Assembly (NCBI GenBank): GCA_003427395.1
Contig: BFEA01000037.1
Coordinates: 1,098,804 to 1,162,803 of the forward strand
DNA: 64,000 nucleotides
From: Chara braunii
Taxonomy: Eukaryota > Plantae > Charophyceae
Direction of reading: 5' to 3'
The notes beneath the pieces were generated by a model. That model had not been told where the DNA came from and did no database searches. It worked only from the letters and a program-made list of their open reading frames with translations. The position numbers and the translations under genes were made by a program. Positions 1 to 64,000 of the stretch are shown here, piece by piece. Position 1 is the first letter of the stretch. Each line of letters starts with the position of its first letter.

Positions 1-179
1 CTACCAACTGCCTACGAATACACAGGTCACAGGTTCAATTCTCGGGGTCTACACAGATACTGTACATGGGTAGGGTGAGGTCTAGGGATCGAACCCTGGG
101 TACTGCATCCGCTACTGCTAAAAGGTGAAAACCGTTTCAGTCTTATGCCTATCTAAACCTGCAACCTTTATCTAATAGT

Positions 180-483
180 AACCAGATTCCAAATCTATCT
201 TACTGAACACATTGCCTGCCTAGATTTTGTCCAACATGTCATCTATGATAGGCAGTGGCTTAACCTTCTTCATTGTGATAGCGTTCAAACCTTTGTTAAT
301 AAATCTATGCATAGCCTCAGTTCCCACCTTTCTTTGGAAAAACAAGACAGGTGTTCGATATGGAGAATTGATAAGGTGTATCCATCCTTTTCCAGTCAGT
401 TCTGGTAATTGATTCTTCAGATTTTCAAGTTCAACAGGGGACATCCTATAGTTGAGACCTTTAGGAGGTGAAGTACCATGCAA
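180..483 (-). pseudogene. pol: Gypsy reverse transcriptase N-terminal fragment
   Basis: ORF 220..483 aligns by eye with the RT at 21040-21330. Confidence 0.85.
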
Positions 484-1622
484 TACATCAATTTACGTGT
501 TGGATGGTTCTCTTTACAATGCCACAATACTCCTTCGTTATCGTTGAGGAACAGGGTTGCTTTCTTTCTCTTCTTATTGTGGTTTTGCTCTCTCAATACA
601 TCTACTTTAAACCTTTTACATTTCTTATTGACACTAATTACTGCTACAAACACATGCTTTTCTGGGCACCATACAATATACTGACATGGGGCTGTGTGGT
701 ACAGAAGGAAAATACAATTTGACCTTCTTCCTGACTTTTAGTGGGAGTGGTTATACTGCAGTCCTTATCATGCATACTTACCACACAATGTGCATCATAG
801 CCTCAATCCTGGCCAAGAATCAAGTCAAAGGGCAATTTCTTTTCCACTAGGAGGGTTGGGAGAAGGGTGACCTTCTCATCCTCAGCCAGAAGTCATAATG
901 TGCCTCCTTGACACACTCATTCATAACAACCGGACACTTGTTCGCGAGTGTACTGACAATCGGCTTATCAAGACTCTGCATGGAATCAGGCATGCCACAT
1001 ACATGTATGTCTACTAATGTAGGATCTGGTGGAGCTAGAATCTACCAATGCTCCTAGAGTCCTACCACCTAGACGATACGAAACAATACCAACTCTCCCT
1101 TCCTCTGACTCATCTCAATCTGTTGAGGGCGATCAACTCCTTTGCTATATTATCTGGTGACAGAGGTAGATAGATCCTGACACTACTGATATCTGGAGAG
1201 CATGCTACATGTGAGACTGGTACAACCAGTGTCGTAGTCTGCTGATGTGGAGGGTCAGATATGGTGGTCGCCATGTTTCTCTCTAAATCATCACATACAT
1301 TAGCATACAGGGTAAAAGGGTTGCACGGTCTGCACCCTCTACCAGTCATTCTCTTCTACCTTTCTGAGGGGGCAAAAGCAAATGTTGTGGCGCTGCTCAC
1401 CACATTTGAAACAAACATCAGTCCTCGTTCTGTATTCATATTTGTCTTTGGAGAGACCTAACCTCTACCAAGGCTCAAGGGCTGGTTGCTGTTGTTGTTG
1501 TCTTCCCCCTCCTCTCCCAGGGCCTCTAGCACCCCCCGACCATGGCCTCCCCTACTGACCGTTGCACTCTCCCCTCCAGAATCCACACTGCTGCTCCCAA
1601 TAGAGCCCTCCTCAGGCTCAAA

Positions 1623-2465
1623 TTAGTCTGATGGGATGATCTTAAACACCCCATCAGAGAGAACCACAAGCAGGTGATATGGGGTCCTCTGTGTATAAGT
1701 AATGCGCTTCCCTTCATGGAAAGCACCCGGCCTAAAGTTTGAGTACTTCAGTTCATCAAATCTTTTGTACTTCAGCAACCATCCCTCTCTCTTCAAAGCC
1801 TCTTCCTTAAACTCCTGGTAGGATACTTGCCCAATGTCATACAATGTGAACATGGTCTGCCTCACAGTCTTAAGCAGACATCGAGCGCGTATCCTCATAG
1901 TTTGCCACTCATCCACACCAAACCCCTCAATCTGCAGGAGGTTGTCCAGCTGTCTTACCAGGGCATCCACAAACCTCCACCAGATTGCATCAAGGTCAGT
2001 GACTTGGTAATACCCGTTTTGGGCTTTGGTCTTATCGCCAAAGTGTGACATGAGCTTGGCAGCCCTCAAGTCAACTCTCTGCGGCTTCCCAACATTCCTC
2101 ACTTCACTCAGCACCAGTCTTTGGCATCTCCACCCAGAAGTTAGTAGCTACCAATGTATGGGCAGGATGATCCACAAAAGAACCTGCAAGGTGGGTGTAA
2201 ATCTCAACAATCCAGGTATCCAAATTATCTTCCTTTCTACCATTGAAGACCTTGGGTTTCAGTAGGCCATATTGTAGGACATGGGGGCTGCACTAGGAGA
2301 GGGTACATGTGGAGGGGATGGAGCTTTGAGACCGCTAGGTCTCGGGCGTCCATTTCCTCCATTACCATTTTCATTGCCACTGGGCTTGCCAATTTCTTTC
2401 TTTTCTTCTTTTTTCTCTTCTTCAACTTCTTTCCCTTTCTTCTGTTCGTTAATTGTTGCAACCAG
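1623..2465 (-). pseudogene. gag: Retrotransposon Gag fragment
   Basis: Charged/Pro-rich N-terminus followed by FNG-x4-LDTW capsid-like motif across frameshifts (ORFs 2259..2471 and 1623..2114). Confidence 0.65.
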
Positions 2466-4620
2466 CCCCACTCATAATTTTGGGCGTATCGATGACATCA
2501 ATTGGCTTCCCGGCTATGAATGGCGAATGGGTTGGCGCTCCAGCCCTGAACGAGCGGATGGCATGGAAGGACAAGCCCACTTCCCGCCTCGGCAGGGTGT
2601 TGGTAATTAATAATGTGGCATTGGCATCCTTATGGTACAAGTCTTTGCTTTGGCCCACGAGTAAAGTAGCCATGAAAGCACCGAGGACCAAGGTTGAGGC
2701 CTTCCTCTGGCGAGGAGACTGCGAAAAAACCAATGTAATCAGCCGCGTAGCATGGGAATCGATCGTGTAGCTGAAAGCTGGGGGGGGGCTCGGGCTGATT
2801 GACCCGGCAATTCAGACAGAAGCATTGCAGCTGCAATGGATTAAGAAGCTGTTGTTCGGTCTGGATTGCCCCTAGGTGGCCCTGGCACAGAACATCTGGC
2901 CCGCTTGGCCCCGACAACCACCCAGGAAGTCCACCCGATGACATGACTAGAGGACCGTTTCTGGGCTATTCTACGACGGCTCCCATCAGGACAGCGAGAC
3001 ACGCAGCAGGGGGAGGAAGGATGTAACCAGCTGCTGGATCACTTCTGGCCATCCCTATTGAGAAACTGGCACAAGCTAACACTTTCGGATAAGCCCCACC
3101 CGAACCGATGGGAAGAAATATGGAGACAACCGCTCTTTTGAAACCGGTGGTTCACAGACTCCCAAGGTTGTGTAAGGAACAGCACCACCGCACCGTGGAA
3201 AAGTTGGGTCAAGACGGGAATACTACGAGTCAGAGACCTGTGCGACAGCAGAGGAAAGATTGGAAGACAGCAGATCAATTAAGAGAGTCCCTTCAATATT
3301 GCCATCATGTTGAACAGCACACTGATGCGATCATCGAGACAATCCCCCTGGCCTAGCATAGAATTCTGCAGCGGGGGCCTACCCTTAGCGAAGGGGACTG
3401 GGTGGCGGTCAGGGGGGACCCTGAACGGGTGGGCCCTATTCATATGGTGGACCCGCGCATGGCCCTGATAGAGTTTTATAGTATTGCTAGGGCCAACAGG
3501 CTACAGGGCAGTCAAGCTCCCTTTGAATGGCAGGACCGAGATGCCTTATACCGAGTTAGGGTCCTAGAGAGTTGGCTTTCGACCCGCTGGAATGGCAGTG
3601 GGTGACCCCCCAAAGGTCAACCCCCCCCCCCCCCCCCCCGAAATGGATTAGTTTACACAGATTGTCAGTAAAGTCTACATACCGAATGTCGAGACTCAAG
3701 CGCAATCTAAGAGATGTGATCATTGACACATGGGCCAAACACCAGCACCTATTAAGTGGTTCCAAGACCGGAAGTCCAAACCGGCCAAGGTCACCTCGCT
3801 GCAGTGGCAAATAGCACACTGCTGTTTGCCAACCAACGATTGGTTGGTAGGCCACACCAACTTGGAACAGAAAGGGCTATCGCCCTGGTGTCTGCGGTGT
3901 CTAGGCATTTTCCAGCCTGCAAGAAGGTCGAAACAATATAACACATTTTCATGCAGCGCCCGGTCACACAGTTCACATGGAGATGCTGGGATCGGGTGTG
4001 AAGGAAAATGGGCATAGAAAGTCCCTGGCCTTGGTCTTGGCAGGCGATTCTGGCGGGACACTGGCCAATGCAGGAGGTAACGACTTTCACAGAGACCATG
4101 TATAGGCTGGGGAGGCGATCGGTACTATGGGCATTATGGTGGCAGTGATGCCTACTGGTTATGGAAAAAGTATGTGTAGAGGGAGCAGAGATCACAGAAC
4201 AAATCCAACAGCAAGTCCAGCTAGAACTGGAGCGCATATGGCTTACACTGAAGCCCCAACTGGACCTTTACCAACAGATCGAGGATGTGAAACGGGCAAT
4301 CACTAACTTCTGTAAGGATTGGTTGGGGGGGGATAGGGGAGGGTGGATAGCAGAAGTGGAATGGAGTAGAGACGACCCAGACAGTAATCAAGTTATGGAA
4401 GGGGCAAGGGATTACAGTCTGGTTTTCACGGACTGGACTCATATCGAACCCTCTTTCCCCCTTCGCCCCCCCTCAGACTTCCCTGATCCTTTCCCACCCC
4501 ATGCCCTCTCCCTAACGGAAGTACTGACATAATAACTATGACCGAATCCCGGTGCCCCCCAGGTAACTCCCATTAATACCTAGCCCGTCTCACTGGAAGT
4601 ACTGACATAAGGACTCAGCT
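2466..4620 (+). mobile_element. 5'-truncated L1/Tx1-like LINE (ORF2 C-terminal part, zf-RVT region), degenerate
   Basis: Peptides SRLGRVLVINNVALASLWY, FLWRG...ISRVAWESIV*LKAGGGLGLID, LQWQIAHCCLPT...WCLRC, ETI-HIF; same family as 33872-35685; 3' boundary approximate. Confidence 0.85.
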
Positions 4621-4861
4621 GAATAAGGAGGGCCACAGAGCAATCGAAATGGCAGGCTGTGGAGATGAGAGACTACAAACAGGGTTCAAGGGATGAGCAG
4701 CTTCTGGCAGGCAAACAAAGGCTAAAAAGTTGTCTACAATGTTCTACAGTAATGGGTTGTTTTTTATGGTTCAAATGACTGGGGGGTAGGGATAGCTGGG
4801 GGAGGGAGGAACTAGGGTGTAAAAGCAGGTATTCGGCGCCTGATATACGGTGGAGAGGTTC

Positions 4862-5083
4862 TGTTACATCTTCGATTCACACGGGTCCTACCGGACCCGA
4901 CTTAGGGCCGGAGGGACACACCAGGGCCTAAAGGCCCGACCTTTTGGGGTTACAGGCCCTAAAGGCCTGATTTTGGGACCANCACCCATCGGGTAGGCCC
5001 AAACGACACTTCGTTTGGGCCTGGCGGCGCTCTTGAAGCTGCCGCCCGCCGATTGAGGCTGAACCGTCCATCTGGACGGTCCA
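4862..5083. repeat. Cluster of short perfect GC-rich hairpins at a contig end (possible element terminus starting TGTTAC)
   Basis: cgggtcc-tacc-ggacccg, gggcc-taaa-ggccc, caggcc-ctaaa-ggcctg, aggcccaaacga-cact-tcgtttgggcct, accgtcca-tc-tggacggt. Confidence 0.7.
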
Positions 5084-5748
5084 NNNNNNNNNNNNNNNNN
5101 NNNNNNNNNNNNNNNNNNNNNNNNNNNNNNNNNNNNNNNNNNNNNNNNNNNNNNNNNNNNNNNNNNNNNNNNNNNNNNNNNNNNNNNNNNNNNNNNNNNN
5201 NNNNNNNNNNNNNNNNNNNNNNNNNNNNNNNNNNNNNNNNNNNNNNNNNNNNNNNNNNNNNNNNNNNNNNNNNNNNNNNNNNNNNNNNNNNNNNNNNNNN
5301 NNNNNNNNNNNNNNNNNNNNNNNNNNNNNNNNNNNNNNNNNNNNNNNNNNNNNNNNNNNNNNNNNNNNNNNNNNNNNNNNNNNNNNNNNNNNNNNNNNNN
5401 NNNNNNNNNNNNNNNNNNNNNNNNNNNNNNNNNNNNNNNNNNNNNNNNNNNNNNNNNNNNNNNNNNNNNNNNNNNNNNNNNNNNNNNNNNNNNNNNNNNN
5501 NNNNNNNNNNNNNNNNNNNNNNNNNNNNNNNNNNNNNNNNNNNNNNNNNNNNNNNNNNNNNNNNNNNNNNNNNNNNNNNNNNNNNNNNNNNNNNNNNNNN
5601 NNNNNNNNNNNNNNNNNNNNNNNNNNNNNNNNNNNNNNNNNNNNNNNNNNNNNNNNNNNNNNNNNNNNNNNNNNNNNNNNNNNNNNNNNNNNNNNNNNNN
5701 NNNNNNNNNNNNNNNNNNNNNNNNNNNNNNNNNNNNNNNNNNNNNNNN
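5084..5748. other. Assembly gap (other gaps at 16212-16931, 24098-24772, 31601-31615, 33302-33479)
   Basis: Runs of N. Confidence 1.
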
Positions 5749-6180
5749 GACCTATCGGTGTGATCTACCTCCTACCTCCTTCGTCTCTCCTCCCACCTTT
5801 CATCTGTGTATGTGTGTACGGGATCTGGGTATCGTCTGTGAATGACCCAGACCCCACCATCTCATGATTGTATGTGTGTGGAGTGATGCCATGTAGGTCA
5901 GTCTATGTGAGTCAGTTCGTTATCAGACTTCCGCTGCATAAATGCTTGTTTTCCTTTAACCTGCTCAGCCAATCCTCAATGCTGGCAGGCGTCTGTCAAA
6001 CCTCTTTCCTTATATCCGCCAATTTCATTCTGTATTGGGTATGGCAGGCGTCTGTCAAACCTCTTTCCAGCAGGGGATGTTCCCCACCAGTAGATGGAGC
6101 CCCCTCCTAGGTGCTAGCGGTGTCTGCTTTTACCACCACCACTAGCACTGTAGGGGTTTTTGTCAAAAAATCATAATAAT

Positions 6181-7210
6181 TGAAAGGCCTTCCACAATTC
6201 AGACCCCAAATTCGGGTCTCAGGGTTAGAGGCCCTGGCCAAGAACGCCGAGTTAGTCAATTTCAGAAAAGTCACAGTCGGGTACCTAAGCAGTCCAGTCC
6301 AACAGGCACCCAACAAACAGTCAAATCTTAGGGGCAAAAGTCACATCTCATAATGAAAAGTAAATATTGAAGAGTCACATCCCACGAGTAAAAGGGCAGT
6401 TCCACAGGCAAGAGTCATGTCTCAAAGGCAGGAGTCACAGTCCTTAGTCAAAACCATATGCTAAAATCGAAAAGTCATGACTCAAAGGCCCAAGCAGCAG
6501 CAGCCCAATGGAAATTCGGGAAGGTTCCAAGCCTTGACATTCGAAAGCAAACAGGCCGTGGGGATGTGGTACCGAAACCCACTCAGGCCCCAAGAAGCAG
6601 AGGCTGGCACGAGTTGGAAGTGCAATCCAAGGACTGGCCAGCCTCCTCATTGGGCAGATAGCTCATTCACATGAAGTGTGGAAGTGCTGGTGCACTTGTG
6701 CGCTATTGTGAGGGGCAGAGCGCTGGAGACAGAGTGCTGCGCTGAGAGAGAGGGAGAGAGAGGAAGAGACAACGCTGGCGGGGAGAAGGCAGCCATAGCT
6801 GCACCAGTGCAGGGTGTTAGTGCTAGTAGTTAGTAGTAGTCTTCAGAAGGGTTAGTAGAGTTGACAGTGGGTGTATTCAGAGTTGGTCCTTGAGTAATAG
6901 AGAGAGTGTGAGTGCATGAAGATAAGGTACAGGGAGGTAGAAGACAGAGAGAAGACCCAGAGAGGAAGAAGAGAGAAGAGCTTAAGGAAAGTTGCATACC
7001 TGAGTGGAGATTCTGGATACTTGGGGTTGCGCTGTCGAGTGCCTGTGACCGAAACTCTTAATTTGTTTATATGATAATTTGTTGGAATTCTAGAGCTGCG
7101 CTACACGGTCTTCATCTCTCTGGCCTCCAGTGTGAATCTCGTGTGATCTCATGAATGCATGTGGTGTGATTGTGTACGCTCACTGGTGTTGAACTAAGAG
7201 GCTCGTTGCA
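6181..7210 (+). repeat. 5' LTR (family A)
   Basis: TG...CA ends; colinear similarity with the LTRs at 26850 and 40358; followed by a PBS. Confidence 0.85.
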
Positions 7211-7213
7211 AAC

Positions 7214-7225
7214 TGGTATCGGAGC
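7214..7225 (+). promoter_or_regulatory. Primer-binding site (tRNA-iMet type)
   Basis: TGGTATCGGAGC 3 nt after the LTR; canonical form is TGGTATCAGAGC. Confidence 0.85.
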
Positions 7226-7528
7226 AGTTGCTCGCTGCACCCACTGGGCATCGCTGGGAATGATTAAGGCCGGTGAGAAGGGAGATATGAACGGAGTTGA
7301 ATGGGGAGAAGACTTATGAGTAGGGGGGGGAAGGTAGGCCGAAGAAGAAGTGGCCTGATTAAGTGGTGATTACGTACCTGCTGCTGCGTTGGAGCGTTGG
7401 AGCGGCCGTGGAACCTCGTCAACCGAGTGAAGTGCATCCCCCCTTAAAACATGTATTGCTTGCTGACTTGTCTTGGTGTTTGGTACCTCCCTCACCCTGG
7501 TGTTGTAGCTGCTGGGCTGGTCTAAGTT

Positions 7529-10465
7529 GTTTTTTTTTTATGTTTTTTTTTTTTTTTTCAGTGCCCAAGGCTGATATTACCAATAAGAAGATTGAGGCCG
7601 GGGTCCTCACAGTCTACCCGGAGTGACCAAACCGAACATGCTGAGAACCGGGCTCAGCGTCCCTCATATAATGATGATGATGATGATGATCATGATCATG
7701 ATGATCTTCGACTGGAAAGCAGTATTGGGCATGAGGTTGCCCATCACAGTATGGTGGACAAACCCCATGCCTGATGCTCATTTCTGATCATCGTCAGGGA
7801 CGACCCCAAGCATGCTTTTTTTTTTTTTTTTTTTTTTTTTTTNNNNNTTTTTTTTTCTCTGGGAACCGGGCCCAGTGACCCTGATGCTACTGATAGAGCT
7901 TATGATGATGATGATGATGATGACGCTAATCTATGCTAGTCCAAGGTAAGCTATGAAATATACCAGCAACACCTGTCCTCTCAATGCATAAGCAACTCTT
8001 AGCCTCCCCTGTATCAGACACAACACTTTCCAAGGCAATATCTACTTAGCCAAAAACCGGCTATAGCTGTCGTGTTCTCCCTGGCAAGACTAAACCCCGG
8101 CCCCTTAGGTTTGTCGTGACAGTCTCCCCCAGTCCACCACTGGATTGCCTTCCTCCCTCGACGAGTCCCCAGATCTCTCTACCAGGCCTCATGCTCCTGC
8201 GACAAACAGGTTACAGGGCTACGCCCCAGCACCGGCCAGCGTCGTTCTGGCATCGGCAAACCAAGAGAAAAAGAACAACACAGCTGTGCCAGGTGTTGGC
8301 CAGGCTTCTACCACGTCTAAAATACTGAGTTTAAACTAGAAAGAAACTAAGATATCGCCAGGAAAGAAAAAACAGATGAAAACTGACACGTCCATAGTGT
8401 TGGTGATTAGTTCGAAACGACGCACGCTTGTCCTGGATCTTTGGAGACAGTGGTCTGTCTCCCAGTCCCGTACATAGCACTAGCAGTTAAGCTTGGAAAA
8501 CTATCGAAGAAATCTCCTCCCCCCCCCTCACCCTCCCCCTTGTCCCAACGCTGCCTCCACCGTAGAGAATCGCCGTGATTGCAGGCATTCTCCATTGGCT
8601 CCAATTCCCACCTAAAGTATGCTTTTGGCAAACCTCTACCCTAATCTGGCCCCGCTAGGATATGATGCTGCATTGTACATCTATCCCAGCCCCAGAATAG
8701 GGCAATCCCCACACTCCGCCCCCACCCCCTTCGGGGCATTCACCCCCCACCTTGTGAAGCCCCTGCAGAGTAGAGCTCTCCCCCTCAACACCCAACCACC
8801 ATCCTCCAAAAGTGAATCATCAGAGCACACTGGAGGAGAAAAAAGAATGTAGGTTCCCTTAGTAAAGAAAAAAGCACTAGGCATTTAGATCTCCAGATTA
8901 AATTCTAGGATGCTAAAATTGAGCGCTGATTAGACAAAGGAAAATATAAATTTCTTGATAATTGATGGAGAGTAGTGGATAGTCAGAGTCCATGAAGATG
9001 ACGGAAAGGAACGAATTACCGTTGGAATTTCCCACCTGAAATTAAGGAGGTGTGAGAAAAAATAAAATAAAAATTGAGAAGTTGAGAACAAATAACTTGG
9101 ATTTTCAGTTTAGTTTTTTAGGTATTTGAAGAAATACCTTATAGATATCTAGGTATTTAAAAAATACCTTTTCAGGCAGTCCAGAGATACATAGATACAG
9201 ATTTCAGATAAATAAGAGAAGATTAATAGGATATATTATTAAGTTGGTGAATCAGTTGATTAATTAGCTGATGACTTGGATGATGAATAGGTTGATTAAT
9301 TAGTTTATGATTTAGATGATGATTGGGTGATGATTAATTGATTAGTTGATAAATATAGGCTATTTACTGATTTTAGAAGACACTGATTAGAATCTGGAAT
9401 TCATAATGGATGGAAATGAAAAACAGAACAGGAAGTTCAATCAAGAAAACGCGAGTTACTCCCCCCCCTTCCTCCCTTTCTCCCAGGAAACCTGTAGAGC
9501 CATCTCTCTCACCCACAACCACTTCCCCTTCACTCCCTCCTTGCTCCCTTCCTTCCACGTCTCCCGCCCTTTCCCACACCCTTCCCCACTACCCCCGCTC
9601 GTTTCCCCATCTCCCCCCATTGCTCCCCAAAAAAAGGAAAGCGGAGCAAAGCAGAGCACCAGAAAGGGAAGTCGAGTCAAAGAGTGAAGAGAGATTAGCG
9701 GACAGAGAAGAAGAAGAGAGGTAATGAGGAGGAGAGTAGAGGGATAAAGCTGGAGGGCATGAGGGAGGAGGAACGTAATCCAAGAAAAAATAGGTGAAAG
9801 AGGGTTGAGAAGAAAAGTGGGAGGTTGCTATTCAACCCTGTTTTGTCAACCTCCCCGCCTCCATTACTCATGCCCGTCTCTGGCACAGATGCTGATGATG
9901 ATGGTTCTTCTTCTTCTTCAAGAGTCAAAGATGACGATGATGATGATGACGATGATGGTAATCATGATGAAGGCGCTGCTGAAAATGCTGATGCAAATGG
10001 CCGTTGATGAAGTACCGCTGTCCTGTCGTCCTCACTCCTCAACCTGCCTTCTTGAAACAGTCTCGCCATAAGCCCGTCACCCACCCCCCTCTCCCACCCT
10101 ACCCCATGTGATCTTCCCCTCCGCCACGCGCGTTTGGTGGAAATCACCGAAACACGAAGATTTCCCCCTAATTTCACATGTCAGCCTGTGACGCCGTGGA
10201 TCACAGCATGGAGCATTCCTCCAGCACCCCCCCTCCCTCTCATGACGTTGGCAGGTTGTCGATAAGCCTACTAGCAGCTCTGCTCACAAGCAGCACCATT
10301 CGCAAGCAGCGCTGCATGCAAGCCATGGCACCGCTCGCAAGCAGCATTGCACCCAGCATGAGCCGTTCGCAAGCAGCATCGCTTGCAGTGTGAGCCGCTC
10401 GCCTCGAACCCGTCATACTCCATTGGCCTTGAGTCTAGCAACCAGTCCGTTCATTTAAAAAAAAA
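7529..10465. other. Unclassified insertion(s) in the 5' UTR of family A copy 1; starts with poly(T) tracts, contains (GAT)n
   Basis: Homology to the family A copy 2 UTR stops at ~7525 and resumes at ~10480; poly(T) suggests minus-strand retroposon tails. Confidence 0.5.
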
Positions 10466-10574
10466 GGTTTTGGGAAGGTATTCGGCAGTCAGCAAAAGTC
10501 AGACCCACTCAGGAGTTGGTGATTAGTATAAGTGGTGAGGAGGTGGAGGCCGCTTACCTGTGCTTTTAGTCATC

Positions 10575-12680
10575 GTGGACGACTACCCCATGTTCTCACT
10601 TCTGGCCCTGTCTGTGCTCTGGGCCCCCCTTCTTCGCTTCATCTTTCCTCTTGGCTTCCAACGTACTTTTTGTTCACATGTGGTGTTAAGGTCTGGGAAG
10701 TCAATACAGGCGAATACAGTTGAGGAGCAGGCCAAGATAGATCGTCGCCTGGCTGAAAAGAAAAAGAACGGGAGGAGAAGAAAAGAAAGGAGGAGAAGGA
10801 AGTGAAGAAAAAACTATTAGAAGAAAAAGAAAATATGGAGAGGGAGATGAAAGAGAAAGAGAAGAAGTTGTTGGAGGAACTGGAAGAAGAAGAAGAAGAA
10901 GAAGAAGAAGAAGAGGGAGAAGGAGGTGAGAGGTTGATAAGGAGAAGAACCCAGCAGACAGAGGAGATGGCTGAAAGCAGCCATGCTGGGGCAATCAGGT
11001 TGTTGCAGATGGAGACAATGAATTGGATGGGACAGTTCGGATATCGGACGGAGATGCCGGAAGAAACCGAGGAGGAGAAAAATGCATTTGTGCTTAAGAT
11101 GGTAGCGGCAGCAGATTAGGAGAGAAGGATTTGTTGATAGAAGAAAAGAGAGCTGACTCAACAACAATTGGGTGGCTGCAAAAAGACGAGTATAATGACA
11201 AGAAGAGGATGAAGGAGGAGGGAGAAAGGTTGCAAGCACTGCTGAAGGAACAAAAGGGTAAGCAAGCTGATACAGACGAATGGTTGGCCCTTCTAACTGA
11301 CACCCTCCTCCATACAAACGAAGAATTAGCTGCCCTCCATCGATCCGTCAGTAAACTAGAGTTCCATTAGGGAGAATTTGAGGGAACATGGAATAATTTC
11401 TTGCGCACAGCCTCTCACCAAGTAGATGACCGAATCTTTGGATATTTAAAGCGGCTAGATGAAGCCCTCACCAAGAAGATAATTGATCCTGTTGTGATAA
11501 GAAAATTAAAGCTTGGTGGGGGGGGAGGAGATGGAGAAGACGGTGGTGATGATGGAGGTAAGAAGGGGAAAGGTCCTAAGAAAGAAGGGGACAGCGAAGC
11601 GGAGGAATCCAGGCAGAAGATGAAAGTGAAGCTGCCATGGACATATAATGGGAAGAAGGAAGAGAGTATCTTCCATTGGGAAGCCCCTATGGATACTTAT
11701 CTGTATGCACAAAAGATTTTGTACTGGGACCACGTTTTAATGGCAAGTTCGTGTATGGCAGGGGATGCCATTAGCTTTGCCATCTCCTTGATGAAAGAGG
11801 TTGGATGCACTACCATGGTTCAGTGTTCGCAACGTACGCATATTGAGGATTTCTTCAGGGCCCTCAAAGAGAGATTTGAAGATAAGAATCTTACCCATAG
11901 AATAGAATCCTTGATCCTCAACATAAGTGACCGTAAGTGGAAGAGTGCGTCAGCCCTCAAGGCCACGATGGATGAACTTTTGCAATGCCCAAATCACGGA
12001 TCGACACCAGCACAGATCCTAAATAACTTTGCTAGAGCGCTCCTAGATCCCCAAAAAACACAACTATATCCCTACACTAAAGAAGAGGGGATGACCTATG
12101 AGAAATTTAGCAAGATCGTGGGAGATCATGCTGGTTTCCTACAGGAGGCACAATACTGCCACTATTGGAAAGACCTGCAAGCAGGAAAGAAGTGGAAAGA
12201 CCGAACAATTTCAGGTAATATAGCAGGCAAGGTTAACTTATTGGTCACCTTCGACGATGGAGGGGTAGAGTCACTTACCTATGACCAAATAGATTATGGG
12301 TTAGAAGAAGACAACAATAGTCACTTAGCCAGGGAGGGGACTATGCGGCTGTTGCAGCCCATGGGGGAGGGCGGCAAGGAGGAAGAGGCCGCAGGAGAGG
12401 AAGAGGAGGCCGCGACCGAGGTGGACGAAGAGGACTCGCCGCCCAGAGGGGTAGTAGGTACTATGTGGGAGGTAGGGGTAATGTTCCCTCCCAAGGGGTA
12501 GAGGCCCCGACTCCACAGGGGGTAGAGGTAGAGGTTATCACGGACAGCCGTATCCAGCTCATGCTAGATGAAAAATTTTGGGAAGAAAGAAGGTTGTCGG
12601 ACAATGTTTCAAATGTGTTGACCCCGACCACATTGTTCCCTTCTGTCCTGAATATAGGTACCCAAAAGGGAACAACCAGT
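10575..12680 (+). pseudogene. gag: Gag (hydrophobic leader, LRSG motif, E/K-rich coiled coil, capsid-like domain, RGG tract, CCHC knuckle)
   Basis: ORFs 10560, 10802, 11131 and 11401; knuckle CFKCVDPDHIVPFC at ~12605-12648. Confidence 0.85.
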
Positions 12681-12889
12681 AGAGGTATCAGTTGCCTCTA
12701 CAAGGATTCTGGATGCAAGCAGACTGTCAACCTCCCATCCTGAGGTCCCAATGGCATTGATTGAGACGTCAAAAGGCCCCCACCTAGTTAACTGTCCAGA
12801 GGTTATTTGTGTTAGGACCTCTCTAGGTGGTTCCCTCGCAAGCATAGGTGATAAACTGATCACTCGTCGCCGCACTTAAGGCGAAATGA

Positions 12890-14875
12890 AAAAAAAGAAA
12901 GGGTAGTTAATAATTGCAGTTGTAGAAGTTACAAGAGTTGGCGCACTAGTGGACAGTGGGTCAACGCGGAGCTATATCAGTAAGAAAGGTTTGCAAAAGT
13001 TGCGGTTAGGACTTAAGGTTCAGAAGTTAGAACAACCCGTTGTAAGTAAGCTAGCAGACAATAGAGAAATGGTAGTAGATAGCTATGTTGAAGGGGTTAG
13101 GGCATACTTCCGGTTGGAGGCAGGGGGAAAGGTGGAACGTGTTTTTTTCTCTCTAACACTCTTAGTGGAGGATAGCCTCCCTTTGACATGATACTAGGAC
13201 CGACTGGGGTGAGGCCGCCAATGCAGACGTAAAACTGGATGAGCATGAGTGTTGCTTGCCTAGCCCTACAGGTGGAAAGAAGAGAATCCGACTTTACCAT
13301 GCATCTGGCGTAGAGAATAGCCTATCCCTTTGCTGCACAAATGCCCCCACATTCGCTCGGCATGTGGTCAAGAATGACCTTGCCGACCAAGTGTTTGTTG
13401 CATATGTGCGCCCGGTAAGTGAAAGTAAGAAAGAGGAAGAACCCATTCCCCCCAATGTGCAGAAGTTGCTTGTTGAGTTCGCTGATGTTGGAGAGGCCCC
13501 AAGTGGAGTGGTTGAGAGAGAAACCAAGCACCAGATAGAGCTAGAACCCGATAGTCGGATTCCAAGGGTCCTATATACAAGATGTCTCCAAAAGAGCTTG
13601 ATGAACTGCGAAAACAATTGGATGAGTTGCTTGAGAAGGGGTGGATTAAACCAAGTTCCTCACCATTTAGTGCACCAGTTCTGTTTGTGCCTGAGAAGGG
13701 CGGTGAAGTGCGTATGTGCATAGACCATAGGGGACTTGCAATAACTGTTAAACACGAATAGATGATCTCCTGGATAGAGTTTAGGGTTACCGTTACTTCT
13801 CCAAGATTGATCTAAAGCCGGGTTACCATCAGATTGAGGTAATGCCCGAGGATCAACACAAAACGGCTTTTCGAACTAGGTATGGCCACTATGAGTTTGT
13901 GGTGATGTCGTTTGGTTTGACTAATGCCCCGACAACCTTCTAGAGATGTATGAATGAGTTGTTTCGTGATTGGCTTGATAAGTTTGTTGTTGTTTATTTA
14001 GCTGATATACTGATTTTTAGTAAGAGTCTGAGAGAGCATGAGGAGCACCTTCGGGTTGTGCTTAATAAATTATGAGAGGCGAAATTTAAAATTAACGCAA
14101 AGAAGTGTGAGTGGGCAAAGTGTCAGGTCCTTTACTTGGGACACATGGTAGATGGTGATGGGATTAAACCGGAAGACGCTAAGATTGCAGCCATTAGAGA
14201 TTGGCCTAAGCCGCGCACGTTGACGGAAGATGGTGATGGGATTAAACCGGAAGACGCTAAGATTGCAGCGATTAGAGATTGGCCTAACCTGCACACGTTG
14301 ACGGAACTGCGCTCGTTTCTTGGTCTGGCCAACTATTACTGCAAGTTCGTTCAAAACTTTACGGTAATCGCTGCCCCATTACGTAGATTGTTAAAGAAAG
14401 AACTATCTGGAAATGGGATCAGAATTGTACTGCGTCCTTCAAGTGTCCAAAGAAATGTTTGATTAATTACCCAGTGCTGAAAGTCGTGGATCCATCTCTA
14501 CCCTTTATTCAAGTTTATTGTAACCATCGACGCCAGTCAATACGGGATTGGTGCTGTACTCCAGCAAGACGATGGGAATGGGGACAAACATGTGGAATTC
14601 GTGTCTTGTAGACTGCCTAGCGAAAAGGTCGTCGCTTCTACTTATGAGAGAGAGTTGTTTGCTCTGAGGGAAGCATTGAATCACTGGCAACATTATCTGC
14701 TAGGACGCCACTTCAAAGTTTATTCGGATCATGAGACACTTCGATGGCTAAAAACCCAGGCCCGGATGACACGTAACTGACTAGGTGGGCTGGGGAGATT
14801 GATCAGTTTGACTTTGAACTGAAGCCAATAAAAGGAAAGTACAATGTTGTCGCTGACGCATTGAGTAGAAAAGTT
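12890..14875 (+). pseudogene. pol: Pol: aspartic protease, RT, RNase H (degenerate)
   Basis: ALVDSGSTRSYIS; [13 protein letters not shown]; VVVYLADILIFS (YLDD decayed); DASQYGIG; YERELFAL; YNVVADALSR. Confidence 0.9.
14151..14306 (+). repeat. 78-bp in-frame tandem duplication in RT
   Basis: 14151-14228 and 14229-14306 both encode DGDGIKPEDAKIAAIRDWP...TLTE. Confidence 0.95.
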
Positions 14876-15988
14876 GACTCCCTCTTCTTCATTGACGCTC
14901 GACGCCTAGCAACCAACTCTTCTTTCTTCTCCTCCTCCTGCTTCTTCTTCTCCTCTTCTTCTTTCTCCTTCTCCTGCTGCCTCCTTTCCTCTTTTCCTTC
15001 CTTCTTCTTCCTGGCATGTCCTGAGCCAGGTCTGCTGCCTGCCCGAGTCACCAGGCGCTGAAGGGGCAGAAAGAAGAGGAGCGGTTGCAGCAACCCGCTC
15101 ATTGGCCGTGCGACCTCCACGGCCAGCAGGAGGGGTTACATGGCCCAATCGTCGGCCGTGGGGACCGACCGCATTACCAGTCAGCAATGGCTGGTATCAC
15201 AGGTACACAGACAACGAGCAGCAGACAACAAAAAAAAAAACTGCTGGTGTCTGACCTGATTTCTTTTTCTTTTCTTTTCTTTGGTCGTTATGCCGTTTGC
15301 AATTTCTCAGTTCCAACTCCAGGTTTCAGATCTACAGATCGTCATCCTAATCAACAACTACAACATACAGTTCCTAATCAAACAGATTCAACCGCCACTT
15401 CCGGGACAGTGCGTTCGCAGACTCTCCAACAGCACGCAATCTGAGCAACGGATTCAACTATGGAATGCAGATTCAAGGTAGGAACAGGACACAAATAATT
15501 CAATTAGTACACAGAGGGATTCACGGAACAGGATCAAGGGACTCAACGGCCGGGCTCAACAACTCGACAGACTCAACAGTCTCAACAACGCAGACTCAAA
15601 GATGCAGACTCAACACACACATCAAGCAAGTATCGGGGCGCGGGCAAGGGTACAGCCTCGCGCTCACTGCTGTTACTCAGGCCACAAACGGCCAATACTC
15701 CATGCCTACTGACCCAGTTTCCAAATCCTGCTGGCCTTCCGATGCTCGCCATGTCAGCAGTAACACATTACAGTCCATGTCAGCCATCCACGTCAGCACC
15801 AACGCCACGATGCCATGTCAGCATCCACTGCCATGTGTACTCCCTTATCTCCACGCTGCTCTGCCAGGTCAGTGCCGGCTAGTAATCACAACTGCCACTT
15901 CAGCAGTCCACATCAGCACCAACACCACGACGCCATGCCAGCATCCACTGCCAGATGTACCTCGTTATCTCCACGCTGCTTTGCCACG

Positions 15989-17026
15989 TGTGAGGATTGA
16001 GCCCTCCAAGGGGCCTTGCCGTGATGTACATGTTTTGGGCTAAGGCCCCCAGCAAGCCTCGTGCCCGCCCTAAGTGAAGGCGGGCCAGCAAATCAACGAG
16101 AGCCCCTTTTGTTCAACATTTCACGAAGTGGGGTCCATACAGTTGCCGCACGCCAGTTGGTTGGAGTGCACCGAGTACCAGATCTCTGCAAATGCAGAAG
16201 GACCAGGGCCCNNNNNNNNNNNNNNNNNNNNNNNNNNNNNNNNNNNNNNNNNNNNNNNNNNNNNNNNNNNNNNNNNNNNNNNNNNNNNNNNNNNNNNNNN
16301 NNNNNNNNNNNNNNNNNNNNNNNNNNNNNNNNNNNNNNNNNNNNNNNNNNNNNNNNNNNNNNNNNNNNNNNNNNNNNNNNNNNNNNNNNNNNNNNNNNNN
16401 NNNNNNNNNNNNNNNNNNNNNNNNNNNNNNNNNNNNNNNNNNNNNNNNNNNNNNNNNNNNNNNNNNNNNNNNNNNNNNNNNNNNNNNNNNNNNNNNNNNN
16501 NNNNNNNNNNNNNNNNNNNNNNNNNNNNNNNNNNNNNNNNNNNNNNNNNNNNNNNNNNNNNNNNNNNNNNNNNNNNNNNNNNNNNNNNNNNNNNNNNNNN
16601 NNNNNNNNNNNNNNNNNNNNNNNNNNNNNNNNNNNNNNNNNNNNNNNNNNNNNNNNNNNNNNNNNNNNNNNNNNNNNNNNNNNNNNNNNNNNNNNNNNNN
16701 NNNNNNNNNNNNNNNNNNNNNNNNNNNNNNNNNNNNNNNNNNNNNNNNNNNNNNNNNNNNNNNNNNNNNNNNNNNNNNNNNNNNNNNNNNNNNNNNNNNN
16801 NNNNNNNNNNNNNNNNNNNNNNNNNNNNNNNNNNNNNNNNNNNNNNNNNNNNNNNNNNNNNNNNNNNNNNNNNNNNNNNNNNNNNNNNNNNNNNNNNNNN
16901 NNNNNNNNNNNNNNNNNNNNNNNNNNNNNNNCCATTGTGCTATCTGCTCTTGCTTTGACTACTTGGACTTCAGCGTGATTTTGCAATTTGGATTTCTATG
17001 CTTCGTCCACATTCATGTTCCTTGCA
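15989..17026 (+). repeat. 5' LTR
   Basis: 3 differences from the 3' LTR over ~318 sequenced bases. Confidence 0.95.
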
Positions 17027-17029
17027 ATT

Positions 17030-17041
17030 TGGTATAGGAGC
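17030..17041 (+). promoter_or_regulatory. Primer-binding site (tRNA-iMet-like)
   Basis: TGGTATAGGAGC 3 nt after the LTR. Confidence 0.85.
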
Positions 17042-18328
17042 TGGTTCGATTCGCCACTTACCTTGGTGCGCTGGTGTTATACAGACTTGGTGCGTTGACG
17101 ATGTTTCTTCGCAGTTGGTTCTTGTGATGCCAGGCCGAAACTAGGCGCACGACCTGGGTAGAGAGGTGTGCGCCGGAAGGCTATACGGCTTGGGATGTCG
17201 TGGTGACGGCATAATGTATGTGTGGTGATGAGAGCACGCTGATGTGGCATTTGGCTGAGGTGGCACTGCATTGCGTTGTGGGTGGTACCGAGGCTACGAC
17301 CGGTCATCAAATGCACACTCAGCTCAATTGGTGAGAAATCTGTGGTTGGGGGCAGCTATCTCCAGGTACGTTGTTCCCTTACCTTATCTACCCTCTCAAT
17401 CTCTTCTTACCGCGAGGAAGCAAGCCCAACTTGAGAGTCCTCTCTTTTGGCGAGGTGTCATGAGCACTCTACCTTGAGAGACGACAATCTTCCTGGTGGC
17501 GCATCTGGAAGGAGAAAGGGCGGTGCCTCTGAAGGGCCCTGGTGGAAGCACGTGGGTCACGGTCACCGTGCCAACCCAATGGGATTAGTACACGCATGCG
17601 ATGGCTGCTTTGTCCATGAGGGCACTTTTGCTGCGCTGATAGAGGGGTGTGCGGACTGAACAGGCTTATGCAGACGCTCCCAGACCGTCTATAAACATTT
17701 CTGGATGGTGATCCGATCTGTCCAATGGCTGTGATCGTCATCCTGATTGCGACGTTAAATAATTCTTGAGCAACCTTGGGGGCAGTCCTTAAATAAGCCT
17801 CTTGATCAGCCAGATCAGTCGGACATACGGCTCGTTGCACGCGAGGATAAAGAATGGGCAAGCCTGGTCATAAGCATGCACCTGGGGCACAGGGGTGGGC
17901 CGACATTGCACACCTATGACACTGCTGCTCAATGATGCTCATCGGTATGTTGGATTGAGGGGAGGGCAGGTTCCAATTGGTGCTCAACTGTAAACACAAC
18001 TATATCCATTGTTCATACATCTGCAACATAATTTAGTTTTATTGTTGATTAGTTGGTTGACAGACTGCTAACACCTCATAAACGGCTTAGTTTAGGACTG
18101 TTGTATACTACCGTAGCCAGTTTTATGCAAAGCTTCTGTAAGTGAACTAATCTTGATATAACTAGATTATGTTTACAGTCTTTGTGAATGTTGTAAGGCT
18201 GCCACTTGATCGGTTAAGTAGGGGACCTGCCGGACACATTTATTTTTAGAAAATTAGGTGTCGGTCAGACACATGCTGTGGTAGGACTCCAACAGGGAGT
18301 TGTAGTGCAGATAGTGTTTGCCTAGCTG

Positions 18329-20182
18329 ATGAGTGGGTCAGACACCGATGAGGGTAGAGTTGACGATGTGAGGCTGACACGTTCGAGATCATTAAGGGTC
18401 CCGCACGTGTTTCAGGCCCTACGGTCGGGGGACGAAAGACGGCTTCGTGCCGAAGTTAGAGCCCGTGCTTACGCAGCAACGAGGGAAACAGCACTAGCTG
18501 CAAGTCAGGCGTTGGCAGCAGCAAACGCCGCAGCTAGGGAACAGGCAGCAGCAATGGCTACCGCGGCAGCATCCTCTGCTGCATCCTCGTCTGGGACCCT
18601 GTTGGGAATGCCTTCTGGGCCCATGGGTACTTCCGGATCTGTAGGTTCTAGTCAGTCCACAAGTCAAATGGCGGGCTCGCAGTTCAGTCCGTTGACCCCA
18701 CGCGGCAGAGAGTTATTAGAGCTCCAACAAGTCGAAAGGATCCACGCTCGGTTAGAGAGGGAACTGAAGCAAGCTACCGATAGAGAGAAGGAGATCAAAA
18801 ATAGAGCAGCCAAGCTTGATACGTTAGAGGCAGGCAAAGCTGCATTAGAGGGCTTAGACGAGTCAGCCATGTCTGACGAAATGAAAGTGTTGAAGGCAAG
18901 CGTACTGTCGCTGCATGCGCACGTGGACAGTAGGCTGGATTTCATGCAGAACTCTTTGGACCAAATCTTGGACCTTTTGCAAAGGCCAGGATTACGACCA
19001 GCAGTACAGTCGCCGTTGCCGTTAACGGCGATGTCGGGCCCCTTTCCGGTACAAGCTGACACACAGCCAAGTGGTACGTCTGCAGCAGCCGCACAGACTG
19101 TTGCTTCTTCTTCTTTTGGTCCAGCGGCTGGAGCTATACCACAGCCGCAACAAATTGTTCCACCTTAGGGACAGCAGCAAAGTCCATGGTACCCAAAGAC
19201 CCCAATGAAACCGCCCCTTGCCTTCTCCGGTGAGAAGAAGGACGAGGAACTCAACACTTGGTTGAGAACAGTTCCAATGTGGGTAAGGGCAAAGAGGACG
19301 TTGCAGGAGGAGGAGGTGATTACTGCTGCATCTTACCTTGAGGGTAAGGCAGCCAAATGGCTGGATGGGATAGTAGTGAAAGCCGGGTTCGGACGACGCA
19401 TGGCAGATTGGGGTAAGACCCTTACTTTAGAAGAGTTCTTAGATATGGTAGAAGCTCGATGGCATAATCCGCAACAGGCACAAATTGCCACTGATGCGAT
19501 GTTGAGACTGGACTAGCGTAGGTACAAGTCTGTCAGAGAGCTAACGTCTACTGTAGAGAACCTCATCGTCGTGCCCGGTATACGCTATGATGACCAGGTC
19601 TTATTGACCATGTTTCTGAGATGTCTGCCTGAGAATCTCAGGACCTTACTGGCCAGCGAGGCTCGCCTCGAGTATCATTCCTTTGAGACCTTCTCTAGAA
19701 AGGCCTTAGATTTGGAGGCTACCCTAGGAAGTGCTCAACCTACTCCAGTAGACGGGAGGAAGAAGAAGAGTCCATAGGAGTGGAAGAAGAAAGGGAGTCG
19801 ATTGATGATGGTTGAGTCTGATGGGACCCAAACCGAGATCGATGAACTTACCGACCTGATGGACGGTTCAGAGTACGACAGCGAGGAAGTTGCTAAGGGT
19901 AGCACCCTCGCCGCAGTAGTAAAGACTAAGGCAGGTGGCCGAGGTAAAGGCCATCAAAAGAGTCAAGGGCAGACTGCCTCCAATCAGTCCAAAGTAGCAG
20001 ATTGGGTTAAGGCAGGTCTTGATCAGGATGTGTGGCGGGACCGCCGAGTGCGTGGTGCTTGCATCAACTGTGGTGAATACGGACACACCCAGTAGAAGTG
20101 CAAGAACACAAAGGTCACGCAGAAGATACCCCCTAAGGGAGGGGTGCCTTCTTCCCAGGCTTCCAGCTCGGGAAACACTTGA
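18329..20182 (+). pseudogene. gag: Gag, single frame with four internal TAG stops
   Basis: ORFs 18329, 19205, 19571 and 19802 are all in one frame; FSGEKKDEELNTW, AASYLEGKAAKW, CINCGEYGHTQ*KC knuckle. Confidence 0.92.
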
Positions 20183-23100
20183 GGCCGGTGGAAGTTTTAG
20201 CTGCTTCTACTCATGGTGAAGTGGGCCAGATACCCTCCCCACTTCATGAGATGGCCATAGCTAATGACTCTTTAGTCACCCCGCAGACTCATCTAGACCA
20301 AACTATGCTCTGTACGTTGGATGTGTCTGAAGCCTTAGAAGATTTAGAAACTGTGTGGTCAAACAAGGACCCTCGCGAATCTTGGGTGGCACTAAGTAGA
20401 GGTCCTAAAGGGGAACATTTTGTTGTGGAAGTTGCTGTAGGAGGCTGCAAATGCGGTGCCTTCGTAGACATCGGCTCCACGCGGAATTACATAAGTCGCG
20501 ACTGTTTGGAAAGGTTGCGCCTAGAGGACGGGGTACAGCACCTTAGTAGACCGGTAACATCTACTTTGGCCAATAAGGAGCGCATGGTGGTCACAGACTA
20601 TGTCAAGGATGTAGTATCTACCTTCTCCTATGGAGGAGGGAACTTAATCATAAGATTTCGTTCCTGGTTAGTGACGACTTACCATTCGATATGTTCTTAG
20701 GAATGTACTAGGTTGCCAAGCCCCAGTTTGACTGGGACAAGAAGGTGCTCAAGCATAAGTTGCCTGATGGAAGGACCGTGAGGTTGGCCAAGTATAAGGC
20801 TAGTAGGTTACTAGAATCCTATGGCTGCTTGTGCGCATCAGCATTCAACAATTACTATAAACAGAACCAAGAGGAGAGTATGTACCTAGTGTATGTCTCT
20901 GAGAAAGGGGATGCCGTTAAAACACCCCCAGAGATAGAACACGTCGTTGCTAAGTTCCCTGATCTGTTCAAGGATCCCACAGGAGTCGTAGAAAGGGAGA
21001 TTGTCCACGCCATAGAAATAATTCCAGGGAGCAAAACCCCAAAGGGAAGGATCTATAGGATGGCTCCGACCAAGTTGGACGAACTCCGACGACAACTGAA
21101 AGAGCTGACAGAAAAGGGTTGGATACGGCCAAGTACTCACCCTTTCGGATCTCCAGTATTGTTTGTACCGAAGAAGGGGGGATCGTTGAGGATGTGCATT
21201 GATTACAGAGGCCTCAATGCCATCACAGTGAAGAACGCAGAGCCTTTACCTCGCATAGACGACCTAGTGGATAGGGTGCAGGGATGTAAGTACTACAGCA
21301 AGATAGACTTAAAGTTCGGCTACCATCAGATTGCCATAAGACCTGAGGATCAGCACAAAACTGCATTTCAGACCAGATACGGTCTGTATGAGTTTGTGGT
21401 GATGCCCTTTGGCCTTTGCAATGCGCCGGGTACATTCCAGCACGCTATGAATAGGATCTTCCATGACTACTTAGATAAGTTTGTCGTCGTGTACCTTGAT
21501 GGTATTCTTATCTTTAGTAAGTCTGTCGAGGAGCATGCACAACACTTAGAAACTGTACTCTCACTCCTGTAACAGCACAAGTATAAGGTCAACCTAGAGA
21601 AATGTGAGTTTGGACGCACTAGGATCTTATACTTGGGTCATGAGGTATCCGCGGAAGGGATTAGGCCGGAAGATGCGAAGGTGGCTAGTATTAGGGACTG
21701 GCCACGACCTCAGACCGTTACTGAGGTCAGATCTTTCTTAGGGATGTGTGGCTACTATAGGAACTTTGTGAAGAACTATTCCACAGTCGCCTCTCGTTTG
21801 ACTGATCTAACTCGACTTGACACGCCATGGGACTGGAGTGATGAGTGCGAGGCTGCTTTCAAACGATTGAAGCATGCACTCATGAATCATGAGGTTCTCA
21901 TGGTGCCCGATCCTCATAAGTCTTTCATTGTGACCACTGACCCAAGCCAATACGGCATTGGCGCAGTGCTGGCTCAGCAGGATGGGAAGAAGTTGAGACC
22001 GATTGAGTATATGAGCAAAAAGATGCCATCAAAGAAACTGACAAAGTCCACCTATGAAAGGGAACTCTATGCTCTCTACAAGGCACTTGTCCATTGGAGA
22101 CACTTTCTGTTAGGACGGTTTTTCTATTTGAGAACTGACCATCATACCCTTAAATGGATCAAGACTCAACCGACTCTTTCTGATGCACTCAAGCGCTGGA
22201 TTGAGGTCATAGATCAGTATGACTTCAAGCTAGAGTATCTGAAGGGAGAGTACAACAAGGTTGCAGATGCGCTATCACGTAGGGGAGACTACCTAGGGGG
22301 GCTAGTTTCTGAGTTTGGTGTATCTGAGGAAGTAACTCAATCGTTGGTGGGAGCCTATCAGGAAGACCCTGTCACGATGGACATCATACGCAAACTTCAG
22401 GCGAAAGATAAGGCCACAAAAGATGAGTTTGTGATGGTGGACGGGCTACTCTTTCTTGATAAGGCCGGGTTTAAAAGATTAGTTATTCCATCTAGTGAGC
22501 ATTTGCGCAGTTTATTTCTAGGAGAATGTCATGACGCAACTGGACACTTTGGCTACAAAAAGACCAGTGCCAATCTAGTACAACGATTTTGGTGGCCCGG
22601 AATGCTAGATGATGCAAATAAGTATGTGGAGACCTGTCAGGTCTGTCAACGGGACAAGCCGCGAACTCAAGCACCGCTTGGGTTGTTGAAGCCCTTACCT
22701 ATCCCCGCTGGTCCGGGACAGAGTGTTTCCATGAATTTCATGGACACACTGGTGACCAGTAGGAATGGCAAGAGACACATCTTTGTCATCATAGACCGAT
22801 TCACCAAGTACGCTAGACTAATTGCCATGCCAGAGACCACAAGGACTGAACACGTCATCAAGTTGTTTATGGACAACTGGGTGCATGATTTTGGACTGCC
22901 AAAATCAATCGTTAGTGACAGAGATGTCCGCTTCACAAGTGAGCTGTGGAAGAAGACTGCTGAGCACTTGGGCAGTCAACTTCAGATGACCTCCGGGAAT
23001 CATCCCGAAGCCAACGGACAGGCCGAGCAGATGAACAGAGTTGTACAACACCTGCTGAGGCATTACATCAAGCCCAGCCAGGATGACTGGGATGAGAAGT

Positions 23101-23837
23101 TGCCTCTCATCGCCAGCCTGTACAACAACTTTGTACACAGCAGTACCGGCGCCAGTCCTAATCAGCTGCACTTGGGATGGAAGCCTAGATCAGCTCTGGA
23201 CTTCCTCCTGCCTGAAACCGACCTGTTGCAACCCCTGGTTCAATAGAATATGGGGTGCAGTATGAGAAACTGCTGCAGCAAGCTGTCGAGCACATTAAGA
23301 AGTCTCAGGAAGCAATGATTGCCTCTGAGAACAAACACCGTCGACAGTCCACATTTCAGGTCGGGGAACGTGTCTGGGTGAAGGCTAGTGAGCTAGGACG
23401 GGAATTCAGCATTTCTAGAAAACTAATGCCACAGTACTTCGATCCTTGGGAAGTTTTAGACATAGTTACGGATGATTTGGATGGCCCTTCCTATGTTATC
23501 CGTATCCCTGGTCACCTGCGCACTTACCCAGTGTTTCACGCCTGAAAGCTTGCACCTTTCGCTGAGACAGATCAATTTCCTTCAGATCAATGCTGCCCCC
23601 AACCATGGTGGCCACGTGGACATTGACGGCATTCTGGAACACAGAGACATGCCTGTTCCAAGACCTCTGGGCCGAGGAAGACCTCCTAAACCCAGAATAG
23701 AATACAGAGTTAGATTCAGGCATCACACAGATCCGAAAGAAGATCGGTGGTTCACCAGAGAGGAACTGGTTGAAACAGCTCCTCAGATGGTCGCTGAATA
23801 TGAAAGACAGCTAAAGGGGAAGGCACCTGCGAAGTAA
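20179..23837 (+). pseudogene. pol: Pol: protease, RT, RNase H, integrase, chromodomain (few stops/frameshifts)
   Basis: FVDIGSTRNYIS; MPFGLCNAP; VYLDGIL; YERELYAL; HHCC (CHDATGH...CQVC); IDRFTK, SDRDVRF, GQAEQMN; GILEHR...YRVRFR...EDRWFTREEL chromodomain. Confidence 0.95.
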
Positions 23838-23861
23838 GCATCTCAGCGGACTTTCGAAGCT

Positions 23862-23874
23862 AAGGGGGATGGAA
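23862..23874 (+). promoter_or_regulatory. Polypurine tract
   Basis: AAGGGGGATGGAA immediately before the 3' LTR. Confidence 0.9.
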
Positions 23875-24867
23875 TGTGAGGATTGAGCCCTCCAAGGGGC
23901 CTTGCCGTGATGTACATGTTCTGGGCTAAGGCCCCCAGCAAGCCTCGTGCCCGCCCTAAGTGAAGGCGGGCCAGCATATCAACGAGAGCCCCTTTTGTTC
24001 AGCATTTCACGAAGTGGGGTCCATACAGTTGCCGCACGCCAGTTGGTTGGAGTGCACCGAGTACCAGATCTCTGCAAATGCAGAAGGACCAGGGCCCNNN
24101 NNNNNNNNNNNNNNNNNNNNNNNNNNNNNNNNNNNNNNNNNNNNNNNNNNNNNNNNNNNNNNNNNNNNNNNNNNNNNNNNNNNNNNNNNNNNNNNNNNNN
24201 NNNNNNNNNNNNNNNNNNNNNNNNNNNNNNNNNNNNNNNNNNNNNNNNNNNNNNNNNNNNNNNNNNNNNNNNNNNNNNNNNNNNNNNNNNNNNNNNNNNN
24301 NNNNNNNNNNNNNNNNNNNNNNNNNNNNNNNNNNNNNNNNNNNNNNNNNNNNNNNNNNNNNNNNNNNNNNNNNNNNNNNNNNNNNNNNNNNNNNNNNNNN
24401 NNNNNNNNNNNNNNNNNNNNNNNNNNNNNNNNNNNNNNNNNNNNNNNNNNNNNNNNNNNNNNNNNNNNNNNNNNNNNNNNNNNNNNNNNNNNNNNNNNNN
24501 NNNNNNNNNNNNNNNNNNNNNNNNNNNNNNNNNNNNNNNNNNNNNNNNNNNNNNNNNNNNNNNNNNNNNNNNNNNNNNNNNNNNNNNNNNNNNNNNNNNN
24601 NNNNNNNNNNNNNNNNNNNNNNNNNNNNNNNNNNNNNNNNNNNNNNNNNNNNNNNNNNNNNNNNNNNNNNNNNNNNNNNNNNNNNNNNNNNNNNNNNNNN
24701 NNNNNNNNNNNNNNNNNNNNNNNNNNNNNNNNNNNNNNNNNNNNNNNNNNNNNNNNNNNNNNNNNNNNNNNNCCATTGTGCTATCTGCTCTTGCTTTGAC
24801 TACTTGGACTTCAGCGTGATTTTGCAATTTGGATTTCTATGCTTCGTCCACATTCATGTTCCTTGCA
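23875..24867 (+). repeat. 3' LTR
   Basis: Direct repeat of 15989-17026. Confidence 0.95.
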
Positions 24868-24997
24868 CACATCAACATTCCGCCAGTAATCACAACTGCG
24901 ACGTCGGCAGTCACGTTAGCGCCCTCCTCCAATGGGTCGGCTCTTCTTGCCACCAAACCCTGTTTCCGCTGCTGATCGACTCTTTTTTTTTTCCAGT

Positions 24998-25149
24998 AAA
25001 TTTCATTGACATCAACCCTCACTTCGAAATTTCATTGACCTCAACACCCCCACTTCAAAATTTTGTTGATGTCAACCATCACTTCAAAATTTTGTTGACA
25101 TCAACCCCCACTTCGAAATTTTGATGACATCAACCGCATCTCAACTTCG
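24998..25149. repeat. ~29-bp tandem repeat, 5 copies, in the retrotransposon 5' UTR
   Basis: Units like aaatttcattgacatcaaccctcacttcg and aaattttgttgacatcaacccccacttcg. Confidence 0.9.
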
Positions 25150-25179
25150 GCGACAGGATAACCGCTCCGATACCTGTTT

Positions 25180-25987
25180 TGCATCATCCATTCCATGTGA
25201 GCATGCAGATATGGTGGTCACACCAAACACATGAAAATCAATTTGTCCTCTCTCTTCAAGAATGGCCGCACAGTTCAACGCAATTTCAGAGTCACAGTCA
25301 TCAGATACCGCATGCACACAGCACGAAGTTATAGATGGTGCAGCTATGGTGGTCAGCCCCAAAAATATGCTCACAGACTTGCAAATTCAATAGAACAGGC
25401 CTGTTTCCTTCTCTGTTCCACACAGGATCTCTCCCTGAACATCAAATTGAGGCTCCCACTCGATGGGGCACTCACCACCAAGCAAAAGCTCTCTCCTACA
25501 AAAGCTTGACACAGCAGCGCGATCCCACTCCAAAAGGAACAGAAAACAACAGCTACCAGATTGCAACTCGATTTCCCTTCTACTCCAGCTATGGCAGTCT
25601 TCTTCACCACACAGCGGACTGCTTGATTTCGGGAACCAGCACCACCCAGAATGAACCCTCCAAAAACGAGTTCTGCATGGAAGCCTCTGGATACTTGCTG
25701 GGCACGTTTACTGCGCAAACGGTACTAAGCATTGACTTCCTTGGAAAAACTTTCGGAAACTGCACACTTGCTGCACCACACATGAGAGTGGGTCTCAGGT
25801 TCAAGGGTCCACAAGCACAGTGAACGCTTACAACAGGGTATAGCAACAGGTAAGGGCACAGGTAAGTCAACACCAGGTCCCGGGTTCAAACTCCAACAGC
25901 ATCACACATGCATACAACATAGCAGAAAAGGCAACAACAACATGTCCCGGGATTGAATCACAGGATTAGGAAGGTGAAATCCTTTCA
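25180..25987 (-). repeat. 5' LTR of the minus-strand Gypsy fragment
   Basis: TG...CA ends, start resembles family A LTRs; PBS-like motif at 25175-25164. Confidence 0.75.
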
Positions 25988-26849
25988 ATTGTGTTGTTCC
26001 GTTCATGTCTTTATAAAGGGTTTCGTATTCGTTTCTTACACAGCTTGTTTAATGGAATATTTGTTTCTCAGCTGTCCTTGGAAATTTGAAAAGTTCACCC
26101 TTTTTCCTTTTCCTCTGTGATTTGTAATTATGTTAATATTTCAATTATATTTGTTTATTTTGCCTCCCTCCTCCAGCAGATGGCATCTGTGACCAGGCTG
26201 TGGATTTGAACTGGATCGCTGCCGAAGGGCCCAACAGACCGGCCCTCCGTAATTGCTGTATATTGGATAGGTGTAAACAGTACTAAACACCAGTTTCTGG
26301 TCCCTATGGCGGGGTTAGCAGGTTGCCCCTGTAAACTCCTGCATATTCTTTTTTTCTCTTTTAGAGGCAGGATACTAGAAAGATGTTGTAGAGGTGGGAT
26401 ACTAGAAAGATGACAGTCGCCCACAGTACTCGGCCACTCGGTTGTCCAGATGGACCCCTCGGAAGACCCCACCCACCCTTCCTCTCATCTTTTTGCCCTG
26501 GTGCACCCCCACCCCCCCTGTCCTACCCTAGTGTTAACCACCCAGGACCGTCACCCATCACCATCTTGGCGGGGTGACCTGACCAGACGGCGGTTACAGG
26601 CACCCGGGCTAAGCAGAGACCACTACCTCTGCTCAGCCCCGGTTGAAGCAGATGTCGTGCAAGCCCGATTGCACGTGGGCATCAGGAGCTAGGTATGAAC
26701 ATGCTACTACAGGTCTTCATGAGGTTGCACAGTGACTCCCAGATAGCCTAATTGATAGTCTAGCAGTTAGGGGGATTGATACCCCTAGTTGATAGGTAAG
26801 TTGATGTCCAGCTCCTGCCTATTGTCATTTATCTAATTTTAGGTGCTTT

Positions 26850-27468
26850 TGAAAGGCATTTCACGCTGCAGATCCCAACTTCGAATCTCAGGGCTAAGAG
26901 TCCCCAAGTCAAAAAAGGCCAGGTCGGCCAGATTCAGAAAGGTTGAGTCGGGTACCCCAGAGGTCAAGTCCCACAGTTTCGGTACCCAGTCAAAAATCAC
27001 GTGCTACAGTCAAGAGTCACATCCCAAAGGCAAGGGTCACGTACCACAGTCAAAGGTCACCTCCCACAGACCAAAAGCAGCAGCACACCAAGGGAAACTC
27101 TGGGAGGTACCGGGCCTCAGAATTCCGAAAGCAAACAGGCTGCGGCAGCCGGTACCGAGTCCAAGTCAAGGCAAGAGAAGCAGAGGCTGGGACGAGTCAA
27201 GGCCCAGTCCAAGTCAATATAGGGACTGGCCAGCCACATTTAAGACAGACGAGAAGTGTGGAAGTGCTGCTGAGAGCTTGTGCGCTATTTGCGAGTTGGC
27301 ATGCACTAGAGCTCTGGCTGGGCAGTGCTGCACTGCTGAAGGAAGGCGGCCATAGCCCCACAGCATAGTAGTAGGAGTGAGCTGAGTAGCAGGCAGACGT
27401 AACCAGAGTTGAGATCTTCATGTAGAGAGAGAGTGAGGGAGAGGGAGAGAGAGAGAGCGTGGACACAT

Positions 27469-27544
<76 letters not shown>

Positions 27545-27747
27545 AGTGAGACAGAGAGAGAGGAAGTCACCTACTTCGATGAGGATGCTGGATACGGGTT
27601 GCTGAACTCTGCGCTGATGAGCGCTCATGAGCGCTGGTGACTAGAACTCCGAAACTGTTTAACGTGATAATTTGTTGGAATTCCTAAGCTGTGCTAATTT
27701 GGACTTCGCATCTCTGGTCTCCAGTGTGGATTTCGTGTGATCTCTCT
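26850..27747 (+). repeat. 5' LTR, 3' end and PBS deleted; contains (GA)n
   Basis: Colinear with 40358-41235, then jumps directly into UTR sequence. Confidence 0.85.
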
Positions 27748-28464
27748 GGCAAGATTAAGGTTGGCGAGAAGAGACCTGGAGTTTGACATTGGGTTGAAGG
27801 CCGAATGAGACGTGGCCGATAGTGGGGGATGTTGAGAACGTACCTGCGTGCGTGGAGCGACCTCGTTGAGCGTCAACAAAGGAACGTTTACCAGTGAACT
27901 GCATCGCGCCCATAAGCCTTGCATTTGCTTTAAGGGATGGTTAAGTGTCCTGAGTACCTTCCCACATCTTGGTGTCGCTGCTGCTGACGAAACACCTGGT
28001 GACATATCTGATTTTGTCTCGAGTCAGCATGTGGTCAAACACGTATGAAGTAGGTCGAGTTTAGGCTAAAAGCTCGGCAGCTAGATGACTCACCCATAAC
28101 TAGGAAGCATGGGGATGAGCGGTGAGCGCTCGTAAAACAACTCGTCTAGCCCTAAGACCGGTACAGACCGGCATGCGACCGAACTGGAGTTGGTGCATAG
28201 GGAACTATAAGTGTTGACAGTGAACCCTCAGATACTGGTGGGCACGATGCCTTGTCTGCATTGTTAAAGAATTCCTGAGGTCCTTGCTGGCTAACCTTAA
28301 ACTGCTGGTTGCCCACCAGCCTGATAGGGGAGCTGTAGTGCCATTATGGGGGGGGGAGAACGAATTCAGGTCAGACTCCAATCTAGATTAAGTTAGATTA
28401 AGTGTTGAGGGCTACGTCTACAAGGTGAGGAGGCGGAGACTACCTACCTGTGCTTCCAATCACC

Positions 28465-30900
28465 ATGGATGACTACCCAATATTTGCAATCTTGACCAGT
28501 CTGTGCTATGGGGTCCACTCCTCCGCTTCCTTTTTCCTCTGGGTTTCCATCGGACATGCGGTAGGAGTGTAACCATCAGGTCTGGTGGGACCACATAACC
28601 ATACCCAGCAGACCAACCGGCCGGAATTGATAGGAAGTTAGCTGAGAAAAAAGAAGAAAAAAAAAAAAAGGAAGAGGAAGGAGGAGGAAGTGAAAGAAAA
28701 ATTGGAGCAAGAAAGAAAGAACAACCTTAGACATAGAAGCAAGAAAGACGATGAAATAAAAAGAGAGTCTGCTAGATACATCACTTTCATCAAACAGCCA
28801 CAAAGTTGGCTGAAGAGGCAGATCAGGAAACAAAAAAATGTAGTATAATGAATCAGGTTCTCTTATTGACTGAAGGGTCGGGGTTGGAGCAAGGAAGGTA
28901 TTTTGGCCTACATAATTTGGGGGTTACTCATAGGTGGTGAGACACCTACCTTCGGTTGTCATGTAGGTATTCAGCTTCGGCTGTGTGGTCATAAATCCCC
29001 CCCCTCTAAAAAAGGTGGTTTTTAGTCCTCCCAGTCTTCCAAGTCAAATGTCAGTTCTATTGAACAATTTCAAATGTTAGGAGTTGGGAAGAAAGGATGA
29101 AGAAATATGGAAGAAGAAGAGGAGGAAGGAGTGGAAAGGAGAAGAACCAGACGAGAAGGGGACGAGGTGGCAGAGAGCAGTCGTGCCGGAGAAATAAGGC
29201 TTCAACGGGTTCAAGACAGATTGGGTGGAAAAATTCGGGTTCCGCATAGAGATGCCAGAAGAGACAAAGCAAGAGAAAAATACGTTTACAATTAAAATGG
29301 CATCTACTGATGATGATGAGGAGAGGGTTTTGTTGCTAGTGGAAAGGAGGAGCACCCTTGATCAGCGTTTGCTTTATCAAAAACGAAAAGAATATGATGA
29401 GAAGAAAAAATTGAGGGAAGAAGGAGAAAAGCTTCAGGCTTTGCCGAGAGAACAAAAAGGCAAGGAAGTAGATGTCAAAGAGAGCCTCGTCATTGACATG
29501 CTGTTGCACACCACCCAGGAACTCATTGCGTTGCAGAAATCCGCTGGGAAGCTTGAAAGACATCAAGAGGAATTTCAAGGAACATGGAATAATTTCCTCA
29601 GTGCTTCTTCCCACATGATTGAGTGGATCCTTGACTACGTCCATCAGTTAGGCGGACACGTCACCCAAAAATTAACTAACACCATCGCGTATGTAGCCTT
29701 AGGAGGTGGTGGAGGTGGAGGTGATGGTGGAGATGATGGTGAAGGTGATAAGAAAAGAAAGGGTCCAAGGAAGGAAAATGGAAAGAGAGGTGAAGGAGAT
29801 AAGTCTGAGGGAGGAGAACGCAAGGAGAAGATGAAGGTAAAGGTTCGTTGGACGTATACAGGGAAGACGGAAGAGAGTATCTCCCACTGGGAGGCAATGA
29901 TGGATAAACGCACAGTTGATTCTGTACTGGGACCGCGTACTCGTGGCAAGTTCATGCCTAGGGGGAGACACAGCTAGCTTCGCCATTTCATTAGTAAAAG
30001 AGGAAGGTTGCATCTCGATGGTATTCACAGCGAACTGGGATTGAGGACTTTTTCAAGGCCATGAAAGATCGTTTTGAGGACAAGAACTTAGCACGTCGTA
30101 TGGACAAGATGCTACAATGTCCTGATCATGGATTGACCCCTGCCCAAATATTGAATAACTTTGCCAGAACCCTTTTTTTTTTTTTAGGAAACAAAAGGAA
30201 AAAAAAACTGGATATCCTCATATCACATCATGCCGTGTCTAACCCCTTAAGAAGTTAAGACCTAATTATATCCCCGTACTAAGAAAGAGGGGATGGCATA
30301 TGGGAAATTCAGCAAGATAGTTGTAGACCATGTCGGGTTCGTACAGGAGGCAAAATATTGCCTTATTGGAAGGACTTGCAGGCCGGTAAGAGATGGAAGA
30401 ATATAACTATATCAGGTGTTATAGAAGGAAAGGATAATATGTGGGTCACCTTTGAGGAAGGAGGTGTGGAGTCATTATCATTTGACCAGATAAACTACAG
30501 TTTAGAGGAAGATAGCAACAACCAAGTAGCTCGAGGAGGGGACTATGTGACAATTGCAGCCCGTGGGGGAGGGCGACAAGGTAGAGGCCGAGGTAAAGAA
30601 GGTCGTGGTCGAGGTGGAGGTCGAGGACCCGCTGCTCATGGGGATGGTGGCGAAGGAAGCTATTGTGTGGGAGGTAGGCGTAATGGTCCCTCGCAAGGTG
30701 GTCGAGGTTCTCCCTTCACAAGGGGTAGAGGTAGGAGTTGGCGACCACACCCAGCACACCCGGAAATAGTTGAGGGAAAATCTTGGGAACAAATGGATGT
30801 AGATGAAAAAGTCTGGGAAGCATGACGTCAGGCCAATTAATGCTTTAGGTGGGTGACCCCGATCACATCGTTCCCTTCTGTCCCGAAAATGGGACATCCA
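28465..30900 (+). pseudogene. gag: Gag (family A), degenerate, with small insertions (~28820-29080, ~30173-30250)
   Basis: ORFs 29225 and 30358 closely parallel 10802-12500 (FRIEMPEET, KMKVKVRWTYTG, YWKDLQAGKRWK). Confidence 0.9.
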
Positions 30901-31466
30901 ATAGAGGTTGAAAGTTGCCTGTGCGGGGACTTCAGACTGAGATCGAAACATAGAAGCGTGCGTTGAATAGGCACCCTTCTGTTTCGAGGTCCCAATGGCA
31001 GAGACTGATGTAGGCCCCCACCTTTCTCGTTGTTCAGAGGTTGCTTGTGTTGGGACCACTCTCCCTCACAAGCATTGGTGATGAGTTGATCACTCGTCGT
31101 CGCGCTTGGGCCGAAATGACAAAGAAGTCGAAGGGGCATGTGTAATCCCCCTTACGTCATACGGGAGGTGTCTGTACGTCCCATCTGAACGGACGAACAA
31201 ACGGGCTTACGGTCGTACGACCGTGTCCCGACCGAACGTGCCAGGGCCTGGGGGGGGGGGGTTGACCCTCTGAGGAGGTACGGGGGGTGGCAAGGACCCC
31301 CCCAATATTTTTTGAAAAACATTTTGATTTTTTTTTGTGAAAAAAAAGAAAAAAAGATTGACTATTGATTGATTGATGTGTGAGTGTGTGCACGCGGGGG
31401 GGAGGCAACCTCCCCGCAACCAACCAATCAATTAAGGAAAAGAAAAAACATGGGCATTTGCCTCGC

Positions 31467-31501
<35 letters not shown>

Positions 31502-31710
31502 CGCGAGGGGGAGTGTGTGTGTGTGTGTTTGTGTTCGCGAGGGGGAGGCGAACCCCCCACAGCAAATCAATTAATCAATCAATCAATTTAAAAAAAAAAA
31601 NNNNNNNNNNNNNNNAAAAAGGAACGGTATTCGCCCCCTGTGCGTGTGTGTGTGTGTATGTGTGTGTATTCACGGGGGGAAGGCGACTCCCGCGCAACAA
31701 ATCAATCAAG

Positions 31711-31741
<31 letters not shown>

Positions 31742-31945
31742 GCAATCAAGCAATCAAGCAATCAATCAATGCAAAAAAACAAAAAAGGAAGGCGACCCCC
31801 CACAACCAATCAATCAATCGAGAAAAAAAACAAAAAGAACGTAATAGTGTCGCGCGTGGGTGTGGGTGTGGGTGTGCATGCAGATGGGATGCACCCCCCC
31901 CGCAACCAACCAACCAATCAATCAATCAATCTTTCTTTTTTGTAG

Positions 31946-31981
<36 letters not shown>

Positions 31982-32234
31982 TTTTTGTACGATCAATCAA
32001 TCAATCAACCAACCAATCAATCAATGAATCAATCAATTAATCAATCAACCAACCAATCAATCAATCAATCAATTAATCAACCAATCGATCAATCAATCAT
32101 CTTCTTTTCTTTTTTTTAAACCACTAGTGCCTTTGTCGTCCAGTTTCGACAAGTTTTGGTCCGCCTTCGAACTCTCAAAAGGTCGGGCCCGACAACGGCT
32201 GTTGTTGATGATCTCATCGGCGACCGTCGCTTCG

Positions 32235-33070
32235 CAGGGTGATCTAAAAATTGTCTACCCATACCCAGCCACACCCAGGCTAAAATTCCCTTCACCCGCA
32301 TCCAGCCGCACCTGAACCTAGTATCCATCCACCCGTGCCCAGCCGTACTTGTTCCCAAAATTTTCCACCCAGGCTTAGTCTTCCCTTTTATCGTTATTTC
32401 AAACTTAGGCCTTGCATGTCGGATTCCTTAGCTTCCATCCACAAATTTTCGCTTCAAATTTTGGGGCCGACAATGGGCGTGTGGCTCGGGATACTCACAT
32501 TGATACTTTCTTGTCTAGATTTGGCGGCAACTATAGCCAGATTTTGATGGATCTGACCGCAATTATGACCAAAGCCTATTAGTGAATGATGTATTCCCTA
32601 CGATGAAACGATTGGGGCCAGGCCAAATTAATAGTACGGTCTGGCACTAGTACTACCTCGGCCCTAAGACAAATAACGGACAGCCAGAGACAAATTTATA
32701 CTAGGGGCGCGCCCCTCTAGTACCACTATTTCCCAGTGAAGAAAAAGGGTCATCCCTGACCCTAATACTACCTAGGCTGGCCAAATATGCCTAGTATGCC
32801 TACAGGCCTACAGTCACCCACGCGGAACCTCTACCCAGCCGTACCCGGAACCAAGGCAAACCTTTGCCCGACCGTAACCTTCCAGGCACTATGTCAACAC
32901 CCGGCCCCACTCACCCTACAGTTTTTTGCCTCGACCATATCCCCCCCTCAGATTTCCAGACCCAACTGCCCCGGTGCATACTAATCATGCCATACCCGCA
33001 CCCGTCCAGAATTGTCGGGTACGGCTGGGTACGGTCGGGTCGGGTCACGGCCACCCAATGTTAACCTGTG
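32235..33070 (-). mobile_element. hAT-like non-autonomous element (hybrid ends) with subterminal ACCCG/TACCC motifs
   Basis: Ends CAGGGTG... and ...CCTGTG; subterminal motifs shared with 36262-37680; flank ATAACTGC is the reverse complement of GCAGTTAT at 33685. Confidence 0.65.
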
Positions 33071-33155
33071 ATAACTGCGTGTTGACCCACTTTCCAACAA
33101 TGTGCCTATCCTTTTTCTACTTACTTTTATGTCTATTATTCTTAGCTGCCCCTTC
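33071..33155 (-). pseudogene. Inverted N-terminal fragment of the family A protease
   Basis: Minus strand encodes KGQLRIIDIKVSRKRIGTLLESGSTRSY; the continuation SYIS*KGLQK is on the plus strand from ~33687. Confidence 0.85.
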
Positions 33156-33479
33156 CAGTGTTGTCCCCATGTACGGAAACGGGCGATGCAGATTTTCGAA
33201 CCATCGTCCGTATGTCCCATATGTACGGACTTTTACCCCTCCGTACGTGGCCGTTGCGGGGGGGTACAAGGAAATGCGGGGCTGGGGAGGGTGTGGGCGT
33301 CNNNNNNNNNNNNNNNNNNNNNNNNNNNNNNNNNNNNNNNNNNNNNNNNNNNNNNNNNNNNNNNNNNNNNNNNNNNNNNNNNNNNNNNNNNNNNNNNNNN
33401 NNNNNNNNNNNNNNNNNNNNNNNNNNNNNNNNNNNNNNNNNNNNNNNNNNNNNNNNNNNNNNNNNNNNNNNNNNNNNNN

Positions 33480-33684
33480 TTTTTTGTATCGGGATGTTAA
33501 ACCACGAGTACCTTTGTCGGTTCGAAAATACTGGGCCTCCGACCTTTCAGGAGTTTAAATTAGCGTGGGTGGGTTGGGTCTGGGTAAAAATAATAGTGTT
33601 TACATGGGTCCGGCTAGATATGATACATCAAGGCTTGAGCTGGGTCGGATATGGGTAGGAAAAAAAATGGTTTTGCGACCTCTG
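33480..33684 (+). mobile_element. Right end of a hAT-like element
   Basis: ...TTGCGACCTCTG terminus resembles ...TTGCGAACTCTG at 37680; followed by GCAGTTAT. Confidence 0.7.
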
Positions 33685-33871
33685 GCAGTTATATTAGCTG
33701 AAAAGGGTTGCAGAAAATGCATCGAGGTATGAAGGTGAAGAAGTTAGAGGAGCCAGTCATTAGTACATTGACGGACAAGGCATACTTCCGGTTGGAGGCA
33801 TGGGGAAAGGTAGAGAAAGTTCTGTACTACCTGACGCTCTTAGTGGAGGACAACCTTCCTTTTGACATGGC

Positions 33872-35685
33872 TTTTTTTTTTTTTTAAAACAACCCCTTCC
33901 AATGCTAGAGGTGTTGGTAAGAGAAAACACCACTAGCACCGGGGGAGAGGCTCCATCTACTGGTGGGGATCATCACCTGCTGGAAAGCTGGTCCAGCGTC
34001 CCATATACAGAGTGAAAATACAGACTGAAGTAGAGAAAACCCTGCCAGCATTGATTGCTCTGGGGTCCAGAGGATTAACTGAGCAGGTTGTATCGAGACA
34101 GGAACCTCTTCGCCCCATGCCAGGCGCCAGATATCTGCTGCTACAAACTGGTTCCTTCCTCCAAATGAGAATGTGAAAAAGGATGGAGGGGAGCTGGGAA
34201 TGCCTGGTGCTGGCGCCCCTGCATATAACCTGTTGCAGTCCTGCTTACTCCGCTCCATACCATTGCATGTCCACCTCAGTCAGCTGATGGGGTGGAAAGG
34301 GATCGGGAAAACTCGATGGTGGCCGTAACGGAACCTCTTGGCCCACCGTTGTCCAATCTCTGAAACAGATCTGATAGTCTTTTTTGATTGGCTCCCGGTT
34401 GCCGTCCTGGTTGCCTTCTTCGCCTTCCTAAGCTTGGCCGTCATCCCACTTGATGGAAGTGATGCGGGCTCCGTTCTCACCGCCCAGTCAGTCCCCCGAG
34501 AATTGTCGAATTTTTTGTTCTATATCTTTCTTTGTTTGCCATAGATCCAGCTGACTTTTGACCTTCTGCCATTGCGTCATAAGTTCTTGGTGTATGAATT
34601 GCTTAATCATATTTGTCATTTCCTCCCCGGCTATGCGGACTCCCTCCATGACATGTATACAGCGTCTCCTCCAGATCGCCCACATAACAGCTCTCCTCCC
34701 TATTTTAAACATGTTATCTTCAAAGGTACTAGATGTAGGGGAGGTCCATGTCTCGCACAGTATCGCCCTCCAGTCCCATGGCCAGGTCGTTCCGGTGTCC
34801 AGCAGGCTACAGAGTTTGTCCCACCATCGCCATGTACGAACAGACCCCGGGCATTGCAAGAAAATGTGTTTTATGGTTTCCGGGAGGGGAACGCCGTATG
34901 ACACGATTTGCACCACGGGAGTGCCAGTCCTTTTTGTTCCAGGTAAGTGCGATTTATTAGCCAGTCACTAGTGGGGAGGCATCGGTGCTCTATCTGCCAC
35001 TGCAGTGAGGCTAGCTTTGCAGGTTTGGCCCTTATGAGGGAGAACCACCGAATGGGGCGATGGCATCGATCCCAACATTCAAATGGGATCTCCAACGGGT
35101 TTTTACAATATCTTTCATATTTACCTTAGGGCGCAGTAAACGATAGGTGGCCTTCACTGTCAGGCTGTAGAGCTTCACGTTCTGTGTCCTCGGGGTTCTG
35201 CGCGGGGGGGGTCACTGCCACTCCTCCGGGTCAAAGGGGAGGTCCGTAATGCAGGTCCCCGACTGGTATACTGTGCAGTCCTCCTTATCACGTAGCACCC
35301 GGATCCTGTACAGATCAGTGTTCCGGCACCATCTCATTACGTCCGGGGCATATTTGGTTAGTTTATTGTCATTTTCTTTGTGAAAGAGATTGATCAGCGT
35401 TTCGTTCGTGTGTGTTGTTACAACATTTCCTACACTCTCTGGATCTCCGGGGGCCGTTACCCAGTCCCCTTCCGCCAACTTCAATCCCTTTTGCAGGATG
35501 CGCACCCAATCTAGGGGAATCGCGAAGATCGGACTTTCCAGGTTGTTTTCTATATTATGACAATGCTTCAGCAACGTCCTCATCTGTGACTCTGTCTTCT
35601 AGCCCTTGTTTTCTGAGTCCCAGATGTCTTTAACTTTGGTTATGCCCCTTTTGACCCAGCTGTTCCACGGGGAGTCGGAGCTGCG
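33872..35685 (-). mobile_element. 5'-truncated L1/Tx1-like LINE with poly(A) tail
   Basis: Poly(T) at 33872-33885; minus ORFs LQWQIEHRCLPTSDW...WCKSC, ETIKHIFLQCP, AIWRRRC; interrupts the Gypsy protease region. Confidence 0.9.
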
Positions 35686-36861
35686 GTTAGGAACGGATTG
35701 GGCAATGTTGCGTATGCTGATATTAAGCCCAGTTCCACGGGGGTGGAAAACAATTTGCGTTTGTATTATGCATCAAGCGTAAAGAATAACTTGTCCCTTT
35801 CCTGTATGAGGGTCCCTAGGCTCGCCAGGTACGTGGTAAAAAATGACCCCACTGAGCAAGTGCTCATTGCCGATGTGAGAGCGGTTAGCGAGCGTAAAAA
35901 GGAAGAAGTGCCAATACCACCCAATGTGCAGAGCCTGTTAGACGAGTTTGTTGACGTGGGAGAGACCCCAAGTGGAGTAGCTGAAAGGAAAACGAAGCAC
36001 CAAATAGGTATAGAACCCGGTAGCAGGATTCCCAAGGGCCTCATCGACCGGATATCTCCCAAGGAGCTTGATGAGTTGCGCAAACAATTAGAGCAACTAA
36101 TAGAGAAAATGTGGATTAAGCCAAGTTCCTCGTTGTATGGCGCACCAGACTTGTTTGTGTCAAAGAAAGAGGGTGATGTACGCATGTGTATAAATTATAG
36201 GGGTCTCAACGCAATTACAATAAAGAATGTTGAGTCATTACCATTGGTAGATGACGTGGACCAGAGAGTGCAAACGGGTAACCGTTACCCGTACCCGGCC
36301 GTACCCGACTGTAACCGCCAGGTTACGGGTGGGTATGGGTACCCCTTCGGAAGGGGGAGGTGGGTATGGGCAGGCACAAACAAAAGGTGGTGGTTGTTAG
36401 GGCGGGCACAGTTGCCCCTTTTGGAGATCATGGGTGGGTATGGGCAGGCACAANATCATGGGTGGGTATGGGCAGGCACAAACAAAAGGTGGTGGTTGTT
36501 AGGGCGGGCACAGTTGCCCCTTTTGGAGATCATGGGTGGGTATGGGCAGTATGGGTGGCCAGAAAAACAATAGACGGGTATGGGCAGGTACGGGTGGGCA
36601 AAAAAAAATGGGGGTGGGTACGGGCGGGTAGAGGTTTCGATCGGGAAACCGTGCTATACCCGATGTGAGTCTTGTAGTTTTGCAGGCTTTGTATTTTTGC
36701 TCAAGCATGACACTTTTCTCATATTCCAAATTTCTCGCTTTCTCATGACGCAAATGTTTTTTTTCGCAAGGGTGAATTTTATATCTCTTCATTTGTTAAT
36801 TTTTTGTTTTTCAAATTTTCAGACTATTTTCATATGTGTGTAACCCTCTGTATGTAATATT

Positions 36862-36905
<44 letters not shown>

Positions 36906-39900
36906 CGTGTATGTGTGTGCGACAGACTGAGGGCTCTGGTATTTGCAGATGCTATACAGGTTGCATAGGCCGTGTAGCACCAAATGCATCCATAGCAGCA
37001 TCATAATGACGATATGTAACAAATGTTGTTTTTGGGGCAAAAGCTGTAACAGCTGCCACATCTTGAAAAAAATAAAATAAGACAATAATATTAATAATGA
37101 TAAAAATTACCACGGCAATCCTGTGACATCTAGGGGGTTGGGAATAGTTGGGGGCGGTTAAGGACAATTAGGGGCGGTTAGGGGCGGTAAAAAAAAAAAA
37201 AAAAAGGTTAGGGCTGGTTAGGGACAGTTAGGGACAGTTAGGGACAGTTAGGGGTGGTTAGGGACAGTTAGGGGCAGTTAAGGACAGTTAGGGGCGGTTA
37301 TGGGCGGTTAAGGACGGTTAGGGGAGGGTGGACGACGAGCACGGGTGGTTACGGGTGGGTGCATACGCTTATGGGTAGGTACGGGTGGGTACAGATAAAG
37401 AAAACTTGGGTAGGGTAGGGTATGGGTGGTTAACAAACCGTTTGGGTTCGGGTGGCCATGGGTGGTTTTGAAAAAAAATATTAATGGGTAGGTATGGTCA
37501 GTTACATGCCGAAGAGGTTCAGGCAAGGTACGTCTGGGTATAGTTTTTTTTTTTTTAGTAGGTGGAGATGGGTAAAGGTCTGGCAGGCTAGGTATACAGT
37601 GGGTATAGGTGGTTAATTTTCAAAGAGGGTGTGGTTAGGTAAGGTACAAGTATTTCTAAAAATCCCAGTTGCGAACTCTGACGTGAACTTGTTTGCGTCA
37701 AAGAAAGAGGGTGATGTACACATGTGTATAAATTATAGGGGTCTCAACGCAATTACAATTAAGAATGTTGAGCCATTACCATTGGTAGATAACGTTCTAG
37801 ATAAAGTGCAGGGTTGTAAATACTTTTCGAAGATTGTCTTGAAATTAGGCTACCATGAGATTGAGGTACTGCCTGAAGATCAGCACAAGACGGCCTTTAG
37901 GGGTCGATATGGCCACTACTAGTTTGTGGTCGTTTGGGTCGACTAATGCCCCTGCTACCCTCCAGCGTTGTATGCATGAACTCTTCCGTGATTGATTAGA
38001 TGCATTCGTAGTTATATACATAAATGACATTTTGATTTTCAGCAAGTTGCTAGAAGAGCACAAACAACACCCTCATTTAGTGATAAGCAAGTTGCGTGAC
38101 GTTGAATTTAGGCTTAACCCAAAGAAGTGTGATTGGGCCAAGCGTTAGGTGTTGTACTTGGGTCATGTGCTGGATGGAGATGGAGTCAAACTGGAGGATG
38201 CTAAGATAGCAACAATCAGATTGACCGACACCGCATACGTTGACGGAATTGCGATCGTTCCTTGGTCTGGCCAACTATTATCGCAAGTTCATACGAAATT
38301 GTATTATAATAGTTGCTTCATTGCGTAGGTTGTTGAGGAAGGAAACAGTATGGAAATGGGATGAGGACTGCATCTCAGGCTTGAAACATCTAAAAAAACG
38401 TTTGATAGAGTACCCGGTTGTCAAGATTGTTGATCCGTCTTTGCCATTTATAGTTACCCCTGACGCCAGTTAATACGAGATTGGTGTTGTACTTCAGCAG
38501 AATGACGGTAATGGATACAAACCCTCGGGTTTATGTCCTGCAGATTGCCTAGTGAGAAGGCCGCCGCTTCCATTTACGAAAAAGAGTTGTTTGCTCTTAG
38601 AGAAACTTTGAATCATTGGCGGCATTACCTCCTAGGACGATATTTCGAAGTACATTCGGACCATGAGGCACTTCGTTGGTTAAAGGCCCAAGCACAAATG
38701 ACACCTAAGTTGATAAGGTGGGTTGGAGAGAAATCAATTTAACTTTGAACTTAAGCCAATAAAGGGGAAGTATAATGTCGTTGCTGATGCGCTAAGCAGA
38801 CGAGCTTATTTCGTTGGTGCCATAGTGGCGTATTTGGATGCTAACACCGAATTACAAAAAATGGTTAGAGCCACTTATGCTCGTGATCCTATATATAGCC
38901 AGCTAACTAACAAGGTACAGACGACACCACATGAAGTTCCAGATTACAGGATGAACCAGGGACTGTTGTTTGAAAAGACGGACGTGTACGATAGATTGTG
39001 CATACCGAACAGTGAGGAGGTTTGCAACCTTATCTTAGGGGAATGCCACGATATTGAGGTACACTTCAGTTGGAGGAAGACATATATTAACCTCTTGCAT
39101 TCTTACATGTGGATTGAATTAAAGTACGATTGCATTGGTTATGCACTAGGCTGCAAAGTGTGTCAGAGGAAAGAGAGTTTCACTTAGCTTCCCCTTGGGT
39201 TACTAAGACCGCTGCCTATACCATTAGGTCTTGGAGATTCCATGTCTATAGACTTCATGGACACTAAGGTTAGAAGTAGAAACGGAAAGAGCCAAGTTAT
39301 GTTGATAGTGGATATATTTAGTGAGTTTGTTGTTTTTGTGTCACTCCACGCTGAAGCTAGAACAAATTTAGTAATTCTGGAGTTCTTCAATCATCAGGTG
39401 AAAGACTATATGGGCATCCCTTGACTATTGTGAGTGACAGGGATATGTGATTTACGGGCGAACACTAGCAGCAACTCGTGTCTAGGGATCCAAACTGACT
39501 ATGTCTTCGGACAGACATCTTGAGACAAACAGACAAACCGAACAAATGAACAAAGTGTTGCAGTAAGTGTTGCCCACGTATGTACGAGCGGATCAGATCG
39601 ACTAGGATGAGCATCTTCCTAAGTTAGCTAGTGCCTACAATACCTTTGTACATCTAGTTACAGCGAGGACGCCCACTGAACTGCATTTGGGTTGGCGCTC
39701 ATGCAGGCCCGTTGGCTGTTTGAACCGTGATCGCGTGCAAGGTCTTCCTCCAAGGACTAGAAAATTTGTTGTGTAGTACGAAAATGATTTTCTCTAAGTA
39801 AGGGAAAATATAAGTAATGTACAACAAATGATCGAACAGGCAAAAAGCACCATAGATCTTCACAGTTTGCTTTAGGAGACATGGTCTAGGCGAAGTCCAA

Positions 39901-40291
39901 GGAGTTTCTGCCAGAGGAGAGCATCTCACAAAAAACGTTGATTGCATATATGGAATCGTGGCATGTTCTTGACGAAATTGATGATGTGGATGGTTATTCT
40001 TATGTCGTTGAAATTCCTCTGCATTTGCATACTTACCCGGTGTTTCATGCCTCTAAGTTGCTCTCTTGTGTCAGCAGTGTTCTGTTTCCATCTCGAAGAT
40101 TCATTCCTCTTGATATGGATGGCAAGTATGACGTGGACCTGGTCGTTGTCGAGGATGTTTATAAATCTGAACGACATCATAAAGCCATATTTGTTTATCA
40201 AGAACATTCAGAAGATTGCTGGTTTACTAAAAATGAACTAATGGAAACAGTATCGCACATAGTGTCTTATTACGACAGAGCTAGGAAATAA
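35686..40291 (+). pseudogene. pol: Pol remainder (RT-RH-INT-chromodomain), heavily degenerate
   Basis: ORFs 35698, 37629, 38240, 38533, 38723, 39242 and 39938 (YPVFHASKL...EDCWFTKNEL). Confidence 0.9.
36262..37680 (+). mobile_element. hAT-type non-autonomous element (~1.4 kb)
   Basis: Imperfect TIR CAGAGAGTGCAAACGGG / CCCAGTTGCGAACTCTG; 8-bp TSD ACGTGGAC/ACGTGAAC; many GGGTA subterminal motifs; 10-bp GTTAGGGRCR array at 37150-37325. Confidence 0.88.
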
Positions 40292-40357
40292 ATTAATACA
40301 ATTAACAGATAAAGTTTGTAACTTTATCGGAGGACCTCGAAATTAGGCCGGCGAGAG

Positions 40358-40992
40358 TGAAAGGCATTTCACGTTGCAGACCCCAACTTCGAATCTCGGG
40401 GTTAAAAGTCCCCATGTCACAAGAGGCCAGGTCGGCCAGATTCAGAAAGGTTAAGTCGGGTACCCCAGAGGTCAAGTCCAACTGGTACCTTGTCAAAAGT
40501 CACGTCCTATAGTTGAGAGTCACATCCCAAAGGCAAAGGTCATGTCCCGCAGTCAAAGGTCACATCCCACAGACCAAAAGCAATAGCACACCAATTGAAC
40601 TCTGGGAGGTATCGGGCCTCAAAATTCTGAAAGCAAACAAGTTGTGGCAACGGGTACCGAGTCCAAGTCAAGCCAAGAGAAGCAGAGGCTGGGACGAGTC
40701 AAGGCGCAGTCCAAGTCAATATAGGGACTGGCTATCCACATTTTGGACAAATTGCTCATTCGCGAGAAGTGTGGAAGTGTTGCTGAACGCTTGTGCGCTA
40801 TATGTGAGGTGGCATGCACTGGAGCCCTGCCTGGGCAACACTGCACTGCTGAAGGAAGGCGGCCATAGCTGCACAACATAGTAGTTGGAGGGAGCTGAGT
40901 AGCAGGCGGGTGTATCCAGAGTCGAGATCTTCGTGTAGAGAGAGTGAGGGAGAAGGTGAGAGAGATAGCGCGGACACATGCATGGAGAGAGC

Positions 40993-41046
<54 letters not shown>

Positions 41047-41272
41047 GAGAGAGAGAGAGAGGATGTCACCTACCTAGATGAGGATGTTGGATATGGGTTG
41101 CTGAACTCTGGGCTGATGAGCACTGGTGACTAGAACTCCGAAATTGTTTAACATGAACATTCATTGGAATTCTTAAGGTGCGCTAATCTGGACTTTGCAT
41201 CTCTGGTCTCCAATGTGAATTTTGTGTGCTCTCTCATTGCGCATATGCAAGTGCATGGAGTGGTCTTATGCA
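40358..41272 (+). repeat. 3' LTR (family A copy 2)
   Basis: TGAAAGGC...TATGCA, direct repeat of the 26850 LTR; purine-rich tract before it. Confidence 0.9.
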
Positions 41273-41586
41273 TTTTGCTTCACTAGGCTGATCTGTCCTC
41301 CGGGGGACGACTTTGGGAACACTTCCGCTAGTTTTTTTTTTTAAGGATGACTAATCATAATAATAAATTTAAAGATTAATAAATATATAATAAATAAAGG
41401 GGAGTCCAAAGCTGCAGGAAATAGGCTTGGGGGAGACTTTGTGTGAAGGTGTTGATGGGACCCTGAAAAACGATCCTTGCAGCTACGGGAACGATGTTAT
41501 GGTCTAGAGCAGCACATGTGAAAAAAACATGCTGCTTGCCCAAGATGTCCTACGAAAAGAAACGAGTGCCTTGAAGAAAAAAAAAC

Positions 41587-42058
41587 AACGGCTAGCTCAT
41601 TTGGTAAGGCTTGCAAGTAACATTCAGGAGGTCGTGGGTTCAATTCCAATTGGCCGCCTGTACCTTCCTGGGCATGATTGGCACTCGCCACCTAAAGATA
41701 GACCACTGGATCCCCCGATTGACATTTAGCAGAGTTTGCTGATGTTCGTAGGAGGGGAGGGAGGCACAGGGATTGGTCTCGTTGGCATGGTCCCTGATGC
41801 TACCCGATGTTCCCTGGCCGGTATTGCCCACCTGTAGGTCGGGAGCAGCTCCCACGTGTTCTTTCGTGAACATGGTTCTGGCTGCCACGAGGTTCCCCGT
41901 ATGACTATAATCAGTAGTTGTAGGTAGGTATTGTGAGGTCCAATTGAGAGAAAAATGTAGCTTATTTTAAAAAATTAAAAAAAGAAAAAAAAATCTGCTC
42001 TATGCCCTGCATCGTTGGCAGGTTACAAGGCCTAAGAAGAAAAAGAAGAAAAAAAACC
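41587..42058 (+). mobile_element. tRNA-derived SINE-like element
   Basis: A box TAGCTCATTTGG and B box GGTTCAATTCC with tRNA spacing; A-rich tail; possible GAAGAAAAAAAAC TSD. Confidence 0.55.
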
Positions 42059-42685
42059 TTCCCCTCAATACGACTTTTTGCCCGCTATTGACGAGCATCA
42101 TCATATAGAGACAAACTTCCTCTCAGTGCCAGTGTCGGTGTGCGGTAATTCAAGACATATCCAAATATTAAAAAATGACACAAGGTCCGCTAAGCCTCGG
42201 TCGTTCAAAAGTTTACAATGGCCTCGAGTCAGAATGTTGTGCCTATTCCTCCCCGGCGCTCTTTTATAGGATCACATCCCCACGTGATTTCTCAGGACAC
42301 TCAAACTTTTACTACAAGTCATATCATCTCTTTCAGCAAGCCACACACCTGTGAGACTCACTCCCATACTTTAACCAATCTACCCCTGAGTAAGCACAAG
42401 AGCTTAAAACGCTTATTCAATCTAACATGAGGCTCCTTATGATCCGATATATACGTATAGTGTACTAAAAACTTGTATCCCTATCTTTCAATCCACTCGG
42501 TATATACTCAAGACCCTATTGACTAAAACACGAAATTGGAATAACACAATGGGTTAGTCTGTTATCTCTGCCTTTATATCCTTAGATCTCTCCATCTGAA
42601 CCTTCTAAACGCAACTTCTAGATGACCTAAAACACCCTTACGTACTAAAGCTTCCCAAGTCTAGGGGTTAAGGTTGATTACATTC

Positions 42686-43675
42686 TCATGCTGTTGTATT
42701 TCTCTTTAGCCCCCTTGACACCTTGCACCTTCGAGGGGTATGACCAACCTTCCCATAACAATCACACACTATCCTTGCCCATCGCTCTCGCCCTCTCTTA
42801 CTCCTACGCCTGGTCCAACTTACAGTTGGCGATGCCCCCATGTCAACACGCCCCTGATTTGGATCAGGTGCAATGGTAGGCAAGGCTATGCTAGATCCCT
42901 ACTCCTCTTTTACCTCAACCACCCCGTTTGCTTTATCCCACAATTCTTGCGAGGTGGTCACTATTTGCCTCGAACACTGCTCCTTTACGGTACCTTGACC
43001 TCCTTGGGCTAGGTTCCTCACTTTCCGTTGAGCCTTCGTCAACTTGGGAAGGTCACGCTCCTCCTTTACTTCAATCACCTTTTCACCTTCATTACTTCCT
43101 TTAACACTAGCCCGCCTTCTCGGGGTCCCCCTGAGGAGAAGTGACCCTTTGTCACCATCCTCTGCTCCTCCATCCTGACCAGCCGGCTCACTTGAGGCAC
43201 CCTCTAAAACCTTCCGTTTGCCCTTCCTAGCCTCTTCAAGTCACGTCAACCTTTTTTCCAGTATTCCAACTTGCCTTTGTATACCACTCAACTCTCCTGG
43301 TGCGGACGCAACTCCAACTGACTATACATGGTTCCCGCGATGTGGACTCTCTATTCCACCTTCTAAAAACCTTAACCTCAAAGAAGCCTCCAACTCGCCC
43401 CAAGTCTGCGATTTTAACATAAGAGTATACACTTCCTCACTCAACTCCTCGCAAATGAACAACGACCACATGCTCCACATCGCCTTTTCGTCCCACATCT
43501 TCGCGAGACTGAAGTTATGATAGCCACGTAGGAAGGCAGACAAATTCCTTCCCTGGAACAACATGGCATGAAGATCTTGGGGCATCGAGTCATATACTGA
43601 CTCGCACAACAACATTCTGCTGAGGCACGTGCTCCTCCAGTGCAGGATTTTGGCCAAGCCACTTCCTTGAGCCAT
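42686..43675 (-). pseudogene. Gag-like ORF remnant with a decayed zinc knuckle
   Basis: LFQGRNLSAFLRGY...W...TWGELEASLRLRF, then coiled-coil-like and charged segments, then CDCYGKVGHTPRRC. Confidence 0.6.
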
Positions 43676-46600
43676 GATGTTGATACCGGCCTGACACGCA
43701 TGACAAGCAATCGATCATCAGACTGTGGCGCAAGAAGGCTCAAAACAAATAAGGCTAATAAAAACTGTTAATACTCATTTCCCACTGACGACTTTCCTGT
43801 TCACACCACAAGGTCTAAACTTTAGTCAGCCTTGCTTTAACTTTAAGGGCAATATGAACAGTATACAACCTATATAGGCAGGATTTTCAAGCCAGTCATA
43901 AGTCGGCTGTAATCGTGGCTACAAATGTTACTGACCCTCGTACTCATATCACATAATGAAGTGACCGTAGACAAGTCTGCAAGAGATGCAGTTGGCAGAG
44001 CGTGAGGGTACTCCCTATCTACTCGCTACCGTCCGAATCTCGTCCCAATCTACAACCCTTTCGTCTGGATCATGGGATCTCGCATAAGCGTCAACCGCAT
44101 TGACCAGATCCCTGAGTCCTTGACTATGGGGCAGAAACCTTTGGTCCAAGTACAAGCCGTATATCAACTCGCACGTGTATCGTGCATGTCCCCATGCTCG
44201 TGTTTTCAAAGCGGCTTCTGCTGTGGTGTTTACCCTCTCATGTCCCCCAAAACACTTCTCTACCAGGAACTCGGGCAAGATAACTCGTAGGGGGGCCGAA
44301 GGTAGTACAAACTCTTATGTACGCTTGACCTCTATGCGGGTCTCTACCTGTTCCTCTCCTTCATGGTTTCTGCCTTTCGCCCACTTTGTCGCTGCTCTCT
44401 CAGCTATCCTCAAAGGCCTTGCGAGCAGGCTTCTATGCCCAAGTGCCAACTCAATCCCATGTAAGACCCAAAACGAGGGAGACACATACAAGGTCACTCT
44501 CACGATCGCGCAGTCATGACCATCCTCGAAACCGGACTTGATCAAGACGAAAATATCTTTGTTTATTAGTATGCCCTGCCAGGAAGAGATGTATTATCCT
44601 TCCTTGACTCGCCTTGGCAAGGATATCTCAAACCCATCTTTCTTCCTGACCGGCAAGGTCACACTAAGATTTTGAGTTGCCTTTGCTCTAGTCTGGGTTT
44701 TGCCCAACGTCTAGCATACACCTTTCGTTACTATGCTAACAATCGTGTCCTATCTTTATCTTTAAGGCCTTAGCCTCAAATTATCTTTCACTAAAATGTT
44801 TCATTTCCAGTGTTTATGACCACCCAGCTTAGAGGAAATAATAATGATAATATATCAAAATAATAGCACATTCACGGATATCAAAATTCATAATCATATT
44901 TACTCATGGAAAAATGATATATCACTTTAATAACTGACATCAACAATTCTTATAACAACCAAACACATTATGTATAAGCTAGTCAGTTGTCCAAAGCACA
45001 TACAAACACTTCATAATAAGTTCATATCAACAGACATTTCATATAATAAATATGTCATGATCAGAGATAAGACTGCTAACAATTAGCACTCTCAGAGATA
45101 ATACCAACGACAGTACCACATTTTACTCCTGTAGCTTTGACAGAAGTATACTGTGGCGAGAAAGGATAGCATCTCAAATCCCCGAGCCCCGCTCTAGGAT
45201 CAAGCCTCACTGCTTCTCCCTCCGATTCCAGCACTGGCTCCTTGCAGACTCTTGCTGACAAAGTAAACAACCTCACCACACACGCTTCGAGATGTACTGT
45301 CTCGTCCTGTGCTGGTGAACGCAATTGACACAAAAATAGTTGGGGATTCACCCCCTACCTCTTTGTAGCATGTAGTAGTTGCTTTCCTCATAGACCATGG
45401 TCTAACAAGGCTCAAATACTTTTCTCATTTTCAGTAGTAGTGTAGTTATCTTATCATAGAGGCTACAACAACAACACCCCACTATGGACCAGGAACACAG
45501 TTCTAGCGGCGGTCTCACTACTACTTACAAGACAAAGTTATAACTTCTTAAAAGACATTTCTTAGGAGAACAATAATATAGGATTTCACTCTTTCTCAGG
45601 GTAGACCTTACACATTGACCATTCTACGAGAAGAAACTTGTCTCAAGGAAGTGGTCACTTCATTCACCTCTGAATCCGCATCAGACGTGGATTGTGCGCA
45701 ATATGCCTCTACCCTTCTTTGAGGAGCAATCCAAACACATAAACTTAATAAACAACCATAAGCCGATAATCGGACTGGAGGCACTCATATAAATCCTTGC
45801 AGACTGACAAGTTCAAATACATACTTCAAATGCATAGCCCATGTAAATATTTCTTGTACTCAACAGTACATAGCCTCGCATAATTTGAACACTTGCCAAA
45901 CTCACTTACATTAACTCTGACATATATGGATGGGTTCAACATATAACTCAGACAAAATATCTTTAGAAGATAATAGTCTTAAGTTCTTAGCTCAAACCTC
46001 ATAGATTCAAGTGGATGGTCCAAACCTGGAAAGGTTCAAGCGAAGGTACAACTCATCGCCCTATCAAGGGTGAACAAAATAGTCTAAGCGCTAGTCCTTT
46101 CGCTATTATCCCAACTGCCTCTAGGATCAAATACCCAGTTTCTGAAAAGGTGCCATGCAGATTTACTACTTCCCGTAGTCCTCTCCATTAAGGTCATTGC
46201 TCGTCGTTGATCGCATCTGCTTATCGTCGTGTATGCCTAATTGAAACATATCACACGGGGCAGACTGCACATTTCCATGGCTATATAAGTTGAACAGCCG
46301 CGTAGAACCCAGACTCCACGATCTCAATCCATACTCATAAAAAAAACTTTTAGCGTTCTTAGCCTAACCCTCCTTAAAGTCTCTCGACGACTTCTAATAT
46401 AATAGGATCCCTTACACATTTTTGGCCTCACTCTAATGCAAAAACACCAAGTTGCTCTCATGACCACTTAGATAACCCTTTCGATCATAGTAGGTACCTT
46501 ATAGGGTCAATTTTCTCAATGGACGTTCTAAGCCCGACGTCACTTTATCTTACCCTGACCATACCAACCATGCAAACCAACGTCCAACCCCGTCAACTAT

Positions 46601-48569
46601 CGTTGTCAGAAGGGGTACCAACTCCAACTTTCATCCTACTAGTCACCGTACATTAACTCATAGTCAAAACGCTTATCCCTCTTGTGCTATCCCTACTGTG
46701 CTAGCCAAAACCAACTCACACAATCAATTCTCACTCGCTCTCTATCCAATACCATCAATCGATTAACCATAAAATTTCGAAGAAAACTTCTCATTTTGCC
46801 TAGTTCTTACTTCCCCATACCCGAATGTCGTTCCACTAGGGACAACGGTAAGCAATCGTTATCCCCAGCTACGGCGCTACCTGTCGAGCGCATCGGTCCG
46901 GCACCGCACAAGGCAGCGCGGGACCCTCCCGGCCGCGTCACGCAGGAGTTGGTCTTAATCCTCGTCACAAATACACTTGGAGCTTCCGCAAGTCGCTCAA
47001 ACCGAATGCGTCAGCCAAAGCTCTCGCGAACCCCCACGACAAGATAGGGCCTATGCGAGGCACGACTTACCTCCACCTTACGGGAGTTGTCAGCTCCCTT
47101 CGGTGGACGTATCCCCGCTGAGCTACCAGTCCACAGTACGAAAGCTAATCAGCTGCAATTGCACAGGTGGATCAGTCAAGGGCGTTTCTTGTTCGCTGTA
47201 TCATAGGGGGTACGCGGGGTATTACGCCTCTATTGGACCCGCACGCGAACCGACGCCTTGGGGGGTTGAGATCCCAAGCGTGACTCGTCGTCGGTCGACT
47301 AAGACGCATCCCACACACCACACATACACCACTCTAAAGAACATAAAAATAAAAACACACACACATACACATACATTTACAAAACGACAGAGGACAAACA
47401 ACGAGACAACACTCCTAGTCCCTTAGTAGTCATCTCATAACTTTCCGATGCGGAAATCGGATAGGCGTCGCGTGCGAGACTTAGTATAAAACCACGCGGA
47501 CGCAAGGCTTACTCATATCGATTCCCAATGCAAGCATACGCAAGCAGTCGCAATGATAGCGTTATATGTAGTACTCATACTTATGCGGTCCTCGTTAATC
47601 TCGAGGTTCGCATTCGACACTCAAGTGTCGGTTGACACGCGCCTTGAGGGATTGATCTCTCGACGCTAGATACCCGCCAAGTGCGGTTGAGAACCACACC
47701 CTCTTCTGCACCCTGCGGAAAATGGGTGGTACACAGGTTCATACCTGTGGTAACAATCGTCTTTTATCACCCTGGAAACCAACTCCTTCATCTAGGGCCT
47801 GGAGAGAAATCAAGGGGTTTGACTTTGACGGCTTCCACGGACTACAACGTCCAATCATAGAAATTCTATAAATCAAAGGTTAAAAGGGAAAGTCATTTTT
47901 TTCTCGAAAACATAATCTGTTTAACCCTTACGCACGGTCACAGCAGGCCACACGAAACACTTAAGACATATGTATTTACATATATATAGAGGGTTATTAA
48001 TATAGGACGATCACTTCTCACAGTCACAGTGAGACTCCTCGACAGTCAAATCTAAAGTCCGAATCACCGAACATACCTGCAATCACATCAAAGATCCAAC
48101 CAAAAGTCCATGCACTACTCGTGGTCAACTTCAATCATTATCTGCACTCACACCCCTTGTTTTAGCCATGCAAGCCTCACTCTTGTGCAACTCCTCAAAA
48201 TCAAATGCTCAGTACTTTTCTTAAATGGTCATTCAAATAAAGTCTGGGCGAAAACATAACAAACCAGTTGAAATCACAATGCTAAAGCCTTTAGGTTGAG
48301 TGACAAGAGTGGGTTGGAGTTGAGTCGTAAACCGACGAATCGGCAACCGACCTGTTATCAGTGATAACAGAAGATGATCATCGTAGGATTAAGTTAAAAC
48401 TAACCCAAATCCTGAATCAATCAATCAAGAAGACCTGTAACACAGAACAGACCAATCCCCAAGTTAAATCTATAAGTCCATGGAGAATAATCTTCATATC
48501 ATGATCTTGCTCAAAATCATTTTATTCAACTAAGCGTAAGTCTAACTCTAAGCAAGTGTCAAAAGGAAG

Positions 48570-49200
48570 GTAGTCTCTGGCAGAATCTCCTCTATACAGA
48601 GTGAATTTCTAGGATTGTCATCTGTCAAAATATAATCTTACTCCTTTAAACTAAGAAAAAATTTGGCAATGCTTTCCGTAGGAAAAGTGTCTTATTAGAA
48701 TTTATACTTACTCAAATATGAAAACAAAAACAATCTCTGATTCTGAAAAGTTAAATTTTGTTCAACTCTCTGAATTAGTAAAAATTTGGGCAGCATTTCC
48801 TTTAGAAAAGTAGATTTTCCAGATTTATACTAAGTCAGATATGAACTAAGAAACAAGATATGAGTTCAACTAAGACAAAATTTAACTAACTCCTTAGATT
48901 TGTAGAAATTTTGGCAGCACTCCCTTTGGAAGAGTGTTAATCCAAAATTTATACAAAGTTAAGTTCAGAATCTAAAGTGACTTTGACTTCTCAAGGTCCA
49001 ATTTTGTCTAACTTCCTGAAGTAGCAAAAATTCGGGCAGCACTCCATTTAGAAAAGGAGGCTTTTCAGATTTTTACTAAGTCAAAAAGTCAGACAAACTG
49101 AACCTTGAAAAGACAAAATATGACTAACTCCTTGGTTTTGTAGAAATTTCGGCAGCTCTTCCCGTAGAGAAAGTAGCTTACCAAGATTTATACAAGGCCA
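48570..49200. repeat. Array of 5-6 ~120-bp units, each with a ~60-nt hairpin
   Basis: GGCAGC/GGCAAT cores at ~48579, 48665, 48789, 48913, 49035 and 49151, within inverted arms. Confidence 0.85.
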
Positions 49201-49487
49201 AGTATAATAAATGATAATAGAAAATGCAGAAATCGACCTAAGTAAAAATAAAATTAGCTCACAAAATGCAGGAATTGAAACTAACTCCTAGGGCTCTAGC
49301 ACGTGGCGAGGAACTAAAGCAACTACCTATCAAACTGAAACTCAGACTCAGTAATAGTCTCACTCAGCCACATGCAGGCCAAACCACAAAGGTAAGTACT
49401 CTCACCGTCCCAAAGTCCACTTTATCAAACAATAGTTCATAGTCTCTCAATGATTTATCCCTTTATACCCAGCTTGCATAGGGCATA

Positions 49488-50210
49488 AAGTTAGACCACT
49501 CAAACTTATGGAACATGTCTAGCTTAACAATGAAATATACACAAACATAGAGCACAACAACTTTTCTCTTCTTTGGGCATATGATTAGGCCACCCTAGTC
49601 ACCCTGAACTGTTTAAGTATCCCAACTTTATATAACTATCTGCACTTAGTCTTTTGAGGTAGCATATAACTGAACCGATCATCTTTAGCTCAAGATTCAG
49701 TATGCCCCTTCGGAACACAAATTTATTCTTAATTAGTACTCTTTTCAGTTGGTGATAAACTATAATCAGACCACCCAAACTTATGGAACCTTGTCTGACT
49801 AGCCTGTTCATAAGTAGGATAGTAATAAAGTATAGTCAAGTTATAGCCTTCTGGTTCTAGCATGTGCGTGACGGTGGACCAAAACCACCCAAACTTATGG
49901 AACATGTCTTGGTCCTCATCCTGCTTCATTTCTCTTAAAACGAAAGCAAGAAGAGGCTAAGCCACTCAAACTTATGGAACATGCTCAGACCTCCTCGTTC
50001 AGAATAAACAAAAATTGAAAGAAAACCCCAAAGTAAACAAAGTGATCAAACCACTCAAACTTATGGAACATGCTTGGTCCCTGAAAGTCAATCACAGTCA
50101 GCCCTCACAAGTCAGAGCAACCAGACCACCCAAACTTATGAAACGTGTCTGGTTCTTCAGACAATTCAAAATAAACATAGCACTTGGTCTCCCCAAACTT
50201 ATGGAGACTT
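49488..50210. repeat. Array of 7-8 stem-loops with conserved loop CACYCAAACTTATGGAACAT and unique spacers
   Basis: Cores at 49497, (49619), 49772, 49886, 49963, 50052, 50127 and 50189. Confidence 0.9.
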
Positions 50211-51119
50211 GCGCAGCCTTTGATAGACCCAGCCAAACAATACTGTGTTCCTCCCATCCTTCCCCTAGATGCAATCCCACAGTTCACTTTCAGTCAAATA
50301 ATGAAACTGAAATTGACATTGCACATACATCCCTTTACTTAGTCTGGTTTATGCCCTGAAGTCATACCGAAAGTCATAGTACGGAAACAGACAAAATACT
50401 CAGCCAACCATAGCAAGGAATACAGATAGGGGTTATAACTGGGTTATAGAAGTAAGATGAAACTTTACCTCTCAGTTCCCTGCCTTCAGAATTCCTCCTG
50501 AGTTCCGGCAGAGCTCCCACAATTGGTGGGCTGACTCCCCACAAAGTCATGATGTGGTCCTACGGGTTGCAATTCCACCTGCCGCCTTCCTCTCAGCACT
50601 AGACTAGACTTAGAGTAAGAAGGGTAGAAGATAAGGGGTTTCAGACGCTCGAGATACAAGAGGGGGACAGACTCAACTCGCGGGAGAGGGCCTTGTTATC
50701 TTCCGTCGCCTGAGGGCCCCGTAATAATGGCAAAAAATGTGCAGCAGTTTAGTCAAGCAGAAGTCAAATTGTTGATAGATGGCACCTTGACAGGGCTTTA
50801 AGTCGCAGTTGTAACCCCCTTCACAAGCCCGATCTCGCCACCAAGTCTCACTACCTCGATCTCAGACAGCACCGTCGATTGGCAATGGTGCACACCTCCC
50901 TCACACTTCATCAGAATGTTGGCGACGCGTAACAATACACAACAAAATACAGTTTACTCAGTCAACTGCAATCAAAATGCCACCTATTAACTCCTCGGTG
51001 GTTCTCCTGCTCGCAGTAAAGACCCCCTCTAACGTCATAACGAACTAGCAGCGTGGTTTGGCACATAGTAGGTGACGTGCATGCCTTTGGCTGTGCAGTC
51101 TTCACCAAGCTCCGGTACG

Positions 51120-51610
51120 TACCCGACGAAACAGGTAAGTCGTTACCCAACAATTGACCTCCCTGGTGATCTGGTTAAAGGGATGAGCGGCATCCCGACT
51201 AACAGGTAAGTAAGCTTATCCCTGTCGGTAGGATGAGCATAATCGGATGAATCTTCCGCTCGGACATAGAAATATATGCTGGTTTCCAGGCATGCCTGTA
51301 GGGATAGAGGGCCGCCACATTCGTCAACAGGATGAGCAAAAATCGGAATGAATCTCCCACTTAAAATGCGGGACGATACTTCACGACGTTGTGTCGAGGG
51401 TGCACGACACCAATCTGACCACCCAATAAGTCTTTTTTTTTTTTTTTTTTTTTTTTTTTCCCTTTCTCGGTGAGATGAATTAGTCGGAATGAATCTCCTG
51501 CTAGAATCATGAGCCACATACGCCCCGACCAAGTAAGTATGTTCGTCCCGACTTGCCTCCGCCCTTTTACTCACCAGCTATGCGATAAGAAAATGAATCT
51601 TCTACGAGGA
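51120..51610. repeat. Interspersed motif array (GATGA...TCGGAATGAATCT and CCCGAC...AGGTAAGT)
   Basis: Copies at ~51231, 51330, 51472, 51583 and at ~51122, 51194, 51524. Confidence 0.7.
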
Positions 51611-52646
51611 CCGAAGAAGGTACATCATTCCTCCTGTTGCGGGACTCTACTCTCATACCCTGCACGACTTGACATAGCCAATCAGCTAGGACCCTCTCTC
51701 GCTCGCTCACGAGCCATCTTCAATCACCGCTTACGTTGGTTGACACTTCACACAGTTTTCGGCTACTATACGTATGAAATAACAATGAACCTCCCCCTAA
51801 AACATTGGGAGATACATTCTGTCAAGACAAAGTCATCTTCGACATAGCTTCTAATCGTTTCAGCACAACAACCAACCTCTAAATCTGAAGTCTGGCCCTA
51901 CCATCGAATTCATCTAGCCCCAAAACCTTAGTGTAGAGCTTCTATCCGTCGAAAGCGGTCAAGGGACGATCGTCTTGACAGTCCTCTCTCTCCTCCTCCT
52001 TTCCTCCCGCCATCTCCGCGCGATGTCTTTCTCTACTAACTTTTATATCTCTAACTTTCTTCTAAAACTGACGTCACCATTCGATTCGCTCGGGGTAAAA
52101 ACCCCGAGATCAACTTTTTGTTCAACCGATTCGGCAAGGAAGCGGGCGAGCTATGAGTTATCTGCTTCATCATATCTCCTTCTCCCGTTACCTTCGCACT
52201 GTTTATTGCTCTCCTACTACCTTTCCTAGCCATCTACACGCCAAACTAACACCACTAATCGATTCGCAATGTCCGAAAACCCGCACTTAGGATCCTACCT
52301 CGCCCGATTCTATAAGGAATCGGGGAGATATCATTTTTTTTTCTCCCACCATATCTACTTTCGCTATAGTTTCGCGCACCTCACTTCCGTTCTACTGTCA
52401 AAACTACTCACTCAACCCCAAATCCAGCTTCGTCAACGGATTCGCCCCGCCTAAAAACCCGAGGTTTGGTCTTTACTCTACCCAAATCCGTTGGGAAACA
52501 AGGGTGCAACAAGCTTTTCACCCTTCTTCCCCACTCTTCCCCTTTCTCCAAATGAACCCGACACGAAAATACGCCCTGATTCATTCCCTTTTCTTGCCTT
52601 CCTTTGCCTCGCACTAACGCTGGCCATCTCCCTTCCTTCGCGCCCA

Positions 52647-52733
52647 TTTGCTTCGCTGCCTCGTTCCACAACCGCAACACTCGTTTGCTTCGCTGCCTCG
52701 TTCCACAGCCGCAGCACTCGTTTGCTTCGCTGC
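52647..52733. repeat. 37-bp tandem repeat (2.3 copies)
   Basis: Unit tttgcttcgctgcctcgttccacaaccgcaacactcg. Confidence 0.9.
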
Positions 52734-54341
52734 TTCAACACTCCCGTTCCCTCTCTCATTTGCCGGTCGTCGCTGCGTGCCCGCTCTCATGTTTGCTCCT
52801 TTTCTCCCCCTATCGTTGCCGTACTCCTCATTTCGAAGTTAGCTCAGCGCACGGCCTCACAACTCGTCCTGATGCCCGCACAACGTTCGACAGCAACCGG
52901 TGAAGCATGGTGTGCTCAACCAGTTTGGTTGTTCTGCGAGAGACCACTGACGGGGCCGGCTACTAGCTGGTTCGATTAGTATCTCGCACCTATACCCACG
53001 TCCGAGGAACGAGCTGCACAGTTGTTATCGCCCCAGCCTTCGCCACGCTTTCCTCCTGTTTTCCCCTGGCCCGCCTCCTTCAAACAGACCCCACCACTCC
53101 TTCCGTTTTTTTTTTTCAGCAGACAAACCCCACTTAGGCTTCTCATAGCAGGCTGTGTGAAACGGCCCGACGCGGATCTTGGTGATAGTAGCAAATATCC
53201 AAATGAGAACTTTGAAGACCGAGGTGGAGGAGATTCCACAGGCCAGCTAGGCATTCGGCACGGCTGCACGCCTCCTCACTGTGCCCTGGATTGCTGCCTG
53301 CCTCCTCTGGCCCCGACGGGCATGCCCACTCAAGCCTTTTTGCGGCAGTTAGCGGTTGACGGACGGTGCACTCGACGATGGTCCCCGCCGTTGAGGTTTC
53401 CTCTTCGTCGTAGGTCAAATCACCCACTGGCCCGCATGCATGTTGAACTCCTCGGTCCACGTTTCAAGTCAAGGGATTTCGGTAGCATTCCGAACACGCT
53501 GAATCCGAATGGGCCCGTCAACGGAGGCACATACTCAAGGTCCTCGACTGCCTTAACGGCCACCCGTGGCCGATGTCATACCTACGGTCAAAGCATAGAA
53601 TTAAATAACAAAAATCAATAAATAATAAAATACTCATGACAATTCTAATCGTCAAAATACGATGAACCGAGGGAAAAAGAAACCGCTAATACCGTTCCGA
53701 CACCGCCGACGGTAAAACCAAGGGGAATAACCCCCACCGGGCTCTCGTCCCCATCGATCCTTCCTCATTACTCTGATATTCTCGCTTCGTCGCCGCTCGA
53801 CCTCGGATACTGCGCGACGCGCAAACCTACCAACACATTTTTAAAATCACATTGTTGTCGATGTCGTCCTTCACACGTACGCACAGGTTACAGGCAAGTG
53901 CATCAATCAAAAAACAAAATTTCTTTAATCCTTAGTTTAATAAAAAAAATATGGACGGTGACCACGCCGGCCCTTCAATCATCAACAACAAAGAGATCAC
54001 GCGTGCCTTAAGTCTGTGCGCCCACACACTCTTTACTCTAACCAACCACCTAGTCAACGTAAATCATAGACTCAGTCGCACCTCGCGCGATATACCGAAA
54101 TTTTAAACCAACCTTATTCTCTGTCACTTACAAAAACTAGGGCGGATACCCTTGTAAGGGTATTTGCACCGACATTGGGTCCCCTCCCTCTTGCTGTGAG
54201 AAGCAGGGCACATGGAAATATGATGGTGTGTCTTTCTAAATTTGAGTAGAAGATTCATTCTCATTTTCTACCTTCCGTGGCTGGTTGAGTGAGACCCCTA
54301 TCTTTTCTTTCTCTTTCTTTCTTTCTTTCTTCTTCCACAAA

Positions 54342-54661
54342 CTACGTTGTGACTTGTACTCACCCACGTACGAGTACAAGTCGTACTCATTTCTCATACG
54401 CTACTCGTACGCTAGGGTCCATACGACTTTTTTTTTTAATGGTTTTTATTTATTTTTCTCCAATTCTAATAAGAATCTGGAGATGGTGCTCCACCAAATG
54501 TTGCTTGTTTTCTGATGTTGCAGCACATATTTTATTTTCTGGTTTTTTTTATGACTTTTTTTTTTTGTACGGAGCCGTACGGGGGCGTACAGGTTGCCGT
54601 ACAGTTATTACCTGTACGTTTCGTACGGAAAAGCCCCGTACGTGTACGTTCGGTAACGTAG
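54342..54661. mobile_element. 320-bp MITE with CGTAC-rich subtermini
   Basis: TIR CTACGTT/AACGTAG; 8-bp TSD TCCACAAA/TCCTCAAA. Confidence 0.7.
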
Positions 54662-54827
54662 TCCTCAAATTCAATTTTATTTTATTGGGCTTTGTGCCCA
54701 AGGTAGTACATAGAATTAACAATAGTTCGCCAAACATGGGTCGCCTCTTTTTGTTTCTTTCACTTTTGTCTTTTTCCTTAAATTCGTTGGGATATCATCG
54801 TGGAACTAAGAGTACTTCCAAATAGGT

Positions 54828-54904
54828 CTACCTCAATGAATCTTTTCATGTTTGACATGAAGATTCTACCTCGGTGAATCTTTCCATGTTTGACGTGAAG
54901 ATTC
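54828..54904. repeat. 38-bp tandem repeat of a hairpin unit
   Basis: ctacctcaatgaatcttttcatgtttgacatgaagatt, 2 copies; gaatctt...aagattc arms. Confidence 0.85.
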
Positions 54905-55718
54905 CTTCTCATTTTGCCTATTTGTTGTTTGGGGGAGCAGGCCTCACCAATGTCACCATACTACACATGAAACGAATCAAATCTCAGTTTCGTTTCGTTT
55001 GCATACTGACTGACTGCGTTGACCTGAGTCTGAGAAGAAATCACGCTCGTGAGATGTAAGGTAGGTGTTAGAAGAGCAAGTTGTGGGTCATAGAAGAATG
55101 CTCGCCTGCACCCTTGTGATTTTCGAGGGTGCTCCAAGGATCACACGCAAGAACCGGCTCTTCACACGACTGAGGAAGAAACAAACAAATGCATTACTCT
55201 CATCTTTTCTATTCTTTTTTCTTTGTTTTTGTCTGGCAGTGTTTGTGCCAAGTTCGTTTTCCCTCCTTTCTTGTGTGGTGCAGCAGTCAAGGGGAAAACA
55301 AAATGCGGCCGGATAGCTCCCGTCGAATGTACTCCGATGCTTTCGACAGTTCTTAGCTGCGCCATCAATTTTTTTTTAAATTTGGTGAGTGGGTGCACTG
55401 GGTGATGTGCTAACAACGGTATGTTAAAAATCGGTCGAGGAACTTTATGAGAAGGGCATGAGCCACGTAAGCCCAGACCCGAAAAGCCATCGCCCCCATT
55501 AGGTTTAGCACCGTGAATTAGTCTTGTTCGGTAACTACTAGGTGAATAGGATTACAAGATCGAAGAAAGGGAGAACATGGTTAAGGAGTGAGGCGGAGTG
55601 AAGGGGGAAGTAGACGAACATCTCAAGAGCTAAGGTGGTGGGGAAGAGAGGAAAGAGAGCGACCATCGAGAGACAAAAAATGACTAAAGAAGACGAAGAC
55701 CGCAACAACAAGAAGCCT

Positions 55719-56088
55719 GTGTAACAATCATCGGGAGGTATAAACTTTGAAGAGCGCCTGATTACCGATTGCCTAATTTAAGTGATGCCTTGGACAAAGA
55801 GAAGTAGAGTAGACTTAGGAGTCATTTTGGTAACTCTGATTTTGATCTTTATTTTGAATTTGATCTTGCTCAGCGTTATGTCCCTAGTTGTTGTAATGGC
55901 TCAGTGTAACAATCATCGGGAGGTATAAACTTTGAAGAGCGTCTGATTACCGATTGCCTAATTTAAGTGATGCCTTGGACAACTAGAAGTAGAGTAGACT
56001 TAGGAGTCATTTTGGTAACTCCGATTTTGATCTTTATTTTGAATTTGATCTTGCTCAGCGTTGTGCCCCTAGTTGTTGTAATGGCTCA
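55719..56088 (+). repeat. 185-bp tandem duplication of the LINE 5' UTR including the ORF1 ATG
   Basis: 55719-55903 and 55904-56088 are near identical. Confidence 0.95.
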
Positions 56089-58600
56089 GCCTAATAACCC
56101 CCCCTCAAGCAACACTGTTCATATTAACCCTCTGAATGATGGAGGAAAGCAATGAATGCGAGAGCTTTTATCAAAGTGTTTCCAAGAGGGAACTCTGCCC
56201 AGTTGGATCGCACCGAGGATTGTAGAATCTGGTGAGGACTTCGTAAGAGTAACAGTTGATGAAGATATTAGTAGCATCCAATCTAAGTGGCTAGTAGACC
56301 ATGCGGTCTCCATTTTTTTTAATGATGAAACCTCCAACCTCCCGGTAGAGGTTAAGAGCAGACTAATACGGATGTGTGAGAGCGCATGGTTGGCAGCAGG
56401 GGCTCCCGATACCGTCCCGATTAGGGGAACACATGTGGCATCGGTCAAGCAGATAACATACTAGATGCTCAGAAAAGGAGGGGAAAGGGTAGAGCTAAAT
56501 GGTCAAACACATGAAGTAACCTTCAAATCATGAATGAATATCCATGAGTTGCAGGAATGGAAAGATGTTATGCGTCAAAAGTACTTTTGGATTCATTGTA
56601 TAGAGGTTCTGGTAATGATCCTGGGCCTCCTAAAGGGAGCGATGGAAGACGCGTTTGGTCCTGTCATTAGGGACTACCCAACGTACAAGAAACCACTCGA
56701 ACCTGACAAGATAAATGTTTGGTTTGACTTAACCCTGATTTTTAAATTGAAATATAAGAAATATCTACAAATCAATTTTAGAAGATTCGGGTCCGTCAAG
56801 ATTTAAGTTATTTGTGCCGAAACGTTGTGGTGTCAGGCTTGTCGTCGTCATTTTCATAAGGAAACAGACGACAACTGCCCAGCCAAACAAAAGCGCAAAG
56901 CAGGGTCTAAAGGGGTGGGTAATAACATAAGGAGAAACGAATGAGGAAACGATGAAGAAGATCCAAATGACGAAGAAGAAAAGAGAAAGGAGGAGGAGGA
57001 TAAGGACAAAGAGATGGGGAAGGACGAAACAGAGAAGGGTAAGGAAAAACGGGTCAAAATCACCAAAAAGAAAAAGTCGGGCTCAGATGAAGGAAGGCCA
57101 GTGGACCTGAATGGGAAAGGAAAGAAAGAGCTGCAAATGGGAAAACCACCAACCTTCAAGGAGGTGGTCAAGGGTGACTATGGGAAGGGAAAAGAGAAGG
57201 AAAAAAAATCGAAATAACTGGAGGAGGAGGAAAGGATGAGAAAAGAGGCGAGAGCAAGGTGAAAGTGGCAAAGAGGAGAGAAAAATAAGTGAAAAGGTTG
57301 GAGGAAAACTAGGAGGAGGAAAGGAGAAGCGCCGAAGAAATGGAGAGGAAGGAGAATAAAGAGGAGGAGGAAAATAAAAAGGAAGAGATCCAACAAAAGG
57401 ACGTGGAGATGGAGGACGACAAGTGGCCAGCGAAACAAAAGCGCAAAGCAGGGTCTAAAGGGGTGTGTAACGACGGAAGGAGAAACGAAGGGGGAGACGA
57501 TGAAGATGACGAAGACGAAAAGGGAAAGGAGGAGGAGGATAAGGGCAAGGAGATGGGGAAGGGAAAGCAAAGAAGGGTAAGGAAAGATGGGTCAAAGTCA
57601 CCAAAAAGAAAAAGACAGGCTCGGACGGAGGAAGGTCAGTGGACCTGAATGGGAAAGTAAAGAAAGAGCTACAAATGGGAAAACCACCGACCTTCAAGGA
57701 GGTGGTCAAGGGTGACTATGGGAAGGGAAAAGCGAAAGACGGAGAATCGAAACAGCTAGAGGAGGAGGAAAGAAAGAGAAAAGAGGGGAGAGCAAGGGCG
57801 GAAGACGCAAAGAGGAGAGAGGAAGATTTGAAAATATTGGAGGAAAAGTATGAGAAGGAAAGGAGAAGAGTCGAAGAAAAGGAGAGGAAGGAGAAGAAAG
57901 AGGAGAAGAAGAATAAGGAGGAGATCCAACAGAAGGACGTGGAAATGGATGATAAATCTTCCCCCCCAAGACAACCTAATAAAGACCTTGAACGTCAAAG
58001 CCGAAACGACCCTTGGGTCAAAACCCCAAAAGGAAAAGGACGCGGGAAAGACCTCCTCGGAGAAGGGGGATAAGTTGAAAGGCAGTGCAGGAAAATAGAC
58101 AAAAAGGTAACTACCTTCAAATTTTCAGGCATTACGACCTCGCCACCTTTTATATTTCATGGCCTTAAGAAAGAAGAAAAGAAGAACAAAGGGGCTGAAA
58201 CTAGTAAAAAAACGTTTTTTTCATGACATGTGTTCAGGTGTGATTGTCGTGCTGTTTCTTTGTCGGTTGGCGAAAAAGTATTGCTTCACATTGTTTTCAT
58301 GGGTATTTCATCAATCACCCTCGAATTCGATTCATGTGGCCTTAAGAGTGGCTTTTGGTTTCCACTCCTGGACTTCATAGATCCGAATTTGGAGGCATTA
58401 TTTAGTATTAACCTGATGCCAGGGCTATCAACCACGGACATACACGATTGGTTAGCAAGGAGAGATGCCATTTAGATAGTGGCGGGTCAGAAATTCCGGA
58501 AGCTCATTATTGCAATGAGATTTCCCGTTGAAATTCATAAAGTTCACTCGGACATTGTGGTCAACAACACTTCAGCAAAAATAAGTGTGAACCGCATCTA
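56081..58600 (+). pseudogene. LINE ORF1
   Basis: MAQPNN...KWLVDHAV...FWIHCIEV...FGPV...WCQACRRHFHKETDDNC followed by a K/E-rich tail. Confidence 0.7.
56867..57955 (+). repeat. ~548-bp tandem duplication within ORF1
   Basis: gacgacaa...aaacaaaagcgcaaagcagggtctaa starts at 56867 and 57415; GKPPTFKEVVKGDYGKGK occurs twice. Confidence 0.9.
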
Positions 58601-58626
58601 AGGATTATACAGGAAAGACCTCAGTG

Positions 58627-61612
58627 ATGGTGTTACACAATATAATTTGTATCTCCAGATGGAACATGAAAGGTTTAGGTGATACCAACAACCGATTTAA
58701 AAGACAGCGCCTCCTCTCCTGGGTACATAAAGGATCTATGCAGATTATATATCTACAGGAGACAAAGCTTGATCTTAGTAAAATACAGGAAGCAACAAAT
58801 TGGTGGAGGGACTCTCAATTTTTGACCCATGCATATTGATTAAAATGGGGTACATCGATTCTCTTACACAAGGACTTGGATTGCCAAGTGGTTCTCTTAC
58901 ACGGGAGGTAGATTTATATGGTTCAAACTGTACATAGAGGAGGAGGATTGGACCATAATGTCGGTCTATACTCCTACAATTTTTTTAGACCGAATATTTT
59001 TTTTTTTTTCCACTGCTTGCATCTGTTCCTGATACAAAAAATCTTTGTCATTTTGGGAGACTAGAATACAATTCTGAATCCTGGACTAGATTCCCCGATG
59101 TGCTCCCCACTAAGAGTTGACTCCTTATTCCTATGATTTTTTTTTGCATGGTCCAAAACCTTCCCCCCGGGCCCCCATTCTGCGTAAAATCGATTACATA
59201 CTGGCAAGAGGATCTCTTTGGGACGGATGTTGTTCTTCATAATACAGGGAAGAACTTAGATCAGTGTCAGATGACCCCCTTTCAATAATCTAAAAGACAA
59301 GGAGATACTACAATAAGTCTCTACTCAAATGGAGGGTTGGTGAAAGGTCAAGGACAAATGGGTAGGCGTGAGTAGAAACATAATTAGAGTAACATTGATA
59401 GAGTTTCAAGGATGAAAGTTGCCCACTGAACCAGGAAGGAAACAAAATTAATTAGATTAATAAAGGAGGCAGGGTCTTGATAGATATAAACCCATTGACA
59501 TACTATCACTGGAAAAAAAAAAAAAATTAGCTCTTACCCAGCTGGAGGAAGTGAAGATGCAGAAACAATCAAAAAGATTGGAATGGTTAAAACTAAAAGG
59601 AATCATAGGTTATGACAGAATGACCAAGCTAATCTTGCAGACTCTTATCTTATGACATACAAAGCCCCTCCTAAGATAACTAATACTTCCCTTTGCTTTG
59701 AAGACCCCGCCGGCAATAGAAACGGTGGACCTCTGCCACTATGCCCTCGAATATTTTAGGGGTAATGACCATCAGGCGTCCCTTTATCATTTTGATACTA
59801 ATCTGCCATAAATCTCAAACTTCAAGGACAGATCAAAGGTTCAAATTAAAAAATATGTTCAAGCTTATCCGAGTCTAGACACCCCATTAACTTAGGGAGA
59901 ACTCCACAAGGCAGTCAAAAACATGGCCCTGGGTAAATGTCCGGGCTTGGGTGGCCTACCTGTGGAACTGTTTCTCGCATCCTGGGAAGCCTTCGCTTCA
60001 TTTCTCTGCAATATCTACAACAAAGTACTAACAATAGAGACTTTACCAAAAGGGTTCGTAAAAGGAGTGATTTCTTTATTGGACAAAAAAAAGAGACAAG
60101 AGGAAAGTTAGGATTTATTGGTCTATTTCGATGTTGAACGTGTCCTTGCTAAATCTTTGGCCTTGATGTTAGCAAATATCCTTCCGGACTTTTGGTGGGT
60201 TGGGAACAGGGAGTGTTTGTTAAAGGGTGTTCAATCTTTGAGAACATCCTAACTACAATACAGGCTCTAGAGGTTATTGGGAGAGAAGAGAGAGAAGTTG
60301 TTGTATTTCTCTTGGACATGGAGATAGCATATGATAAGGTGGGTTGGGCTTTTGTCTCCACCACCCTTATCAAAATGGGCTTTGGCAAGGGGTTCTGCAC
60401 ATGGGTTAGGGCTATGTATTCACAGGCTACCTCTTCTGTAATTGTTAATGAGAGACTCTTAGAGGAATTCCAATTAACTCGGTCACTTCGGCAAGGCTGC
60501 CCCCTGACACCATTGCTTTTTGTTCTATAACTCAAAACTTTGTTAGACAGCATTAGATATAACTCAAAAACCATTGGATTGAATCTGTCTCCCACAATAA
60601 AATGGAAAAGGGGAGCAATTACGAACGATCTGACTATAGTATGTGACAATAGCACGTCAGCACTAGAAGAACTTAGATCAATGTCAGATAACTACAGTGC
60701 GTTGTCCGAGCAATCAATTAATTGTTATAATCTGTCTTTTTTCCACAAGCTTCTTACAACCTTAAAGTGGACTAGGGGTTACGCCAAGTACCCACGGAGA
60801 ACTGAGAACGTTTCTAGGGCCTCCAAGTATCACTTCCCGACTGTTCTAAATCACATGATTTAATCTTAACAGGGAAAGTGGTAGCTCGAATCTCCACTTG
60901 GCAGAGAAATCATAAACTTTCGTTTTTAGGCAGAGCTTTTATAATTTTCATGACGACACTCTCCTTGTTATGGTTTCCTTTGTTCATTGTGCGCTTGGAA
61001 CAACAAGCATAATCACAAATCAAAAGGTACGCGACAACGTACCTTTGGAAGCAAGAAGCCAAGGAAGAGGAAGTCTACATGACCAAATTGGCACGGAAAG
61101 TCATAGCTCTACCAAGAACGGAGGGAGACTTGGGTATTTTGGACTCCCGCAATCAAAACTTGGTCTTGTTAGTCAAGTGGCTAGAGAAAGCAATGTTTGA
61201 CAATCCGTTGAAACTTTGAATTTGGATCGCAGAGTATATCCTCAGCTCCGAATGAAACATGGCAATACCAAAACAGGTATGGAAATTCTTACTACTACCG
61301 TCCTTCACGAACCGTAGACCAAAATCGCAGGTATGGAAGAACATCTTATATGGTTGGAACAAACTTCTCCCACGAGATTGTAATCCACCGACTTCAAAGG
61401 GGAAAGTGCTCGGCTAGTTGCTATTTAACAATCAAAATATTTCCAAGATAAATGACGAGTGTTTTCCTGCAAGTGGGGAGGCAGGGGCCTTTGGGCGTGC
61501 CTGGGTAGAGAAGAGAGTGCTGCAAATAAAACACATATGGGACATGGAAACAGATATTTGGATCACAAAAGATAAATTACGAAGAAAACTTTCCCGCATC
61601 ATCAAATCATAA
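58627..61612 (+). pseudogene. LINE ORF2 (APE endonuclease and RT)
   Basis: SRWNMKGL...LQETKL; KIDYIL; GKCPGLGGLPVELF; LDMEIAYDKVGW; LRQGCPLTPLLF. Confidence 0.9.
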
Positions 61613-61995
61613 GTAAGATTAGACACAACACTTGCTTATCGCTAGTAAAACAATTAACGAGTGAATCGGAACATCGCCAAGTAAAGGGTTGTCAAAATGC
61701 ATGAAGGAGACTAAACACAACACTTCGACATGACTGGTAAAACAAAACTAATCAGTGAATCGGAACATCATCAAGTAAAAGGTTGACAAAATGCATGAAT
61801 GAGACTAGACCAAGCATTTGAACATAACCGAGTGAATGATTAATCACATCATGAGTGAGATTAGGCACAATACCTGCACATGACTAGTGAAGCAACTAAT
61901 GAGTGAAGCGAAACATTACCAAATGAAGGATTGGTCAAATCGTGAGTTATACTAGGTACAATACTTGCATATGACTAATAAAGCAACTACGAATG
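61609..61995. repeat. Diverged ~90-bp tandem repeat, ~4 copies
   Basis: gagaytaracacaayact...catgactagtaaa...gagtgaatcggaacatc units. Confidence 0.8.
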
Positions 61996-62001
61996 ACGCG
62001 G

Positions 62002-63365
62002 TGTCGGGGCAAATACCCTGTCGGGGATTTTAAACATCGGACGTTGTCCGACTCTTTCGTTGGATTAAAGGACTTGATGAGACTGACGTTGCCAAAAAGT
62101 TTATTCAGACCAACCCTACAACCGAAAGACTTGAATTTTTAGAACCTGACGTCGTTGACGTAGGATGTCATTGACGTCCGATCGAAACAACAGGAGTTGG
62201 CGGTACGACCTGTCATCCGTGATGTCTAGCAAGGCCGGGGAGGTACTCGGTCATGGGGATGATAAAGCTAAACTTACCCTACCTAAAACGGTCGTGCGAT
62301 TCAGGAGCACAATAGGCCAAATAACTGGCAGCGCCATGTACGTGGCCACGGCATGCGTGCCACACTGCCAGACGATCACCGGGTTGGCGGCTGCACGGCT
62401 GCCTAGCGGCTGGGGCTGCTGGGGTAGGCGAGCATAACCTGCGTGAGGCCATAAATCGATACCACGCTGGACCAAGCTCTTCATAAGGAAGAGGTGCTAG
62501 TCTTCTAATGTGGAATAGGAGCTATCCTAGTAGGATATCATACCAGACTCTTGCCCAACAGATATCGGGATCGAGCCCCGATGACATCACCACTGGGTTA
62601 GCTCCTTCAGGAGCCACCCAGACTTTTTGCCTGGCCGTTCTCGGTGGTGCGATCGATGAGATCGCGCGGCTAAAAACAGCTCCGCGCAGATTAGCGAGGC
62701 CCCTGCGCAAGGACGACATGCATAAATCGATAAATGGTCAAAAAATATATATATATATATTCCTTCGGGACTCGAACTTGGATTGGTAGCTTCGGAGCAA
62801 GGCGGAGGGGCTCTATGCTACGAGGGACCGTTGGCATAAGCAAACGAAGTAAAAAATATATATATACAGCTAAACCGCCAAGTGGCGCTCATAGAACAGA
62901 GAGGGATTTGCAGTCCCTGGGAAGGAGGAAACGGGCGTCCGTTTTCAAGGCGCCAGGTGGTTTTCAGGTAAGTTGTGGTTTTCTTTTTTTTAATTTCTTT
63001 TTCTTCTTCTTTTGTTTCTTTTTGGGTGTTACTTCGTTTCCCTTCCCCGTTCGTAATCGTTGAGGCACAAACAACAGGGAAAACGGGGAGGGGTTGGAAC
63101 GAGCAACCTAAAGACTGTATAAAAAAAAAACGCAAATAAAACAACATTCTCTTCAGACTGTGTGGGAGCACAAAGGCTCCCACTTCGTTTTGGACAGATG
63201 ACTGTGGCCATGAGATCCTGAAATCTCGCGGCCCACCGTGCACATGTGGAAAAACTGTGGGAGCTGAGTGGAGAGGGAGAAAGAAAGAAATGAGAGGATG
63301 AAAGAGAGAAGGACCTACTCCTCCCAACCTGCCAGCTACCTCCCCATTGTCAGGGGTGGAAGAAG

Positions 63366-63405
<40 letters not shown>

Positions 63406-64000
63406 GGGATCAGACATTTTTTTGAAAATCTGTATTTTTTGGTTTGCGCCAATATTGTTTTGGTGGCGTAAAACAATTTTTCGGCCTTGAATGTTTTTCT
63501 GTAGGAAGCCAGGCACCTAGGCCATGTGCATGAATCGTTTTAGATTTTTTTATTAGGCGAATATTTTTCTAAAAATCATCAAAGTCAGGGTACTTTTTGC
63601 ACCTCGCTCTGAGCCTGTCGGGATTTGAACTCGTGAATTTTCACGAGTTGTTTCCCTACCTCTCCCAATCTGACAACTCCCATCCCCGTTTTCAGGGGAG
63701 GGCAGGGGAGAAAAGAGAAAAAGAAGGTAGAAGCAGAGAAAAGGAAAAAGAAAAAGCCACGGTCACGAATGTGGCCGCGATTACGATCAGATATAGGCCG
63801 AACTGGCCTAACTGTGACTCAGGCTAGAGGCTGGGGAGTCGAAGACGTAGTGAGGGGAGCTTGGCTGGAAACAACAATTTTCCCACTAAACCTGCACTCA
63901 GTGTGGGACTGAGTGCAGGGAAACGGGAGAAAAAAAAAGGGGCAGTTGAGTACAATTGCCACCCTAAGTGTGTGGCTGAGGTGAGACAGCCTCAGTCCGT
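62002..64000 (+). mobile_element. Start of a second element related to the 12-kb unit; may run off the window
   Basis: Begins TGTCGGGGCAAATACCC vs TGTCGGTGCAAATACCC at 54174 (minus); no recognisable ORF; extent uncertain. Confidence 0.45.

What the first reader, a model, noticed from the sequence alone, without database searches (positions are those of the whole stretch)
49488..50210. CRISPR-looking array of stem-loops with a near-invariant 20-nt loop and co-varying stems
Seen: the motif CACYCAAACTTATGGAACAT recurs 7-8 times, 62-153 nt apart, separated by unrelated spacers. The sequences flanking the motif differ between copies yet pair each time: aagttagac/gtctagctt, taatcagac/gtctgacta, ggaccaaaac/gtcttggtcc, gaggctaagc/gctcagacctc, gatcaaac/gcttggtc, aaccagac/gtctggtt. 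The last copy re-forms a tighter stem, gtctcc/ggagac. Several plus-strand A-C mismatches become G-U pairs on the minus strand, which is the strand of the element's gag-like ORF; two T-G pairs point the other way. Inference: simple tandem duplication would conserve stems and spacers too, so this pattern suggests selection for a multivalent RNA (or ssDNA) display of one loop. Candidate roles are a Gag/packaging or export signal, a protein sponge, a small-RNA decoy, or processing sites that release the spacers.
Basis: partly seen in the sequence, partly recalled or inferred. Interest (0 to 1): 0.88.

Follow-up and report, generated by a model that had tools for sequence, protein, structure and literature searches.

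The report
Same-loop hairpin array in algal retrotransposon
A very common jumping gene of a stonewort alga carries seven small hairpins whose stems differ yet still pair and whose 20-letter loop is nearly unchanged; they likely act as repeated docking sites on the element's own RNA, possibly for packaging or export, but the binding partner is untested and it is not CRISPR.

Summary
Confirmed: six full copies and one partial of the loop, with stems that pair only with their own partner (44 of 54 Watson-Crick pairs; best of 720 arm permutations), loops 95% alike, arms 50%, spacers unalignable. An eighth copy is not supported. The array is non-coding DNA of a high-copy Chara retrotransposon family. 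It lies on the minus strand behind a primer-site-like motif, a conserved expressed leader and a conserved splice-donor motif, and ahead of a second, missed array of six long hairpins, an extra ORF and a broken gag-like ORF. Spacers are inherited colinearly in other copies, so nothing CRISPR-like is happening. The G-U strand argument is unsound: the one wobble checkable is decay of this copy. Strand rests on gag orientation and one RNA run; a second run and local folding point the other way. Best reading (about 50%): a multivalent RNA docking array marking the unspliced genomic RNA for an element-encoded protein. Partner untested. The scan noted similar arrays, with other loops, in retrotransposons of other genomes (e1-7392714, e1-9518944, e1-9776445). 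New variant of a known kind.

The parts
49488..49525 (-). Array A hairpin 1 (9-bp lower stem, 20-nt conserved loop region)
49763..49801 (-). Array A hairpin 2; the mismatch at 49765 is private to this copy
   Evidence: table 3 (48558 of 49443 depth differ from the window here)
49876..49915 (-). Array A hairpin 3 (10-bp stem, best formed on minus strand, z -3.4)
49953..49993 (-). Array A hairpin 4 (stem with one bulge)
50044..50079 (-). Array A hairpin 5 (weakest; not predicted to form on either strand in this copy)
50119..50154 (-). Array A hairpin 6 (8-bp perfect stem)
50187..50208 (-). Array A partial copy 7: keeps the 13-nt core (3-bp stem plus six-base loop) on a different 6-bp stem
48576..49206 (-). 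Array B: five full and one partial long hairpins, about 122-nt period, co-varying stems, conserved apical part; cUACGg tetraloop on the minus strand in 2 of 5
   Evidence: (own pairing 87 of 110, reached by 3 of 120 permutations)
50469..50715 (-). Conserved leader module, the most RNA-rich part in run X7
   Evidence: tables 2, 3, 7
50462..50472 (-). Splice-donor-like motif GAGAG|GTAAAG (intron would start at 50468); GTAA kept in diverged copies
   Evidence: table 7 (loose ends at 50465 and 50467); splicing inferred, not shown
50716..50739 (-). Primer-binding-site-like motif (TGG start in relatives, decayed here) next to a possible LTR end; the family stops matching here
   Evidence: tables 2 and 7; tRNA match not tested; inference
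44030..44707 (-). Extra ORF upstream of gag (broken in this copy), family of Chara braunii hypothetical proteins, no Pfam family
42686..43675 (-). Broken gag-like ORF ending in a zinc-knuckle-like motif; no pol follows in this copy

Best explanation
The seven hairpins are a selected, repeated structure in the non-coding part of a high-copy Chara gag-bearing retrotransposon, and they likely serve as a multivalent docking array on the element's unspliced minus-strand RNA for an element-encoded protein (Gag or the extra ORF), which would tag that RNA for packaging or nuclear export. Shown: the loop is conserved while stems co-vary and spacers diverge; the stretch is a large repeat family whose copies inherit the array, with unit number varying. 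Inferred: each unit folds as lower stem, asymmetric internal loop, 3-4 bp upper stem and a six-base apical loop; only the stem's shape and the loop's letters are read; the array lies behind the primer site and a major splice donor, so spliced mRNA would lose it and genomic RNA keep it; template switching at the identical loops would add or drop units. Untested: the partner, the splicing, and whether array and gag belong to one uninterrupted element.
For: Covariation and loop-only conservation. High copy number: DNA word depth 9,649-76,567 over the array against 17-30 at 50974-51201; 42,579 contigs laid, mostly 80-95% alike. Joints that skip about one or two units (49906>50084, 50001>50084, 50004>50117; table 5; mapping artefacts not excluded). 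At 49966, 98% of family depth has the letter that keeps the upper stem paired on the minus strand (table 3). A second array with co-varying stems and a minus-strand cUACGg loop that recurs in a family loose end of 141 contigs. Run X7: first mates on + outnumber - by 95 to 4.5 over the leader and 13 to 2 over array A, i.e. minus-strand RNA if the library is of the usual type; RNA per DNA falls about 8-fold from leader to array A (5.1e-4 to 6.0e-5). Nine X7 reads leave the element with foreign letters at the donor (table 7). Gag-like ORF on the same strand: 14 homologues, all Chara braunii; a full CCHC knuckle in 1 of 20 stored proteins; Atlas neighbours are Gag-type families at 0.82-0.86, a lead only. 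Negative GC skew is unbroken from 42 to 55 kb. Precedents: IAP RTE, musD MTE and Cer1 CERV for export of unspliced RNA (passages of PMC12786077, PMC10309623).
Against: No binding data. Run X8 has more reads of the opposite direction over array A (439 to 249) and array B (370 to 133) and only a 1.4-fold drop after the donor; its depth tracks DNA depth (Spearman 0.88), which I read as passive read-through, an inference. In 100-nt context the lower stem forms on the plus strand in 5 of 6 copies but on the minus strand in only 2 of 6. RNAalifold on an ungapped alignment found the lower stem on plus only. The second exon of the nine reads was not found in the window. The 4.8 kb between array and ORFs were not shown to be one element; 46800-47900 differs in CpG content and no LTR pair was found. 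Relatives mostly read TA, not CA, at the supposed LTR end (table 7). RNA depth over the array in X7 is only 0-4 reads.
Confidence: 0.5

Rival explanations
1. The loops dock a host factor rather than an element protein: a host RNA-binding protein, or a host small RNA that the array soaks up as a decoy to blunt silencing.
For: The conserved stretch is about 20 nt, the length of a small RNA. The minus-strand loop holds UGU-NNN-AUA, which resembles a PUF-protein site (recalled, no call). Many relatives have a degenerate knuckle.
Against: Part of the loop is paired into an upper stem that is conserved, poor for a base-pairing target. The UGU is lost in 2 of 6 copies and in copy 7. No Rfam match over array A at E<=10. 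No small-RNA data could be laid.
Confidence: 0.17
2. The hairpins work on a plus-strand (antisense to gag) transcript of the element, for example a regulatory non-coding RNA.
For: X8 direction bias and plus-strand folding in 5 of 6 copies; a perfect plus-strand donor motif at 49392 in the most conserved bins.
Against: X8 opposite-direction depth per DNA is flat (1.5-2.0e-3) over leader and both arrays, as expected from read-through; X7 points to minus; cUACGg loop reads on minus; Watson-Crick stems fold on either strand.
Confidence: 0.12
3. A decayed tandem repeat whose arms are kept complementary by a mutational process (template switching or repair within a quasi-palindrome), with no function.
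For: Tandem arrays are common in the non-coding parts of plant Ty3 elements (PMC7004042, search listing only); this copy is old and CpG-poor (0.28).
Against: Such a process explains paired arms but not a loop at 95% identity beside arms at 50% and unalignable spacers; the family keeps the array in many copies.
Confidence: 0.1
4. A DNA-level element: repeated transcription-factor or insulator sites, or hairpins read on the single-stranded cDNA during reverse transcription.
For: Repeated palindromic motifs in Sirevirus LTRs are thought cis-regulatory (PMC4728375, abstract and one section); gypsy Su(Hw) arrays (recalled).
Against: Double-stranded sites need no co-varying arms 20 nt apart; as DNA the hairpins are weak (-2.2 to -6.4 kcal/mol); Sirevirus palindrome loci differ in sequence from one another, unlike these loops.
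Confidence: 0.08
5. A CRISPR-like array whose repeats are processed to release spacers as guides.
For: Repeat-spacer look of the array.
Against: Spacers 22-234 nt, A-rich, colinear in other copies at about 83-86% identity across two to four units (table 8, records 6, 10, 11); repeat stems vary; no Cas-like domain among 30 window ORFs scanned; no pile-up of read ends (table 6, long-RNA libraries only).
Confidence: 0.03

Closest known systems
Export elements of unspliced retroelement RNA: IAP RTE, musD MTE, MPMV CTE, HIV RRE with Rev, Cer1 with CERV
   Same: Structured non-coding RNA inside a retroelement, placed where splicing would remove it; an extra element ORF as candidate adaptor (passages of PMC12786077 and PMC10309623).
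   Different: Those are single folded domains, mostly late in the genome; here seven plus six separate hairpins lie in a several-kb leader. PMC12786077 says RNA export of plant LTR elements has not been studied directly. No sequence or Rfam match.
Retroviral and Ty psi packaging stem-loops between primer site and gag
   Same: Position after a primer-site-like motif and before a gag with a zinc knuckle; loops read by sequence, stems by shape (passages of PMC5035971, PMC4974528).
   Different: Psi signals have two to four small hairpins with 4-7 nt loops (recalled); here a 20-nt invariant stretch repeated seven times, over 5 kb before gag.
Palindrome-rich repeated motifs of Sirevirus LTRs
   Same: Few repeated hairpin-forming units in a plant-lineage LTR element, unit number variable (PMC4728375, abstract and section 16).
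   Different: Those lie in the LTR promoter region of Copia elements and their sequence is not conserved between loci; here the loop is nearly invariant and the array seems internal.
Tandem arrays in Ogre/Tat untranslated regions and Drosophila gypsy/ZAM 5' arrays
   Same: Repeat arrays in retrotransposon non-coding DNA; extra ORF before gag as in Ogre (PMC7004042 listing; rest recalled).
   Different: Those units are alike over their whole length or are double-stranded DNA sites; no co-varying stems around a fixed loop are described in what I saw.

Membership tests
CRISPR array | Near-identical repeats including the stem | tested here: not met
   Arms 50% alike, only the loop conserved
CRISPR array | Spacers of uniform length, acquired from outside | tested here: not met
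   22-234 nt; colinear in other family copies (table 8)
CRISPR array | cas genes nearby | tested here: not met
   30 window ORFs scanned against Pfam gave only retrotransposon domains and one sub-threshold unrelated hit
Ty3/gypsy LTR retrotransposon | gag with capsid domain and CCHC knuckle | tested here: inconclusive
   Full knuckle in 1 of 20 stored relatives, broken here; Atlas Gag-type neighbours under 0.9; weak match to another Gag stretch, 19% over 52 aa; no Pfam or PDB hit
Ty3/gypsy LTR retrotransposon | pol (PR-RT-RH-INT) behind gag | tested here: not met
   No pol behind this gag in the window; copy is truncated or gag-only
Ty3/gypsy LTR retrotransposon | Two LTRs | tested here: not met
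   No matching pair in the window
Ty3/gypsy LTR retrotransposon | Primer-binding site complementary to a tRNA 3' end | tested here: inconclusive
   No tRNAiMet-type site in the region; TGG-led motif at the family boundary in relatives (table 7); no Chara tRNA set to compare
Retroelement packaging signal (psi) or export element | Lies on the genomic RNA strand, kept in unspliced RNA | tested here: inconclusive
   X7 supports, X8 does not
Retroelement packaging signal (psi) or export element | Specific binding by Gag or an export adaptor, needed for packaging or export | not testable with these tools
   Needs binding and reporter assays
Known RNA family (miRNA, snoRNA, ribozyme, tRNA) | Match to an Rfam model or tRNA fold | tested here: not met
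   No hit over array A at E<=10; array B only sub-threshold hairpin hits; no tRNA

The most novel reading that the evidence does not exclude
A Rev/RRE-like system in the green-plant lineage: a spliced leader exon joins to the extra ORF, whose product (or Gag) multimerises on two different hairpin arrays inside the intron and so licenses export and packaging of the unspliced genomic RNA of one of Chara's major retrotransposon families.
Probability: 0.15. Interest if true: 0.8.

Novelty: new variant of a known kind. Interest (0 to 1): 0.5.

Why it matters
How plant-lineage LTR retrotransposons pick and export their genomic RNA is open: a 2025 review states that export has not been studied directly in plants (PMC12786077, passage), and packaging signals are not clearly defined even for Ty1 (PMC4974528, passage). 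A 20-nt invariant loop repeated seven times on exchangeable stems, in a family with hundreds to thousands of copies, is a ready-made bait and a deep natural alignment, so it makes the question directly testable. With the look-alike arrays that this scan noted in other genomes (unchecked notes), it hints at a recurring design in retrotransposon leaders.

Tried and rejected
No whole genome was held, so family copies could be seen only through one read lay; RNA over the extra ORF and gag was not measured, which leaves the link between array and ORFs open. Motif scans of metagenome and viral contigs gave 4 loci; I read two (coding context, no stems; one an exact 90-nt tandem repeat) and checked all four for repeats: chance hits. 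Run search: no RNA holder listed. The 132-aa plus-strand frame across the array has no relative among longer proteins (weak evidence). Eighth copy near 49619 and a weak half-match at 42293 (E 0.82) rejected. Loop pairing with other parts of the element no better than shuffled loops (-17.1 against -17.8), self-dimer only -7.0, so no kissing-loop support. Structure models of the gag-like protein were too poor to use (pLDDT 56.5 and 44.6; no Foldseek match). The representative-protein search and the Atlas search for the extra ORF did not complete. The Chara genome paper is not held. Nine paper searches listed no description of this array; subscription journals and supplements were not seen.

Full report
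1. Observation. The motif is real. It matches 6 times in the 64-kb window with at most 2 mismatches, against 0.01 expected, and a shortened seventh copy keeps the 13-nt core. Spacing is 275, 114, 77, 89, 75 and 63 nt; an eighth copy is not supported. To test co-variation I paired every 5' arm with every 3' arm: own partners give 44 of 54 Watson-Crick pairs, the mean over 720 permutations is 29.5, and only the true pairing reaches 44. Loops are 95% alike, arms 50%, and the 21 spacer pairs align no better than shuffles. The six units are related, so the permutation figure is not a strict probability, but each unit pairs best, or tied best, with itself.

2. Setting. The window is repeat-rich eukaryotic DNA with Ty3-type pol genes elsewhere. 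The minus-strand ORF at 43675-42686 has 14 relatives, all hypothetical proteins of Chara braunii; a further ORF precedes it at 44707-44030, with 11 hits in the same species. The first ends in a zinc-knuckle-like motif, complete in 1 of 20 stored proteins and degenerate in 7; its Atlas neighbours are Gag-type families at 0.82-0.86, a lead only. Pfam, PDB and structure prediction did not confirm it. No pol follows and no LTR pair was found, so this copy is truncated or gag-only.

3. The family. Laying one DNA run and three RNA runs on 48010-51400 shows a high-copy family from at least 48010 to about 50735: 42,579 contigs, mostly 80-95% alike, with depth over array A some 300 to 4,500 times the single-copy level (a rough figure, not a copy number). 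Contigs from other copies run colinearly across two to four hairpins and their spacers (records 6, 10, 11), so spacers are inherited. Some joints skip about one or two units, suggesting that unit number varies. Only 40 of 962 variant rows were shown. Two fall in the array's paired parts: at 49765 the family letter makes the stem of copy 2 fully Watson-Crick, so that G-U is decay of this copy, and at 49966 it keeps the upper stem paired.

4. A second array. At 48576-49206 lie five full and one partial long hairpins with a period near 122 nt, co-varying stems (87 of 110 pairs; 3 of 120 permutations reach it) and a conserved tip. Two of five close with cUACGg on the minus strand, and a family loose end of 141 contigs shows the same loop.

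5. Architecture and strand. Read on the minus strand the order is: family boundary with a primer-site-like motif (50733-50716; tRNA match untested, and relatives mostly lack the CA expected of an LTR end), a conserved leader (50715-50469), a donor motif GAGAG|GTAA at 50468 that diverged copies keep, array A, array B, about 3.8 kb not analysed in the family, the extra ORF and gag. In run X7 first mates lie on + by 95 to 4.5 over the leader and 13 to 2 over array A, which means minus-strand RNA if the library is of the usual kind (not checked with a control gene); RNA per DNA drops about 8-fold after the donor, and nine reads leave at the donor into foreign sequence whose source is not in the window. 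Against this: run X8 has more reads of the other direction over both arrays and little drop; its depth follows DNA depth, which I take for read-through of embedded copies (inference). Local folding also favours the plus strand in this decayed copy, 5 of 6 against 2 of 6, while 56-nt folds are mixed. I put the minus strand at about 75%.

6. Mechanism. Shown: selection-like conservation of one loop on exchangeable stems, inherited in a large family. Inferred: each unit is a lower stem, an internal loop, a short upper stem and a six-base loop, presented seven times on the element's RNA behind a splice donor, so that only unspliced RNA would carry it; an element protein binding cooperatively would mark that RNA for packaging or export (about 50%). 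Rivals: host protein or small-RNA decoy (17%), function on an antisense RNA (12%), neutral repeat with palindrome repair (10%), DNA-level sites (8%), CRISPR-like processing (3%). Loop pairing to other parts of the element or to itself found no support.

7. Known systems. It works most like export and packaging elements of unspliced retroelement RNA (IAP RTE, musD MTE, Cer1 CERV: passages of PMC12786077, and PMC10309623; psi: passages of PMC5035971, and PMC4974528), but membership is untested. Sirevirus palindrome arrays differ in lying in the LTR and in not conserving sequence between loci (PMC4728375, abstract and section 16). It fails the CRISPR tests and matches no Rfam family. Nine paper searches listed no description of this array; the Chara genome paper and supplements were not seen. 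This scan has no note on this sequence but noted same-loop arrays in retrotransposons of other genomes, which I did not check.

8. Verdict. Real, selected-looking, non-coding structure of an abundant algal retrotransposon; not CRISPR-like; a new variant of multi-hairpin cis signals in retroelements, with an untested Rev/RRE-like reading as the upside. Interest 0.5.

Noticed in passing
window 48576-49206: Second array of long co-varying hairpins with a conserved tip, about 122-nt period, in the same high-copy family.
   Followed up: yes
window 49388-49400: Perfect plus-strand splice-donor motif in the most conserved bins of the family, between the two arrays; unexplained.
   Followed up: partly
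window 31370-31930: Array of G/C-rich hairpins, each between a (GT)n and an (AATC)n run, inside a plus-strand Ty3 element; a related piece with a poly(A) end matches 51202-51315.
   Followed up: partly
window 52060-52506: Three units at exactly 178-nt spacing, each with a hairpin closing an A-rich loop.
   Followed up: partly
window 41590-41650: tRNA-like stretch (D and T loop motifs by eye), not called by ARAGORN; possibly a SINE head.
   Followed up: no
window about 4900-5870, 16000-17000, 23900-25000: Three blocks of about 900 nt with only 15-17% G+C, open in all six frames; two share 300 nt at 99%.
   Followed up: no
window 50784-50999 and 53730-53937: Weak direct similarity (z 4.3) just upstream of the family boundary; possibly old LTR pieces.
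   Followed up: partly
P0001, P0004, P0006, P0009, P0012, P0016, P0017: A large subfamily of the gag-like protein shares the same degenerate zinc knuckle, suggesting gag-only or non-autonomous lineages.
   Followed up: partly
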